A DNA stretch of 64,000 bases from NCBI GenBank assembly GCA_002104905.1, contig MCFE01000086.1:114048-178047 (forward strand), given 5' to 3'. The DNA is from Basidiobolus meristosporus CBS 931.73 (lineage: Eukaryota > Fungi > Basidiobolomycota). Both the position numbers and the translations under genes were made by a program. The notes under the pieces are model-generated. The model worked only from the letters and a program-made list of their open reading frames with translations. It was not told the origin of the DNA and did not search any database. Positions 1-64,000 of this stretch are shown piece by piece. Positions within the stretch are counted from its first letter, which is position 1; each line of letters opens with the position of its first letter.

Positions 1-1036
1 ATATACGGTGTATCTTCCCACTGAAAGGAAATTGGAGGAAGACGGCGCAGGCCAGAACCATGACCGATCTCCAGACCTCCCTGCCGAAAGAAGCTTGGCT
101 TAGAAGAGCTAACCAGCGAGGCTTGGGTTGGTGGAAAACAGGGCTTGATGGTTGCCCCAGCCTTTCGGCAACAACGACATGCAGCATGAGCATAGTCACC
201 ACCGATGGTTGAATATGCAGAAAGTATATCAAGGTAATATGCTGTGTGTGGCAAGCTAAATTTGACGGATGGTAACACAAATAGAGGTAGCACCTATAAT
301 TACGGTATCGATGTTGGCGTGGGGGCTGTTAGATGTTTCTGTAGCAAGATGTCAGCAGCTTGTCTTTCGTCAGGTTACCGGGGCATGTTTACGGCCCATT
401 CCCAGTTGTGCCCTGAGGGCAGAACCCCATAGTGCGGGGGTGTGAAATCTGCATGGATGATTTAGATATCCATTGAATCGCCATACGTCGGTGCATGAGA
501 CTGTACTTAAAGTGTGATGGGTGGACGCTCTGTGGTCTGTACTAATGATAGATCAACCAGGAGGAGCTGGGGCAGCTTGGCAATGATATACCTGATCGCG
601 AGGAAGATCACAGATATATTGCTTTCATCATACTCAAAAATACCCGGAGTTGCTGTCGGCTTTGCAGACATTTGCTTCGTCTTAATCTCATGCTCTAGTG
701 GTACCCACTGGCGGCCCCCTGTGCATTCAGGATGCTAAGCTGCGCTAAATAGATCTAGTCTGAGCGAGCATGAGGCACCTTGGCTAATTTGTAATTGGAC
801 TTGCGAAAGAGCGGGGATCGGCATGGAAGTGGGTTTGTATGTGGCGAGCCCACTATATAATTCGTAGGAGTCTCTCTTCCTTCAGTTTAAGTTTAATAAC
901 CTTGGAGAACCTTGGGTTGCCTCCCTTTCTTCCGTCCACATTACTCTGCGGAACACAGAAACCACCTAGTTGGATAATTCTGCTCTCTCCTGCGACTAGC
1001 TTGTTAACTGACTTGACCTTCTACTTGCCAAGCATC

Positions 1037-1633
1037 ATGATGTCTACTGGGGAGCTCCCCCTCGAGACATACCCGTGTCTCTCATTTCTGACTGGTAGTG
1101 ACATGTCGATATCCGATTTTGTTACGCAGATGGTAAATCAGATGTGGAGCTGGAGAATTACAGGCAGTCAGATAACTGAACCAAGTCCAGTTTTTCGGAA
1201 CTTTTGCCGAACTATCATCACTCGGAGTGATGCCAGCCCAGTGAATGTCCTTCTTGCTCTAAAATATTTCCAGAAATTCGGCAAATGCACAGTCACGAAG
1301 GGTGGAAATGAGTACTCAGAAGCCAACCATTTTGTTGTGGCACTAATGCTCTCGCACAAGATGCTCGAGGATTGCACTTATTCTAACGAAACGTGGTCTC
1401 AGATCACCGGGATTCCATGTTTGGAGCTGAATCTTCTCGAAAAGAATCTCCTGAAGCTTCTGGAGTACGATGTTCATGTAAGCCAGGAGGAATTCACCCA
1501 GTGGATCCTCTACGTTGAGCAGTATGTGCGACATCGCGAGCCACACCAATCGACCAGATCCCCTAGAAAATATCCCTCGTTTTCTACCGCAATACTATCA
1601 TCATGGACCAGGGTTTTTCAGAAAACGTGCTGA
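1037..1633 (+). CDS. Pho85/PCL-type (cyclin-U-like) cyclin
   Basis: The ORF 839-1633 has a cyclin-box-like region: FRNFCRTIITRS..VLLALKYF..FVVALMLSHKMLEDCTYSNETWSQITG..ELNLLEKNLLKLLEYDVHV. The likely start is ATG 1037, because the in-frame sequence upstream is low-complexity. Confidence 0.8.
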   Translation: MMSTGELPLETYPCLSFLTGSDMSISDFVTQMVNQMWSWRITGSQITEPSPVFRNFCRTIITRSDASPVNVLLALKYFQKFGKCTVTKGGNEYSEANHFVVALMLSHKMLEDCTYSNETWSQITGIPCLELNLLEKNLLKLLEYDVHVSQEEFTQWILYVEQYVRHREPHQSTRSPRKYPSFSTAILSSWTRVFQKTC

Positions 1634-2135
1634 ATAGTGAGTCACAAGAGACCTTCAATAGAATATGTACAAACACCGCATCATTGATACACCCCCTTTT
1701 CATTTGGCCCTGGTTTACGGACACTCTTTGGAACCCATACTAGCCTCTCTACTGGACGTCCTTTTCAACTCTGTAACATGCCATGCCCCATTACCCTTAT
1801 GACCTTAAGTACCATTGATTCGAACCTCGCAACCCACATTATCCAATCTTCTCTCAGTACTGGCCAGTAACACTTCACAGTAGTAGTAGACAAATAGAAA
1901 TTAAAATCATGTAAAGCACACAACATCTTCTGTTCCATAACACTAAGAGTATGAGTCGGACCACCGCTCTCTTGTATCGTCAATCCGCTTCAAGTAAAGC
2001 TTCTTTAATATGTCTCCACCGATAGGCTGTTGAGACAATCTTTCATGGCCAATTTTTTTCCGATGATCCTAAGCCACATTCGATCGGTTTTTAAATCTAT
2101 CCATGGAATGGAGGTTTTTTCATTAGACCTTGGCC

Positions 2136-3624
2136 ATGTCATTCGGCACCAGTAGACCCAACCGGAATATAAGCAACGATGAGGCAGTGCGAGGAACGAA
2201 CGACGATGCGACCATCAGTAAACTGTAGTGTCATCCCAATTTCCACCAGCACTTATTGTAAGCAGAAACCTGTGTATTCACCGCATTTTGTATCCTCACA
2301 TCTAGCTCGGCTGTCAATCTGGGTTATTTAGAAGATAAGTTTGCTAGGTATTTCGTCAAACGCGGGACACGTAGACCACCTATCATCAATCGGGGTAAAC
2401 CACTTGACGGCTGAACTTCACTTTTGAACCTGCCCAAAAGCTAACCAGGCAATTCTCTCGAACCCTCGATTTCGGTCGCGCCCTCGCAGGAAGCTTTGTT
2501 CGGACGCGTTTTTTAGATAGTTTGCTTCAACTCTTCATAGACAGCTCCACCGAAAAGAAACAGGTTGTTTCCTTGGGAGCGGGGTCTGACACCAGATACT
2601 TCCTACTCAAAGTAATGTTCTACTTGGCTCCGAAGCCAGCTGTTCCCTTGTTGCGGAAAGCTTGGAATGCTGACACCGTCTGATAGGAAGCCAAGCAAAA
2701 CCCCCATCTCTATATTGAAATAGATTTTCCGGAAGTAACTTCGAGGAAATTGGCTACCATCTACAAGAACCCCGAACTGAAGAGGCTTCTCCCTGAAGAT
2801 GCCAAACTTGGTCAGTAAAAAGAGTGCACTAATGTATTTCTGGTGGCTTATGCGAAAGAAACGTACAGGAAACGGCGGCACGGAACTGTACTCTAGTGAT
2901 TACATATTACTCTCTGGCGATTTACGACGTTTCACGGAAGACCTAGTTCCCCGTCTGCAAGAGTTAGGATGCGATTTTAGGTACGAGCTACGAGCGACTC
3001 TGCCAGCAAGAGTAACCCAGTGCTAAACGCGATCTGTTGACCCTCAGCCTTCCAACAATGTTCCTTTCTGAGTGCGTACTCATATACCTGGACCCCATTT
3101 ACTCGGACAAGATAGTTCTGTGGGCCGTCGAGAGCGCCCCAAAGAGCATGTTTGTCACCTACGAGCAGATACTGCCCGACGATCCATTTGGCCAGATGAT
3201 GATTCGTAATTTGGAGGTAGTGTGAGGTCTGTCCGAATCTTCGTCGACATCTTCTCAATCCAGTTTGCTAGCTACGTGACATCAAGCTGCGTGGACTTCA
3301 TGCATATCCCGACCTAGCTAGCCAGGAGGAGCGGTACTTACAAAAGGGATGGAGATTTGCCAAAGCCCTAGACATCCAAGAGCTTCATGAACATTACATA
3401 AGTTCAAGCGAAAAGGCCAGGTAGTATCCGCATCGAACCGGACCTTTCAAAAGTGCACCGACTAACGGATTGATCAACGCAGGATTGCCAAGCTGGAATT
3501 TTTGGATGAACTGGAGGAATGGAATCTACTTGCCAAGCATTACTGCATTGCATATGCCCTCACCTTCCCTGAAGAGTCTAAGGAACAGTCACCGTTCAAG
3601 GACATATGCTTCCAAAAGCTCTGA
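2136..3624 (+). CDS. PPM1: Leucine carboxyl methyltransferase 1 (PP2A methyltransferase), multi-exon
   Basis: Exon peptides joined by GT-AG introns: DEAVRGTNDDATISK / SAVNLGYLEDKF..RRPPIINRG / LSGDLR / PTMFLSECVLIYL..YEQILPDDPFGQMMIRNL / LDELEEWNLLAKHYCIAYA, with TGA at 3622-3624. Confidence 0.85.
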
Positions 3625-5100
3625 TTGCTCCACTTTCGATCACACCACCCTGTGTCTAGCTAGGAACCCTTAGCATCTTTACCTCTCATCCATTTTGGAT
3701 TTTGTGTGCACCAATGAATCAGAATTGACCAACCATCCTCTTGACAACCATGTACATTTAAAGTGTCAATCCCATTCATCTTACCCCACATCAGCGTAAA
3801 CCCTTGCTTTTTATTTGTTCACGAGGGCATGGGACGGCTACGGACCAGCAACCGCAGTCCTGGAGCTGGTAAACGACACAGCCACAGGACACCTGTGAGT
3901 GATTGAATGAGTCGGATATAGCAATCCAAGAAACCCAATGTTGCATAACTTAATACATTAATACTTGGTGTGTGGAATGAACGTTAATCTTGCTCGCATG
4001 TGGACCCTGCCTCCATCTCCTCCCCACGCCCCATTATGGCAACAGACGTTCTATTACTAAAACGACCTGAATCACCATGAGACATTCAGCTGATTGATGG
4101 CCGTCCAGATAACTTGAGTCAACAATATTCTGGGTAGATGAAAAATGAGGCGGCTGAGGCATCTAATCACCATCACCCCTGCTGATTGGGCCAACTCCTG
4201 TTTGAAAGCTTACACCTACTGTTACACTGGACCAGAGAGGGATTGCCCTTCGGGTATAAATAGCAGCGGGCACTCCCTGGCATCCTTGGGTTTCCGGAGT
4301 GTCTCCCCCAAGACGAAGGATGTCTTGCTCCTTGATCACGATCAACCTACGGTGCTAGGTTGTTCAAGAATACGTCTTAGGCAGTTTGCGAACTCCCTCT
4401 AGACCAGTCTGAACCTCACTGCGTAGTGAGTGGTGTTGTTTGCGCAACATCGAGAAAGCCATATTGTTGGCGTCCCTGAAGAAGAGTACCTGCGAGAGGT
4501 ATGTCTTTCCCCAGAAGTTTATGAAGCTGCACATGGTGTGCACATGTTCGTCCCAGGAATCTAGCAGTCATTGCTAATGATGGAAAACCCCTAAGTAAGG
4601 CGGTTTGAAAGAAGTTCTCCTAGTCACAGGATCCCAGAAGGTCGTTGGTTAGTACTCAACGACGGAAGATTTGTTATTTGCCTCCATTGAGGGAGGTTCA
4701 GAGAATCACCGACCGTGATTCAGTTTGTCTCGAAATGATGTTGTAGTCGTGGTGGCGGTCAGCTCTCTCGATTACCTCTGGTTGATTTATTCGCTGCTAC
4801 CTAATAAATCGCTGCTACCAGACAAGCCGTGCTTGATATTTGTTTTTATTAGTGTAGTATGGTTGAAGGTGAAGTGGGCAGGGGCGAGGTGATACACACT
4901 AGAGGTGGGCTGGCAGAACAGGTGGGTCAAAAACCAGAAGGAAATGATGACCAAGCGAGTATTTCAAAAATGGCCTTTATACTTTCAATACACATATACA
5001 CAACTCTTACACTTCCTGTTAACTACATGAACTTTGGATGCACAGGAACATTCAAGCCTCGTCAAAAGTGAGGCCGTAGCAAAATTGGATTTAGGAATAT

Positions 5101-6829
5101 CTACAAAGAAACCTGGTCCCTGATAAACTCCACCATCTCCGAGATATCGGAGAAGATGGAGAGAGTCGACTGTTTGGTGTACAAGAGCGTTTCTCGGTTC
5201 AGCATGTTGTCACCATCGGTCCACTTTTGCGTGATAGCCTCGAAGTCCTCTGTAAAGAGCTCAATCGAGTCAAGGAATTTTCTCTGTAACTGTACGAGGG
5301 TTAATATACTGGATGGCGAAGCCCATTATGTCAATTGTGCTCTACCTCGACTGTCGCTACATCCAGGCCAACGCTGCTTTTCGATATAAGCTTGCTTTGG
5401 AGGTTCAGCATACGGAATACAAATATGGACTCGAGCTTCATTCTTTCGAAATTCCAATGTCGCCGAATTAGTTAATCTGCCATGTGCATCCAGCATAATC
5501 CAGGGAACTTACATTAATCCAGCAATACCTGGCTTTCCGTTTGACACGGATTGTTCAAATGCTTCGCCAAACAGCCGCTTGATGGTAGAGGCGGAGGTGG
5601 CCAGCTCTTCGTAGGAAGGCTCTTCAGTCTGCATTTGCGTGTTTAATAAACGAACCATCTCCACAATATATCATGTCCTCTTACCTCAATCTGATCGAAA
5701 TGCGTCAGGCTGCTGAACAGCGTGTTGACAGCATCCAGTGGTTGATCCTCGGACTTCTCTTTTGCACTTGGTAGGCCCAGAGGTAGGGCATTTTTTCCAG
5801 AAAGAAGTTCTTCCTCTACATCGTTTTCAGCTCCAGTGACTGCAGGAGAATTATCAACGGCAGCCGATGTTGAGAGATGCTCGATTAGGGAGGTGTGTGT
5901 TTGAGGCAATTGCAGTCGTATAATAAGGCTTTTTTCCTGAGGATGAGATATGATCTTGAGCCGTACAATAAGCTGCTTTTTGAGCGTTGTTTTCCGGGTG
6001 CATTTGGGCTTGACTAAATCAAGGATCTGTGGAGTCCCAAGCTCCGGAGTGCTTGACCGGGATCTTAGTAACTTCAGGGCTGGTTCGCGTATGTTGCCTT
6101 CTATTTCGACATCATCGACAATGATTGTATCCTCTTCCTCGTGCTCTATTTGAAAAGCTTCCTTCACTTGCTGTCTGTGTATAGCTCGCTTGATTTCTAT
6201 GGGAGCTGAGCCTAGGAGCACTTCATCCTCATCCCAGGAGTCAATCGACATGCTGCTAGCGCTTACCGACTCCGTATCACTATCTTCTGAGGTAGTTGAT
6301 GCCATCTGATATCCATGGTATGGTATTTGCTTTCCTGAACCTGTAGGGCGCATCTTCCAAGAGCAATACAGCTTTCCTCCGGTTCTTCTACTTTTCGTAG
6401 GGGAGAGAGATTTTCCACCCGTCGCTTGGCGGGGTCTTTTGCTGCCTGCGGCTTTACTCGCGAAAGGATTTGATACAAGCGAGAATCGTGAGTTGGGAGT
6501 AGAATTGGAGTTGGAACGAGGGCTGCTAAGAGAATCTTCAACGCTTTGGGAGGAGATTGGGCTTGAGGTTGAGGTGTAAGGGGAGGTCTATTTTTGTGCC
6601 ACTGGATTAATACGAGCGCTAAAAAGGATAAAAATAAATAATAGGCTCCTACTTTACTCGCACAGGAATCGTATCCGGAATTACTAATAGAACTTGGGTG
6701 GCTTTCTAGACAATGGTTCGTTATGTGTTGGGTCTGAACAAAGGAACCATACTCGACTATGTTTCCGGGGGCAAAGTAACTTATAAAATCCTTTAGCTTA
6801 GATATACGCGTATCGATTTCAGAAGACAT
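5101..6829 (-). CDS. Hypothetical multi-exon protein with Ser-rich, basic and acidic low-complexity middle
   Basis: Exon 1 is 6829-6653 (59 codons). A phase-0 GT-AG intron at 6652-6588 joins it in frame to the 5643-6353 ORF frame. Further open exons lie at about 5.63-5.51 kb, 5.49-5.35 kb and 5.29-5.10 kb (LQRKFLDSIELFTEDFEAITQKW...VSL*). No family recognised. Confidence 0.6.
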
Positions 6830-7814
6830 CTAGCGGGGGTGATATCATGGGGTTTTTTCCGGGAGGAATGGAGATTTGAAGCTAGGAGGCGGGCTCTAAC
6901 TCGCTTAGTTGCGAAGTAAACAAGAATAGTAGAACTTTATGAGAAAGTCTCAATAAGGTTGGGTAGCAAGGGAATATTGGACTGGCTACGACACTTGAAT
7001 AGGCAATATATGGGCTAGGGTTCAAGTGTGCGACAGATTCTCAATTAGAATAAACGAAACTACCAGTAGATATTTAGAATGGATTTTTTTACTCGCGGAG
7101 TGCCAGTCGAACACTCGTGGTAAAGTTGCTAGCTCTGTTCAATACAGGTTCGGGATGACCGGTCGGCCAATGAACTGTGGTTGGGTTTTTTTTCAAAGTC
7201 GATCAGCTTTAATCAGGAATGGAAGCGCTCCAATGATCATTCCATCTGTCAGACACCAATAGAACACTCAGCTATTAATAGCATCCATCCCCAACATCAA
7301 GACGAATACGGTAATCAGTGAAGCAGACGAGTCGATTAGCTTTACGCTTCGACGTTGCAAGACAGGCGGTTGTTAGCTTGATAAATACTAGATCAACCGA
7401 GAGCTGGAGGTGAGTTTAAAAGCCTATGTCTAGCTAGAACGATTCTCATTGCATGCAGTACGTACGTGCCGTAAATCTCGATCAGTATGACGCCAATCAA
7501 AATCGTTGAGAAGGTTGGCAAGGGAACTCTATCTGGTCAGGCGATGATCTCTCAATAGCCTCAGTACTCACCTCGGCCCTCCCTGATCTACGCGCAGTGA
7601 CTACTGATTACTGCGTCTCGCGCCTTGTTAATCATATGAGCCAGACAACAGTTTCAAACCAAGTCTCACAAGGCTTCGTTTTAATAAATGGGTTATCAAA
7701 CTGCTCACGGAGGCGACTGCAATCATCAGTTCAATATGGATGCTTTTGAGGGTTTATAAAGTACACGTTGGGTGAGATAAACAAAGAAAAAGTCATTTGG
7801 ATTGATACTGCGGA

Positions 7815-9410
7815 TCACTTTTTGAAATCGTAAACGCATGAAAGATCGACAGCTTTCGATCTGCAGTGGGGATTGTAGTTTTCGTCTTTGATGGGGTAAA
7901 GAAGCACATTGAAGCGAGGCGTAATTACCACCAGCGTATTGGTAGGGATCGTAATCCAGTCTGCTTGTTCAAAGGTGAGCGGCTCTAAAGACAGAGAAAG
8001 CAAGGCTCAATCCCACTGTCGAAACACTCCAATAATAAAAAATACGACGGTACCTGATGCCACTACTACTATGTCCTCTCTCTTATCAGCCTTGATCTAC
8101 ATGTGGATTGAAGTTGTCATTTAGCAATCAAGTATACCCATGTACCACTGGATGATTTGAAATGAAGCGATGACTTGCCATGCGATAGTGGCCAGGCTTG
8201 TAGGACTCGAAGCGCGTTCCTGCAAAAACAGTCAAAACTCAGTAAGAGGTGCGAGGTCTGATAAGGACAGCAGACCCCCTACCTGAAGAGAAATACAAGG
8301 ATGCCGCTTCTTGGGTTGCCGAGCTAATATATCTCGTGCATATAACAGTTTTCCCATCTGTTACCGCAAAATTCATCAACGAGGGCTATGAAATCCCCAT
8401 TGTGTGAGTGAAAAAATCATGCTGCGACGTTAGCTGACGCTATATACCTCCGTGACTCCGACCTCAGCAGTCCACCCATTGAGCAAAGCAATGGTTTGAA
8501 GCATAGCCTTCTTCAATTCTTCGGGGGTGTGGCGAGGACTCTTCGGATCCTCCAGCTTAACAGACGTGAGTATACCATTCATAAAGGACACTCAAGATTT
8601 ATCTTTACCTGGTTCAAAAAGAGGGCAAAAGCGCACTCGGAGTCGGTAGTTCCTTGCACGAAAGTGAACAATTCGTCCGATAGAGTGGCCAGTAGCTTTC
8701 TTCTTATCTAATAGAAAGGTGAGCATAGGGACAACAGTGAACACAAGATGCATTGCACCCAACCTTATCAAATCCTGACACATTTCCATTATGCATCCAC
8801 ATTAAATTGCCGTACTGCCAAGGATGACCTAAAAACATTCCAGTTCAGCTCTAAAATCCGTCATACTCGGGCATCTAAAGACTCACAGTTTGCTTCGGAG
8901 GCCAGACCAGCAGTGGAGGCTCGGACATGCGCAAAGACTAAAGGGCTTTTGATTTTCTCGGCTAACCGAGTCAGGTTGACATTGTTCCAGGCAGGCAATG
9001 TCGAGGTGAATATACAAGGACTTTCGTCGCGTTCCGACTCGTACCAACCTACAAGAAGGAAGCGGGGTGAGCGGGAGACTGCTTCATATGAAAGCACATT
9101 TATTCTAAACCAACGAACCGACGCCAAACCCATCACCTAAGCAAAAATCAAAAAGGTTAAAAGCGGTGGCAATTATTGAAGTGCGTTGGCCAACTTTGTA
9201 CCGTTTAATGGTCTTCTGGTGTCCAATCTCAACCGAGAATCATAAGACTGATTAATTATTGAATGCGCTGGACGCGTCAAGAGCTTCGAAATTTAGAGAG
9301 GGAAAGACCAAAGGGGTTAATGCCGTCTAGCATTTGGGGATTCAGACGAGTGCACCTACATCAGCTATTAAAACTGGAGACTTTCCCTTATACAGCAGAA
9401 AACGACACAT
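7815..9410 (-). CDS. DUG3: Class II (Ntn) glutamine amidotransferase, Dug3-like, multi-exon
   Basis: N-terminal MCRFLLYKG (catalytic Cys2, ATG at 9410), then LLTRPAHSIINQSYDSRLRLD, PCIFTSTLPAWNNVNLTRLAEKIKSPLVFAHVRAS and LEPLTFEQADWITIPTNTLVV. Confidence 0.85.
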
Positions 9411-9885
9411 CGAGCTGATAAGTAGGATATACCAGAACTTCGCTTCAACGATTCTTCACAACCCATCAAATGTGACGATAAACCAATTCGATACAAAAAA
9501 AAATTACCATTTTAGGAACATCAAGGGGATATAGAAGGGGCACATATCAACGAGGTGGATAATAAATAATATAGTAGCTATACAGCGGGTAGTTGTAAAT
9601 ATCAACACACAATTGTGTGATTGTGTACGAGGCTCTTGGAACGAGTTCATTGGAGCCTTGTGTTTCGATGCTAGGTTAGATTGATCAGGACAGAGGTTGA
9701 TGTTTGAGGAGATGAGTGATTACCATGTTCATTTACCGGGTGACAGCAATCCTCAATAGCAAGACTCTTCCTGGTGTGGGGGCAAAACAGGTGGGACGTG
9801 AAAACTGGGTGTATGTAAGCTACATAATATCCATATGCGCAAAGGGCAGATCACCAATCCCCATACCAGCCTACATCCGGGTCTG

Positions 9886-12800
9886 CTATTTCTGAGCTGG
9901 ATTCCCGTCGGCGGCCTCTACGTGGATGGTTCTTACGCCGGCGGTGTTGGTTGAGGCTGTTCCCAGACTCGATAGGGACGGCATGCCAGTAAGCGTACTT
10001 GTCGGAGAATTGTTAACCAGGCCAGTAGCTAGCGCGGCAGACCATCGCTGGTCCATATTTACATCTTTTATATCCTTCACCCAGGCATGCTGTAACAGCT
10101 CTTGGGCGGTAGGGCGTTTTGAGGGAGATCTGGTGAAGCATTTCTTCAAGAAGTCCATTCCTATATCGCTCAGCTGTGATGGATCGGGAAGGGGCGGGTG
10201 TCCGGTCACAACATGGTACATGACTGCCCATTCATTATCCAGGTTAGACCACGGACGGCGCCCCGTGGTCATCTCAAGGATGCAGCATCCTAAAGACCAT
10301 ATATCCTGTGAACCTTGGCGGCCGCGGTCTCCACCGGTAATAACTTCGGGGGCCATGTACATCGGCGTCCCTGTTAGGCTGTTGACCTGCATCTGCTTGT
10401 TTGCTGTTGCGCGGCCCATAGTCTTCTGGTTGTTGGCAATCACCTTCGCGGCACCAAAATCAACAAATTTGATGAGTCCATTGTGATCCAACAGAATGTC
10501 TATGAGAATAGCAGTCAATACACCAGGCACACAATGTCAGATGACAAAGACAAACAAACTTACTATCTGGCTTGACGTCTCTGTGGACAATGCTGTTTTC
10601 ATGAAGATACTCCAGTCCATGCAGCATTTGTAGAGTGTATACCCTGACCACGTTCTCGTCTTCGATTCGGCCATGCTCGAGCAGACCCGTGAGACAGCCG
10701 CCTTGGCAGTATTCCATGAATATGTACACTTTGTCGCGATGCACCTCAAGGCCAAAGTACTTGACTATGTTGGGATGGTCCAGTTTCTCCATAATACACA
10801 TTTCCTCTTGGATGGACTTATGCAAGGCAGTCAGCGATGATGAATCTGTGAAGCGAACTTCTTTGACTGCCATGAGATCACCGCTGTCTAGATTGATGGC
10901 CAGGTAAACCGAGCCAAAAGTTCCACCGCCAATGAATTTGCCCTGTTGCCAACGCAGCGAGATATTACTTGAAGACGAGGCAAGAAACACCAAGCTGCGG
11001 TCTTCTGGACGATCATCATCCAAAACTTTACCAATAAGTCCATTATCTTGCTCTTTTGAGGTCCGGGTCTCATCAACCTCTTTTAATTTGCGCATCCATT
11101 CGTCTCGGATAGCTATCAGCGAGCTATCACTAGCAAAGGTACTATATACAGGCATTTGCAGGCGTTTCGTAAGGTCATCGAGAGCAGCTTCGACGTTGTG
11201 TTGCTTTTCTTGTTCATCTTGGTGTACCGCCTCATGCGCACTTCTTGCTCCAGCAATATCCACGTGTGAAACCAGAAGAGTCATGCAAATCGCTACATTA
11301 CTCTGTAGGAGCTCGAACTCTTCGTCGCTAAGAAGCAAGATGTTGTTGGCCCTTGTCATTTGCATGGCAAATTCCAGTGCAATTACCGCCCAGCGGAAGG
11401 TTTTTTTCTCTGTGGGTACGCAATCTGAAACAACGAAATTTACCCAGTCAATTGCTAGGCGTATCATCTGCAAATTCAACTGCGACCTGGCATTCGTTTC
11501 CATAATTTTCAAGGCACGTTGCCCAAAATCAGAAGCGAAAGTGAAGCAGTTTTCAATCAGATCCACTGACGGTGAGTGCTTGGTGGCCTCTCTAATAACA
11601 TTGACATTCAGAAGTATTGTTTCCGCCAATTTGAAAACGGTCTTTTTGATTTTGTTTTGCTCTTTGTGAACTTTGGGGATATTCGACTTTTGAGTGTGAG
11701 CAATGTTGATACCAGCCCCCTCTGTCCTGCTTGTAAACACCCGCTTGCTGTCCGGAAGGCTGCTGGTGCTTTCAGAGATAAGTCGGATACGATTGACGCC
11801 AAGATTAATATTCAGATACTCCACATCGATTTGGAGAATTTGGCCGTGCCATACAAACTCGCGCTTTCCAGGATTAATCACCAGCATGTAGCTCTCCTTG
11901 TTCATGATATCCTCGGTATTCTTGGCTATACAGGACCCCATCAACCTTTGTACTGAGTCTGGCAAATGGCACAGAATCGGATCGATCAAAACATAAAGAC
12001 CATCTCTCTCGAAGGATCCCGTATAAACCAGTACATGTCCCGAGGAGCTGAGTGTCTCGAGCACAAGGTCGAGGTTGCTGGGGTCAAAAATATATTCGGC
12101 TGCATCCTCGTATTGGCTGCTAAGCAGTTTGGAGAATCGCAGCAGCTTTCTTACGCCGGTGCGTACATTCTCTAACACCCGATTGTACCATTTGATCAGG
12201 CCAACAGCTGGCATTTCTGGTGGTACGCGCATCTGAGACTCAAAATAGAGCAGAACGCGACAAAGCAGCCTGTTGGTGAGGGAGCAGAATTGCTCGGCGG
12301 TTTCCCACTCTCCGCCCTCAATGTACAACGACATCTCGCTCAAGAAACTCCACTCACTTTCCAAGATCTCCGCTTCCTTGAAATAGACAGCTTTACTTCC
12401 ACCTTTGAGCCTCCAGTGCAGTAGTTTGAAGTAATACTTCAGGCTATCGAACAGAGCCGAATCATACTGCTCATCAATACAATTAGGAACCTCCCAGCCA
12501 GGAGCTGCCTTTGTCAACTCCTGGTATTCGTGTTTGATGCGACATGCCAAAGACAAAGATACTCTAAAATCCTCCGTCATTTGATCCAACATTAATGTAG
12601 TAGGGTCGGTGATACGCTCTGCATATTCCAATCGCAGCCTGAGGCACTCCTCCATCAGGCTGGTTGGGAATCTGACCAGCTGCTGAAGCTCATTGGTATA
12701 AGAGGGCAAATTCATTTTTCCGTATGCCGATGCGTTTTCAATCATGTTCAACTTAGCCTTGGACAAGAGCGAATTTAGAGTGGACAAGGTACGTTTCTCA

Positions 12801-13705
12801 AAGGTGCGTTGCAGCCCATTTTCCTTCAGGATGCGTTCAATGAAGGACGGCTCGTCAGGGTTCGCCGGTGTGTCCTTTGGTCTCGCGACCTGTAAACTTT
12901 CGCTGCCAGTCCAGTCCTTGAGAATTTTCAATTGCGTTTGGATACTCATGGTAACCGTACACCAGGAAGTCAAAGCGTCCAAATTAAATTGGAACTCTTG
13001 TGACGCATACAATGGCTTGTCCTCCATGATGGCTCTGCGAGTTGGATACAAATTCTCGATGTGGTCCACTCTCTGTAAAGTTTCGGCGACTTGCTCGATA
13101 GCCGGTATTTGTTGGCTCTTGATCTGGAAGTTGATCACATCCTGCAACACCCCGCTAACTTGAGAGCGAGCTTCTTCCAGAAAGCGTTTCTCGTGGGCAA
13201 CACTGGTTTGTCTTAGGAGAGCGCGTATGCCAAGCCAATTCTGATAGCTTAATACGGCTTTTTGTTGCTTGGATTTCAGAGAATCGGATATCCTCAGCTT
13301 CTCAGATTTAATTACCTCCCCGGTCAGCACCGAAGCCAGCATCCCTCGCCACTCCAACCTTTCCCTGTGAATGGCTAGCTCCTCTGTGTGGTGGATCAAT
13401 TCCGAACTTTCATACTCCAAGCTAGGAGTGGCCATGAATGACTTCTCCTCATAGTCGTCGATTTCAGCCTCATCCGAATCCGAGTCCGCCGAGTTGATAC
13501 GGTCAAATTTATGCAATTTGAAGTATGCCGCATCCGGGTCCTCTGTGTGGCTTTTGAAGTGGCTGCTTGGTGAAGCCACTTCGTTTCCAGGCGTTTCGTA
13601 GCCATACGAGTAACCGCCCTGATGGTCACTAGCCGTAGTGGACCAGCTACTATTGGAGTTTAGTATAGGCCGAGTGGGTTTATCAGATCTTGAGGCAACC
13701 GACAA
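9886..13705 (-). CDS. SSK2: MAP kinase kinase kinase, Ssk2/Ssk22/Wis4 type (5' end may extend upstream)
   Basis: Long N-terminal helical region (RERLEWRGMLASVLTGEVIKSEK) followed by a kinase domain: GGGTFGSVY, AVKE, HRDVKPD|N across an intron near 10.5 kb, DFG, GTPMYMAPE. Confidence 0.9.
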
Positions 13706-14999
13706 TTCTCTGAAGCAGGGAAGGTTAAAATACGACCTCGATAGTATCCGAGTTTTCTTGCTATATAATTTACATACCGAGTTAAATCAAACATTTCTGG
13801 ATTGACCAAAAACCCCTGTTGTACGGAGCTCCAGACAAAACCTTCGTCCACTATGGGAATATTGAAGGTCAACAACTCACCTAAAATATCCTTCATTCCC
13901 TCCAAGACATGGGGTGTAGTCAAAACGTACGACGTCTGGTGATTGGAGATATATGAGTAAGAAGCGCCCAAATAGCTCTTGGGGCGCTGGAGCAACAATA
14001 ACAGGAGTGTGCCCCAGTAATTACCATCCAAGCAACTGAAACAGATATTCAATAAAAATATACCTTGGTGGGCATAAAAGCATCTAAGATAATCGAACCT
14101 CCATGGCTTACGATATTGTCATGAAGTTGCTGGTATCGAATCTCATCAAACCCAGCGATATAAAAGCTCTTGCCAAGAAAAAGCTTTTCGAACGCCATGA
14201 CGTTTCCTTACTGAGAACTGTCAAGAGAGAATTGTGTTGAGGTAGCACCAGGAAAGGGTCAACCCAAAAGCGAAAGGAAAGGCCAAAAGCGTCAGTAGAA
14301 ATCCGAAGTAAAGAAAGGTTAGCCCCAGGACTGTATAAGGTTCCAATATACTTTAAGCCAAGTATATGTTGCCAAGTGTGGTATGCTTCACAGGCGTAAC
14401 CTTTTAATATAATGCAGTGTGATGATACTTCCAGGATGATACAAATGTAGCTTTGTCAATTATCAGTAATACAAAATCCAATAATAACGAGGAAATGCAA
14501 GATTCGTAGCAACATGCTGATAGAATTGGTAACCCTACCATACACTTGATACTCCATGGCTTTTAATTTTGCGCGGACTACCTCAACATCTGGTCAGCTA
14601 AAGTAGCATTGGCTTTAATCGCCGTATATTTTGCATCAACATTAAACTTGCTAATGGTAGGGGGTGCAATGGTGTCTGCATATGATTCGCAAGTCACATA
14701 GTGTTAAACTCCATATAGTACATTTATCAAGCAACCAGTTGATAAGCCATTTTGTGATCACTCACATGGGCCAATCAACTATAGTTACAATCACGCACTA
14801 GACATGGATTCAGAGCTCAAATGCTGGTGAGCTAGTTCAGGCAATGAATATATTAGAACCACATGAGCGATGATAATCGCAGGATGGTTCAATGAGACAG
14901 CCTGTGAACTGAACCACGATCCAGCACCTGAAATTTCATTGCCATCTCCAACTCGGTATGTGTGCGAAGCTCCAGAAAACCATCATATATTATGAATAT

Positions 15000-15615
15000 T
15001 CACCTATTTATTTTTCTACCACAAATGTATTTGATACCAGGTGCTGGCATGGCCTGCTTCAGAGTGTAGGGTTTAAATCTGCAACGCGAGCGAAAATGCC
15101 TACTTTTTCCAACTCTGCGGCTGCTTTCTCCCGGAAACGAATCCACTTTCAAAGTATTGATGTGCCAATCAATTCCCTCGTCATTCGATGAAGTACAGCC
15201 TTGCTCCTCTATATCACACAGGATATCCGACACAAATTCTCCGTCTGATAAGTCACTCAATATTTCACCAAGTATGTCCTCATCATACAGTCTGTGAATA
15301 CAGTCATCCTCAAAAACGAGACTGCTAGTAGAGGGTGCTATCCTGTTTGGTAGTTGAGTGGTGCCTGTGCTGTATTCACCACTTGGTAATTGAGAGGCAC
15401 CATCAGACAACCGTAAAGCGCATGCTGCATGGAATAGAAAGCAGCAGAGGTAAGTTATTGCCAAGATGAATCAAACAATGCAGGCCTGCTGATATAATGT
15501 AGCATATACCTATGTCAGGTGATTTTTCTATTTTGTGTAGTTCAGTTTCTGGCACCATATTAGCAATATCTAGATAAGGTGGCCTAGTACTCTCCTCTTT
15601 ATCCTGCTCGCCCAT
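15000..15615 (-). CDS. Hypothetical two-exon acidic protein (~175 aa)
   Basis: Exon 15615-15510 and exon 15424-15000 join in frame across a phase-1 GT-AG intron (15509-15425): MGEQDKEE..SPDI-ACALRLSDG..RFKPY... No family recognised. Confidence 0.45.
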
Positions 15616-16760
15616 TCCAATAATAAACCTAAAATCTCCCTACTTACGTTGCATTATTAAGCCAAGAATCAAGAAGGCCAAGTGAATGTATATACCACTT
15701 TCTGTAGAAGTACAGATTGACCCATGGAGCTCTTCCTTTTTGCTGTATTGTAAATATCGACTTGATCTGAGTGTCATTTTGCTGTTACTACATCCAGTTG
15801 AACTCACATAGGAGCACTTACTCCACACCAACTGGAAGGTCTTTTTGATGATAATGCTAGTAAAATGTGGATTTTTGGCAATTGGTCTAATGGCCCAATG
15901 TTGTGGTTTCTTCAAGAACCCCACCTTTATTTAAGAAAGCCAACTCATTGATCGGGTGATAGATGTAGGATATCAGAAGATGATGTTTAGATAGACTTCA
16001 AGTAGCCTATCCATTCGGAGAATCAACCTCAAGAAAGGTTATGTTATTTGTATCCGCCCAGCATACTTGGAATTGAGAGTTTGACTCACTGATGAGCTGC
16101 GTTTCTAACAAGATTTTTAAACTCCCATGCACCCTTTCACAACACGACCTCGCAAAACAGAAATGGTACAATATCATAACCAGTTGGCTGTAATACAGTA
16201 TCATCCCAACTAGTTTAGGATATATTAACGTCGAAAGCCTGATGGGTTATCCTCCACCATTAAAATTTCTGACTGAAAGCAAGTGGACTCGGCAAGCATA
16301 AACTTTGTGTACGTGGGGCTTTGGTATCATATCAATCCTTAACAAACAAGCTTTCACTGAAATACGTGGATAGTGGGTTCGAACCTATGACATATCAACT
16401 TTTACCTCGCAGGCGAAACCACCACTGATGGATACTCCGATGCCGCAATCTCACAAGCCTAACTGGCATACACTCAGAATATGCCCATTGCTACCATCAA
16501 AGCGCGCAGCCTGCATGGATATTCTAGGACAAGATCCTCGAAATACATGGGTGCCCTTCAGCGTACATTGATCGGTGGCGATTTTCCGAAAATTGAATGA
16601 ATATTCGATGGTGTTGGGGCGCAGCCATCAAGTTTCAGCAGGCTCAGGTGTTACTGACTAATCATGTATATTGTAAAATAATTCTATTCAGGGACCTATT
16701 AAAATCGAACAAACTGAGCGACCGATAGCCAGATGGTTAATTTTAGCCAATGGTTGGTAC

Positions 16761-16845
16761 AAAACACCCCAAGCCAGTATCAGAGCACAGGGAATTAATT
16801 TTGCCTGCAAAAGCCAAACACCTGAACCACTGTGCAATACCTCTT
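16761..16845 (-). other. tRNA-like/SINE-like 85-bp insert flanked by an 8-bp direct repeat
   Basis: GTTGGTAC occurs at 16753-16760 and 16846-16853. The minus strand has an A-box/D-arm-like GCAC-AGTGGTTCAG-GTGT and ends in TTTT. It has no complete cloverleaf and no CpG. Confidence 0.3.
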
Positions 16846-18391
16846 GTTGGTACTATCTTGCACAATCTGTGTTGCCCAGAGCACAAATATCCACTCCTCT
16901 GCCCAAGTCGCGCGCCTATGGTGCCAAACTATTCATGTTGTGATTACTATAGGTAGGGTGCGAAGATCATTCGAGGGCGTGTAACATAAACTGCGCTATG
17001 TGTAATGATGAATTTCAACCGACTCCTGGTGAATGGTGCCGATGGATATAACGGGACCAGTTCCCTATGAGGCGTCCCTGAGCATTCATGGATATTATGA
17101 TGATCTGGTATATGTATGGTGCCAAGAGGCTGGATAAATATAGATTCGAGAATGTATATGGAGATACGGGAATAGAGAGCGCCCTTATTTGAACATCGAG
17201 GCTCCCCGTGAATTTTGTTGGGATGTCTAGACCATACAATAGCCGAGAGGATTTTCACAGCTTATACAGCAATATTGGATGCAGCAGGTAATTACCCAGG
17301 CGGATTTCCAGGAATACCAAGGGCTAGCCAAATGGTTTGGAAGGATTGTCCACCGCCCAGATGAAGCTGATCCCCCTAATCATTGTTTAAAATATGTAAG
17401 ATTATGTAGGCTGGAATTAGCGTTGAGGAAAGCAGCATTAAGCAAAGGTGACCCGATCCTTAATGTTCCATTAGCTTATGGAGGGTTGCACTTGCTACCA
17501 CAGCTTTGGTGTATCCGCAATGAGAATTAAAATAGATCGCATGTTTGGGTGATGTACTAGAGTCAATCAGGTTATGTTGTGTTTCTCAATGATTTCATTT
17601 CATGCAGCTATATATTCTACCAGTGATGCACGTGATTTTCGTTCTCTCCGACCCTCCATCATTGCTACAATGGGCTCGGTGGTGCTGCTATTTGATAGGA
17701 TGGTGTCGCATAAAGGGTTGATCGAATATGGCTTTGCCGCTTGATGGGTGAGTAGATCGAATTTCCTATCCAATGGGTGATGGCCAAATGTTTATCCTGG
17801 GCTTGTGAACGGGTAAGTTCTCAATTGGGTTGCCTAGGTAAATTCCAACGTGTCACTGCTGAGGTATGTAACCATATTGGTGCAATTCACTCGGTGTGAT
17901 GTATTTTGGATAATACTAGCCATATATAACACATTCCCATCAATAAGTTTGTAGTATTGGCAAATGGCGTATTATTCTGCTCGCTTGACCCACACTAGCA
18001 ACATCTCGAGGTTGAACTGCACGTATTGTGTGGATCAAACCACTGCCAAAGCTCAATGAAGTTGTGTTGTGTTAGTACAGAGCAGGGCGCTCAAATGGGG
18101 GTAAGGAGTGAGAATCAAAATCCGCGGTGCCTAAGGGTTATCCTTCATTAAACTCGATGTTATCGTACTCATCTAAATTATGGTATTTCTATAGGCTGAT
18201 CAATTTGATAACGAATAATTGACGCCACGATCAGGGTAACATTCAACTATTTAAATATAGGTTGTAGTTTTTTACCCAGTTACTCGACTTGTCTTATTAT
18301 TTCTCTAGATCTTTCAGCACTTGTCGCTTTATTTCCCGACTTTCATTTTCCAAAACGTTGCGGTTATACTTAGTTTGACGTCCACGTAGAA

Positions 18392-20439
18392 ATGTCTTCG
18401 AGTGCACCAGAAAACCAAGAGGGCGAAGATCTGATTCTCTCATTTTTGAATCAAGATTGTTTTGCTGACACAGAGGGAATATTGTCTGATCCTAAACTTT
18501 TACCTAGTGAAGACAATCTTTGGGACTTCTTGAACAACGTCCCTAACTTGAACAAAGACGACTTATCTGGTGGGGCTTCTCCACCTTGGTCTAGCTCGTC
18601 TTCCGACGACAATGGTGGTACACACATACCCAGTTCACCCCATAGTGTGAAAGAGGATCTGTCAGAATTTAAAACTCCAAAGCGTGAGGAGACCGAGACT
18701 GACTACTGGCAATATGTAAACGAAGATTGCGTTCTTGAAACTCCTGCTTCGAACGCTCCGAATTTTTCTGGCAAAGTTCCTGTAGAGATCCCCTTATCAC
18801 TTGAGATGCCCATTCCTCAAATAACAGAACCTTTCACACAAGGGGTGTCGATTCCTAGTACCGGGGGTATTCCAGCACCGCTATTTTATCCACACGGACT
18901 TCCCGGTATACCTACATATCCTGGGCTACACTTGTTTCCCACTATACCCGTTATGCCTATAGTTCAACCTGTGGCTGAGCCGCCAAAGAAGAAGAGAGGC
19001 AGAAAGAAGAGAGAGCCTTGTCCTGCTCCTTCTACCGCAAATCTTGTCCCTCTAAAACCACTTATTCCGGTTAATGCGCAGCCATCCACTCCGCTCAGCT
19101 TTGCCGAGTCTGTACCTGACCCAGTTGCTTCAAATGACACTATTCTTATCAAGAAGGAGTCTGCAGAGTCTACTATGCCAATTGTAACAGCAAGTACGGC
19201 CAGTCCTGCTTCTGCATCTCCTAAACCCAAATGTAGTCCAGCAACTGCCTCAACAAACACCAATGCGGCACCACCCGGCGAAGCAGCCGCGGCGTTAAAC
19301 AAACGCCAAGAACGGTTAATCAAGAACAGAGCAGCTGCTTTGTTATCCCGCAAAAGGAAAAGAGAGCACATGGCCAATTTAGAAACTGCCAATGAGACTC
19401 TTCAGCAGGAAAACGATGAACTGAAGGCCAGAGTCCAAGAGCTCGAACAGGAAGTTGAAAGTATAGCTCAAGAGAGAGATCAAGCCAAAGAAGAGAGCGC
19501 ACAATTGCGCAAAATGCTTCAAGAACTTGGCACTCTCAAAGAGGAGGAGTCACCTAACGATACCTCAATTGCTATCGAAACCATGGACGTTGACTTGGAA
19601 GGAAATTTCATTGATGAGTCCGAAGGAAATGAAATCATCCAATTGGGTGACAAAAAACTATCTAAGCCCAAGACGACTGGAGTTGTGTTAATGATTATAT
19701 TCTTCTCATTTGCACTATTCTCTCTGCCCATGACCAACTATCAATCAACCATTGGAAGTAATTACGGAAGTCGCGCTATTATGAGCCCCAGTATTTTCAC
19801 CCCTCCAAATGTACAAGATTCCACCCCCCGTATCATTGGCGTAGAAAGTACACCGAAGGCTAAACAAAGACCATCAAAGCGCTCACTACCTAATACCGAC
19901 GATGACCTGAAATGTCGCCTGAACTACACCGAGCTCCCTCTCACTGGCTCCGGAGAAGATGTTACTAGAGCTTTGCACACATGGCTTAGTCGACAAGATA
20001 CCCAAAAGCAAAAGGTCAAGCCAGCTAAGGTGGAGAACAAGGAGCCAGTCTCTATGGCGGTCGCTACTATTAGGTTGGTTTTTCTATCTTGTTTTATTTG
20101 TAGTAGTCTGATACTTACTAGCTCTCTAAATTTAGAAGACCGCAGCAGAACATTCTTCCACCCTTCGATCACGCCTACCTTTATGCAGCCGATCTTCAAC
20201 ACTTCTTTACCAAACAGAATGACACCAACCGTAAGACTGTCAATCAACGACCTCGTATTTCCCTTCTCTCGCCTGTGGGCGGTGTATTCCCGCCACCTTG
20301 GGTTGCTGGTCCTTCTGATCGTAAATACTTGAAAATTGATGTTGAGGTGACTGGGAGTGGGCTTGTAGATACGGGAGACGGTTGGCTGTTCCCAGGGCTG
20401 AAACGAGCCCCTGTGTATGGGGGCATGATTAGTGCCTAA
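18392..20439 (+). CDS. Membrane-tethered bZIP transcription factor, ATF6-like
   Basis: bZIP KRQERLIKNRAAALLSRKRKREHMANLE plus leucine zipper, then a hydrophobic TM TTGVVLMIIFFSFALFSLP. A phase-2 GT-AG intron at 20074-20135 gives a C-terminal exon ..RPRISLLSP..YLKIDVEVTGS..MISA*, with TAA at 20437-20439. Confidence 0.85.
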
Positions 20440-21160
20440 TTCGAACAGGCTTACAGGACAACGCCGAGCTTGATCTTTCGAAATCCTATTTCATGTATAT
20501 TCAATTTTCATAGTGTATTTTATTTGTTCCCAGGCTATCATGTTTTTATTGCATTTATTATTATGTTCTTGTAAAGCAACAAGTACTAAAAGAATTCACA
20601 CCTACCATCCCACCAAGATTTTCTGTGCGTTGCCACAACGTTGACTAGTTTCTCGATCCATTACTCAATCAGGTGCACATACATGGGGTGTTTTTTCTAT
20701 GGCAAATCGCATTGACCCATGCGGGGCCATGCATTGTAGTCATGAGTCAATCCATCCCTCAGTGTCACGTCACATACAGTATAACCCAAGTAGATCACAA
20801 GGAGAATGCGGTTGGATAGGGGTCCAGGAGGGAGCAAGGGAGTTGGTGAACGTGGGCTGATTTATTTCATCGATGTTTCCGATGGCAGGGCACGGACAGG
20901 GTGGGAGGGATTAAACTGGGCATTAACTAGTGTAAAAGGCAAAAACCATCAGGGGGGCGATGTATGTATATATTCGCAGAATATAAAATATGCAGGTAGA
21001 TTCCACGAAGGTGGAGTGAATTGGAGATTAAAGAGCAACTGGATGATTCAGAAATAGTAAGAAATTTCACAAGGTTAAGAAAATTATGGTACACTCAAGT
21101 ACAGCTAAAGGTTAGGTCAAACAATGGGCGAGCCATCCTGGATTGGTTAGGAACGAACCC

Positions 21161-23779
21161 CTAAACTCCAAACCTTTGTCGTAATTCCTCGTCCAACTCG
21201 GTAAAGAATGACTCTGGTAGATATGGAACATACTCCTTTTCACTCCGACCCCAACCGCTAAGCATTTCCGAGCTGGTGGGAATGGCAAAGGGGAGGAGAT
21301 GGGTTGGATCCATCAGCTCTTCCATATCCTCCGACTGAGCAGATGCTGCTGCGGGTTGGTTATGCTCGTAAGTGGGCAGAATATCGATGTTTTCTTCTCG
21401 AACCTTGGGTTTCCGATGGCCCTCTTTATCTGTCTCCGATGAGCTATGAGCTTGGACATTGCAGGTATCCTTGGCCACTTGTTCCAAGTACTGGGTAATC
21501 TCTTCCGGAAGCTGATTCTCACCGACTTCGTAGCGATAATTGTGCGCAATGCGATAGGTTTGGAGAACGTTCAGCCCGGAGAGCTCTTTGATGGTGACAA
21601 GAAGCTCGGTAAGATCAGACAACCCGGAAATGCACTGTAGAAGCTGAAGGAGCTGGATCAGTGAATTGAAGTGCTGTATCAGGACCTGTGGTAGCCGGTT
21701 GCTGTGCACCCAGTCTTCTATAGAAGAAATGTTCATACGGATCTGCATAGCCTTTGCTCGGCAGCAGTAATCCTTGGTAATCATGACCCGATTAAACATT
21801 TCTGCCGAGATGTAGTAGAAGATTTGGTTCAAGGCATAGTGGATGATTGTCGGATGAACCTCGAATGACTGCAGAACAATCAGTGTAGACGAAAGAATGC
21901 ATGCAACCGTCTTCGGGGTGGCTGGCTTTGCACGAGAAGTGCCAACCGGGATCGAAAAACGGCTCTTACGCCGGACAGAAAAGCGGCTGGTGCGTGGGGA
22001 TGGTGGGGGCGTAAACGCCTTCTTTCCGGGAAAAAGAAAGTTCCGCTTCTCCCCCACGAATTTGATATCCTCCATACCAGGAAATGCGTCGTGAACCAAC
22101 ATTGCCGGTTCCAGTACTTCTTCGATGCGTTGCGTGACGTTTCGAACGAAGCTTTGGTACAGCTCATGTATTAACTCCGATAGCCCAAGTTGGAATTCCA
22201 CCGAGGCGGTTACCAAGCTAACATCTCTTTTCAAATAGTACAGCAGCAAGGTGCAGTTCGACAGCCAGAATGCTAGGACCGACATGTCCTGGCGATGTTG
22301 CTATTACGTTATGTTAGTGGCGTGTACCGGGTGTATACTAAAAAAGGTTGATACCTGAACGACCTCCAGGATTTTGTCGAATGATTGATTCATCAATGTT
22401 TCAAGAAGATCTGGGCCACCCAAAAGCACCCCGTAGCGCGCCGCCAAGAACAAGACATTGGCGGGAATAAACTTATGCTCACGTGAATAGCTCGGTTTCA
22501 TGTTCACAATAACTTTTTCCAACAAGAAGCCAAGATTGTCGTGGGTAAATACAAACATCTGGTCAGGTTGGATATTGTCCCAAGAGAATTCAGCCTCATC
22601 TTCGAAATCCTGGGGCAAAGGAAAATCAAAGGTCAATAAGCCACTAGCTTGGAGTGATGAAGTCACTTCCCACATACCCCATAATCGCTGAATCGAAAGT
22701 CAGATAGGTCTAGGTCACTTCCTTTGGCTTGGTCCAAAGCCATCTTGTACAGGATATCGCTCTCCGAAATCACACTCTCCAGGTCTGCTTTTGACGAAGT
22801 ATAGTAACCACTTTCACGGTTGCTTCCAGTGCTTCCAGCACCATCCCGCGGATCAGTCAATATTTCCACAATCCTCTGGTTCTGAAAATGGTCGCTGTCC
22901 ATTCCATGGTTAACAAAGTCCATGACCGTACGGCCTTTGGAGGACTTGGAAGTGGTGGAAGCTCCGTGATCAATCAACGTAGCAACAATACCGTCGTGGT
23001 GGTTATTTGTTGCCCACATCAGAGCGGTCCAACCGGCTGGAAAATTGACAGCTAGTTTAGAAACATAATAATAGCAAAGCAACATGATATACGATACATT
23101 TATCTTGAGCGTTTGGGTCTGCGCCAGCTTCGAGAAGAGTATAAGCAACTTCAAGATAGCCCCAACATGCCGAGTAAATGAGAGGGGTGGTGCCATCTTC
23201 GTCTTGACCATCAATATCAACGTACGTCCTTGCGATACTCAATAGTTTTTTTAGTCTTTTTGAGTCACCGTTGGAAGCAACCCTTCTGAGAATCTGAGTT
23301 AGTTTCTCGGCTTTTTGCTCTTCAGTCAAATATGGTTGAGCCAATATTTCCTCTTCATCCTCAAAAGGATCGGTTATTGGAGCGGAGGTGGGCGAGGTGG
23401 GACTGCTAAGTATCTGGAGGTCGAATTTCGGAGCGGCAACCGAGTCAACAGAAAGAGTAAGCTTGTTCAACTCGCACTCTAGCCCCAATTCGCTATTTTT
23501 GGTGAAGTTCGATGGAGGATACCCAAGGCTCTGCTCGGCTTGGTGGTCGTCATCAGTTGCATAATCCCAAAGCTCCATCTTTGTGTCGCTGTCAGGTGTC
23601 TTAGGACCAGTGCTTGAGGTATTTGACATACGATTTTCTTTATAGCTTGAGGAATAAGAGGAAAAATCGGGCTCCGGAGAGTAGTTAGGGGTTTCCAGGG
23701 CCTTTGGCGGGAAATCCTCTAGCTTCAGCTCGGAAGGGGTATGCTTTTTTCCATACTTGAATGCTATTTCAGCTTCCAT
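21161..23779 (-). CDS. Ankyrin-repeat + DIL (dilute) domain protein, multi-exon
   Basis: ANK repeats GTTPLIYSACWGYLEVAYTLLEAGADPN and GWTALMWATNNHHDGIVATLIDHGA. DIL-like region QIFYYISAEMFNRVM..CCRAKAMQIRMNISSIEDW..LQLLQC. Confidence 0.8.
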
Positions 23780-25388
23780 CTTACAAAGCCAAGGGTTACT
23801 AGTAGAAAATAATTATTCACCAAATACAACTCCAAGGAGATATGGTGTATTATTCAGATATCTAAAAGAAGTGTCGGTTAGCGAGGTACGTTGAAGATAT
23901 TACGTTCTTTGGCAGAAGAAAGGCAGCTTAATACATACACAATTAAATAAATAGAGAATTTGAGTTTAAGAAGATTAAATGACTAAAAGAGGCCAAGAGC
24001 GTAAGATAAAATCAGTCTCGAGATAAGTAAATGGATAGCCGAAAGGATCCAGCATCGGAGCCTTGGCTGATCTCGCAAAATCCAAATTTAACACAGACTG
24101 CGTTTCACTGTCATTTTATGGATTAGACATATTATACGACACAATACATAGGTAATGAATCAGGGCATCTGGGATTAGGTTCCCTAATTAATTATCAGCA
24201 TGATATCAGCAAATTGAATCAAATTAATTACATGCCTCTGCTATATTCGTCTAACAAAGAGGTCATAAGCTAGGATTGGGCCATCCAGGGTACATGATAA
24301 GGTGATATATCCTGATGCAACAGCCGATTGTTGCAAGCGCGGTGTTTCAAGTTGATGCAAATGCTGAAGACTCATGCTGTCAATATCGTGCTGACTTCAC
24401 CAGAAGCTCCCAGATCAATGCCTTTGATTGGCTGCTGAAGCATCCCGCTCACCAATAAGGACCGAGGTAGGCTCTTATGCTAGGTCATGAGCGTGGTTCT
24501 AGGAACGCAGACACATTATATTCATATGAGCCCTCGGAACGTATGATTCAGAACTCACATCTAATCTACCTGAGAATGCGTTACAACCGAGCTCTCCGCT
24601 GCCAATGATCTATGGTGGATTTAGGGATATTCACACAGTGGCTATATTAGGGTGATATGCTTCTGGTGAGGATGAGTTCCATTTTTAGCCATTCCATTGT
24701 GCTCATTCCGCTGAATCATGTGGCTGGTACATCACAACAGCCCAAGCACTTGGCAGGTATACTTCCATTTCCGAATGCCTATTTTTATCGTGAAGCGACC
24801 AGAGGCCTCAGTTCCATCATTTCTGACGACATATCAGAACGATTCCTGTGTAATATAAACGCAAGATATGTATGGAGATTAGGTTATGTTCAGTCAAAAT
24901 GATAGGAATCACCGCACCAGGCTCGCCACCAATCACAGGCAGTTTTTTCCGGATGGCCTGCATCTGTTCCCAATTTGGTCATCACAGGTTCAATTTGGCT
25001 TCGGGGTTCTGACTCTGATTTATGAAAGAAGCTATCAGTCAATGCTGTTTCTAACTCAGCGTCCAGAATCCACCACTATCACCCAACCATTCGTAATGTC
25101 TAGAAGCACAGCAACGAGTGTGAGCTATTAAATGTCGCCGCCAGACTTTCTTGAAGATACTCGAGATACCTGGTTGTACACTCAGTTTCGTGAGAATAGC
25201 GTAAGATAAAATGCAGACAACATGACCAAATCTAGAGGTCACACTAAAACATCTTCTGAAACTTGCTGAAGAGTGATACTGATGGAAGCAGTGAGAATAG
25301 CACCAGTGTAGTCAACTGTCAACCTCAACATGATGACCATAAGTTACATTAATATTTATTTCATAGGTGCTATAATGCTCATTTCGTA

Positions 25389-26624
25389 CTAGTTGTTAAC
25401 AGAGTATGGGAGAGCTTTTCCTTCTAAGCCAGCCAACAAATTGTCAATAGCAATACAGCCCATGGCATTTCTTGTTTCTACTGTGGCACTTCCAAGGTGT
25501 GGTAAGATAACACATTTGTTGAATTTGAAAAGAGCGTGGTCGGTAGGTAGTGGCTCAGGTGAAGTTACATCCAACCCAACACCGCCAATAAGATCTTCCT
25601 CCAAGGCACGAACCAGGTCATCCTGCTGGACAATACCTCCTCTGGCCGTATTTACAAATAAGGCGGTGCGTTTCATCCTTTTGAATGCGTCGTAGTTGAA
25701 CATCTCACGAGTTTCCGGAGTCAGTGCGCAGCAGACAACGATCACGTCAGATTCCTTCAGTAGGGTATCGAAATCTGCGAACTCTGCATTTAATCTAGCA
25801 GCTTGCTCCTTTCGTTCGCTTCTACCATGGTAGAGAATACGCGAGATACCAAATGCCTTCAAACGGACCGCGACCGCTTCACCAATACGACCTAGACCAA
25901 CCACTCCCAAAGTTTTGTTGGTCATTTGCACTCCAAGGAGCCAAGTTGGATCCCAGGCGCCCCATTGGCCGTTCCTGGCGGCATCAACAGCTTCGGAAAG
26001 ACGACGCGCAGCCATCAAAACCAGGGATGCGGTGATATCGGCAGTAGCATCAGTCAATACATCGGGAGTATTGCCTACTTTGACATCATGTTTCTTGCAG
26101 ACAGGAACATCAATGTGGTCATATCCAACACTAAAGGTTGAAACCACCTGATTCCACATTGTACAGATATCAGTAAATAAACAAGGAGCTGTGTAAGTGA
26201 GACTAGGCCCACCTTGAGTTGAGGTCCTACCAGGCAAAGTATATTAGAATCTTCGTCTGCTCTGCAACACAAAGGATACTGCTAAGCTTACCTGCTGCCT
26301 CAATGGCTTCCTGGTCAATACGTTCGCTAAACATGCAAAGGGTGCCGTCCATGCCTACACGTTTCAACACCAAGGATTAACATGAAATACTGTGGGGATA
26401 CATGTGTATATTACCTTTAATATCTCTCAAGAAATCCTCTCTGGTTTTACAATCCTCCCACTGCACAATGTCCAATCTACCAAGTATACCCAAGTCAGAT
26501 ACATGTTGCTGAATGAAAAGCCACGAAGGCGCTAGTACTTTTCCTCCTGCTCTAGCCTCTTCTGAGCTCTCTCAGGAAGAGTGCGAGTTACCAAAACACG
26601 GTACTTCTTTTGTATGTTTGTCAT
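25389..26624 (-). CDS. GOR1: Glyoxylate/hydroxypyruvate reductase (D-2-hydroxyacid dehydrogenase), multi-exon
   Basis: Start MTNIQKKYRVLVTR (ATG 26624), then SVGYDHID, GNTPDVLTDATAD, GVVGLGRIG (NAD binding), VNTARGGIV, GLDVTSPEP and PHLGSAT. Confidence 0.9.
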
Positions 26625-28696
26625 TGTCTGGTATGCACGAGTGGTCAGAGAGATGCGGGATAGGAGACTGGTATTTGCGCTTCGGAAGTTAGCAAAATGC
26701 ATATAAAATAGCAGATTGTAGCGAAAAAACAACCAGAGTTCGCAATTTATAGAAATATGAATGATGACGAAGGATTGGAAATAAGGTAAGTTTGTGTCTG
26801 CAAATTCAGTGTCATATGCTCTGGTCACTCTAGGATTCCACACAGTATGATCATTCTCAATTCTGGTGAAACGCCGCTAAACAAGATATAGATTATCGTG
26901 CCCCTCCAAATATGCCAATCTCCATGAACAATTGCATGGGAAATATTCACGCATAGTGAGGGCTGTACACTCACGGTAATTCGATAAAGTCACTTTGTGT
27001 ACGATCTTGATTGGCAACCAAGATAATCAATAGAGCCTCCATATGTTGGCGAATTTTTCTCATCCCCACAAGCTCCTACCTTCACGTAATCGTAGATGAT
27101 GTACGGACCCTCTGTCATGCACATACAAAGTATCCTCGAGTGCATGGCATTTATATCGGTTTAGCAGGAATTTCCATAAGCCTTGCGCGGCACTCAGCTG
27201 TCCGATATCAGTGCCGTGCGAGTCCATATATATCCTTGTGTTATCCACCGGTTAAGACCTGCAGTCATTATGATTTGATGGGAAGGTGGTTATGCCTCTT
27301 TTCAATTTATAGTCTCCTCATGTAACCATAGAGGCATAATCCTTGTTCAACCTATCCTCCCAGAACCCTTTTATGCGATCGATGCAATAAAGATACCACT
27401 GACCTGACTGGGAATTGCCGTGACTTTTGCAACATGGGTAACGTAGATTATCTATATCAATTATCTGTATCGTTGCAGCAAATACCAATGCACCACCAAC
27501 GTATGCGATTCGTGGCTAATGAGAAATTTGATGCTGGCTATTTATTGACCTGGTAAGGTAACTGGCCAACCCATGGCAATAGGAGTAAGATGCAGTCATG
27601 TCAATCAGATCAAACAGAGGAGACGTGGCTAGGAACAACACCTGCGCCTGAAGCCAAAAGTGGTCCAGGCGGGATGGCTTTAGCAATTGGTGTCTTGTTG
27701 GCATTTCGTTTTATTCGATGATACGTACCTCGAGATGTAATTAATGGTGAAATATATCTACCGAATACAGCCTAATGAGGAAGTTCACCACATTCAACCT
27801 CTTGACTTCTTGTCCTTAGTAGGACCACAGCCCCTGCAACTGCACAAATGCTGCAATGTTGATTTGTGAGATGGTTTGCAGTTCAAAACAACCATGATTT
27901 ACCATATTCACAATGATGCCAATTCGTCGCAGAGTCTCGGGCCTTGTTCCGTACCTAAGTACTACTTTGGGTACTCATTATTGGAATGAGAGTTCCACTC
28001 AGGAACAGAGGACTTCATGATGTCCACAGATTGAATTGTGTAGAAAATGCGTGGTACCACGATCTTCACATTACATTCCATCCATTTGCCAAGAGCGCCG
28101 GATGATCCCTTCTTGATTGGATTATTTACCCGGATCTATCAGGATAGTGGCACAAGTGCATGTTCTTGTCGAAACGATGAGGAACTAGACGAGAAAGGCA
28201 CTGGATTCCACTGTTTTCTATGAATTTCACACAGTTCTAAATTTGTTTGTTGAAAGCCTGTCTAGTCCAATTGTCAATAGAATCGCATAAATCAATACAA
28301 ACCGCCTTTGATTACCGATAATCCCATCGAAAAATTCATTAATCCGGAATGCCATCTACAAATTAGAATTATCTCATGTAAGTCTACGGGAGCCAAGGCA
28401 TCTTATTTGACGAAAGCCATCTCTGTGCTTCTTACAGAATACCCACATTTCCAACCCTGCACCAGAGCTCTCTCCACACAATGAACACAGCAGACGCTTG
28501 TTCGTCCATGTGGCGAATTGCAAGATGGTGGCCTTAACGAGGCCCGAAATCAGCGGATGACAATTACCGCAACTCATCTCAAAGTAGCCATATCAACCCA
28601 ATTGGGAAAGAGCCTCTTACATCGTACAATGATTACATAGTCAGTTGATGTTCCCTAAAAATACAATTTCTTTATTACCCTACGACAATACCATTT

Positions 28697-29740
28697 TTAG
28701 CACAGGATATTGTTGCTTAGCTCTCTTGATTCCGGGTCTTTCTTGTGGGGATTCGGACACCCTGTTTGAAGAACTTCATGGACAACTCGGTGGTTTCTAA
28801 ATACGCCGTTCATCAATTGAATGCCAACCCACGGTGTCCCAGGCAGCCGAGATGGGTAGCTTACCTCTCATCCCCGGAAATGTCCTGGCGGAAAAAACCT
28901 TGAAAGGTCGACTGAACACTTGGTCAACACAATTTTCATGACCACTACTCATTGCTCTGTGGATAGGGAAAGGCGTTAATGCGGCCAGTATGCCGTTATA
29001 CGGGTGAAATAGCCTACTTGGAGAGGTCTATGAATGAAAATCGCAGGCAGAAAGTCCCGGTCGTTCTGACCGACAATTCTGGAAACACAAAGTAGACTCC
29101 TTTGTGGCCCTCAGTATCCTGCAGAATGTGGGATGAAGATGTAGTCGTTCCAACTAGATTCCTTACGTAGTTGGGGTCAGAGAGCGCCAGAACCGAGGTG
29201 CGCGGGGTTTGGGACGAGAAAGAAGGTAGCGTAGAGGGATCGACCACTGTGGTGCAGTTGATTTGCTGGTTCTCAGACCAAAGATCAGCATGGACTACAT
29301 AGAACTGTGTAGACGTAAACCTAGATTTTGAAGTGTTTATTAGAAATCTTTGGCTGCAGGATGGTCGTAATTCGAAAACTCACTCATCGCTGTGAGTTCC
29401 ATCCTCATTCAGGATATTGAGCTTGACTATTGGTGGTGGATCTAAGGACCTTTTATCTTTTTCCCCGAACCCACACATACGAGCATGAATCGGATGCTGC
29501 ACTACTTCTAGAGTGTATCTTGGCTCCATAGGTTAGCAAAGCGATTACCAGCCAGCGAGTGCTTCGGAGGATCTTTACCTGGCCATTTAGGCTGTGTGGT
29601 GTGCCTGAATCAAGTGAACGGTGGTGGGCAAGTGGATTCTTGAAGAAGGAGGTGTTCAATTTGAAATGGTATTCATCTATGCTAGTGGCATCAATGAGAT
29701 TAACCGTAGGTTTTATATCAAAATTCCCATTTGAAATCAT
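28697..29740 (-). CDS. Velvet-domain protein (short, multi-exon)
   Basis: Exons YTLEVVQHPIHARMCGFGEKDKRSLDPPPIVKL, RNLVGTTTSSSHILQDTEGHKGVYFVFPELSVRTTGTFCLRFSFIDL and VFSRPFKVFSARTFPGM/ETTELSMKFFKQGVRIPTRK. Confidence 0.85.
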
Positions 29741-32700
29741 ACAAGAACAAGGAGGCCTGGTTACACATATATTCTAGGAAATCAGTTACCATATCATCTA
29801 GCTTATGAGCATTGCTAAGGACGCTCTTTCCAATTTACACCATACCGCATGGGAGAGATTTCTCGTCCTCTGTACACAGCCTTAACTACCGGATATTATT
29901 CTAGTAATCCATTTATTAATACTACATCTTTCAGAAGCCATAGCAATACACTTTGACATTATTAACCAATATGGTCATGGCTCGACGAAAAAGGAAATGA
30001 TCAATTCGATTAATCAACTTCCACTGCATCTCAGGTTAAATGAGGGGTTTCTATTTCTACATTAGAAAGGCACAGGGCCAGGGGCATCTGGAGGGCGTTC
30101 GACGGCAGCTAGAATTCACGACGGCCATTCCCTCAAGAACGCTGCCAGACCGGGCTTTCCACCACAACAATAGGTGAACTTGAACCCACAAACCCACAGA
30201 TCTACAAATCCACCAAATCCCAATCTGGAAAAGGCCAATAGCAACCGGTATTACACAGCGATTCGTGTGAAATTTCAGGGGTTGGGATTTGGCAAGAGAA
30301 CGATAGACTTCCTCTGGAAGGCCTACACCTTGGCCATAGCATTCACTCTAAACCCATCAGATATGATTCCATTTGATATGGATGAGAATGAGACTATCGC
30401 CGACGAACACGATTGGCCACCAGAGATGATGATTAATCTAATTTAATCGGGCATCTCTGGCTACATGCAACATAGATCACGTACAGACAGCGCAGATGCC
30501 CTTTTGGATGACATGGACAAAACTTGATTGGCTTGAAATACTCTCGATTGGATCAAATCAATGGCGTATATTCCTCAATTGGCCCTTGACCTGAAAGGAC
30601 CAAGAATGATCATCTTGTGAATATGCTCTGCTCCCTACGATAGCTCGTCCTAAGCTGATTTGGCATGAATGGGATTCGGGCTTATATAAACGGTCAGCGG
30701 AATCAGGCAGCTTCTTTTCGTCGTTGGCTCGAGGCAAAGCGAATCCACCGTCTGTAACAGCTAGTGCTGGTAGCCATTGGTTACGCTCATTAGATGCATC
30801 AGTGGTCCATTTGACTACCAGATTCTAGCCGAAATCAGGTATGCGATCGCGCACATTGGTGAGAAGCCGGTTTCCCTAGAACAATGATTGCGCAAAAGTG
30901 AATTTGGAAGTCGCTCTCGAGGAGAATGCCTACTATGATTGACAGCAGGGATTTGTGCGGGAATGGCCAGGGATAGCATGCTGTCAAGGTAATTAGCCGT
31001 TCAGATTCACATATGCCTGACATGGATGAAAGGCGTGATCTTCTGGTTGTATGCGGTGCAAAATCTGTACAACCCCCGTATTTGGAATTATTTGTGAGCA
31101 CTACAGTACGCTTGCAGTGTATGACCATCCTTGTTTATATTCTGATGAACTATACATCTCAATTTAGCCAAAATTATTATAACGCCTATGGGCTCGCTTG
31201 GTTCAACAGATTGTAACCTTTTTTGATTGCTTGTTACGTTGTTTAGGGAACGACGACAGATGGTCTGGATGATCCTGTGTCTGATACTCGATGCCTATGG
31301 CATCTCAATTGACTATGCTGGTTGATATAAACTGGACTCCCTATGCATCGTAATAGACGTAATCGACGTAATGGATACTGTAGCCCTGGTGTTCTGGATG
31401 GACAGCGAATCCATGCTATTAAACATATGGGCCAAATCGTCGTTTGATCAAATTTTGTGGGAACACCTAGAAGTCGACATCCACGAATGCTGACATCAAT
31501 CAAAAGTGCTGATAAACCGCCTTGTCCGCTGAATCAAGAATACTTGTGACACCGCAACTGGTTACCTTACGAATAAAAAGTACGCGATGGAGATTGGTGG
31601 CTAAACATTGATGTTCGACATATCTGACATATCAATTACATCAGCCTAAGCGCTTTGAAGTGCTTGATAAGGACTGTGCTGGGAGGATGGGATTTTTAAA
31701 CAGTTTTAGATATCATTCGCCAATCCATGTATAGAATAACCAAGTTAAGGCACCTCACTCTGATTTGGCCCATTCAACGTAGGAAACAATATATCCTTCC
31801 TGGCAATGTCTTCAATGCATCAACTTTGGAATTGAGTGTTCCATTATTCAAAACTATCATGGCAATACTTTCCAGGTCCAATCTTATCCAATTATGATAC
31901 ATAAACTGGCTACATGACTTTTGTTCTGTTGTGGAAGTCAGATGTGAGATATGGTAAGAGCAGTCAATGCTAGAAATGGGGTTGTTCATTGCACAGAAAA
32001 CCTTGCATTGATTAGACCTCTGCTTTTGCCTTCAAAATTCCTTGTCATTAGTTTTCAAGGGCTAGATGGGAACAATGTGTCAGCAAAATGAGGTGCTCTC
32101 AAGGACATCTTGAAAAATGGACTACCATAATCATTGCACTCAGTTTTACATGTGGGGGTTTGTGGGCGTCCCTCATTTCGAATGTGATGAGCTTGTGAAG
32201 ATGGACAAGTAAAAATCCATCCTTACGTCGACATATCAGCTGCTTATCTGAGACAAAGGGATGATGATACCTTGCTAATGATGTGGTACAAAGTTCGCCG
32301 TTTTACCACCACATCAATCCATATAGAAGGGAATGTAATCCCAGCACACGTCGATGTGGCAATTGAGGACACAAGCATCATATATATGGAATGCGCCGTG
32401 GTACACGTGCTATTCTGAGTGTCAATCTGAATCGTTTCTATTTCTGTAGGCAATTTCTATGTTCGCTAAATCTATCAACTTGGAAACGAAATCGTTGTGA
32501 AGAATGCATCATATCACGAAGTGTGGTTAATCCAGTGCGCTTGCCTATCCGACTGGTATCCCTATTCCATCCGAGCCCGAAACATTCAGTGGGTGGTTTC
32601 AGTACTCCAAATCAGGCGGCCTGTTTCAGATGGGAAGGCTGGAGTATCGATCAATAAAATCGATTGGGCACCGCCGAAGATGGGCCCACCAATACAGCTT

Positions 32701-33728
32701 AAAGTGAAAGCTTAATTGTGACGTTGATTTTGTTGTGATCCAACCTCAAGTATCACCTCAATAAACCAATGGATGTTCATTGGCTTTCCCAAATAAATTC
32801 GAGGTACCAATCGAGATGAAAGCGGTGCAAATCAAAGATAGATCACCTTGTGGTTGGCTTAGATCTAGATTGAGCTTTACTCAAAGTAACTGCCTTTCTG
32901 GAGTCTTGAGTAGGGATAAACATTACTTGTAGATCTTTTATGTGCGACCTAGCTAGATGGTGTGTAGTTGCTAAGGCAATTAAAGACCACCGGTACATTA
33001 CGCTATGAATCCCGGGTCAACGTCATATACACGCGTATTGAATGAGGTCTACTCATCTCAAATGCTTGGGTAATCAGTACAGCAACAATCGTGCCAGTAG
33101 TAACCAAAAGAATCGGTATGCCAAGGTCTTGGTAACTGTACGAAAGGGTGGCCATTGGCTTTCTCAAGTATGGAATATCTTTGTAAAATCCTGAGCCTCG
33201 CGGTGTTTTCCACTTCCCCATATTATGAAGTGGTGCCATATTGCGGAATCTAATCTTTAAAGGGCATCTATCCTCACATAATGTGTGATGAAATGTTATC
33301 AGAGATGTAGATACCTTCTCACATGTCTTAAAAATCTATATTGAAGCCACTCAAGGAGCCCGTTCCTGACAGTTATCTTGACGTGGAGCTATTGGTCTGG
33401 TTATCATTGTGATCTTCTTGATCAATGCATATCATAACTGTGATGCGATAATTTCCGTTTAATTCTGATTGGGAAATACTTTCTAAAGGCTGTACATATG
33501 TGAAGCAACTGTAATGGAGGAAAAACGAAGAGATGATGAGGACGATGCTTTCGATCGGACAGTGAACTCTCAATTGCCATGGTAGCGGAGTATATTATAA
33601 CTTATTAAATAGATGGGGGGTTCTGTTGGAGTGGTGAGTCGTAAAGGAAGAATTCTACTTACTAGATAGTGATACAAGAGGATAGCGACTAATTAGCAAT
33701 TGCTTACGAAAGGATGTCTTGGGTGATA

Positions 33729-34614
33729 TCATTTTTTGACGAAGGTGTGTATCCACTTGGTTCTCAAATTACGGGATTCGGGATAATGAATCCGAAGATG
33801 CCTCCGAAGATTGGATTCCACTGAGAATCGTTTGTTGCACCCTTCATATTGGCAGACAAAGGGTCTCTCTCCAGTATGTGAATACATATGAGTTTTGAGC
33901 GTGCTGGGTCTATTGAAATGTTTTTGACAAACACTACATTCGTATTTTCTGCCCAACACTCTGACTCCTTTAGAGTCCTTTAGTTCCTCTCTATCATGCT
34001 GGCCAGTCACCTCTGAATAGCTTTTGTCCAAGGGCTCTCCATCAGACTCGATTGAGGAATCAGTGGTAACAATGTTCATATCATTAGTCCCATCGTATGG
34101 GTCTGGATTCAAGAGGAAGTTAATGTTGCATGGGGAGAAATCACCACGAGGTGTAGAGCCCTCATATTCCTCAGACTCTAGTCGCTCGGTTGAGTCGGTG
34201 TTGAGCATTGATTTGATATTGAGCGCCTTTGACGAATTGAGCTTCGAGTCGGGCGGGTCCTGTATTGATGAACTGTTAAATACACTGTAAGTATAAACCC
34301 TTTAGAAAGTATGAAGAGGCAAATTTAATATCTAACATTCTATCGATGCCAAAAAATAGTTATTACTTTTGGACAGATTCATATGGAGAGTCTCTGGTGG
34401 CGCGGACACCTCCTTGGGCTGTATACGATTTTTTGCTGACTTCCTGGATTGGGCTAGAAGGGCTTCTCTTGCTTTTCGTAAGCAGCTGAGGCGAATTCAT
34501 TGATACGGAGGATGGCGACTTTGTGGAAAGCCGTGGGGGCAGGCTAGAAATGTCTTGGCATCTGCTTTTGATTTTGTCGGGCGAACCATACGGAAAGGCT
34601 CTGTTGTTATTCAT
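33729..34614 (-). CDS. C2H2 zinc-finger transcription factor (two fingers)
   Basis: [54 protein letters not shown] probable Ser-rich first exon lies at 34614-34365. Confidence 0.8.
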
Positions 34615-36038
34615 TCGCTTTGGATTTGATATTGAGGTGATGGTACGGAATGTGTGGAGTTAAAATAGAGTCGTTTTGGTCAACGAAGAACCAGGCAGCA
34701 TACCAAGGTATTACGAGTGATAAGAGGTTAGATGGAGTACCTTTCGGGCGTTTTACCAATATCTTTAAGTATCGAAAGGAAGATCAATACATCTCTAACC
34801 TATATGGCAGATATGCAAAGAATTTGCGAAAGGTTGGACAATTCTATTGAATGAAGAAATATACAAAGTGTTACCGTAGTTATTTGGTAACCAAAATTGG
34901 ATCAGGGAGAAAGTAGATGAATAATCACTATGCTGAAATGCTGAAATCCATTGCTCTCCGATCCCAAAGACTTTATATAGTTTAGGGCTCAAGAAAATGG
35001 CATTCCAATACCCCATTTTAATATGGAATTGACAAACCATTAAGGCCTGGTTTTAAAATAACCGGTAATAATTAAACATCTGCTCTTATAATGGGAAGCG
35101 ATGGAGTTTCAGTTGCCCAACCAGTATTTACTTAAATGTTAATATCAGGGAATCTGGGGTTACTTATCACACACAAGGGATTATGGGTGTGCTCCTCGTT
35201 CTGTTAGATCCTAATCACCTTCCTCACTATACGGGTTCACATCTTAACGCACTGTGCGGATTTCGTAGAACTATCAATAATTGTTGGCGCTTAAGTGTCA
35301 AAGCGCACGTGTAAAGAAGTTGTCTGGGATCAAAAATTTTCGGGTGGTTTTGGGAGTACCCAAGCAACTTTTTCTCTGCTCTGAATCGGAACAAACTTAA
35401 CAATCCGTTTACCTTTTTCACACAGCAATGTTCTAAAGTTACCACTCTGATAGAGGTTTCAAGAGTTGCCTGTTTAGTCAGGTCACAGAATTTTTCCGAA
35501 ATTTAGCCTGATTGACCTGATAGGTCATTTGAGCCTTACGGGAATTGGAATCGAGTGTCAGATCATCCGAGTTGGATGCCCCAATGATCAATCAAATATT
35601 GCCCGGACTTGATCACTTCCATGATCTTCAGGCCCGTAGAAGTCGCCGTCATATATTTACTCTTTTGTATGTTGGTCTTGGTTGAGTACTCCGAACATCA
35701 AGAAAACGATGAGAGTTAATGGTGATTCTCCGAAAACAGAACAAAGGGCTATATGAAAGTCAAGTGAATTGATACTGAGTTTAGAGGGTTGTGGAATGCC
35801 AAAGAGATTCCATTACCATTTTCAATGTCTAGAAATATTGCTATACATTATACTCTGGGTTGCTGATTTTCTGGTAAGGTTATAGTCTATGTCCTCTTGT
35901 TGTGCTGCTTGGGCTACTGCCCCAATCAAATAGTCACATATATATATACTTCGCGTGTGAAATGCAATTTATTAGGTAAAGGCCACTTTCATCATTAGGT
36001 ATTATCAAAATGAGTGTTTGTCAAGGTAGGATGACAAC

Positions 36039-38093
36039 CTAGTTTTTGGCCCATTTGTTGAGCCAAGTAAGGATCTCAGCATGCCAGCGCAGGGAGTTAG
36101 CTGGCTTGCTTACCCAATGAGTCTCATCAGGGAAGTAGAGTAGGCGAGATGGAATGTTTTGTCTTTGCAATGCGGTGAAAGTCGAGAATGACTCGCCATC
36201 AACAATACGGTAATCGTGTGCACCTTGAATAATCAAAGTGGGAGTCTTCCAGTTTTGGACATAGTTGGATGGTGACCATTTTTCGTAGTTCTTACGAGCC
36301 TTAGGATCCCACGGAACGCCACCCATTTCACTTTCTGGGAACCACAATTCATCAGTAGAGTAGTATCCAGATAGCATAGAGAATTTACCATCATGGTTAA
36401 CCAAACACTTGAAGCGATCGGTATGACCGTTGATCCAGTTCATCATGTAGCCACCGTAACTTCCCCCGAGGCCACAGACACGCTTCGAGTCTGCGTAGTT
36501 GTAAGTTTTAAGAACATAGTCCAGGCCGTTCATCAAATCAACATATGGACGTCCACCCCAGCTTTGTTGGACTTCGTCGGTAAACTTCTGACCGTAACCA
36601 GTGGATCCACGTGGATTGATGGCAACGACAACATAACCAGCGGAAGCAAAGATCTCAGGATTCCATCTGCTGCTCCAACTATCCATCCAGGCACCTTGAG
36701 GCCCACCGTGAACAAAGAAAGCTACAGGGTACTTCTTGTTGGGCTTGAATCCGAATGGCTTGAGTAACCATCCATGAACCTTAGTGCCTTCAGCACCCTT
36801 GAACCAGAATTCCTCAGGTCTAGGAAGGTATAAATCGTCTACTTTGGCTTTGTGGAGTTGTGATATTTGTTTGAGGTTAGAGCCGTCAGCCTTCACAGTG
36901 TAGTATTCACTTGGGTGGTTCATGGCACTTTGGGTCAACAGCAAGGTGTCCTTGTTGAGAATTGCTACCGAAGAGGTGCTGTGCTCATTTACAACAGTTC
37001 TAATACGCCCGCTTTTAGTATCAGCTGCAAACACCTTGATCCGGCCGTACTCTTCACTAGGGAGGAAGAGTGTCTTCGAATCTACAGACCAGATGAGCTC
37101 GTTTGGTGTGCGATCCCAGTTTTTGCTGAGGTAGCGAGTTTTCTTGGTTGTGCGGTCTTGAAGAATGATACGTTTGCGATCAGATTCATAACCACGTCTC
37201 TCCATCTGAAGCCATCCTAATGTCTTGCCGTCGGGGGAGTAGGCGGGAGAAGAGGCAGCGGCAAGATTTTTATCGGTGAGAGACTTTGGAGCCTTGCTTC
37301 CGTCAGTAGGAACGACGTAGATGTTGATGTCCGTTTCCCAAGCGTAATCACGTCCAGGTCTCTTGGCACTGAATGCGATCTCCTTACCATCAGGGGAGAT
37401 GTCATAGTCACTGGCACCTCCGAATGGGGGTACGGGTGATTCTAGACCGGTTTTCTTCATTACATTAATTGGAGATGACGTAACAGAGTAGGTAGCGCCA
37501 TTTTTACCCAGTCGAGCAGTAAAAATGTTTTGCTTCTTCTTCGTGACAAAAGCATCCCAATGTCTAACCATCAATTGGTCATATACCAAGGCACTGTCAG
37601 TGCGTTTGCTCTCAGCAGCATCAATTTCAACTGCCTTTTCCATAGAACCATCATCGTAAACAGCTGTGGTGAAGGCCAGGAGCTTGGAGTTGGGATTATA
37701 TTTGATATTACCAATATCAAGGGTGAAGTTCGTGACCTGTACGGGTGTTGCATTTGGCTTCGATACCTCTACAGCCCAAAGTTGGGTTGATTTCGAGCGA
37801 GAAGAAAGGAATCCTACAGTGGCACTGTCCAGCCAAATGGGTTCACTGTCACCAAATTTTCCTGAAGGTGTTAGTGCAGTCACACTATCCTTTGCCAAGT
37901 CAAGGAGCCAGAGGTTTCTGGTACTAGAGTTCTCGGTTATAGAATAGTTTGAGCTAGAAAAGACTGCCCATTTTCCATCTGGGGAAGGCACTGCAGCACC
38001 TGGCTTGGAGATGGCTACGAGATCTTGAGGAGTGATGGGGCGAAGAGCGCTTGCAAGAGGGACTGCAAGTAAACTGAAAAGGCACCACTTCAT
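36039..38093 (-). CDS. DPP5: Secreted dipeptidyl-peptidase 5 (peptidase S9), copy A
   Basis: 684-aa intronless ORF with a signal peptide, PD40/beta-propeller repeats, HGGPQG, nucleophile GGSYGG, DYRI and DETHW (Ser-Asp-His triad). Confidence 0.95.
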   Translation of the reverse strand: MKWCLFSLLAVPLASALRPITPQDLVAISKPGAAVPSPDGKWAVFSSSNYSITENSSTRNLWLLDLAKDSVTALTPSGKFGDSEPIWLDSATVGFLSSRSKSTQLWAVEVSKPNATPVQVTNFTLDIGNIKYNPNSKLLAFTTAVYDDGSMEKAVEIDAAESKRTDSALVYDQLMVRHWDAFVTKKKQNIFTARLGKNGATYSVTSSPINVMKKTGLESPVPPFGGASDYDISPDGKEIAFSAKRPGRDYAWETDINIYVVPTDGSKAPKSLTDKNLAAASSPAYSPDGKTLGWLQMERRGYESDRKRIILQDRTTKKTRYLSKNWDRTPNELIWSVDSKTLFLPSEEYGRIKVFAADTKSGRIRTVVNEHSTSSVAILNKDTLLLTQSAMNHPSEYYTVKADGSNLKQISQLHKAKVDDLYLPRPEEFWFKGAEGTKVHGWLLKPFGFKPNKKYPVAFFVHGGPQGAWMDSWSSRWNPEIFASAGYVVVAINPRGSTGYGQKFTDEVQQSWGGRPYVDLMNGLDYVLKTYNYADSKRVCGLGGSYGGYMMNWINGHTDRFKCLVNHDGKFSMLSGYYSTDELWFPESEMGGVPWDPKARKNYEKWSPSNYVQNWKTPTLIIQGAHDYRIVDGESFSTFTALQRQNIPSRLLYFPDETHWVSKPANSLRWHAEILTWLNKWAKN

Positions 38094-39809
38094 GTTAGTA
38101 ACTGATCAAAAATCTGTTGTCATAATACGAGATGCAGGAATGGTTTAAATACTCCTTGACTTATCCCAGATGCACATGACTCGTGCAGTTATCTGTGTAA
38201 GCTTAACATCTTCAAAGTTGTGTTTGCACAACATGGCTTTGTATAAAATAGAGCGATTCTTAAAGCTGATGATTGAATCCCATCATTCCTGATAGTGGGA
38301 TACGTAATACCAAGGGAATTATTTAGGAAGGATCATCAGTATGCGAGCCTTTGATTCGTAGTGATCAAGATCGCGAAAGATGATCATTGGATTGTATCTG
38401 GGAACAACAATATCGATGGAATATTACGAATACTCAGAATGGCGGTTGGTTTTTGTTAGTTGTAATGGCATTCGATATCATTCCTGAAATCTGGTTCAAG
38501 CACTCTATTGAAACAGTTAACTAAACATATGCGCACAAGGCGCCCGGTTTCTCAGAGTAGTGACGTGATGCAAGGTAAAGTTACAGAAGTGAAATTGATT
38601 TTGAGTGGTTGGTGATTGGGATATAACTTGGTTCACGTGGTATACTAGGTATAATTCGCTCAAGCTGACTTGCAGTGAAGTTCTGGTAAGCGACAAAGAG
38701 AAAATACATTGGTTTTCCCCCAGTCCAAACCTAATCACCTAAAGGTAGAATCATAGATTGGATGATTCATTTCTTGCCACCAATATCCTACATTTCTCAC
38801 AGCAACTGAATTTTGCGTCGCCTGTACGTACTTGGCAAATATCGGCCTCAAATGAGGAATAATGGTGATATGAGCGAAGGTTGGTTTACGCTTGGTGTCA
38901 CAAACTGTTGTACTATAACTTATCAATCCCAGTTAGGGGACTTGGTATTCGGGATATTGTATTGGAGTTCCACAGTTGAGTACAGATTTGTTGAATCTCA
39001 CCGAAAATGTTCTTTAAATAGGTAATTGCCTCATCCTGGAATCCACGAAAGCCCACCTAACCACATACCCAATTTGAGGAGTAGGACTAGGTTACTCAGG
39101 TTGAATGATTAGTATCGATCCTTGATAATTGCCCCGGTGTAAATGTACATGTGAGCGCTTTGCTCTGTTCCACTTGGTATCATAATGTTCTCATGATGGT
39201 GATACATCAACACAGGTGGGAGGATGTGCGAAGCGTTGTAAACAGGTAAGTCGATGTTAGCATCGAGTCCACTAGGGGACAATAATAATAGTTGGGATTG
39301 CCATTCTTGGTGTTATGGCCAATAGTTCGACTCTATCACTGGGAAAGTTCACCAAACGTGAGAAGTGTCATCGGAAAGCAAGACATCTCCATGACGGTGT
39401 AAATCAGCAGACATTGATTTTTGTCTTGCAGATATGGCATTGGTTGACCAGCGTGGTACGAATTGATAATTGATCGTTTTCTGTGAGAAAGGGCATTTGG
39501 CAACATCATGTATATATACTGCTGATAGCTCCTATAAAATGGCAGATGGTTCTAGGTAAACCTTGAGCGTTGTATTAGTGTAATCAAATCCTGAATACTA
39601 TTTGTGTATGCACATTGTGGGTACTTAATTTATATATAAGGTGTGAAGGAACCGATTCAACACTAGGCTAAAAGTATCGTACGGGACCCACCTGAAGTCC
39701 GGGGTGCTGAATCTGTTGAGACCAGTTTACTGAATTCAACAGAGTCGACGAAATCCTACCAACAGATCTATTTATAAACATGGAGCTTTGCAACTATTGG
39801 GGAGAGACG

Positions 39810-41864
39810 CTAATTCTTGGTCCACCTGTTAATCCAATCCAACACCTCGTGGTGCCAACGAAGTGAATTGGCTGGCTTTGTTACCCAATGGCTTTCATCA
39901 GGGAAGTATAGCAAACGAGATGGGATATTTTGTCGTTGTAATGCTGTAAATGTAGATAGTCCCTCTGCGAGGACTAAGCGGTAGTCCTTTTGGCTGTGAA
40001 CTACTAAGGTAGGTGTTTTCCAATTCTGCACGTAATTAGATGGTGACCACCTCTCGTTGATCTGTTTTGATTTGGCTTCCCATGGTTTCCCACCAAATTC
40101 CCACTCAGCAAACCAGAGTTCGTCAGTAGAATAATATGTCCCAATACTTGAAAACATTCCATCATGGTTGACGAGGCAGCTGAAGCGATCAGTGTGACCA
40201 TTGAACCAATTCATCATATACCCCCCAAAGCTAGCACCCAGAGCACACATACGTTTCTCATCGGTGAATTTGAATGTCTCCAGTACGTAATCAAGACCCT
40301 TCATCAGGTCCTCGTACGGAAGACCGCCCCAGTTTTCTGAGACTTGGTCGGTGAATTTCTGGCCATATCCAGTAGATCCCCGGGCATTGATTGCGATCAT
40401 GACATATCCGGCTGAGGAGTAAATCTCCGGATTCCAACGCGTGCTCCATCCATCAGCCCAGGAGCCTTGGGGTCCGCCATGAACCAAGAATGCCACAGGG
40501 TATTTTTTCTTGGGATCAAATCCAATAGGCCTGAGGATCCAGCCGTGGACCAGATCCCCATTGGCCCCCTTGAACCAAAAGTCTTCTGGTTCCGGGAGGT
40601 AAAGCTCATCAGTCTTAGCTTCGTGTAGATGTGATACTTGCTTGAGATCATGCCCATCTTTCTTGATTGTGTAAAACTCATTAGGATGGTTCATTGCATT
40701 CTGCGTCAAGAGAAGACGATCGTTGTCGATAGGAGCAACGCTCCCCACACTTCCATTCTGGGTTAGAGCCTTGACAGCCCCCTGCTTGATGTCAGCAGAA
40801 AAAAGCTTTACCTTGCCATGCTCCTCAGTAGGAAGGTAGATAGCTGACGAGTCTGGTGACCATGTGATACTATTGGGACTGCGATCCCAATCTTGCCTGA
40901 AGTACGTAGATCTTTGTTGGTGCCGATCGTGGAGAATGATTCGCTTACGATCAGACTCGAATCCACGACGTTCCATCTGTAACCAAGCCAATGTTTTTCC
41001 ATCAGGTGAATAGGCAGGCGAGGCAGTTTGGCCATAATTTTTGTCGGTTAGGGATTTTGGCGGCTTGCTACCGTCCGAAGGAACAAGATACACATTAATA
41101 TCTGTCTCCCAGGCCTGATCTTGCCCAGGCTTCTTAGAAATGAACGCAATCTCTCGACCATCAGGCGAAATATCGTAATCCCCGGCATCGCCAAATGGAT
41201 CGACAGGTGTCTCTAGATGCGCATTGGACATGACATTTCTTGCATCTCCAGCAACACTGTACTTGCCTCTGCTTTCGCTGAGCTTGACAGTGAAGAGATT
41301 CTGCTTCTTTGGCGTCACAAAGTGATCCCAATGACGGACAAATAATTGATCATATACCATACCGGAGTCTGGGCGTTTAGCGTTGACCGCATCAATCTCC
41401 ACTGCTTTGTCCATGCTTCCGTCTGCATAAACACCAGCAGTAAAGGCGAGCAGCTTTTCCTTCGAGTTGTACTTAATATTTCCAATATCCAGAGTGAAGT
41501 TCGTCACTTGCACTGGCTGTGCACCAGGTTTGGTTACATCAACAGCCCATAGTTGCGAAGTTGTTGCCCTGGTGGATACAAACCCAACAGTTGCTGAATC
41601 CAGCCACAGTGCCTCGCTGTCTCCATATTTACTAGGCGAGGTCAATGGAATTTCCTTACTAGTGACAAGATTTAGCAACCACAGGTTAGAAGTACTGGCG
41701 TTTTCGGTGATTGAGTAGTTAGAACTGCTATAAACCGCCCATTTCCCATCGGGAGAAGGGACTGCTGACCCAGGCCTGTCTAAGGTGACCAGATCCTGCG
41801 GGGTGAAAGGACGCTTTGCAACAGCCAATGGAACTGCAAGAGCAATATAGCATAGACACTTCAT
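39810..41864 (-). CDS. DPP5: Secreted dipeptidyl-peptidase 5 (peptidase S9), copy B
   Basis: Intronless. The start MKCLCYIALAVPLAVA at 41864 gives 684 aa. Contains HGGPQG, GASFGG, DYRL and DESHW. Confidence 0.95.
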   Translation of the reverse strand: MKCLCYIALAVPLAVAKRPFTPQDLVTLDRPGSAVPSPDGKWAVYSSSNYSITENASTSNLWLLNLVTSKEIPLTSPSKYGDSEALWLDSATVGFVSTRATTSQLWAVDVTKPGAQPVQVTNFTLDIGNIKYNSKEKLLAFTAGVYADGSMDKAVEIDAVNAKRPDSGMVYDQLFVRHWDHFVTPKKQNLFTVKLSESRGKYSVAGDARNVMSNAHLETPVDPFGDAGDYDISPDGREIAFISKKPGQDQAWETDINVYLVPSDGSKPPKSLTDKNYGQTASPAYSPDGKTLAWLQMERRGFESDRKRIILHDRHQQRSTYFRQDWDRSPNSITWSPDSSAIYLPTEEHGKVKLFSADIKQGAVKALTQNGSVGSVAPIDNDRLLLTQNAMNHPNEFYTIKKDGHDLKQVSHLHEAKTDELYLPEPEDFWFKGANGDLVHGWILRPIGFDPKKKYPVAFLVHGGPQGSWADGWSTRWNPEIYSSAGYVMIAINARGSTGYGQKFTDQVSENWGGLPYEDLMKGLDYVLETFKFTDEKRMCALGASFGGYMMNWFNGHTDRFSCLVNHDGMFSSIGTYYSTDELWFAEWEFGGKPWEAKSKQINERWSPSNYVQNWKTPTLVVHSQKDYRLVLAEGLSTFTALQRQNIPSRLLYFPDESHWVTKPANSLRWHHEVLDWINRWTKN

Positions 41865-42380
41865 GTCTGTTAGGTAGCTTTGAAGGGACTTCCATCTGAT
41901 TTTTATATAGCAGAATGCCACACAATCAGATGACATAATTACTTCATCGAATTCTCTTCCATCACTGTATTTTAGAACTCAACGATATCCACCAGATGTA
42001 AGTTACCATGAATTTTAGAACTCGGATTTGGTGTGATCTTCACAGGAATACCTTTACTGTATACATACTGGACTTTTTCTACAATGCAATATAAATTCGT
42101 CAGATATTTTATATGTGATTCGCATGCTAGTTGGATACATTTAAAGAATCTCGGATTCGTGTTATAACGCTGGATGTATCGTTTCTGAATCCCGCCTGCG
42201 GGATAAAAATCGTACATCGAGATTCCCAAGGTTCATGAACCGACCGATGCTTGAATTACAGAAAATATTTATGCGTGTGAATTTTCAATATTCGTCTGAC
42301 GATTCTTCGCTTCCCCACTGGCTTATGTTGCGAATTGCTGAGAAGAGTCAGCTCACCTATTGTCAAATACATGATTGATT

Positions 42381-42398
42381 AATAATAATAATAATAAT
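42381..42398 (+). repeat. (AAT)6 microsatellite
   Basis: aataataataataataat read directly. Confidence 0.9.
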
Positions 42399-44403
42399 AT
42401 ATTATCGCGATTCGCAAGAAACAGGCTACAACGGAAAACACGCGCATATTAGTGCTGGAGCAGTGGAAGGTTACATCATACTCTGCCATTCCCAAGCATA
42501 GATCATACAAATTTCCAAATCTGGTAGAAGTATCGACAATTCAGCGAATAACTCAGGACCGAATCTTACCATAAGTGAAATAAGCGTTACCACAAAGCCA
42601 CATGACTCAGGTTGCAGGTGAAGGAGCCATAACGGATTTCAGTTGGCTATCACACATCTTCCTAATATGAGACATAGCTGACTGTTGCTGATTGTCCACA
42701 GAAATGTGCCATGGTAGCTATATTTGAGAGCGATCTAATTTCAGCCTGCTTGATGCTACTACCAATTACCTCTCTACAGTTGTATGCAGGTCTGTCAATG
42801 TGATGGTAGCTGCACAACAACGATAGATAAGCCCTAGATAGGCGCCCAAAACATATTGTGATGGGCACGTCATACATCTTGGCAACCCAAGCATTAACCA
42901 TACCAACCCTTGACTTCCAACAATCGAGTTGCGGTATTGTATGGCGCATAATGAAATACAAAAGATGCCCTATCAGACATGCCAGAGGCGAGAAATACGG
43001 ATGTAGTGTTCCTATCATAGTTTTGAATAGCTGACGGAACCATATAGGTTAGTGACTATACACTAGTAGTGATATCATACCTCAGCTGCATATACGGGAT
43101 TATCTTGTTTTGAGCCATATGCCAAGAATAGGAAGATGGTTCATACTGCTGTTTGCCTATCGTCGGGCATTGGCCCTTACTCTATTTAGAATGGTTTACT
43201 GCAAGGACGAACCCTATTCTACATGCTACAAATATTGGATTTATATTTAATCATCAATATATTCCATGTTTGAAAGGGCCTCGAAAATGGAGGGGAATAC
43301 AGGTCTAGTTGGATCCGTTAGGTTGTCCACACTTGAAATATCTTGGGGGCTTGGATTGAACCCACCATAGGATTTTTGGGTGGGTTTTCAGCCCTAGCTA
43401 CTCAAGCCTGGCCTAGTTTAGTCCCAAATTCAAATTTATTACGGTTTCTTGGTAGCGAATAGTTTGAACAAGGTATCATATTTCTTTCATGGGGCAAGAT
43501 TAGCCACTCGGTCGAAATCTGAATTTCCATTCAAGTCTTCTCATCCACCATAAACCCCGCACTGGTGATACAATACTTGCATCAATCACTCTGGGATCCT
43601 ATCTGTGCTTTTGCTATCTTCAGGATCTATAGGGCAAACCTAAAAGGCCTGAATATTTACACCATGTGGCCAATGAAACCTTAACTTGACACGCTTTCAT
43701 GACCATTCACAACACGTCATATTTCTAGTTTTGCCTTCCCAAAATTAAGGTATAAATACTTCCCTCAATGGGCCAACAATCAACAATACCACAGGTCAAC
43801 AAGTTCCCATTACATACTACGACCCCTTGTGTCATATCTCGAGGGTTCCCTGAATTTATGAAAATTAGATGTATTCATTTCAGGAGTTTTTCATAGCATT
43901 ATTTGATCCATGATTTGATTTGTCAGTTGGCCATACATACGCAAGGAATTACATCGTCAGTGCCTGTACATCAATGAGCACAACCATCAATGTTTGCCAT
44001 CTGAAACGAGACCAAAATTCATGCTGTAAATCTGACCACAAACCTCAAAATAATTCGACAGAATGCTTTGCACCAACCAAGCGCAACACATTGGTGACAA
44101 TTATTCACGACCCTGTGGGCTTGTTAGTTAACATAGTTAGAAAATAATCTTTATTGCTGATACGGTGATAGAGAGGTACATTACAACTATGGATTAACCT
44201 CAAAAAACGGTATATTTTCGGGTGGGATGTGATACATAAAGCCAACACCGGATATTCAAACTGTCATAAGTCACATCTGGATTTTAAGGTTCAATAATAG
44301 ATTTCGCCGTCATACACAAGCATCAAAATCAGTCAAAATATGCTTGCTCTTGTAGAGTGGGCCGCTGTGAACGGTAAGGTGGCTCGTGCTATAGCATTCT
44401 AAC

Positions 44404-44883
44404 TCATGCTATGTATCCCACAAGAATTATTGCGATGGCGCCTACAATATGAATGAGACTAATGGAAGTAGTAGTAGCAGTAGACATGACATCCAACGTG
44501 AACTTCGGTCGAGGGGGAAGAGTTAATACGCCGTTATTTAAAGTTCCAACATTGATCTCCCCAACCATTCCAGAGCGACAATTCAGCCCGTTACTGCTAT
44601 AGTAGTAGTATATCCCTGGCTTGCTGAACACAACACTGAAATTGGATCCGGTATCCAGTACTGAAGAATCGAAGCCACCAGTTATTGGGTCACAACTGCC
44701 TTGCTGTACACCTTGGGTGACCGAATGAGAAGAGCTCAGCCAGGACCACTGAACAGTATCCCCTGCGGCAATAGTGATGTTTGATTTATCGTATGATAGA
44801 AACAAAACTTTGATATACGTCGTTTCAGCATTGGTGAGTATAGCAAAAGTAATGTAGCATAAGAAGTATTTCAAAGAAATCAT
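44404..44883 (-). CDS. Small secreted/membrane-anchored cupredoxin-fold protein
   Basis: Signal peptide, ITIAAGDTVQWSW...HSVTQG..CDP...GFDS...FSKPGIYYYYSS..NCRSGMVGEINV, and a C-terminal hydrophobic tail. Confidence 0.75.
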   Translation of the reverse strand: MISLKYFLCYITFAILTNAETTYIKVLFLSYDKSNITIAAGDTVQWSWLSSSHSVTQGVQQGSCDPITGGFDSSVLDTGSNFSVVFSKPGIYYYYSSNGLNCRSGMVGEINVGTLNNGVLTLPPRPKFTLDVMSTATTTSISLIHIVGAIAIILVGYIA

Positions 44884-46448
44884 GACGATTCCCAGTACAA
44901 AAGCAAACAACTCTTAGCCTGTAGGTAAGCTTGTAATTAAAGAAATACTTTGCAAGTTAACGCACGATTACTGATGTGTGTTGCCTTCGATTGTTAGGTG
45001 AAGTATCCGGTGTATGAGGTGTGGGTCAAGGATGGGAATTGTTGGGTTATATATAGGTCATTTCCCGAGCTGCTGAAAGCGTTTTTAGGTGACTAGAGAT
45101 GACACTCGAGGTGCATCAAGCTACAGAAATCAGCCTACTTCCTAACAACATCTGATGGATTTCAGACTGCATGAGACAAAGCCGATAAACATGCCATAAC
45201 CAGGATTACCTCAGATGCACAATACGATCGTGATCCGGATTTTGACATTGGTCAGATATATGCTGGGTTGTCAGACATTGTGGACTCTGCATCTATATCT
45301 TGGATTATGAGCATACACAGATGTGCTTCCAACATTGTTGATCACATATGTACAAGCCATTCCCGGAAATCGATACCAAATAGCTGACAAACATACACCG
45401 CATGCTCGATTGGTGTTCTGGTGTTGGTCAGGCTTCACCCCACATACCATCTATGCCGAGAGCACCCATGTACGCTTGGTGATATCAGCAACAAGAGGGT
45501 GCTCCCCATTAAGTTGCCTATTGATTTTCTTGATCCTTCTGTTGACCTGTCTAGTATTACTACTTATTACAAGGTCTCAACCTCCAATAACCAACATGAT
45601 GGTCAAATATATTATTTGGCGTATTCTTACTCAACAAGTAGCTTAGGGGTAAAAAGGATGCGCCAAACTGGGAATGTTTTCCCTTGCTTTGGAAGTATGA
45701 GGTAAAATGGTTTATCTCATTAGGCTTGCTTAGAGATGACTGGAGGGGCTAACGATATTGGGGTAAAAATCGTATTACAACCAACTCACTTATATGCTCT
45801 CTGCTCTACCTTTGTATTAAGAGAATATTCGGGGACGTGAAGTTCGTCAAAAACAAACATAAGGGTAACAGGACCAGATGCAAGTCTGCGAGTATACGTC
45901 AAATGGGTCGCTGTGAATTGCAGCTAAAGTCTAGTTAAACGCAGCAAAATTGAGAGATGGTCTGAAAATTCAGCAACCAGGTACAGGCTAACGAAGTATA
46001 TTTCAAGGTCCAAAGCTTTCCTCACGCCCTTGGTGATTGACAAGACCGTACATAGTGTCAATTAGTAGGTATTTATACTTGAACGTTATGAACTACAGTG
46101 ATAAGAAGATCTCTACTTCTCAACCTTCCACCGACAGGCCGTGTGAAATGCGGTTAAAACATTCAGCTATGTTGGACGGGGATGAAATATAAATTATGCA
46201 GATTTTCCTGGTGCTCGGACTTTTATCATCTGATCCCTCAATTCGAACCGCGATCCAATGGATTGTAAATCAAAGATAGAGATCATTCACATCTATACTT
46301 TGATTAGAAAACCTAAAATATAATACCCATAATAGAAAGGCAAAGTGTGGAGTCAAATAGTCTTTCACCGCCATAGGGTGAAGACAAGGCCATCTTTTGA
46401 GCGTATCAAGCGAGCTAAGAATCAGCAGGGTTTCAAGAAAACCCCAAG

Positions 46449-49400
46449 ATGCCCCCTCATAATAATGATGTTCACCCTACGTCGGCCAAAACCTACAATT
46501 TATGGGTTCATGACGACCGGTTCTCGAAGCAAGAAGTCGTTATCAATCCCGACTATTTTCCTGGGATAAAGCCTGGTGATTTATTAGAACTATTCCATCC
46601 ACCTTTCCAAAACACCTCAAGTCCCGACTCAAGACCCTATCCTGGGAAGACCATCAAAGAGAACGAGGAGTCAGATGAAAAGACTCTTGTACTTCAGGTG
46701 GAGCCTTCCGATGTCGACATTCTAGCGAAGCAACCCCAATTACAGGTATCAAGTATTTCACCCGTCTCTCTTCAAAACCTGATAATATTCAACCAATATA
46801 TGCCTCTTGGCAAAACTATAGATATCAATTGCCAACCATATTGCCACTGCCTTTGGTCTTCAAGCACGTAAAGATATTATTGTTCGTAAGGTATGTTCCA
46901 GAGATTCACCTTTCTCACGCAATGCGCTAAAACACGTATTTCATATATCTTTCTAGGTAGATGCCAACTCCATTGCTACTGAATATGTCGAATTTACGTT
47001 CAAAGATCAATATATCGGCCGGAGTGATATGTGGAGATTGAAAATGAGTTTAAATGGCACCTGCGTTCATGTTGGAAAAAAGATTTCTTTCGCTGGCTGC
47101 GTACGAGTACAAGTCAAAGAGATATATGTTGCTGGAAAAACCGTAAGCTTGAAGACAGCAGCCTTGGAAAGGAGTGCACTCATTAACAAACACTTGCTCC
47201 GGTATAGGTTATGTGTGGGTACATCACTGAAAGCACTCGGACCATCTTTCGATCTGAATCCGCAAAATATTACATCTTTATCCAAATGAGCCGAGAGATG
47301 TGGGATTTTGACGAGGACGGGATGCTGTTTTTCGAGAAAGCAACGCACAACTTCCTCCCTGATCTGTTTACTCGCTGGAAAGAGCTTGGAACCAATCATG
47401 TGGCATCCATCGTCATGTTTACTCGTGTCTTTTACGAATATAGCGATGAGTTAGCCAAAGATGGAGCATTATGCCAAGCAAACGAAAACCAATGGTACAA
47501 GGATTACTATAAGGTAGTCGCAGATTGGGAAACACGAAGCGATTGGAGTACTGCCATTATTCACCTTAAGAAGGAATTTATTTCGTTTCGTAAAGATATC
47601 CTGGAACTTCGCGTGGATAAGTCCATTCATCTGAGTGGAGAAAACACCATGGCCCATGAGGGGAATGTCCTCGAGGCCATCAACCTTGCTTTGAATGCAT
47701 TTGATAAGCACTATGTTGATAGAGACCTCCTTCGTACAGGGCTCTCCATTGTGGTGATCACCCCTGGGACTGGTATCTTCGAAGTTGACAAGAAACTGCT
47801 CAGAATCACTACCGAGCGCATGATCGACAATGGCATTGGCTTGGACCTTGTATGCCTGTCCAAATATCCCCTCTACACGGTTCCCATTTTTAAGTTTTAT
47901 TCAAGTGAAGTTTCGAAATTCGTGGACTCGGCAAAAGCCATCTCGGAGCAGAAACCAGAGAAAAAGTTCCTTTCCGCCGATCAGGCTGGCTACGGGAAGC
48001 CCAAATTTCCCGACAAGCCGATCTCCGACAACCCCGAGAAACTGGATACTTGGGACCCGCTGTATTATGACGACCCCGATCCCAATAGCCCGATGGAGTC
48101 CTACTATGCCATGCCGCATTGGATCGACTGCAGTTTCTACAGTGTCAATGATGAGAGTCGTCAGAAGTCGGGAAAATTCATTCCTAGATGCAAGATGTAT
48201 AGCTTGCAAATGATGGGAGTCATGGAACACGAGATGGCGCCCATTTCCATCGAGTACCTGGACGACAAATACATAATACCTCAGAAGGGCGAGTCTGGCA
48301 TAGAAGAGAGCACCACCAGAACATCGTACGCATTTGATAAGTATGACGAGGAAATCTTCCATAGTGATTCACGCAAAACCCTCAAATTAAGACAAACACT
48401 TCGAGCACGAAGCCTTCGAGAAACCATCTCCGAAAACTCCGGAGATGCCATTTCCCAAGGGAACCTACGAGCCAATACCACCACCGACACGACGGCTTTC
48501 CCGCGCAGAAGCTTTGAAGACTACACATACGTGAATGGCCACGACTCAAACTCAGTTACGGCTGAGCCTTTCGGAAGCCTTCCCAAAAACATGCTATCTA
48601 GCAGCTTTGCCGCAGCTAATATATATACCTCTCGTCGCCATCAGCTTCAACCTGTATCCCATTCTGAAGAGAAACCGTATGGAGTCGAGTCCATTTTAAC
48701 CAGCAAAAATCATGCAGGGTCCACCCAGACAGGCTCTAAGGATCAATCAGAAATAGCGTCCATCCGGTTCTTGACCAACCCTCGCGAGAACAGCAATGCC
48801 AACCATTGGAATGAGGTGCTGGACATTCCCGTACACAATGGAGATGACGAGGCCTCTCCTCAGATTAGCAGCAGCACGGTCAAACCAATCATGATCAACA
48901 ACTGCAAGCCCAGAAAAGATTTCAAAAGGACGTTCCTTGATCCATCCTCGTACCAGAGCATAGCGGATTCCCTCATGGGCTCGCTGGCTAGCGATGTAAT
49001 CCGCTATTCTACCAAGCAATCATCCCCGGGCAAGGGATTCACCTCTCGACAAGTGATTCGCCAAAGTTTGATCAAACCTTGCAACCCGACAAAGAACGTC
49101 ATTAAGATTAGTAGTCATCTGCGTAGATGGTATCACATTTTCCCCAAGCCAGTGCCCATCGATTGCACCAAGTGGACCTCGCTTTGTACACCAGCCTGCC
49201 TCCCCCTTACCACTGATTATTTTCCCACCACCGATGAACTTGCTGATTTCTACCAAGAATATACGTACACCGTCTCCCCCAACGAGGAAATCAGCGCCTT
49301 CTCTTATCAGGACACACCAATATCCGACCAAAGCATCACCGAGCGACTTTTACTTGATATGATCTCGCAGAGGCTTGCTCAAGGATTTCAGCTGATCGTG

Positions 49401-51344
49401 TCTGGCACCGTGGAAAATCCGCAGAAACACTCGGAGCACCTCTCATTCTCTCCGGCCGAAACCAGCAATGTCACATCCGCGCTGAGCCGGAGCTTTAATA
49501 ATGAACAAGAAGGAGGGAAGATCGGCACGAATAGGTTGTCGGCCACCACACCATACTATCTCAGCATGGGCCACCATGTTCATAAACTATGGTATGACAA
49601 TACTGGGCAGAATGTGGAGGTCAAGAGATATGTTAGGAGGCTTGCATACACCATGAAACCGATTTCGTATTCATGTGTGGTTTGGCCGAAATTCATGGAT
49701 AGCTATCAACCTCGACAAGTATCGTTCCACTATCCAGTTCTATCCCAATACAATTGGAACTATCTGGATCATCTAATCTCTGGGTATCAGGACGAGATGA
49801 CCGACTCGCTTCGCTTTTGGCGAGCAAGATTTGCTCTGATTCCCATGGAAATCGTTCCCTCTAACCATTTGACTAACCCTTCGAATGAGAACCTTGACGA
49901 GGAAGAGCTTCGATTAGCCGGGTTTTTCAAGTTCCAAGAGCTGCTTTGGAAGGTCCGATGGGATCCTAATCAGGAGAAAGGGGAAATGCGTAACAACAGC
50001 AGTAGAAAGCAGCCAAGCAACAAGCTGGATATCAAGTTCACAACGTGCAACATCTCTACTTTTGTTGCAAATCACCCGTGGTCCTGGGGAGACAGTGGCG
50101 AGGTTGCTACAAACTCCATCGGCTCGAGAAAGGGCTCCGGCTACCTCTCCAACAACGAGAAGTTGGCCACCAAGGAAGTAAAACTCTCCACCATCGCTAC
50201 AGCAATGCAAAATCCAATTACTGGTGTTAAATTGCAGGATAGGAGGTGGCATTTCAGGCTGTTCGAAGGAGTGTTTGTCGGGAACGAATTTATTGACTGG
50301 CTGATCAGGGAGTTCACTGATCTGGATACAAGAGAGGAAGCTTTAGAATATGGAAACGGCCTTATGAGCCAAGGGCTATTCGTGCATGTCAACAAAAAGC
50401 ATCGCTTGCTTGATGGGCATTACTTCTACCAGCTTGATCCAGAATTCGCAACCGCTAGGGTCACCAAAAGCTGGGGCGTTTTTCGCAACTCCAAGAACAA
50501 TGCGGAGGCGACGTCGAAGTCTGACGACCAGACGACACTCTCTGAAAAAAAGCCCTCTAAAATCGAGCTAAGCCGAAGCATCACTATCGACCTAGACAAC
50601 TCTAAGCGCAGTGATCGTCCCGAACGAGCTATTCTACACTACGACATGGTGCATAATCCGAAATTATGCTACCATTTCCAGCTCAACTGGCTTGACTGTA
50701 CTGCTCGTATGATTGAAGATCTCTTACAATCCTGGTCACGAACTGCGGACAAATGCGGATTAAAATTGGTTGAAGTGCCGGTTCAACAGGCCAGAATGGA
50801 CCCCAGCGATAATCCATTCCAGGCACCAGTTGCTATCGGAATCTCGATACCACCACCCTCACTGAGTATCCTGCAAGAGAAAGCTGGAAGCCTGATCAAC
50901 ATTCCTTATCTCTACTTCGAAACGGAGCTTGTCAAATTCCATGGATTTGTACTTGACTTGGAAGCCGATGAATTTTTCCCTAGGGGAATAGAAACCACTC
51001 ATTCCTACTACAAGACACCGGTTCGATATTCCCAGTATATCCATCGATCCGGAGTAGCTATCATACAGATCTGTGACCCTGGCGAAGGTTTCCTGTGGGT
51101 CAACAATCGGCTGTTTACATCGCACAGCAATAGCGGGTCCCAAAACAAAAACATGTCCAATCAATTGCCCAACCCAGACATGCTGCGTCTACAGTTCCAA
51201 AGATTCTGTCAGGATGAAACTCAGTTGGATGCATTCTGGAAGGAGACGATAGAAAAATTCTCGGTGGAGACCATAGTGGAAAACTATGGTAGTGATATTC
51301 AAATATCTCCATATCAATCACCTATCGAAAAAGACGCAGATTAG
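46449..51344 (+). CDS. IML1: Iml1/DEPDC5, GATOR1/SEACIT subunit (small 5' exons plus long final exon)
   Basis: LWVHDDRFSKQEVVINPD, FRSESAKYYIFIQMSREMWDFDEDG, GNVLEAINLALN, WTSLCTPACLPLTTDYFP, DEP domain FVGNEFIDWL..HRLLDGHYFYQL, and YIHRSG. Confidence 0.95.
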
Positions 51345-51921
51345 TGAAAATCATAAATAGCCAAGATATCAAAGAACACTTGTACAGCAGCACATCAACA
51401 ACCTGAATGAGCATCAATGATGCACAATAAATTACATCATTTTATAGCCTGAGTACAACAGGGTTAGACTGTTTATCCATGAAGGATCATCGTCCCAAAA
51501 GTAAATGTCTCAATAGCCTGGAATGGATTCGATATTGTTTACCCAATATGGCCCTTAAAACCACTCGACTTTCCGCTAAAATGGTGACCTGAATTTTACC
51601 CCCAAGATAGTAACGAAATGGTGAAATAAACCCAGTGGTCAACCAAAAAGCAGGTTTATCTGTAACCTCGATACATGTCAGCCAGCCCAGCTCATGGTAT
51701 TAGAGGCAACCTGCCTAAATATAGGCATATTATGAGGATTTCAATTAAATTAACTTGAATACGTCGCTTGCTTTTTTTAGATATATATAGATAGTTTGGA
51801 TTTCGTAACACGTATTGAATATTAACAGCATCCAATGAAATCATTACTCTAAAGACTGATGATTCCTTTGATAAATAATCAAACACCTTATTAAGTAAAA
51901 ACCTTTTTTCTAAACAGAGAG

Positions 51922-51998
51922 CCAATGATCGGGCTCAACGGGTCGTGTACAAAACCGCGTCTTGCGCTGCGCATCTGACGCGGAAAACTCATATATAA
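51922..51998 (+). promoter_or_regulatory. Putative histone H3 core promoter: CCAAT, CGCG-containing palindrome, TATA
   Basis: CCAAT at 51922-26, CCGCGTC...GACGCGG at 51955-83, and TATATAA at 51992-98, about 58 bp before the ATG. Confidence 0.5.
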
Positions 51999-52466
<468 letters not shown>

Positions 52467-52691
52467 ACCAACATTCAATACCGATCCAAATAATTTTTGT
52501 AAATAGATATTTATGTTGGTCAAATAAAGTAACAAGAATGTATTAAATTAGTCAGTCGTATGTTATTGGACTGGTCTAACTTGTCAATCCCCCTTCTATT
52601 AAAGGGTGATCATACCCCTTTTTTCGAAACTATTTAGTTATTTGGCAAGTTGTAAGGGTTGGTGTATTCTTGTTCAGTCCATAGACTCTCA

Positions 52692-53437
52692 ATGCGTAGT
52701 GGCAAGTTGACGGTAACTCTTGGTATATTGGTCATAAGATGTTCTCGCTTATGAGTTCAGGTTGTTGAGCATTTTTTATACAGGCTCCGGTCGTCATATC
52801 AAAGATATGGACGTTATTGGAGGTAGTTGGTACTACGCATTCACACCAAACTTGCTAGTGTTACTTACTCATAGAAAGGCTCTAGTGATCCTTATGTTGT
52901 ATTTAGTGTTGACCGCCAAGAAACAAAACGCTCGCGCACACAGAATAATAGTTCAGCACCCAACTGGGATGAAGCGTTTGCTTTGTACGTTCACGTTGTT
53001 ACTACGTTACTAGTGAGTTTTCTAACGCCCAGCTAGTGATATAACAGATGACGCTCAATATTTATACATAGAATGTTACGATGAAGACACTTTTAAACCG
53101 GATGACTTAATTGGTATAGTTTTCAAGAAGTTCACCACCTGGAGGCCCCCATTAACAATGTTGCTTTTATACAGGAGCAGCGAAAATAGACCTATATAAA
53201 GTTATCCAAGAGAACACACTTTCTGACTGGTTCAAAATACTTACTACCGATGGAGCCCTTGCTGGCGAAGTTCATCTATGCTTAACTGTAGAATTTTTGG
53301 TAGGCAAAATACGCTACTTCGGTTACCAATCTATGTATTGAATGTTGTGTTAGAATAAGGCGCCAATGCCAATGAATCCAGATGGAGAAATCAGCGCGTT
53401 TGGATGGAGACCATTTCAACCAGCTACCAGCTTTTGA
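52692..53437 (+). CDS. Small C2-domain protein, multi-exon
   Basis: Exons MRSGKLTVT / GRHIKDMDVIG / GSSDPYVVFSV..APNWDEAF / CYDEDTFKPDDLIG / AAKIDL..WFKI..GEVHLCL / NKAPMP..SF*, separated by GT-AG introns. Confidence 0.75.
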
Positions 53438-53756
53438 TAAGTGATCTATAATCTAGACTCTTATTAAAACATAAGCATCGACAGTATATTTATTCTTTCG
53501 TCAACGGCCTCTTCAAGTATAGGCTATCTCTTGCATTTATTCTGGTACTACAGCTTCTATATCACACTAATATTTCGGCAATAATTCCTGGCCTGGCAAT
53601 AAATGGCCCTGTGTCACAGTCGTTTATGTCCCAGCGGAATACATACCAAAAGAGTTTATATCATTATCAAGTATTTACAGTCAACTATAACAAAGCTAAA
53701 CCAACACGAAAGGATAACCAAAGGGATGAGGGTGGATATATCGTTAGACGGCATGG

Positions 53757-54910
53757 TCAGCGGAGATTATCCAGAGCTTTTTTGAACACAGTCCCTTTCC
53801 CATAATGTACAGATCTCCAGATGCCTCCAGTATTGATCAACACAATAGATATTGTGTAAATCCAATTCGTATAGAACGAACACAGCTTTCCAATCAAATA
53901 GACCATCATAGGAATATAATACAGAAGATGAAGAAGTATATATGTAAATATTCGCTGGGTTGCCCTATCCAACGTTCCAGGGATCTCGAGTTTCTCCGTA
54001 AATTCGCTTAGGTTATCAGTAGAGTTGGTACTAGTGCTATCGCTCTCCGAGCCTGTCCCGCTTAGAGCTCCAGCAGCATGTGTATATTCTTTAGATTTCT
54101 CAATGAGCTGAAGCATTCTTTCCGTAATTACGTTCAATCTGTTCATCACCATTAGATAGCTGCTGGTGATGAGCAAAAGTGAAATATATATGATAAGCAA
54201 AAAGTATGTGATGCTCAATCTCTCCCCGGAGTTTTGCTTGTCGTTAATGAAGCACCTTCAAACAGAATGTCAATCAGGCTGGATTGATAAAAGGATCTAT
54301 ATGAATTCCATTACCAATACGTGTCCTCACCAAAGCCGTCTAGTAGCTCACTGACAGTGGTGATCAAGGTTACTAAACAGATGCATCCAAATAGTAATTT
54401 CCAGTCGAATTTTCCGAAATCAATCTTATGGTTTCTACAAACTTTCAAGTAGGTAGAAAAGGCGATGGCACCCACCAAAAGAATATCCAGTAGCAACAAC
54501 GAGTAGCTCAGGAGTGCCAAAACGTTACAGAGTGTGCTATCGAGCGGCTTACCATGGAAGCTTGAGTACCCTAAATTGATGACACTCAAAGCCCCAAAGC
54601 CCAGACCAATACAAGCGCTATGATATGGAAATCTCAGGATCGGATTAGTCAATGTGGCGGAGGATCTATAGTTTGCCCAGGATACCCAGATAACATATGA
54701 GCTTCCAAACACATTCAGCAGTGAACTGGAAATCCCGCTGATGAGTACAAGAATGCTGCCTACACGATCTGTGGAATAGAAGTCAGCTTGCTGCGCCTCC
54801 TTTTGCTCCACTAGCTGACTATGGACACCTGGGAAAGTGGACAGAGCCCAAAGAAATAAGAAAAGATGCGACGTATACCTAGGATTTGTCGTATTGAACG
54901 AGGCACGCAT
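53757..54910 (-). CDS. 7-TM GPCR-like receptor (Git3/Gpr1 or cAMP-receptor-like)
   Basis: Signal peptide, successive hydrophobic helices, DTYW|CFI across an intron (typical ECL2 WC motif), Ser/Thr-rich ICL3, then IFTYILLHLLYYIP. The 3' end is uncertain. Confidence 0.7.
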
Positions 54911-56130
54911 TCCTTCAAGCTTCAGATTTCTTTCAACCCCAAGGTTAATTGAAGGGTGGAAAGGGGGGAAAGCAGGTTGGATCTACATGGACTCATAATA
55001 CGCTCCGTTGCATTTATAGGATGTAACAGAGATGAAACGATCATACAACTCTCCTAGCAAATGGGCTTACAGCCTAACAAGTTTCATCAACTCCGATCAA
55101 CAGATTGGCGCTGTCAGGGTAGAATACTTCCAATCTGCCAACTCGAAATACCTGGCACGCATGGCATGAAAAATGGAGAGGCCTATCAATCAATCCAGTG
55201 ACACACATCTCCAAGATTTGGCACCTCGTTAGGCGCACGGGATTTGGGTAAAGGTCCCGAGCGTTAGTAAACACTTCGGAAACTCATGAGGATCCAGACG
55301 TCATGGCGCTACTTCCCTACCACTCTGGTTACATATACCTGCTGAATATGCGAAATGCTTGAGGTGCTGGTAGCTCAATGATATCCCAAACCATCATGAC
55401 AGTACCTAGTTTGTTCTGTATTGCCCAGTCCCAAGTAGGTGCCCGAAATTCATACACAAAACCCCGAATGAGCATTTAGAAAAAGATGACACGGTGGAGC
55501 GATTCTCCAGATTATGGTACTGGCCAGAACACAAGAGTCAGGCTCGTTCAAGTGGAAATTCAGAAATCAGGTAAGACAGGCCCCCAGAGCTTTCGACATC
55601 TCTGGACCGATACTAGCTCGTCCCAAGGTTTAGGATGAGTTGTGTATGGGTTCCTATGGCAATAATTGGCTACTTACCACAATAGCTGGAGATTGGTTGC
55701 TGAGCGTGTATTCTAGTCTATGGTGTAAGATAACTATCGGGCTCATCCATGGCGATGATTCAGAGGTCAATTAATCGTGGGAATGCCAATGCATAATTAT
55801 GGATTCCTAGGAGCATTGATCGCGGTAGAGCAGGTCTAGTGCGTTGAGCATAGTAATTACCACATAAAAGGCAAATCTCCACAAAATACAATTCGGTCCA
55901 TTCTCAATGACAGCACAGGCGAAGCCCCCCAATTGGAATCGATACTGGTGTATGGGATACACGTGAGAGGTGTTACCTATATGGGCGAATCAGGTTTATT
56001 TGTGAACTGGATAAAGGCAGCAGAGGTCTGATATTACGCATTGCGTCAGGCGATGGAAGTAATATAAAGTTCAAGGCTGCCATTACGAAGACTTCACTCA
56101 TTGCATTAGCTCTTCTTTCAACCATCAGCC

Positions 56131-57711
56131 ATGCCACAGGATCTTGTACCTGTCACTCAATCACTTGGCGATATTTACGCTGAAGCACAATGCGATGAGC
56201 AGAGGTAGGTTGCTTCGATTGCTCAGTAAATTGGTATCACTTGTATCACGGACCTAATGACTACACACCATAGAAAGCGCTACCAGCACCTAATCGAACG
56301 ATTCGAGTCCATCTACGGTGCCAAACCCGACTTCATTGCTCGCTCACCAGGACGAGTAAATATCATTGGTGAGCATATTGACTATGCAGGATTTCCCGTC
56401 TTCCCAATGGCTGTAGATCGTGATTGTTTAATCGCAGTATCTGCAAGCACGTCCGACACTAAAGTGCGCATCTGCAACATCGACGAAGAGAAATATCCCG
56501 CACGTGAGTTTGACTATAGCAAAGAATGCATTGTAGAGATTGATGCCTCGATCCACGAATGGACCAACTACTTCAAGTCCGGTTACAAAGGGATGCTGGA
56601 GAGACTTGAATTGGATAAGGACCCAGTTGGTATGAACTGTTTAATGGATGGCTCGGTACCCAGCGGAGGGGGAATCTCGAGTTCTGCTGCCTTTGTTTGT
56701 ACCGCAGCCATGGCCACCATGAAGGCAAACAAGAAAAGCCTTGGAAAGTCAGATATCGTTCAAATTGCCATTGAATCAGAACGGTACGTTGGAGTAAACA
56801 GCGGTGGAATGGATCAGACAGCTTCAGTAATGTCACAAGCGGGTTCTGCCACATTCATTGAATTTGAACCAGAGTTCAGAACTATTCCAGTCAAGTTCCC
56901 TTCAACCCAACCGGCTGTCTCTTTTGTTGTGGCAAACACGATGGTGACCGCAGATAAAGTGGTATCTGCGCCTTACTGTTACAATTTAAGAGTGGTGGAA
57001 ACCAGCGTTGGGGCCATGTTGCTGGCCAAAGAATTGGGTCTTTTGGATAAACGCCCACAAACATTCAAACAGGTGATGGACATCTATTTCGCCGGACAGG
57101 ACGAGCCAAAATTTGCTTCTGAGACTGAACAATGGATTCATCGCCTCAATAAGATGCTTTGCTTAGTGGAGAAACACATTGTTAAACGTGAGGGGTACAC
57201 CGAATTGGAAATGTCTGAAGCAGTTGGACTCCCTGCAGACGAATTCGCTTCAAGATTTTTATCCAAATTCCCCGTTTCTGCCGAGCTATTCCAACTGTAC
57301 ACTCGAGCCATACACGTCTTCAGTGAATCCTTGAGGGTTGTAAGATTTCGCGATATATGTGAATCCACAAGGTCAACAGCGTCAAACGCCGAAGAAATTT
57401 TCACCAGGCTAGGCGATTTGATGAACCAAAGCCAGAAATCATGTCGGGAAAACTTCAATTGCTCTTGCTTAGAGCTTGATGAGCTGACAGAAATTAGTCG
57501 TGCAGCTGGAGCATATGGCTCTCGCTTGACTGGGGCGGGTTGGGGTGGTTGCACCGTCTCATTGGTACCTGAAGATAAGGTTGAATCATTTATTAGCAGA
57601 GTTAGTGAGGATTATTTCCGAAAGAAACAGCCAGGTATTACAGCAGAGCAACTTTCTAATGTAATATTTGCTTCTCGACCTTCAAGTGGCGCATATTTTT
57701 ACACCTTTTGA
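56131..57711 (+). CDS. GAL1: Galactokinase (GHMP kinase)
   Basis: Exon 1 is 56131-56204, with an in-frame intron at 56205-56273. Motifs SPGRVNIIGEHIDY, PSGGGISSSAA, SGGMDQ and GSRLTGAGWGG. Confidence 0.95.
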
Positions 57712-57834
57712 GAATGGGATACACTTTAAATAAATGTGATATCCAAGTTACTATCCATGATTAGCAGGAGGCAAAGTCAACACATTTGTGAAATCTTATT
57801 CCTAACTACTAATTGAAAAAACACTACAAAAATC

Positions 57835-57851
57835 TAGGGTTAGGGGGGGGG
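57835..57851 (+). repeat. Interstitial telomere stub TAGGGTTAGGG+G6 (probable former chromosome end)
   Basis: Same strand polarity as the terminal TTAGGG array, and it sits exactly at the start of the CpG-free repeat zone. Confidence 0.7.
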
Positions 57852-59151
57852 TGACAATCACCAACAGGTGAAATCTTTGTTTCAATAACTCCAAATAAAG
57901 AAGCCAATTACTAGATGGGCAGCTTTTCTACAAGCAAATAAGTGAAGGGTCATTTTGTGAAAACTTACAAGAAAGATCACTAAGCTAAAGAGGAGTTAAA
58001 ATGGAGTCTAGTAGTACTGGAGGGGTACCTGAAGAAAGAAGTGGCTTATCAACAATTGCAACCAAGTTATTTAGGTATGGATAGGAGGAAAGCAAGAATG
58101 GAGTATAGTAGCTGAGGTAGCTACTCTATAAAGTGGAGGTATATGTAGTGTTGGCAATCACTGGGTCTTTTGAGTCTGGAGATGATGGCTTGCCAGACTT
58201 CTTACAGCCTCTTGGATATTAGCCCACTCTTCATCATTGCACTCAATGGCTTCAAAGATCTTCAATGTCTTTTGATTTTAGGCTTTGGTATATATATCAG
58301 TCTCTCCCTCCCATAATGTGATAAGTTTTTCTGTGAGCTTTGTCATTGACCACTATTGTTGTGCTACAAAGACTGTATAGTGTTCCTCTGCTTTTGCAGT
58401 CAGAAATGGCACAACTCTGGTCTGTGACATTAAGCAATTTGAGTTCCTTGTTGGAAGCAAAGATACTGCATCCTTTACCTGGGATATTGATTGCTCTACA
58501 TGCATTATCTGCTCAGCCTGTCTCTGGACTGTTTCCTGATTTCTCTGGGCAATTGCATATGTACAATTTATTGTAAGAGTTTTGGAGATATTGGAAGTGA
58601 TTGGGAGGCCAAGTAGATTATGTGATTTTCACTTAAGGATTTATTGAATGTAAAAGTAGTATTTATACTTTACATGGTCTTGGCATAGCAAACACAAAAA
58701 ATAGGTTAAGAAAGTTCCCAAGAGCATGTGTGCAAAGCTTGAGGCTGTTTGGACAACTTATCTAATTTTCATGCTCTGGGTAAATATTCTAAGTAAATCC
58801 CAACAAGGAATTTGGTCAGTATTCTCTAGGATTTGAAGGTAATGATCTAAGTGACTAAGTTAGGTGAATATTTAGGTAGAATTACAAATTTTTACAACAC
58901 AATTAGCCAGTACACCTAATTGCCTCATTAATGCTTTGGTATGAGCTGACAACATACATGGTTATCCTTATGAAAAATAACTAGGTCCTATGGGCAAATC
59001 CAATCCAAATCATCCTTCAGGATCTCACAAAGTGGCCATGGTAATGCCAGCAGCATAGAGTTATTGACCATATTCCCAATCTTATGATGTGATTGTGTTG
59101 GTAGTTTGCTGATTTTATTGTCATGTAAAGCAATACACTTGATGGTGCTTT
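57843..59151 (-). mobile_element. Decayed copy A of an unidentified chromosome-end-associated element (interrupted by a solo LTR, truncated by nested LTRs)
   Basis: The 3' end is 30/32 identical to element B (57853-84 vs 63418-49). Its decayed translation aligns with the B protein, and the reading frame continues across the solo LTR. Confidence 0.75.
58569..58899 (-). mobile_element. Solo LTR of the adjacent copia family, with 5-bp TSD CAATT
   Basis: T(A/G)TTGTAAGAG...TTTACAACA, colinear with 59499-59847. CAATT flanks it at 58564-68 and 58900-04. Confidence 0.92.
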
Positions 59152-59285
59152 TGTTGTAAGAGTCTTGGAGAAATTGGCAGTGGTTGGGAGAGCTAGTAGA
59201 TTAAGTGGTTTTCACTTAATGATATATTGAGTGTAAAAGTAGTGTTTATACTTTTACATGGTCTTGGCATAAAAAACATGTAGAA
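59152..59285 (-). mobile_element. LTR fragment 1 (interrupted by the next LTR)
   Basis: Starts TGTTGTAAGAGTCTTGGAG, follows the LTR sequence for about 134 bp, then a new LTR start appears. Confidence 0.85.
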
Positions 59286-59498
59286 TGTTTTAAGAGACTT
59301 TGAAATATTGGAAGTGATTGGGAGCACAAGTAGATTATGTAGTTTTCACTTAGTGATTTATTGAATGTAAAAGTGGTATCTATACTCTTACATGGACATG
59401 CCATAGCAAGCACACTGAATAGGCTTAGGGAGGCCTCCAGAATATGTGCGCAAAGCTTGTGGCTGTTTGGACAACTTATCTAATTTTCATGTATTGGG
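59286..59498 (-). mobile_element. LTR fragment 2 (interrupted by the copia element)
   Basis: Starts TGTTTTAAGAG and is colinear with the LTR up to TTTTCATGTATTGGG, where the next LTR begins. Confidence 0.85.
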
Positions 59499-59847
59499 TG
59501 TTGTAAGAGTCTTGGAGATATTGGAAGTGATTGGGAGGACAAGTAGATTATGTGGTTTTCACTTAATGATTAATTGAATGTAAAAGTAGTATTTATACTT
59601 TTACCTAGTCTTGGCATTACAAACACGTAGAATAGGTTAAGGAAGGTCCCAAGAGCATGTGTGCAAAGTTTGGGGCTGTTTGGACAACTTTGAGAATTTT
59701 CATGTTCTGGGTACCAGGTATTTTGGTGAAAATATTCTAAGTAAATCCCAACAAGGAATTTGGTCAGTATTCTCTAGGATTTGAGGGTACTGATCTAAGT
59801 GACTAAGCTAGGTGAATATTCAGGTGGAAATACAAATTTTTACATCA

Positions 59848-59856
59848 CTCCCACTC
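59848..59856 (-). other. Polypurine tract of the copia element
   Basis: GAGTGGGAG lies immediately 5' of the 3' LTR start TGATGTAAAA on the minus strand. Confidence 0.85.
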
Positions 59857-59858
59857 AG

Positions 59859-62800
59859 CTAAATGTTCATACTGACTAGTCCTAATTTTGACCTAAGATA
59901 TTCAAACTTGTCTCTAGCTAATGGTTTGGTAAATATGTCTGCAATCATTTCATCTGTAGGACAGTAAACTAAGCTAACTAAGTTATTCTCTATAGCTTCA
60001 TGTATGAAATGATGTCTAATATCTATGTGCTTGGTTCTAGCATGAAAAGTTGGATTTCTACCTAATTGTATACATCCTTGATTATCTTGAAATAAAGTAA
60101 TAGGCGTTTTTTGACATAGGCCTAAATCTGTAAACAGCTTTCTTAACCACATTGCTTCTTTTGTAGCTTCACAGGCTGCCATATACTCTGCCTCTGTGGT
60201 GGAAAGTGCTATGGTTGGTTGCTTTCTTGAATTCCATGAAATTGCTCCTTTACAGTAAAGAAAGGTGTATCCTGTGGTGGATCTTCTGTCTTCTAAATTT
60301 TGTCCCCAATCAGCATCAGAGTATCCCACAAGATCTTGTTCTGAGTCCTTATAAGTGCATCTTAAGCAAATATCAGCAGTTCCTTTTAGGTATCTAAAAA
60401 TCCGCTTAACTGCTGCAATATGATCAGATCCATAGTTCTGATTATGTTGGCTGACAACTCTCACTGAATATGAGATATCTGGATGTGTTCCAAGCATGAT
60501 ATACATCAGACTGCTAACCATTGATTGATAAGGAAAGTCAGGGCTTTCAGATGACACCAAGCTCTCTTGATTTGGTTGTGTTTTGACCAAGTTAAGGTTT
60601 GTCTCCATTGGGGTAGCTGCCGGTTTACAGTCTTCCATTTGGTACTTCTTTGGTATATCTTGAATATACTTGGATTGGCTTAGGGTGATAGTCTGGGTAC
60701 TTCTGTTTATGGAGAACTTAATCTCTAAGTAGTAACTAAGTTCTCCTAAATCAGACATCTTGAACTCCTTAGATAGGCTGGATTTAGTTTCTTCCAATGT
60801 GTCTAGGTTATTGGCGGCTATAATAAGATCATCCACATATAGAGCTAATAGAACTGGATTTGCTCTATCTGGCTTATAGTATATACTATAGTCTGCATTA
60901 CTTCTTTTGAGACTCAAGGATTCCAAATAAGAATCTATCTTGCAATTCCAGGCTCTTGGTGATTGTTTGAGACCATATAGTGACTTTTTAAGCTTGCAGA
61001 CCAAATGGGGGTTATCTTGGTCAACAAACCCATCAGGCTGGCCCATATACACGTCCTCATCAAGTTCTCTAGTCAAAAATGCAGTTTTTACATCCATTTG
61101 ATGAATAAAAAACTTATATTTGGCTGCAATAGCCAATATTAATCTGATGGAATTAAACTTGGCTACCGGTGCAAAGGTCTCAGTATAGTCAAGTCCTTTT
61201 GTTTGAGAGTATCCTTTGGCTACAAGTCTTGCTTTGTATCTTTCAATTGTACCATCAGCCTTGTATTTTGTCTTGAAGACCCATCTGCATCCAATTGATT
61301 TTTGGTTGATTGGTAATTTGACTAAGTCCCAAGTTTGATTTTCCATCAGTGCCTTATATTCCTCAGTCATTGCAGATCTTCAAAACTTTGTGTGAGGGCT
61401 ATTTAGGGCCTATTTTACAGTCTGGGGCTCATCAATATGGACTGAATAGGCATAGGCTAAGTTTGTACCCTCATTGATATAGTAATTTGGGCTATTTCTT
61501 CTCTGATTTGATCTCCGGGCATTTGATACTGGAATGATCACTTCTGGGATATTCCTGGGCACTGATTCTGGCTGAACCATGGTTGTAGTCTCCTCTGGAG
61601 TGAAAAATTTTTCATTGTTTTGCTCTGATTCAATCCTGACAATTGGTGGACTTGAGATCAAATTTTTGTCATCATCTGATGTCATTTTTGTGAAAATTTT
61701 GAGTTTTGATCAAACAACACATCCCTGGACTTGATCAGCTTCTTTGCTTTGGTATTGTAGAGTCTGTATGCCTTACTCTCATTGCAGTAGCCCAAAAGTA
61801 TGCATTTTACACTTTTTAGCTCAAATTTTGACTGATTTCCGACCAGTTTTTTGGCATATGCTGTGCACCCAAATATTCTTAGATGTTCTGCACTTGGTCT
61901 GTATCCATACCATGCTTCAAATGGAGTAGAATCACAAAGTATTCTGTTATAACTCCTATTTTTAAGATATACAGCAGTGGCAACTGATTCCACCCAAAAA
62001 TCATAGGATAATTTTTGATCATGGATCATAGATCTTGCCATATCAATTATTGATCTGTTAGCTTGTTCTGCTACTCCATTTTGCTGTGGGGAGTATGGTA
62101 CAGTAGTCTCTTGCTTTATCCCATAAATTTTGCAGAAGTGGATGAAGAGTTTTGAGGTATATTCTCCACCATTGTCAGAGCGTATTTTCTTGATTTTTTC
62201 ACCAGTTTCTCTCTCCACCATGGCTTTAAACTCCCTGAGCTTAGACAGAGCTTCTTCCTTTCTCTCCATGAAGTAGACCAATGTGTATCTTGTTAAATCA
62301 TCAATAAAAGTGATTAAATACTTCATCCCACCTAAGGATAAATTTTGCATAGGTCCACACAGATCTGAGTGAATTAGATCTTATCTTTTATTAGTTTTGA
62401 TTAACCCAGAGCTCTTGAACGGTTGTCTGGCTTGTTTCCCATATATGCAGGCTTCACAGTGCTCCAAATTAGCTGGGGGATCAATTTTCACTCCAGAAAT
62501 TAGCTGATCTTTGATCATTTTGCGCAAATAATCAAAATTGATGTGCCCAAATCTCCTGTGCCAAAGCATTAATGTTTCTTCATTTAAGTTACTTATATTG
62601 GCTTCCAGATATGATGGAATATAAGTTGGCTTGTATAGATTCTGATCTCTGATGCCCAAAGCAATATGGGCACCATTTTGATCAGTGATCCTGCATCCAG
62701 AATTGTCAAAACTGAAACTGAGTCCTTCTGCTGTGGTCTTGCTTACAGAGAGCAGGTTCTTGGCTATTTCTGGTATATAGAGTACTTCTTTAAAGGTCAG

Positions 62801-63404
62801 TGTATGGCTTCCTTCACTGCTTCTAGGGTTTACTTGGATAGTTCCTTCTGCCACTGCATCCAGTGTTATATTGTCACCAATGAAAACCTTCTTAATTGGA
62901 ATTTCTTGATATTGGGTAAAAAGTTCTTTTTGGTGTGTAAAGTGTTGAGAAGCTCCAGAGTCAATATACCACATCTGAGAATCCTTGTTTGTGGTCATAT
63001 TTAGTGTAGATATGAATAGTCTATCTTCAGTTGTTGCAGCATTTCCATATTCAGGCTTCTTTTGCTGATAATCTCTCTTTTGAGACACCGGTCTGATGTG
63101 TGTCCTTTCCTTTTGCAGTAGTTGCAAAATAGGTTGCTGTTGCCTTTGTAAGGTCTGGGGTACCTCCTTTGTTGGTTATCATTGCTGATTAAAGCATTTT
63201 CTTCTTCCTTCTTATTGGCGCTTGATTTTCTTAATTCTTCATCCAGGAGCCTTCCATATACATAATTTAACGTCAAATCTTCAGTTCTGGACTCTGGGGC
63301 TGATACAAGGCCCTGAAACTCGTCTGTAAGGCTATTCAGGATGGTAACTATCACATCCTCATCAGTAGTTGGTATGCCCACAGATTCCATCTCATCTACC
63401 AGCA
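59859..63404 (-). pseudogene. Copia gag-pol, disrupted by frameshifts and stops
   Basis: CNYCKRKGHTSDRC knuckle; WYIDSGASQH protease; LWHRRFGH..CEACIYGK; DLIHSDLCGP..FIDDLTRY..IRSDNGGEY integrase; RYKARLVAKGY..QMDVKTAFL..LYVDD RT; YSDADW..TEAEY..TKHIDIR RNase H. Stops near 62381, 61410 and 61380; frameshifts near 63.1 and 61.68 kb. Confidence 0.95.
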
Positions 63405-63822
63405 GGGTAGGGGGGGAGACAGTCACCAACAGGTGAAATCTTTATTTCAGTTGAAACAAAGAAGCCAGCACTACTGTTGTAGCTTTGATACAAGAGTGTG
63501 TAGCTGAGGGGAATTTGTAGGTAAGTTAACAAGAAGTGATGATAGTTCTTCAGTGCTCAAGACACTGTTCAGTGGGAAGGGGGGTAGCAAGAGAGGTAAG
63601 AATGACTTGTGAACAACATTAATGAGGGGAATGTGATAAGGATTGATATTCATCATAAAGGGAGTGTGCTGCTGCAGATATTGCTGCCAAAGGTCTGTCA
63701 AGTACTTCAGATGGGCCAGCTTGGGTTTTTCTGACTGCAGAATATAGTGAGCAAACTTCTTGACTTCAGGATCTCCAAGTATAGTTCTCCAGCAGGAGTC
63801 AGGTGTAGTGTGGTGTGTTCTC
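63405..63822 (-). mobile_element. Copy B of the unidentified end-associated element, 5'-truncated and telomere-capped
   Basis: Joined to the broken gag through GGGTAGGGGGGG, shares its 3' end with copy A, and abuts (TTAGGG)n directly. Confidence 0.8.
63471..63821 (-). CDS. C-terminal 116 aa of the element-B protein (open at the telomere junction)
   Basis: Stop-free frame RTHHTTPDSCWRTILGDPEVKKFAHYILQSEKPKLAHLKYLTDLWQQYLQQHTPFMMNINPY...LVSKLQQ*, homologous to the decayed frame in copy A. Confidence 0.7.
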   Translation of the reverse strand, partial: RTHHTTPDSCWRTILGDPEVKKFAHYILQSEKPKLAHLKYLTDLWQQYLQQHTPFMMNINPYHIPLINVVHKSFLPLLLPPFPLNSVLSTEELSSLLVNLPTNSPQLHTLVSKLQQ

Positions 63823-64000
63823 TTAGGGTTAGGGTTAGGGTTAGGGTTAGGGTTAGGGTTAGGGTTAGGGTTAGGGTTAGGGTTAGGTTAGGGTTAGGGT
63901 TAGGGTTAGGGTTAGGGTTAGGGTTAGGGTTAGGGTTAGGGTTAGGGTTAGGGTTAGGGTTAGGGTTAGGGTTAGGGTTAGGGTTAGGGTTAGGGTTAGG
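63823..64000 (+). repeat. Telomere (TTAGGG)n, about 29 units, with one TTAGG variant at 63883-63887
   Basis: Read directly; the array runs to the end of the window. Confidence 0.99.

Follow-up and report, generated by a model that had tools for sequence, protein, structure and literature searches.

A young, 5'-truncated LINE copy between a broken copia element and the telomere at a chromosome end of Basidiobolus meristosporus

Introduction

Retroelements that seek out telomeres have been described in insects, Giardia, Chlorella, rotifers and some fungi. The fungal ones described, MoTeR, FoTeR and Cnl1, all use a restriction-enzyme-like endonuclease (PMC12857005). In the literature searched, no paper on the chromosome ends of Basidiobolus was found. 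The window analyzed here, a stretch of 64,000 nucleotides from Basidiobolus meristosporus CBS 931.73 (assembly GCA_002104905.1), ends in telomeric repeats, and a short distance inside them a copia retrotransposon breaks off within its gag gene. What is the DNA that lies between the two, and how did it come to be joined to a broken gene on one side and to a telomere on the other?

Results

Layout of the terminal region

The telomere tract occupies 63823-64000 of the window on the plus strand and reaches the window end. It consists of (TTAGGG)10, one variant unit TTAGG (63883-63887), (TTAGGG)18 and a partial unit, so that the full tract comprises about 30 TTAGGG units, and its G-strand runs 5' to 3' outward, which is the polarity of a genuine chromosome end. 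Directly inside it lie 415 bases of minus-strand retroelement sequence (63410-63824), which we call copy B. A sequence-only reading of the window had drawn attention to a stop-free minus-strand frame of 116 codons that is still open where the telomere begins, and this frame (63474-63821) is indeed there; with a Lys codon that overlaps the telomere it has 117. In terms of the element identified below, the frame is the end of ORF2, the last 117 codons of a post-RT domain together with the stop (63471-63824, minus strand; stop codon at 63471-63473), and its first two bases (63823-63824) are common with the first telomere unit. The 61-nt 3' untranslated region behind the stop codon ends in a run of seven C.

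On the other side of copy B, the copia internal region extends over 59849-63409, also on the minus strand, with the polypurine tract at 59849-59863, pol at 59859-61370, integrase at 61682-62350, protease and zinc knuckle at 62381-63127, and the C-terminal part of gag up to 63409. The 3' LTR (TG...CA; 59499-59848, minus strand) follows, and the family boundary is visible as loose ends at 59499. The match of gag to the Pfam Retrotran_gag_2 profile is confined to the C-terminal end of the profile (positions 109-170 of 172, E 1.2e-10), and this copia has no primer-binding site, no 5' LTR and no N-terminal portion of gag. Further LTR sequence lies beside it at 58571-58900 and 59152-59498, namely one solo LTR with 87% identity to the 3' LTR of copia and two incomplete copies arranged in tandem. 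The adjacent segment 58174-58570 is another repeat, with a depth of about 134,000 and no match among the sequences compared.

Identity of the element

Searching the 116-aa frame against 1.84 billion representative proteins gave six matches, of which two were left out: P0004 is a fragment of 79 aa, and P0006, a repetitive protein, matches weakly. The frame matches the C-termini of the others, P0001, P0002, P0003 and P0005, with E values from 8e-69 to 3e-10. P0001 (655 aa, 89% identity to the frame) and P0002 (354 aa, 95% identity) are annotated proteins of Basidiobolus meristosporus CBS 931.73 from the assembly GCA_002104905.1. P0003 (664 aa, 62% identity) contains a reverse transcriptase domain (RVT_1, E 1.6e-24) and ends at the same stop codon. 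P0005 (890 aa, 35% identity) combines RVT_1 (E 3.5e-22) with Exo_endo_phos_2 (PF14529; 27.5 bits, cut-off 27.4). Searched alone against Pfam, the 116-aa frame gave chance-level matches only. Between subfamilies, the C-terminal 116 codons have pN 0.24 vs pS 0.72 and therefore encode a real protein domain, while among near-identical copies pN and pS are about equal, as expected of dead truncated copies.

The best solved relatives of the family's reverse transcriptase are human L1 ORF2p (E 1e-11) and then R2. The metagenome contig L002 holds a near-complete relative, with a 482-aa ORF1 that has an N-terminal zinc ribbon and a coiled coil, a 251-aa APE domain, and 664 aa of reverse transcriptase and C-terminal region. 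The APE domain is very divergent: it reaches 23.1 bits with PF03372 over profile positions 3-225, just below the cut-off of 24.5, and it has no solved-structure match at E <= 10. In an alignment with 20 other LINE APE domains, the motifs N, Y, GDxN, D and SDH are conserved, and the family has kept them as LNCN, CYLPP, GDLNIPHPEN, RCVDWI and SDH. In place of xTETxL, the motif with the catalytic Glu, all three sequences that extend over this position (L002:1464-2216, P0007 and L004:3311-3694) have LIDV, a change from Glu to Asp in a motif set that is complete apart from it. From its motifs, the family is predicted to carry a divergent APE-type endonuclease N-terminal to the reverse transcriptase.

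A full-length member of the family thus has an ORF1 with zinc ribbon and coiled coil, an APE-type endonuclease, and a reverse transcriptase whose C-terminal domain is conserved. The elements are without LTRs, are truncated to variable extents at the 5' end, have a constant 3' end and carry ORF1 upstream, all of which are hallmarks of LINEs. Copy B (63410-63824) is a young 5'-truncated copy of this very abundant non-LTR (LINE) retrotransposon of Basidiobolus meristosporus. The sequence-only reading was right in calling it a retroelement, since its full relatives carry a LINE-type reverse transcriptase. They also supply the family that this reading had left unassigned; the profile search of fuller copies that it had proposed found the reverse transcriptase in P0003 and P0005. 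The family forms an isolated cluster, whose best matches elsewhere are 25-33% identical and unnamed. A second LINE lineage occurs in the same subterminal region as one of the stacks described below, just upstream of it (L005:9302-11545), and has a 747-aa ORF with a different reverse transcriptase, about 26% identical to that of the copy B family.

The 3' end of the LINE

We compared 17 3' ends of the family, which come from the window, from L004 and L005 as two further genomic loci, and from contigs that belong to eight unrelated runs. One layout is common to all 17: GGCTTCTTT, a first hairpin, AAATAAAGATT, a second hairpin of the form (T)CACC-loop-GGTG(A), 5-8 nt, and a run of four to nine C. 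In copy B, this tag (63410-63466, minus strand) reads GGCTTCTTT, hairpin 1, AAATAAAGATT, hairpin 2 (TCACC-TGTT-GGTGA), CTGTCT and the terminal C7 (63410-63416), and the tags at L004:1558-1614 and L005:11711-11767 have exactly this sequence. In an alignment of 11 sequences, 95.8% of cells support the pairing of the tag vs 40-54% with slid partners, and four tag pairs show compensatory changes on both sides. The contig L001 terminates in Illumina adapter (L001:3826-3852; AGATCGGAAGAGCGTCGTGTAGGGA), and its 3' tag is artificially cut.

None of the copies ends in poly(A); each ends in the C-run, either alone or extended by CCCTAA units. Beyond the C-run, 15 of the 17 junctions go on with TAA, TAAC, TAACCC, TAACCCTAA or TAACCCTAACCCTAA, so that each junction has between zero and three telomere units. 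The register of the 3' junctions is nearly constant, after ...TTA-3', and two junctions have no unit at all. These exceptions are copy B, which continues with TA and then with CCC of copia, and L004:7899, where C7 leads straight into the interior of another LINE. At L004:7899 the tail is joined to the site ...ACAGA-3', which is not telomere-like, and the abutting LINE is 5'-truncated with no telomere unit between. Read as RNA, the tail and C-run spell (CCCUAA)n, the complement of the telomeric G-strand, and resemble a telomerase template. A search of 57700-63822 against Rfam, including the hammerhead ribozyme, gave no match at E <= 1.

Junctions on both sides of copy B

Logan contigs of the assembly's own sample were aligned to 57822-63821 of the window. 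Other copia copies match the window through 63409 and then go on with ATTCTGTTAATTAG... (82 and 65 contigs), and this continuation, appended to the window sequence, prolongs gag in frame as EEMKNLINRITLLVDEMES. Because the other copies match through 63409 and continue in frame, the boundary between copia and LINE lies at 63409/63410, and the sequence GGGTA (63405-63409) belongs to copia. It mimics the telomeric ...GGGTTA-3' end to which other LINE copies are joined. The stretch GGGTAGGGGGGG, which fills 63405-63416, is therefore a composite of copia's own GGGTA and of G7, the complement of the LINE's terminal C-run. It had been read as a separate G-rich seed next to a copia that ended at about 63404, and neither part of that description holds; a G-rich seed made by telomerase was considered as well and is ruled out, as GGGTA belongs to copia. 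On the LINE side, copia is joined at the canonical end, with the run of six to seven C right after the tag, as in every other copy.

At the outer end, four other copies continue as ...GGAAGAGAACACACC where copy B reads CCCTAAGAGAACACACC in the alignment. LINE homology extends to 63824, with an overlap of two nucleotides, TT, with the first telomere unit, and the 20 bases that precede the telomere are GT-rich. De novo addition by telomerase usually takes this form, a short overlap within GT-rich sequence. The earlier description of 418 bp of unrelated DNA from 63405 up to the telomere was thus correct in that a foreign element is present, with the extent amended to 63410-63824, including the TT overlap. 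The element is 5'-truncated and capped directly by telomerase repeats, and its sense strand runs from the telomere inward to a 3' end with a telomere-complement-like tail, all as had been proposed.

A second broken copia was found at L005:16414-18428. It belongs to the same copia family (87% identity), is cut in pol at the equivalent of window position 61535, and has as its cap (CCCTAA)2 plus another retroelement, the two elements being oriented to each other as in the window. The remaining part of this copia was not found in the 16 kb upstream. The capping element (L005:15609-16413) is a different retroelement that ends in GACCCC plus TAACCCTAA and is without the two-hairpin tag; it seems that 3' ends of different kinds can make use of a telomere-like tail.

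Copies, stacks and abundance

Copy B is 95-98% identical to other copies at the DNA level, and every copy has different flanks, which rules out that it is simply part of a larger subtelomeric duplication. The lengths of the 5' truncations vary (67, 935, 976 and 2289 nt, among others), while the 3' tag is common to all. Read joints that lead from 63682 via TA to 63411 and from 63796 via GT to 63408 represent head-to-tail truncated stacks elsewhere in the genome. In the contigs L008 and L006, from another sample, the sequence beyond TAACCC at the 3' end is the same as that with which the contig begins at its 5' end (..CATCCATCCATCC..TAAATTAAC..), and these are therefore full-length copies in tandem, with one telomere unit between them.

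Polarity and end bias were assessed at three genomic places: the window, L004 and L005. L004 starts at a contig end and L005 about 9 kb from one, and both are head-to-tail stacks. All 13 strong tags in these two loci are on one strand, and the 5' ends face the nearer contig end. Variable 5' truncation with the C-run end proximal is among the features that the sequence-only reading had anticipated. The L004 stack also contains units with only the C-terminal part of ORF1, about 33% identical to the ORF1 of L002, each with its own tag and tail (L004:30-635 and L004:1628-2143); these ORF1-only units among the LINEs may be non-autonomous dependents.

In the window, a covariance model of the tag (R1), run over the 64 kb with filters off, found only two tags, at 63411-63466 and 57846-57905, both of which lie on the minus strand no more than 6.2 kb from the window end; the next match has E 0.39. 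The inner one belongs to copy A, an older, decayed and 5'-truncated copy of a related subfamily (57843-58173, minus strand) that has the same orientation as copy B and is made up of a C9 run, the tag and some 90 decayed codons. A single telomere unit GGGTTA (57837-57842, plus strand) links its G-run to the proximal DNA, at a point some 125 bp beyond the stop (57711) of a galactokinase-like gene (56257-57711); copy A thus meets this DNA by one GGGTTA unit plus G9. Over the tag region, copy A (57837-58173) is nearer to the P0008 subfamily, at 80-82% DNA identity, than to copy B. Between copy A and the galactokinase-like stop sits a decayed, tag-only remnant of a third and still older element (57762-57833, minus strand; TAAGATTTCACAAATGTGTTGACTTTGCCTCCTGCTAA), the most proximal of the three, which R1 does not score and which is called from the alignment A5. 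Its position places the oldest fossil end only about 50 bp past the galactokinase-like gene.

Decay accordingly rises inward, from copy B (95-98% identical to other copies) to copy A (about 34% amino-acid identity, many stops) and to the tag remnant, and in L004 identity is 89.8% proximally and 95-97% distally. We read this as an order of age, of which a part could instead be due to differences between subfamilies.

The summed unitig depth over 63422-63821 is about 1.1 million, vs about 100 in unique stretches of the same runs, which puts the number of LINE copies, as a rough figure, on the order of 10^4 at >=90% identity. With so many copies, the LINE family is far more than an occasional repair tool. 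In another strain under the same species label (runs X5/X6, compared with X1/X2), depth is about 430 over the tag-bearing half and zero over the rest. The B subfamily is nearly absent from X5/X6 and has therefore expanded recently in the lineage of the assembly strain.

Discussion

The DNA between the cut copia and the telomere is the 3' end of a LINE, and the way in which it is joined to copia is informative about how it got there. Copia is attached at the exact canonical 3' terminus of the LINE, which argues for retrotransposition rather than recombination, with reverse transcription primed on the copia 3'-OH. This 3'-OH may have been provided by either of two routes: it was a free chromosome end, or it arose from a nick made by the LINE's own endonuclease at the telomere-like sequence GGGTA^. 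We favor, with a probability of roughly 60%, that reverse transcription was primed on the 3' end of a broken or eroded chromosome and that telomerase then capped the product.

The course of events would have been as follows. The chromosome end eroded or broke back into copia gag, leaving a G-strand with the 3' end ...CAGCAGGGTA-3'. The tail of the LINE RNA, C7-UA(A)CCC, would then have paired with this ...CAGCAGGGTA-3' end, either through TA or through GGGTA with one bulged base, and the LINE reverse transcriptase would have extended the chromosome's own 3'-OH, copying the tag first and the end of ORF2 thereafter. Synthesis would have stopped, or the end would later have eroded, at the GT-rich ...GGTGTGTTCTCTT-3'. 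Telomerase would have used the terminal TT for alignment and added some 30 TTAGGG units, and fill-in of the C-strand would have finished the duplex. The truncation at 63822-63824 could have come about either during reverse transcription or by later erosion, which look alike from sequence. Priming on a free end accounts for the absence of the rest of copia and for the outward-facing 5' end of the LINE.

The main competitor is endonuclease-dependent target-primed insertion, in which the APE endonuclease nicked GGGTA^ in an intact subterminal copia (or in telomeric DNA, in the manner of TRAS), and in which a later break or erosion inside the LINE, with loss of the distal part, was healed by telomerase at 63822-63824. 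We consider this unlikely, though far from outlandish. The family has the APE domain with conserved catalytic motifs, which is kept under constraint and would make endonuclease-dependent insertion possible. Nearly all 3' junctions are in one register, after ...TTA-3', and GGGTA is a one-base variant of GGGTTA; the GGGTA^ junction resembles telomeric TTA^G and could equally fit a nicking specificity. A copy number of about 10^4 suggests many more insertions than occasional healing events would yield, and the telomere junction, taken alone, fits any break healed by telomerase. However, target-primed insertion requires an independent break no more than 415 bp from the insertion point in addition to the insertion itself, whereas for a free end one break suffices and no second end has to be joined. 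Stacked copies are separated by 0-3 telomere units vs about 30 in a full tract, which fits very short or uncapped ends better than random nicking of telomeres. For both broken copias, in the window and in L005, the second half of the target was not seen, and tails are sometimes found at sites without telomere likeness, such as ...ACAGA-3' at L004:7899. For these reasons we prefer priming on the chromosome end.

The break in copia might instead have been repaired by capture, through microhomology-mediated end joining or break-induced replication with an existing LINE-plus-telomere end, and without new retrotransposition. Microhomology is present at the junction, between GGGTA and the LINE tail, and the many near-identical LINE copies are possible donors. 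Recombination has no reason, however, to pick the exact canonical 3' terminus among some 415 bases, and the same precise joins at the terminus recur at many unrelated flanks, so that we regard capture as quite improbable.

An assembly artefact, in which copia and a LINE-telomere piece were misjoined in a repeat-rich contig end, is more improbable still. Sequence on either side of the junction is present in very many copies (summed depth of about 1.1-1.5 million vs about 100 for unique DNA), and no read that bridges 63409/63410 was found among the listed Logan records. Against this stand the recurrence of the same junction anatomy in contigs of unrelated runs as well as in two further contigs of the assembly, and the low likelihood that a mis-join would fall exactly on the terminus of an element.

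An endonuclease-deficient Penelope-like element of the Athena/Coprina type, towards which the sequence-only reading had leaned and which shares the reverse-complement telomere tail, the 5' truncation and the telomere cap (PMC8557442), is hardly credible in view of the LINE-type reverse transcriptase (RVT_1 at E 1.6e-24, with L1 ORF2p as best solved relative), the APE domain and the lack of a hammerhead ribozyme.

The broader proposal that this is a telomere-associated family able to attach to broken ends fares better. One-way stacks next to contig ends bear it out, and attachment to a 3'-OH is reasonable; that a broken chromosome was healed is still an inference, as the APE endonuclease is conserved.

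Among known systems, TRAS and SART end in poly(A) and lie inside long telomeric arrays with repeats on both sides. Like the Basidiobolus LINE, these elements of Bombyx and other insects (R1 clade) combine an APE-type endonuclease with a reverse transcriptase and reside in telomeres beside an active telomerase repeat. Their orientation to the repeat is fixed in each family and opposite between the two (PMC10088271). The Basidiobolus LINE, in contrast, has a fungal host and ends in the two-hairpin tag, the C-run and CCCTAA units, and its copies are only 0-3 units apart and can be joined directly to non-telomeric DNA. Its nearest proteins outside the family are <=33% identical.

Drosophila is without telomerase, and its telomeric elements have A-rich tails; HeT-A, TART and TAHRE show variable 5' truncation and are added to broken ends, which makes them "healing transposons". 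They form head-to-tail one-way arrays at chromosome ends (PMC5537684). The one-way head-to-tail stacks of the Basidiobolus LINE resemble these arrays, but the LINE is capped directly by telomerase and its tail is telomere-complementary. Reverse-complement telomeric repeats at the 3' end are found in Athena and Coprina as in the Basidiobolus LINE (15 of 17 junctions). Athena and Coprina have a reverse transcriptase related to TERT, no endonuclease and hammerhead motifs, whereas the Basidiobolus LINE has a LINE-type reverse transcriptase, an APE domain and no ribozyme. The likeness is convergent, a common way of working and not common ancestry.

The fungal non-LTR elements MoTeR, FoTeR and Cnl1 have flanking repeats of the TAACCC type, and their truncated copies outnumber the full ones; they belong to a CRE/SLACS-like clade with a C-terminal restriction-enzyme-like endonuclease (PMC12857005). 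The C-terminal region of the Basidiobolus LINE contains no Pfam domain and, by eye, no C..C..H..C/RHD motif (as defined in PMC12857005). Unlike in MoTeR, FoTeR and Cnl1, its endonuclease is N-terminal and of the APE type. Zepp and L1 are LINEs of hosts with telomerase, in which they are copied onto chromosome ends or accumulate there. PMC10088271 lists both, Zepp from Chlorella and L1 for endonuclease-independent insertion at dysfunctional mammalian telomeres. Both have poly(A) tails and no telomere-complementary tag, unlike the Basidiobolus LINE. What is distinct here is an APE-type LINE in which a telomere-complementary tail behind a two-hairpin tag replaces poly(A), together with its extreme abundance.

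In the window, such a LINE is flanked by a broken gene and by a cap that telomerase made, and both junctions are defined to the base. It is a convenient natural substrate for asking whether a LINE reverse transcriptase can prime on a chromosome end, and how the end is divided between it and telomerase. More tentatively, and at somewhat less than even odds, APE-type LINEs of Basidiobolus may routinely extend short or broken chromosome ends without using their endonuclease, in alternation with telomerase. If this is true, the window would represent one complete cycle of break, LINE addition and telomerase cap, and Basidiobolus would have a hybrid system of end maintenance by retrotransposon plus telomerase, in a fungus and independent of HeT-A/TART, TRAS/SART and Athena/Coprina.
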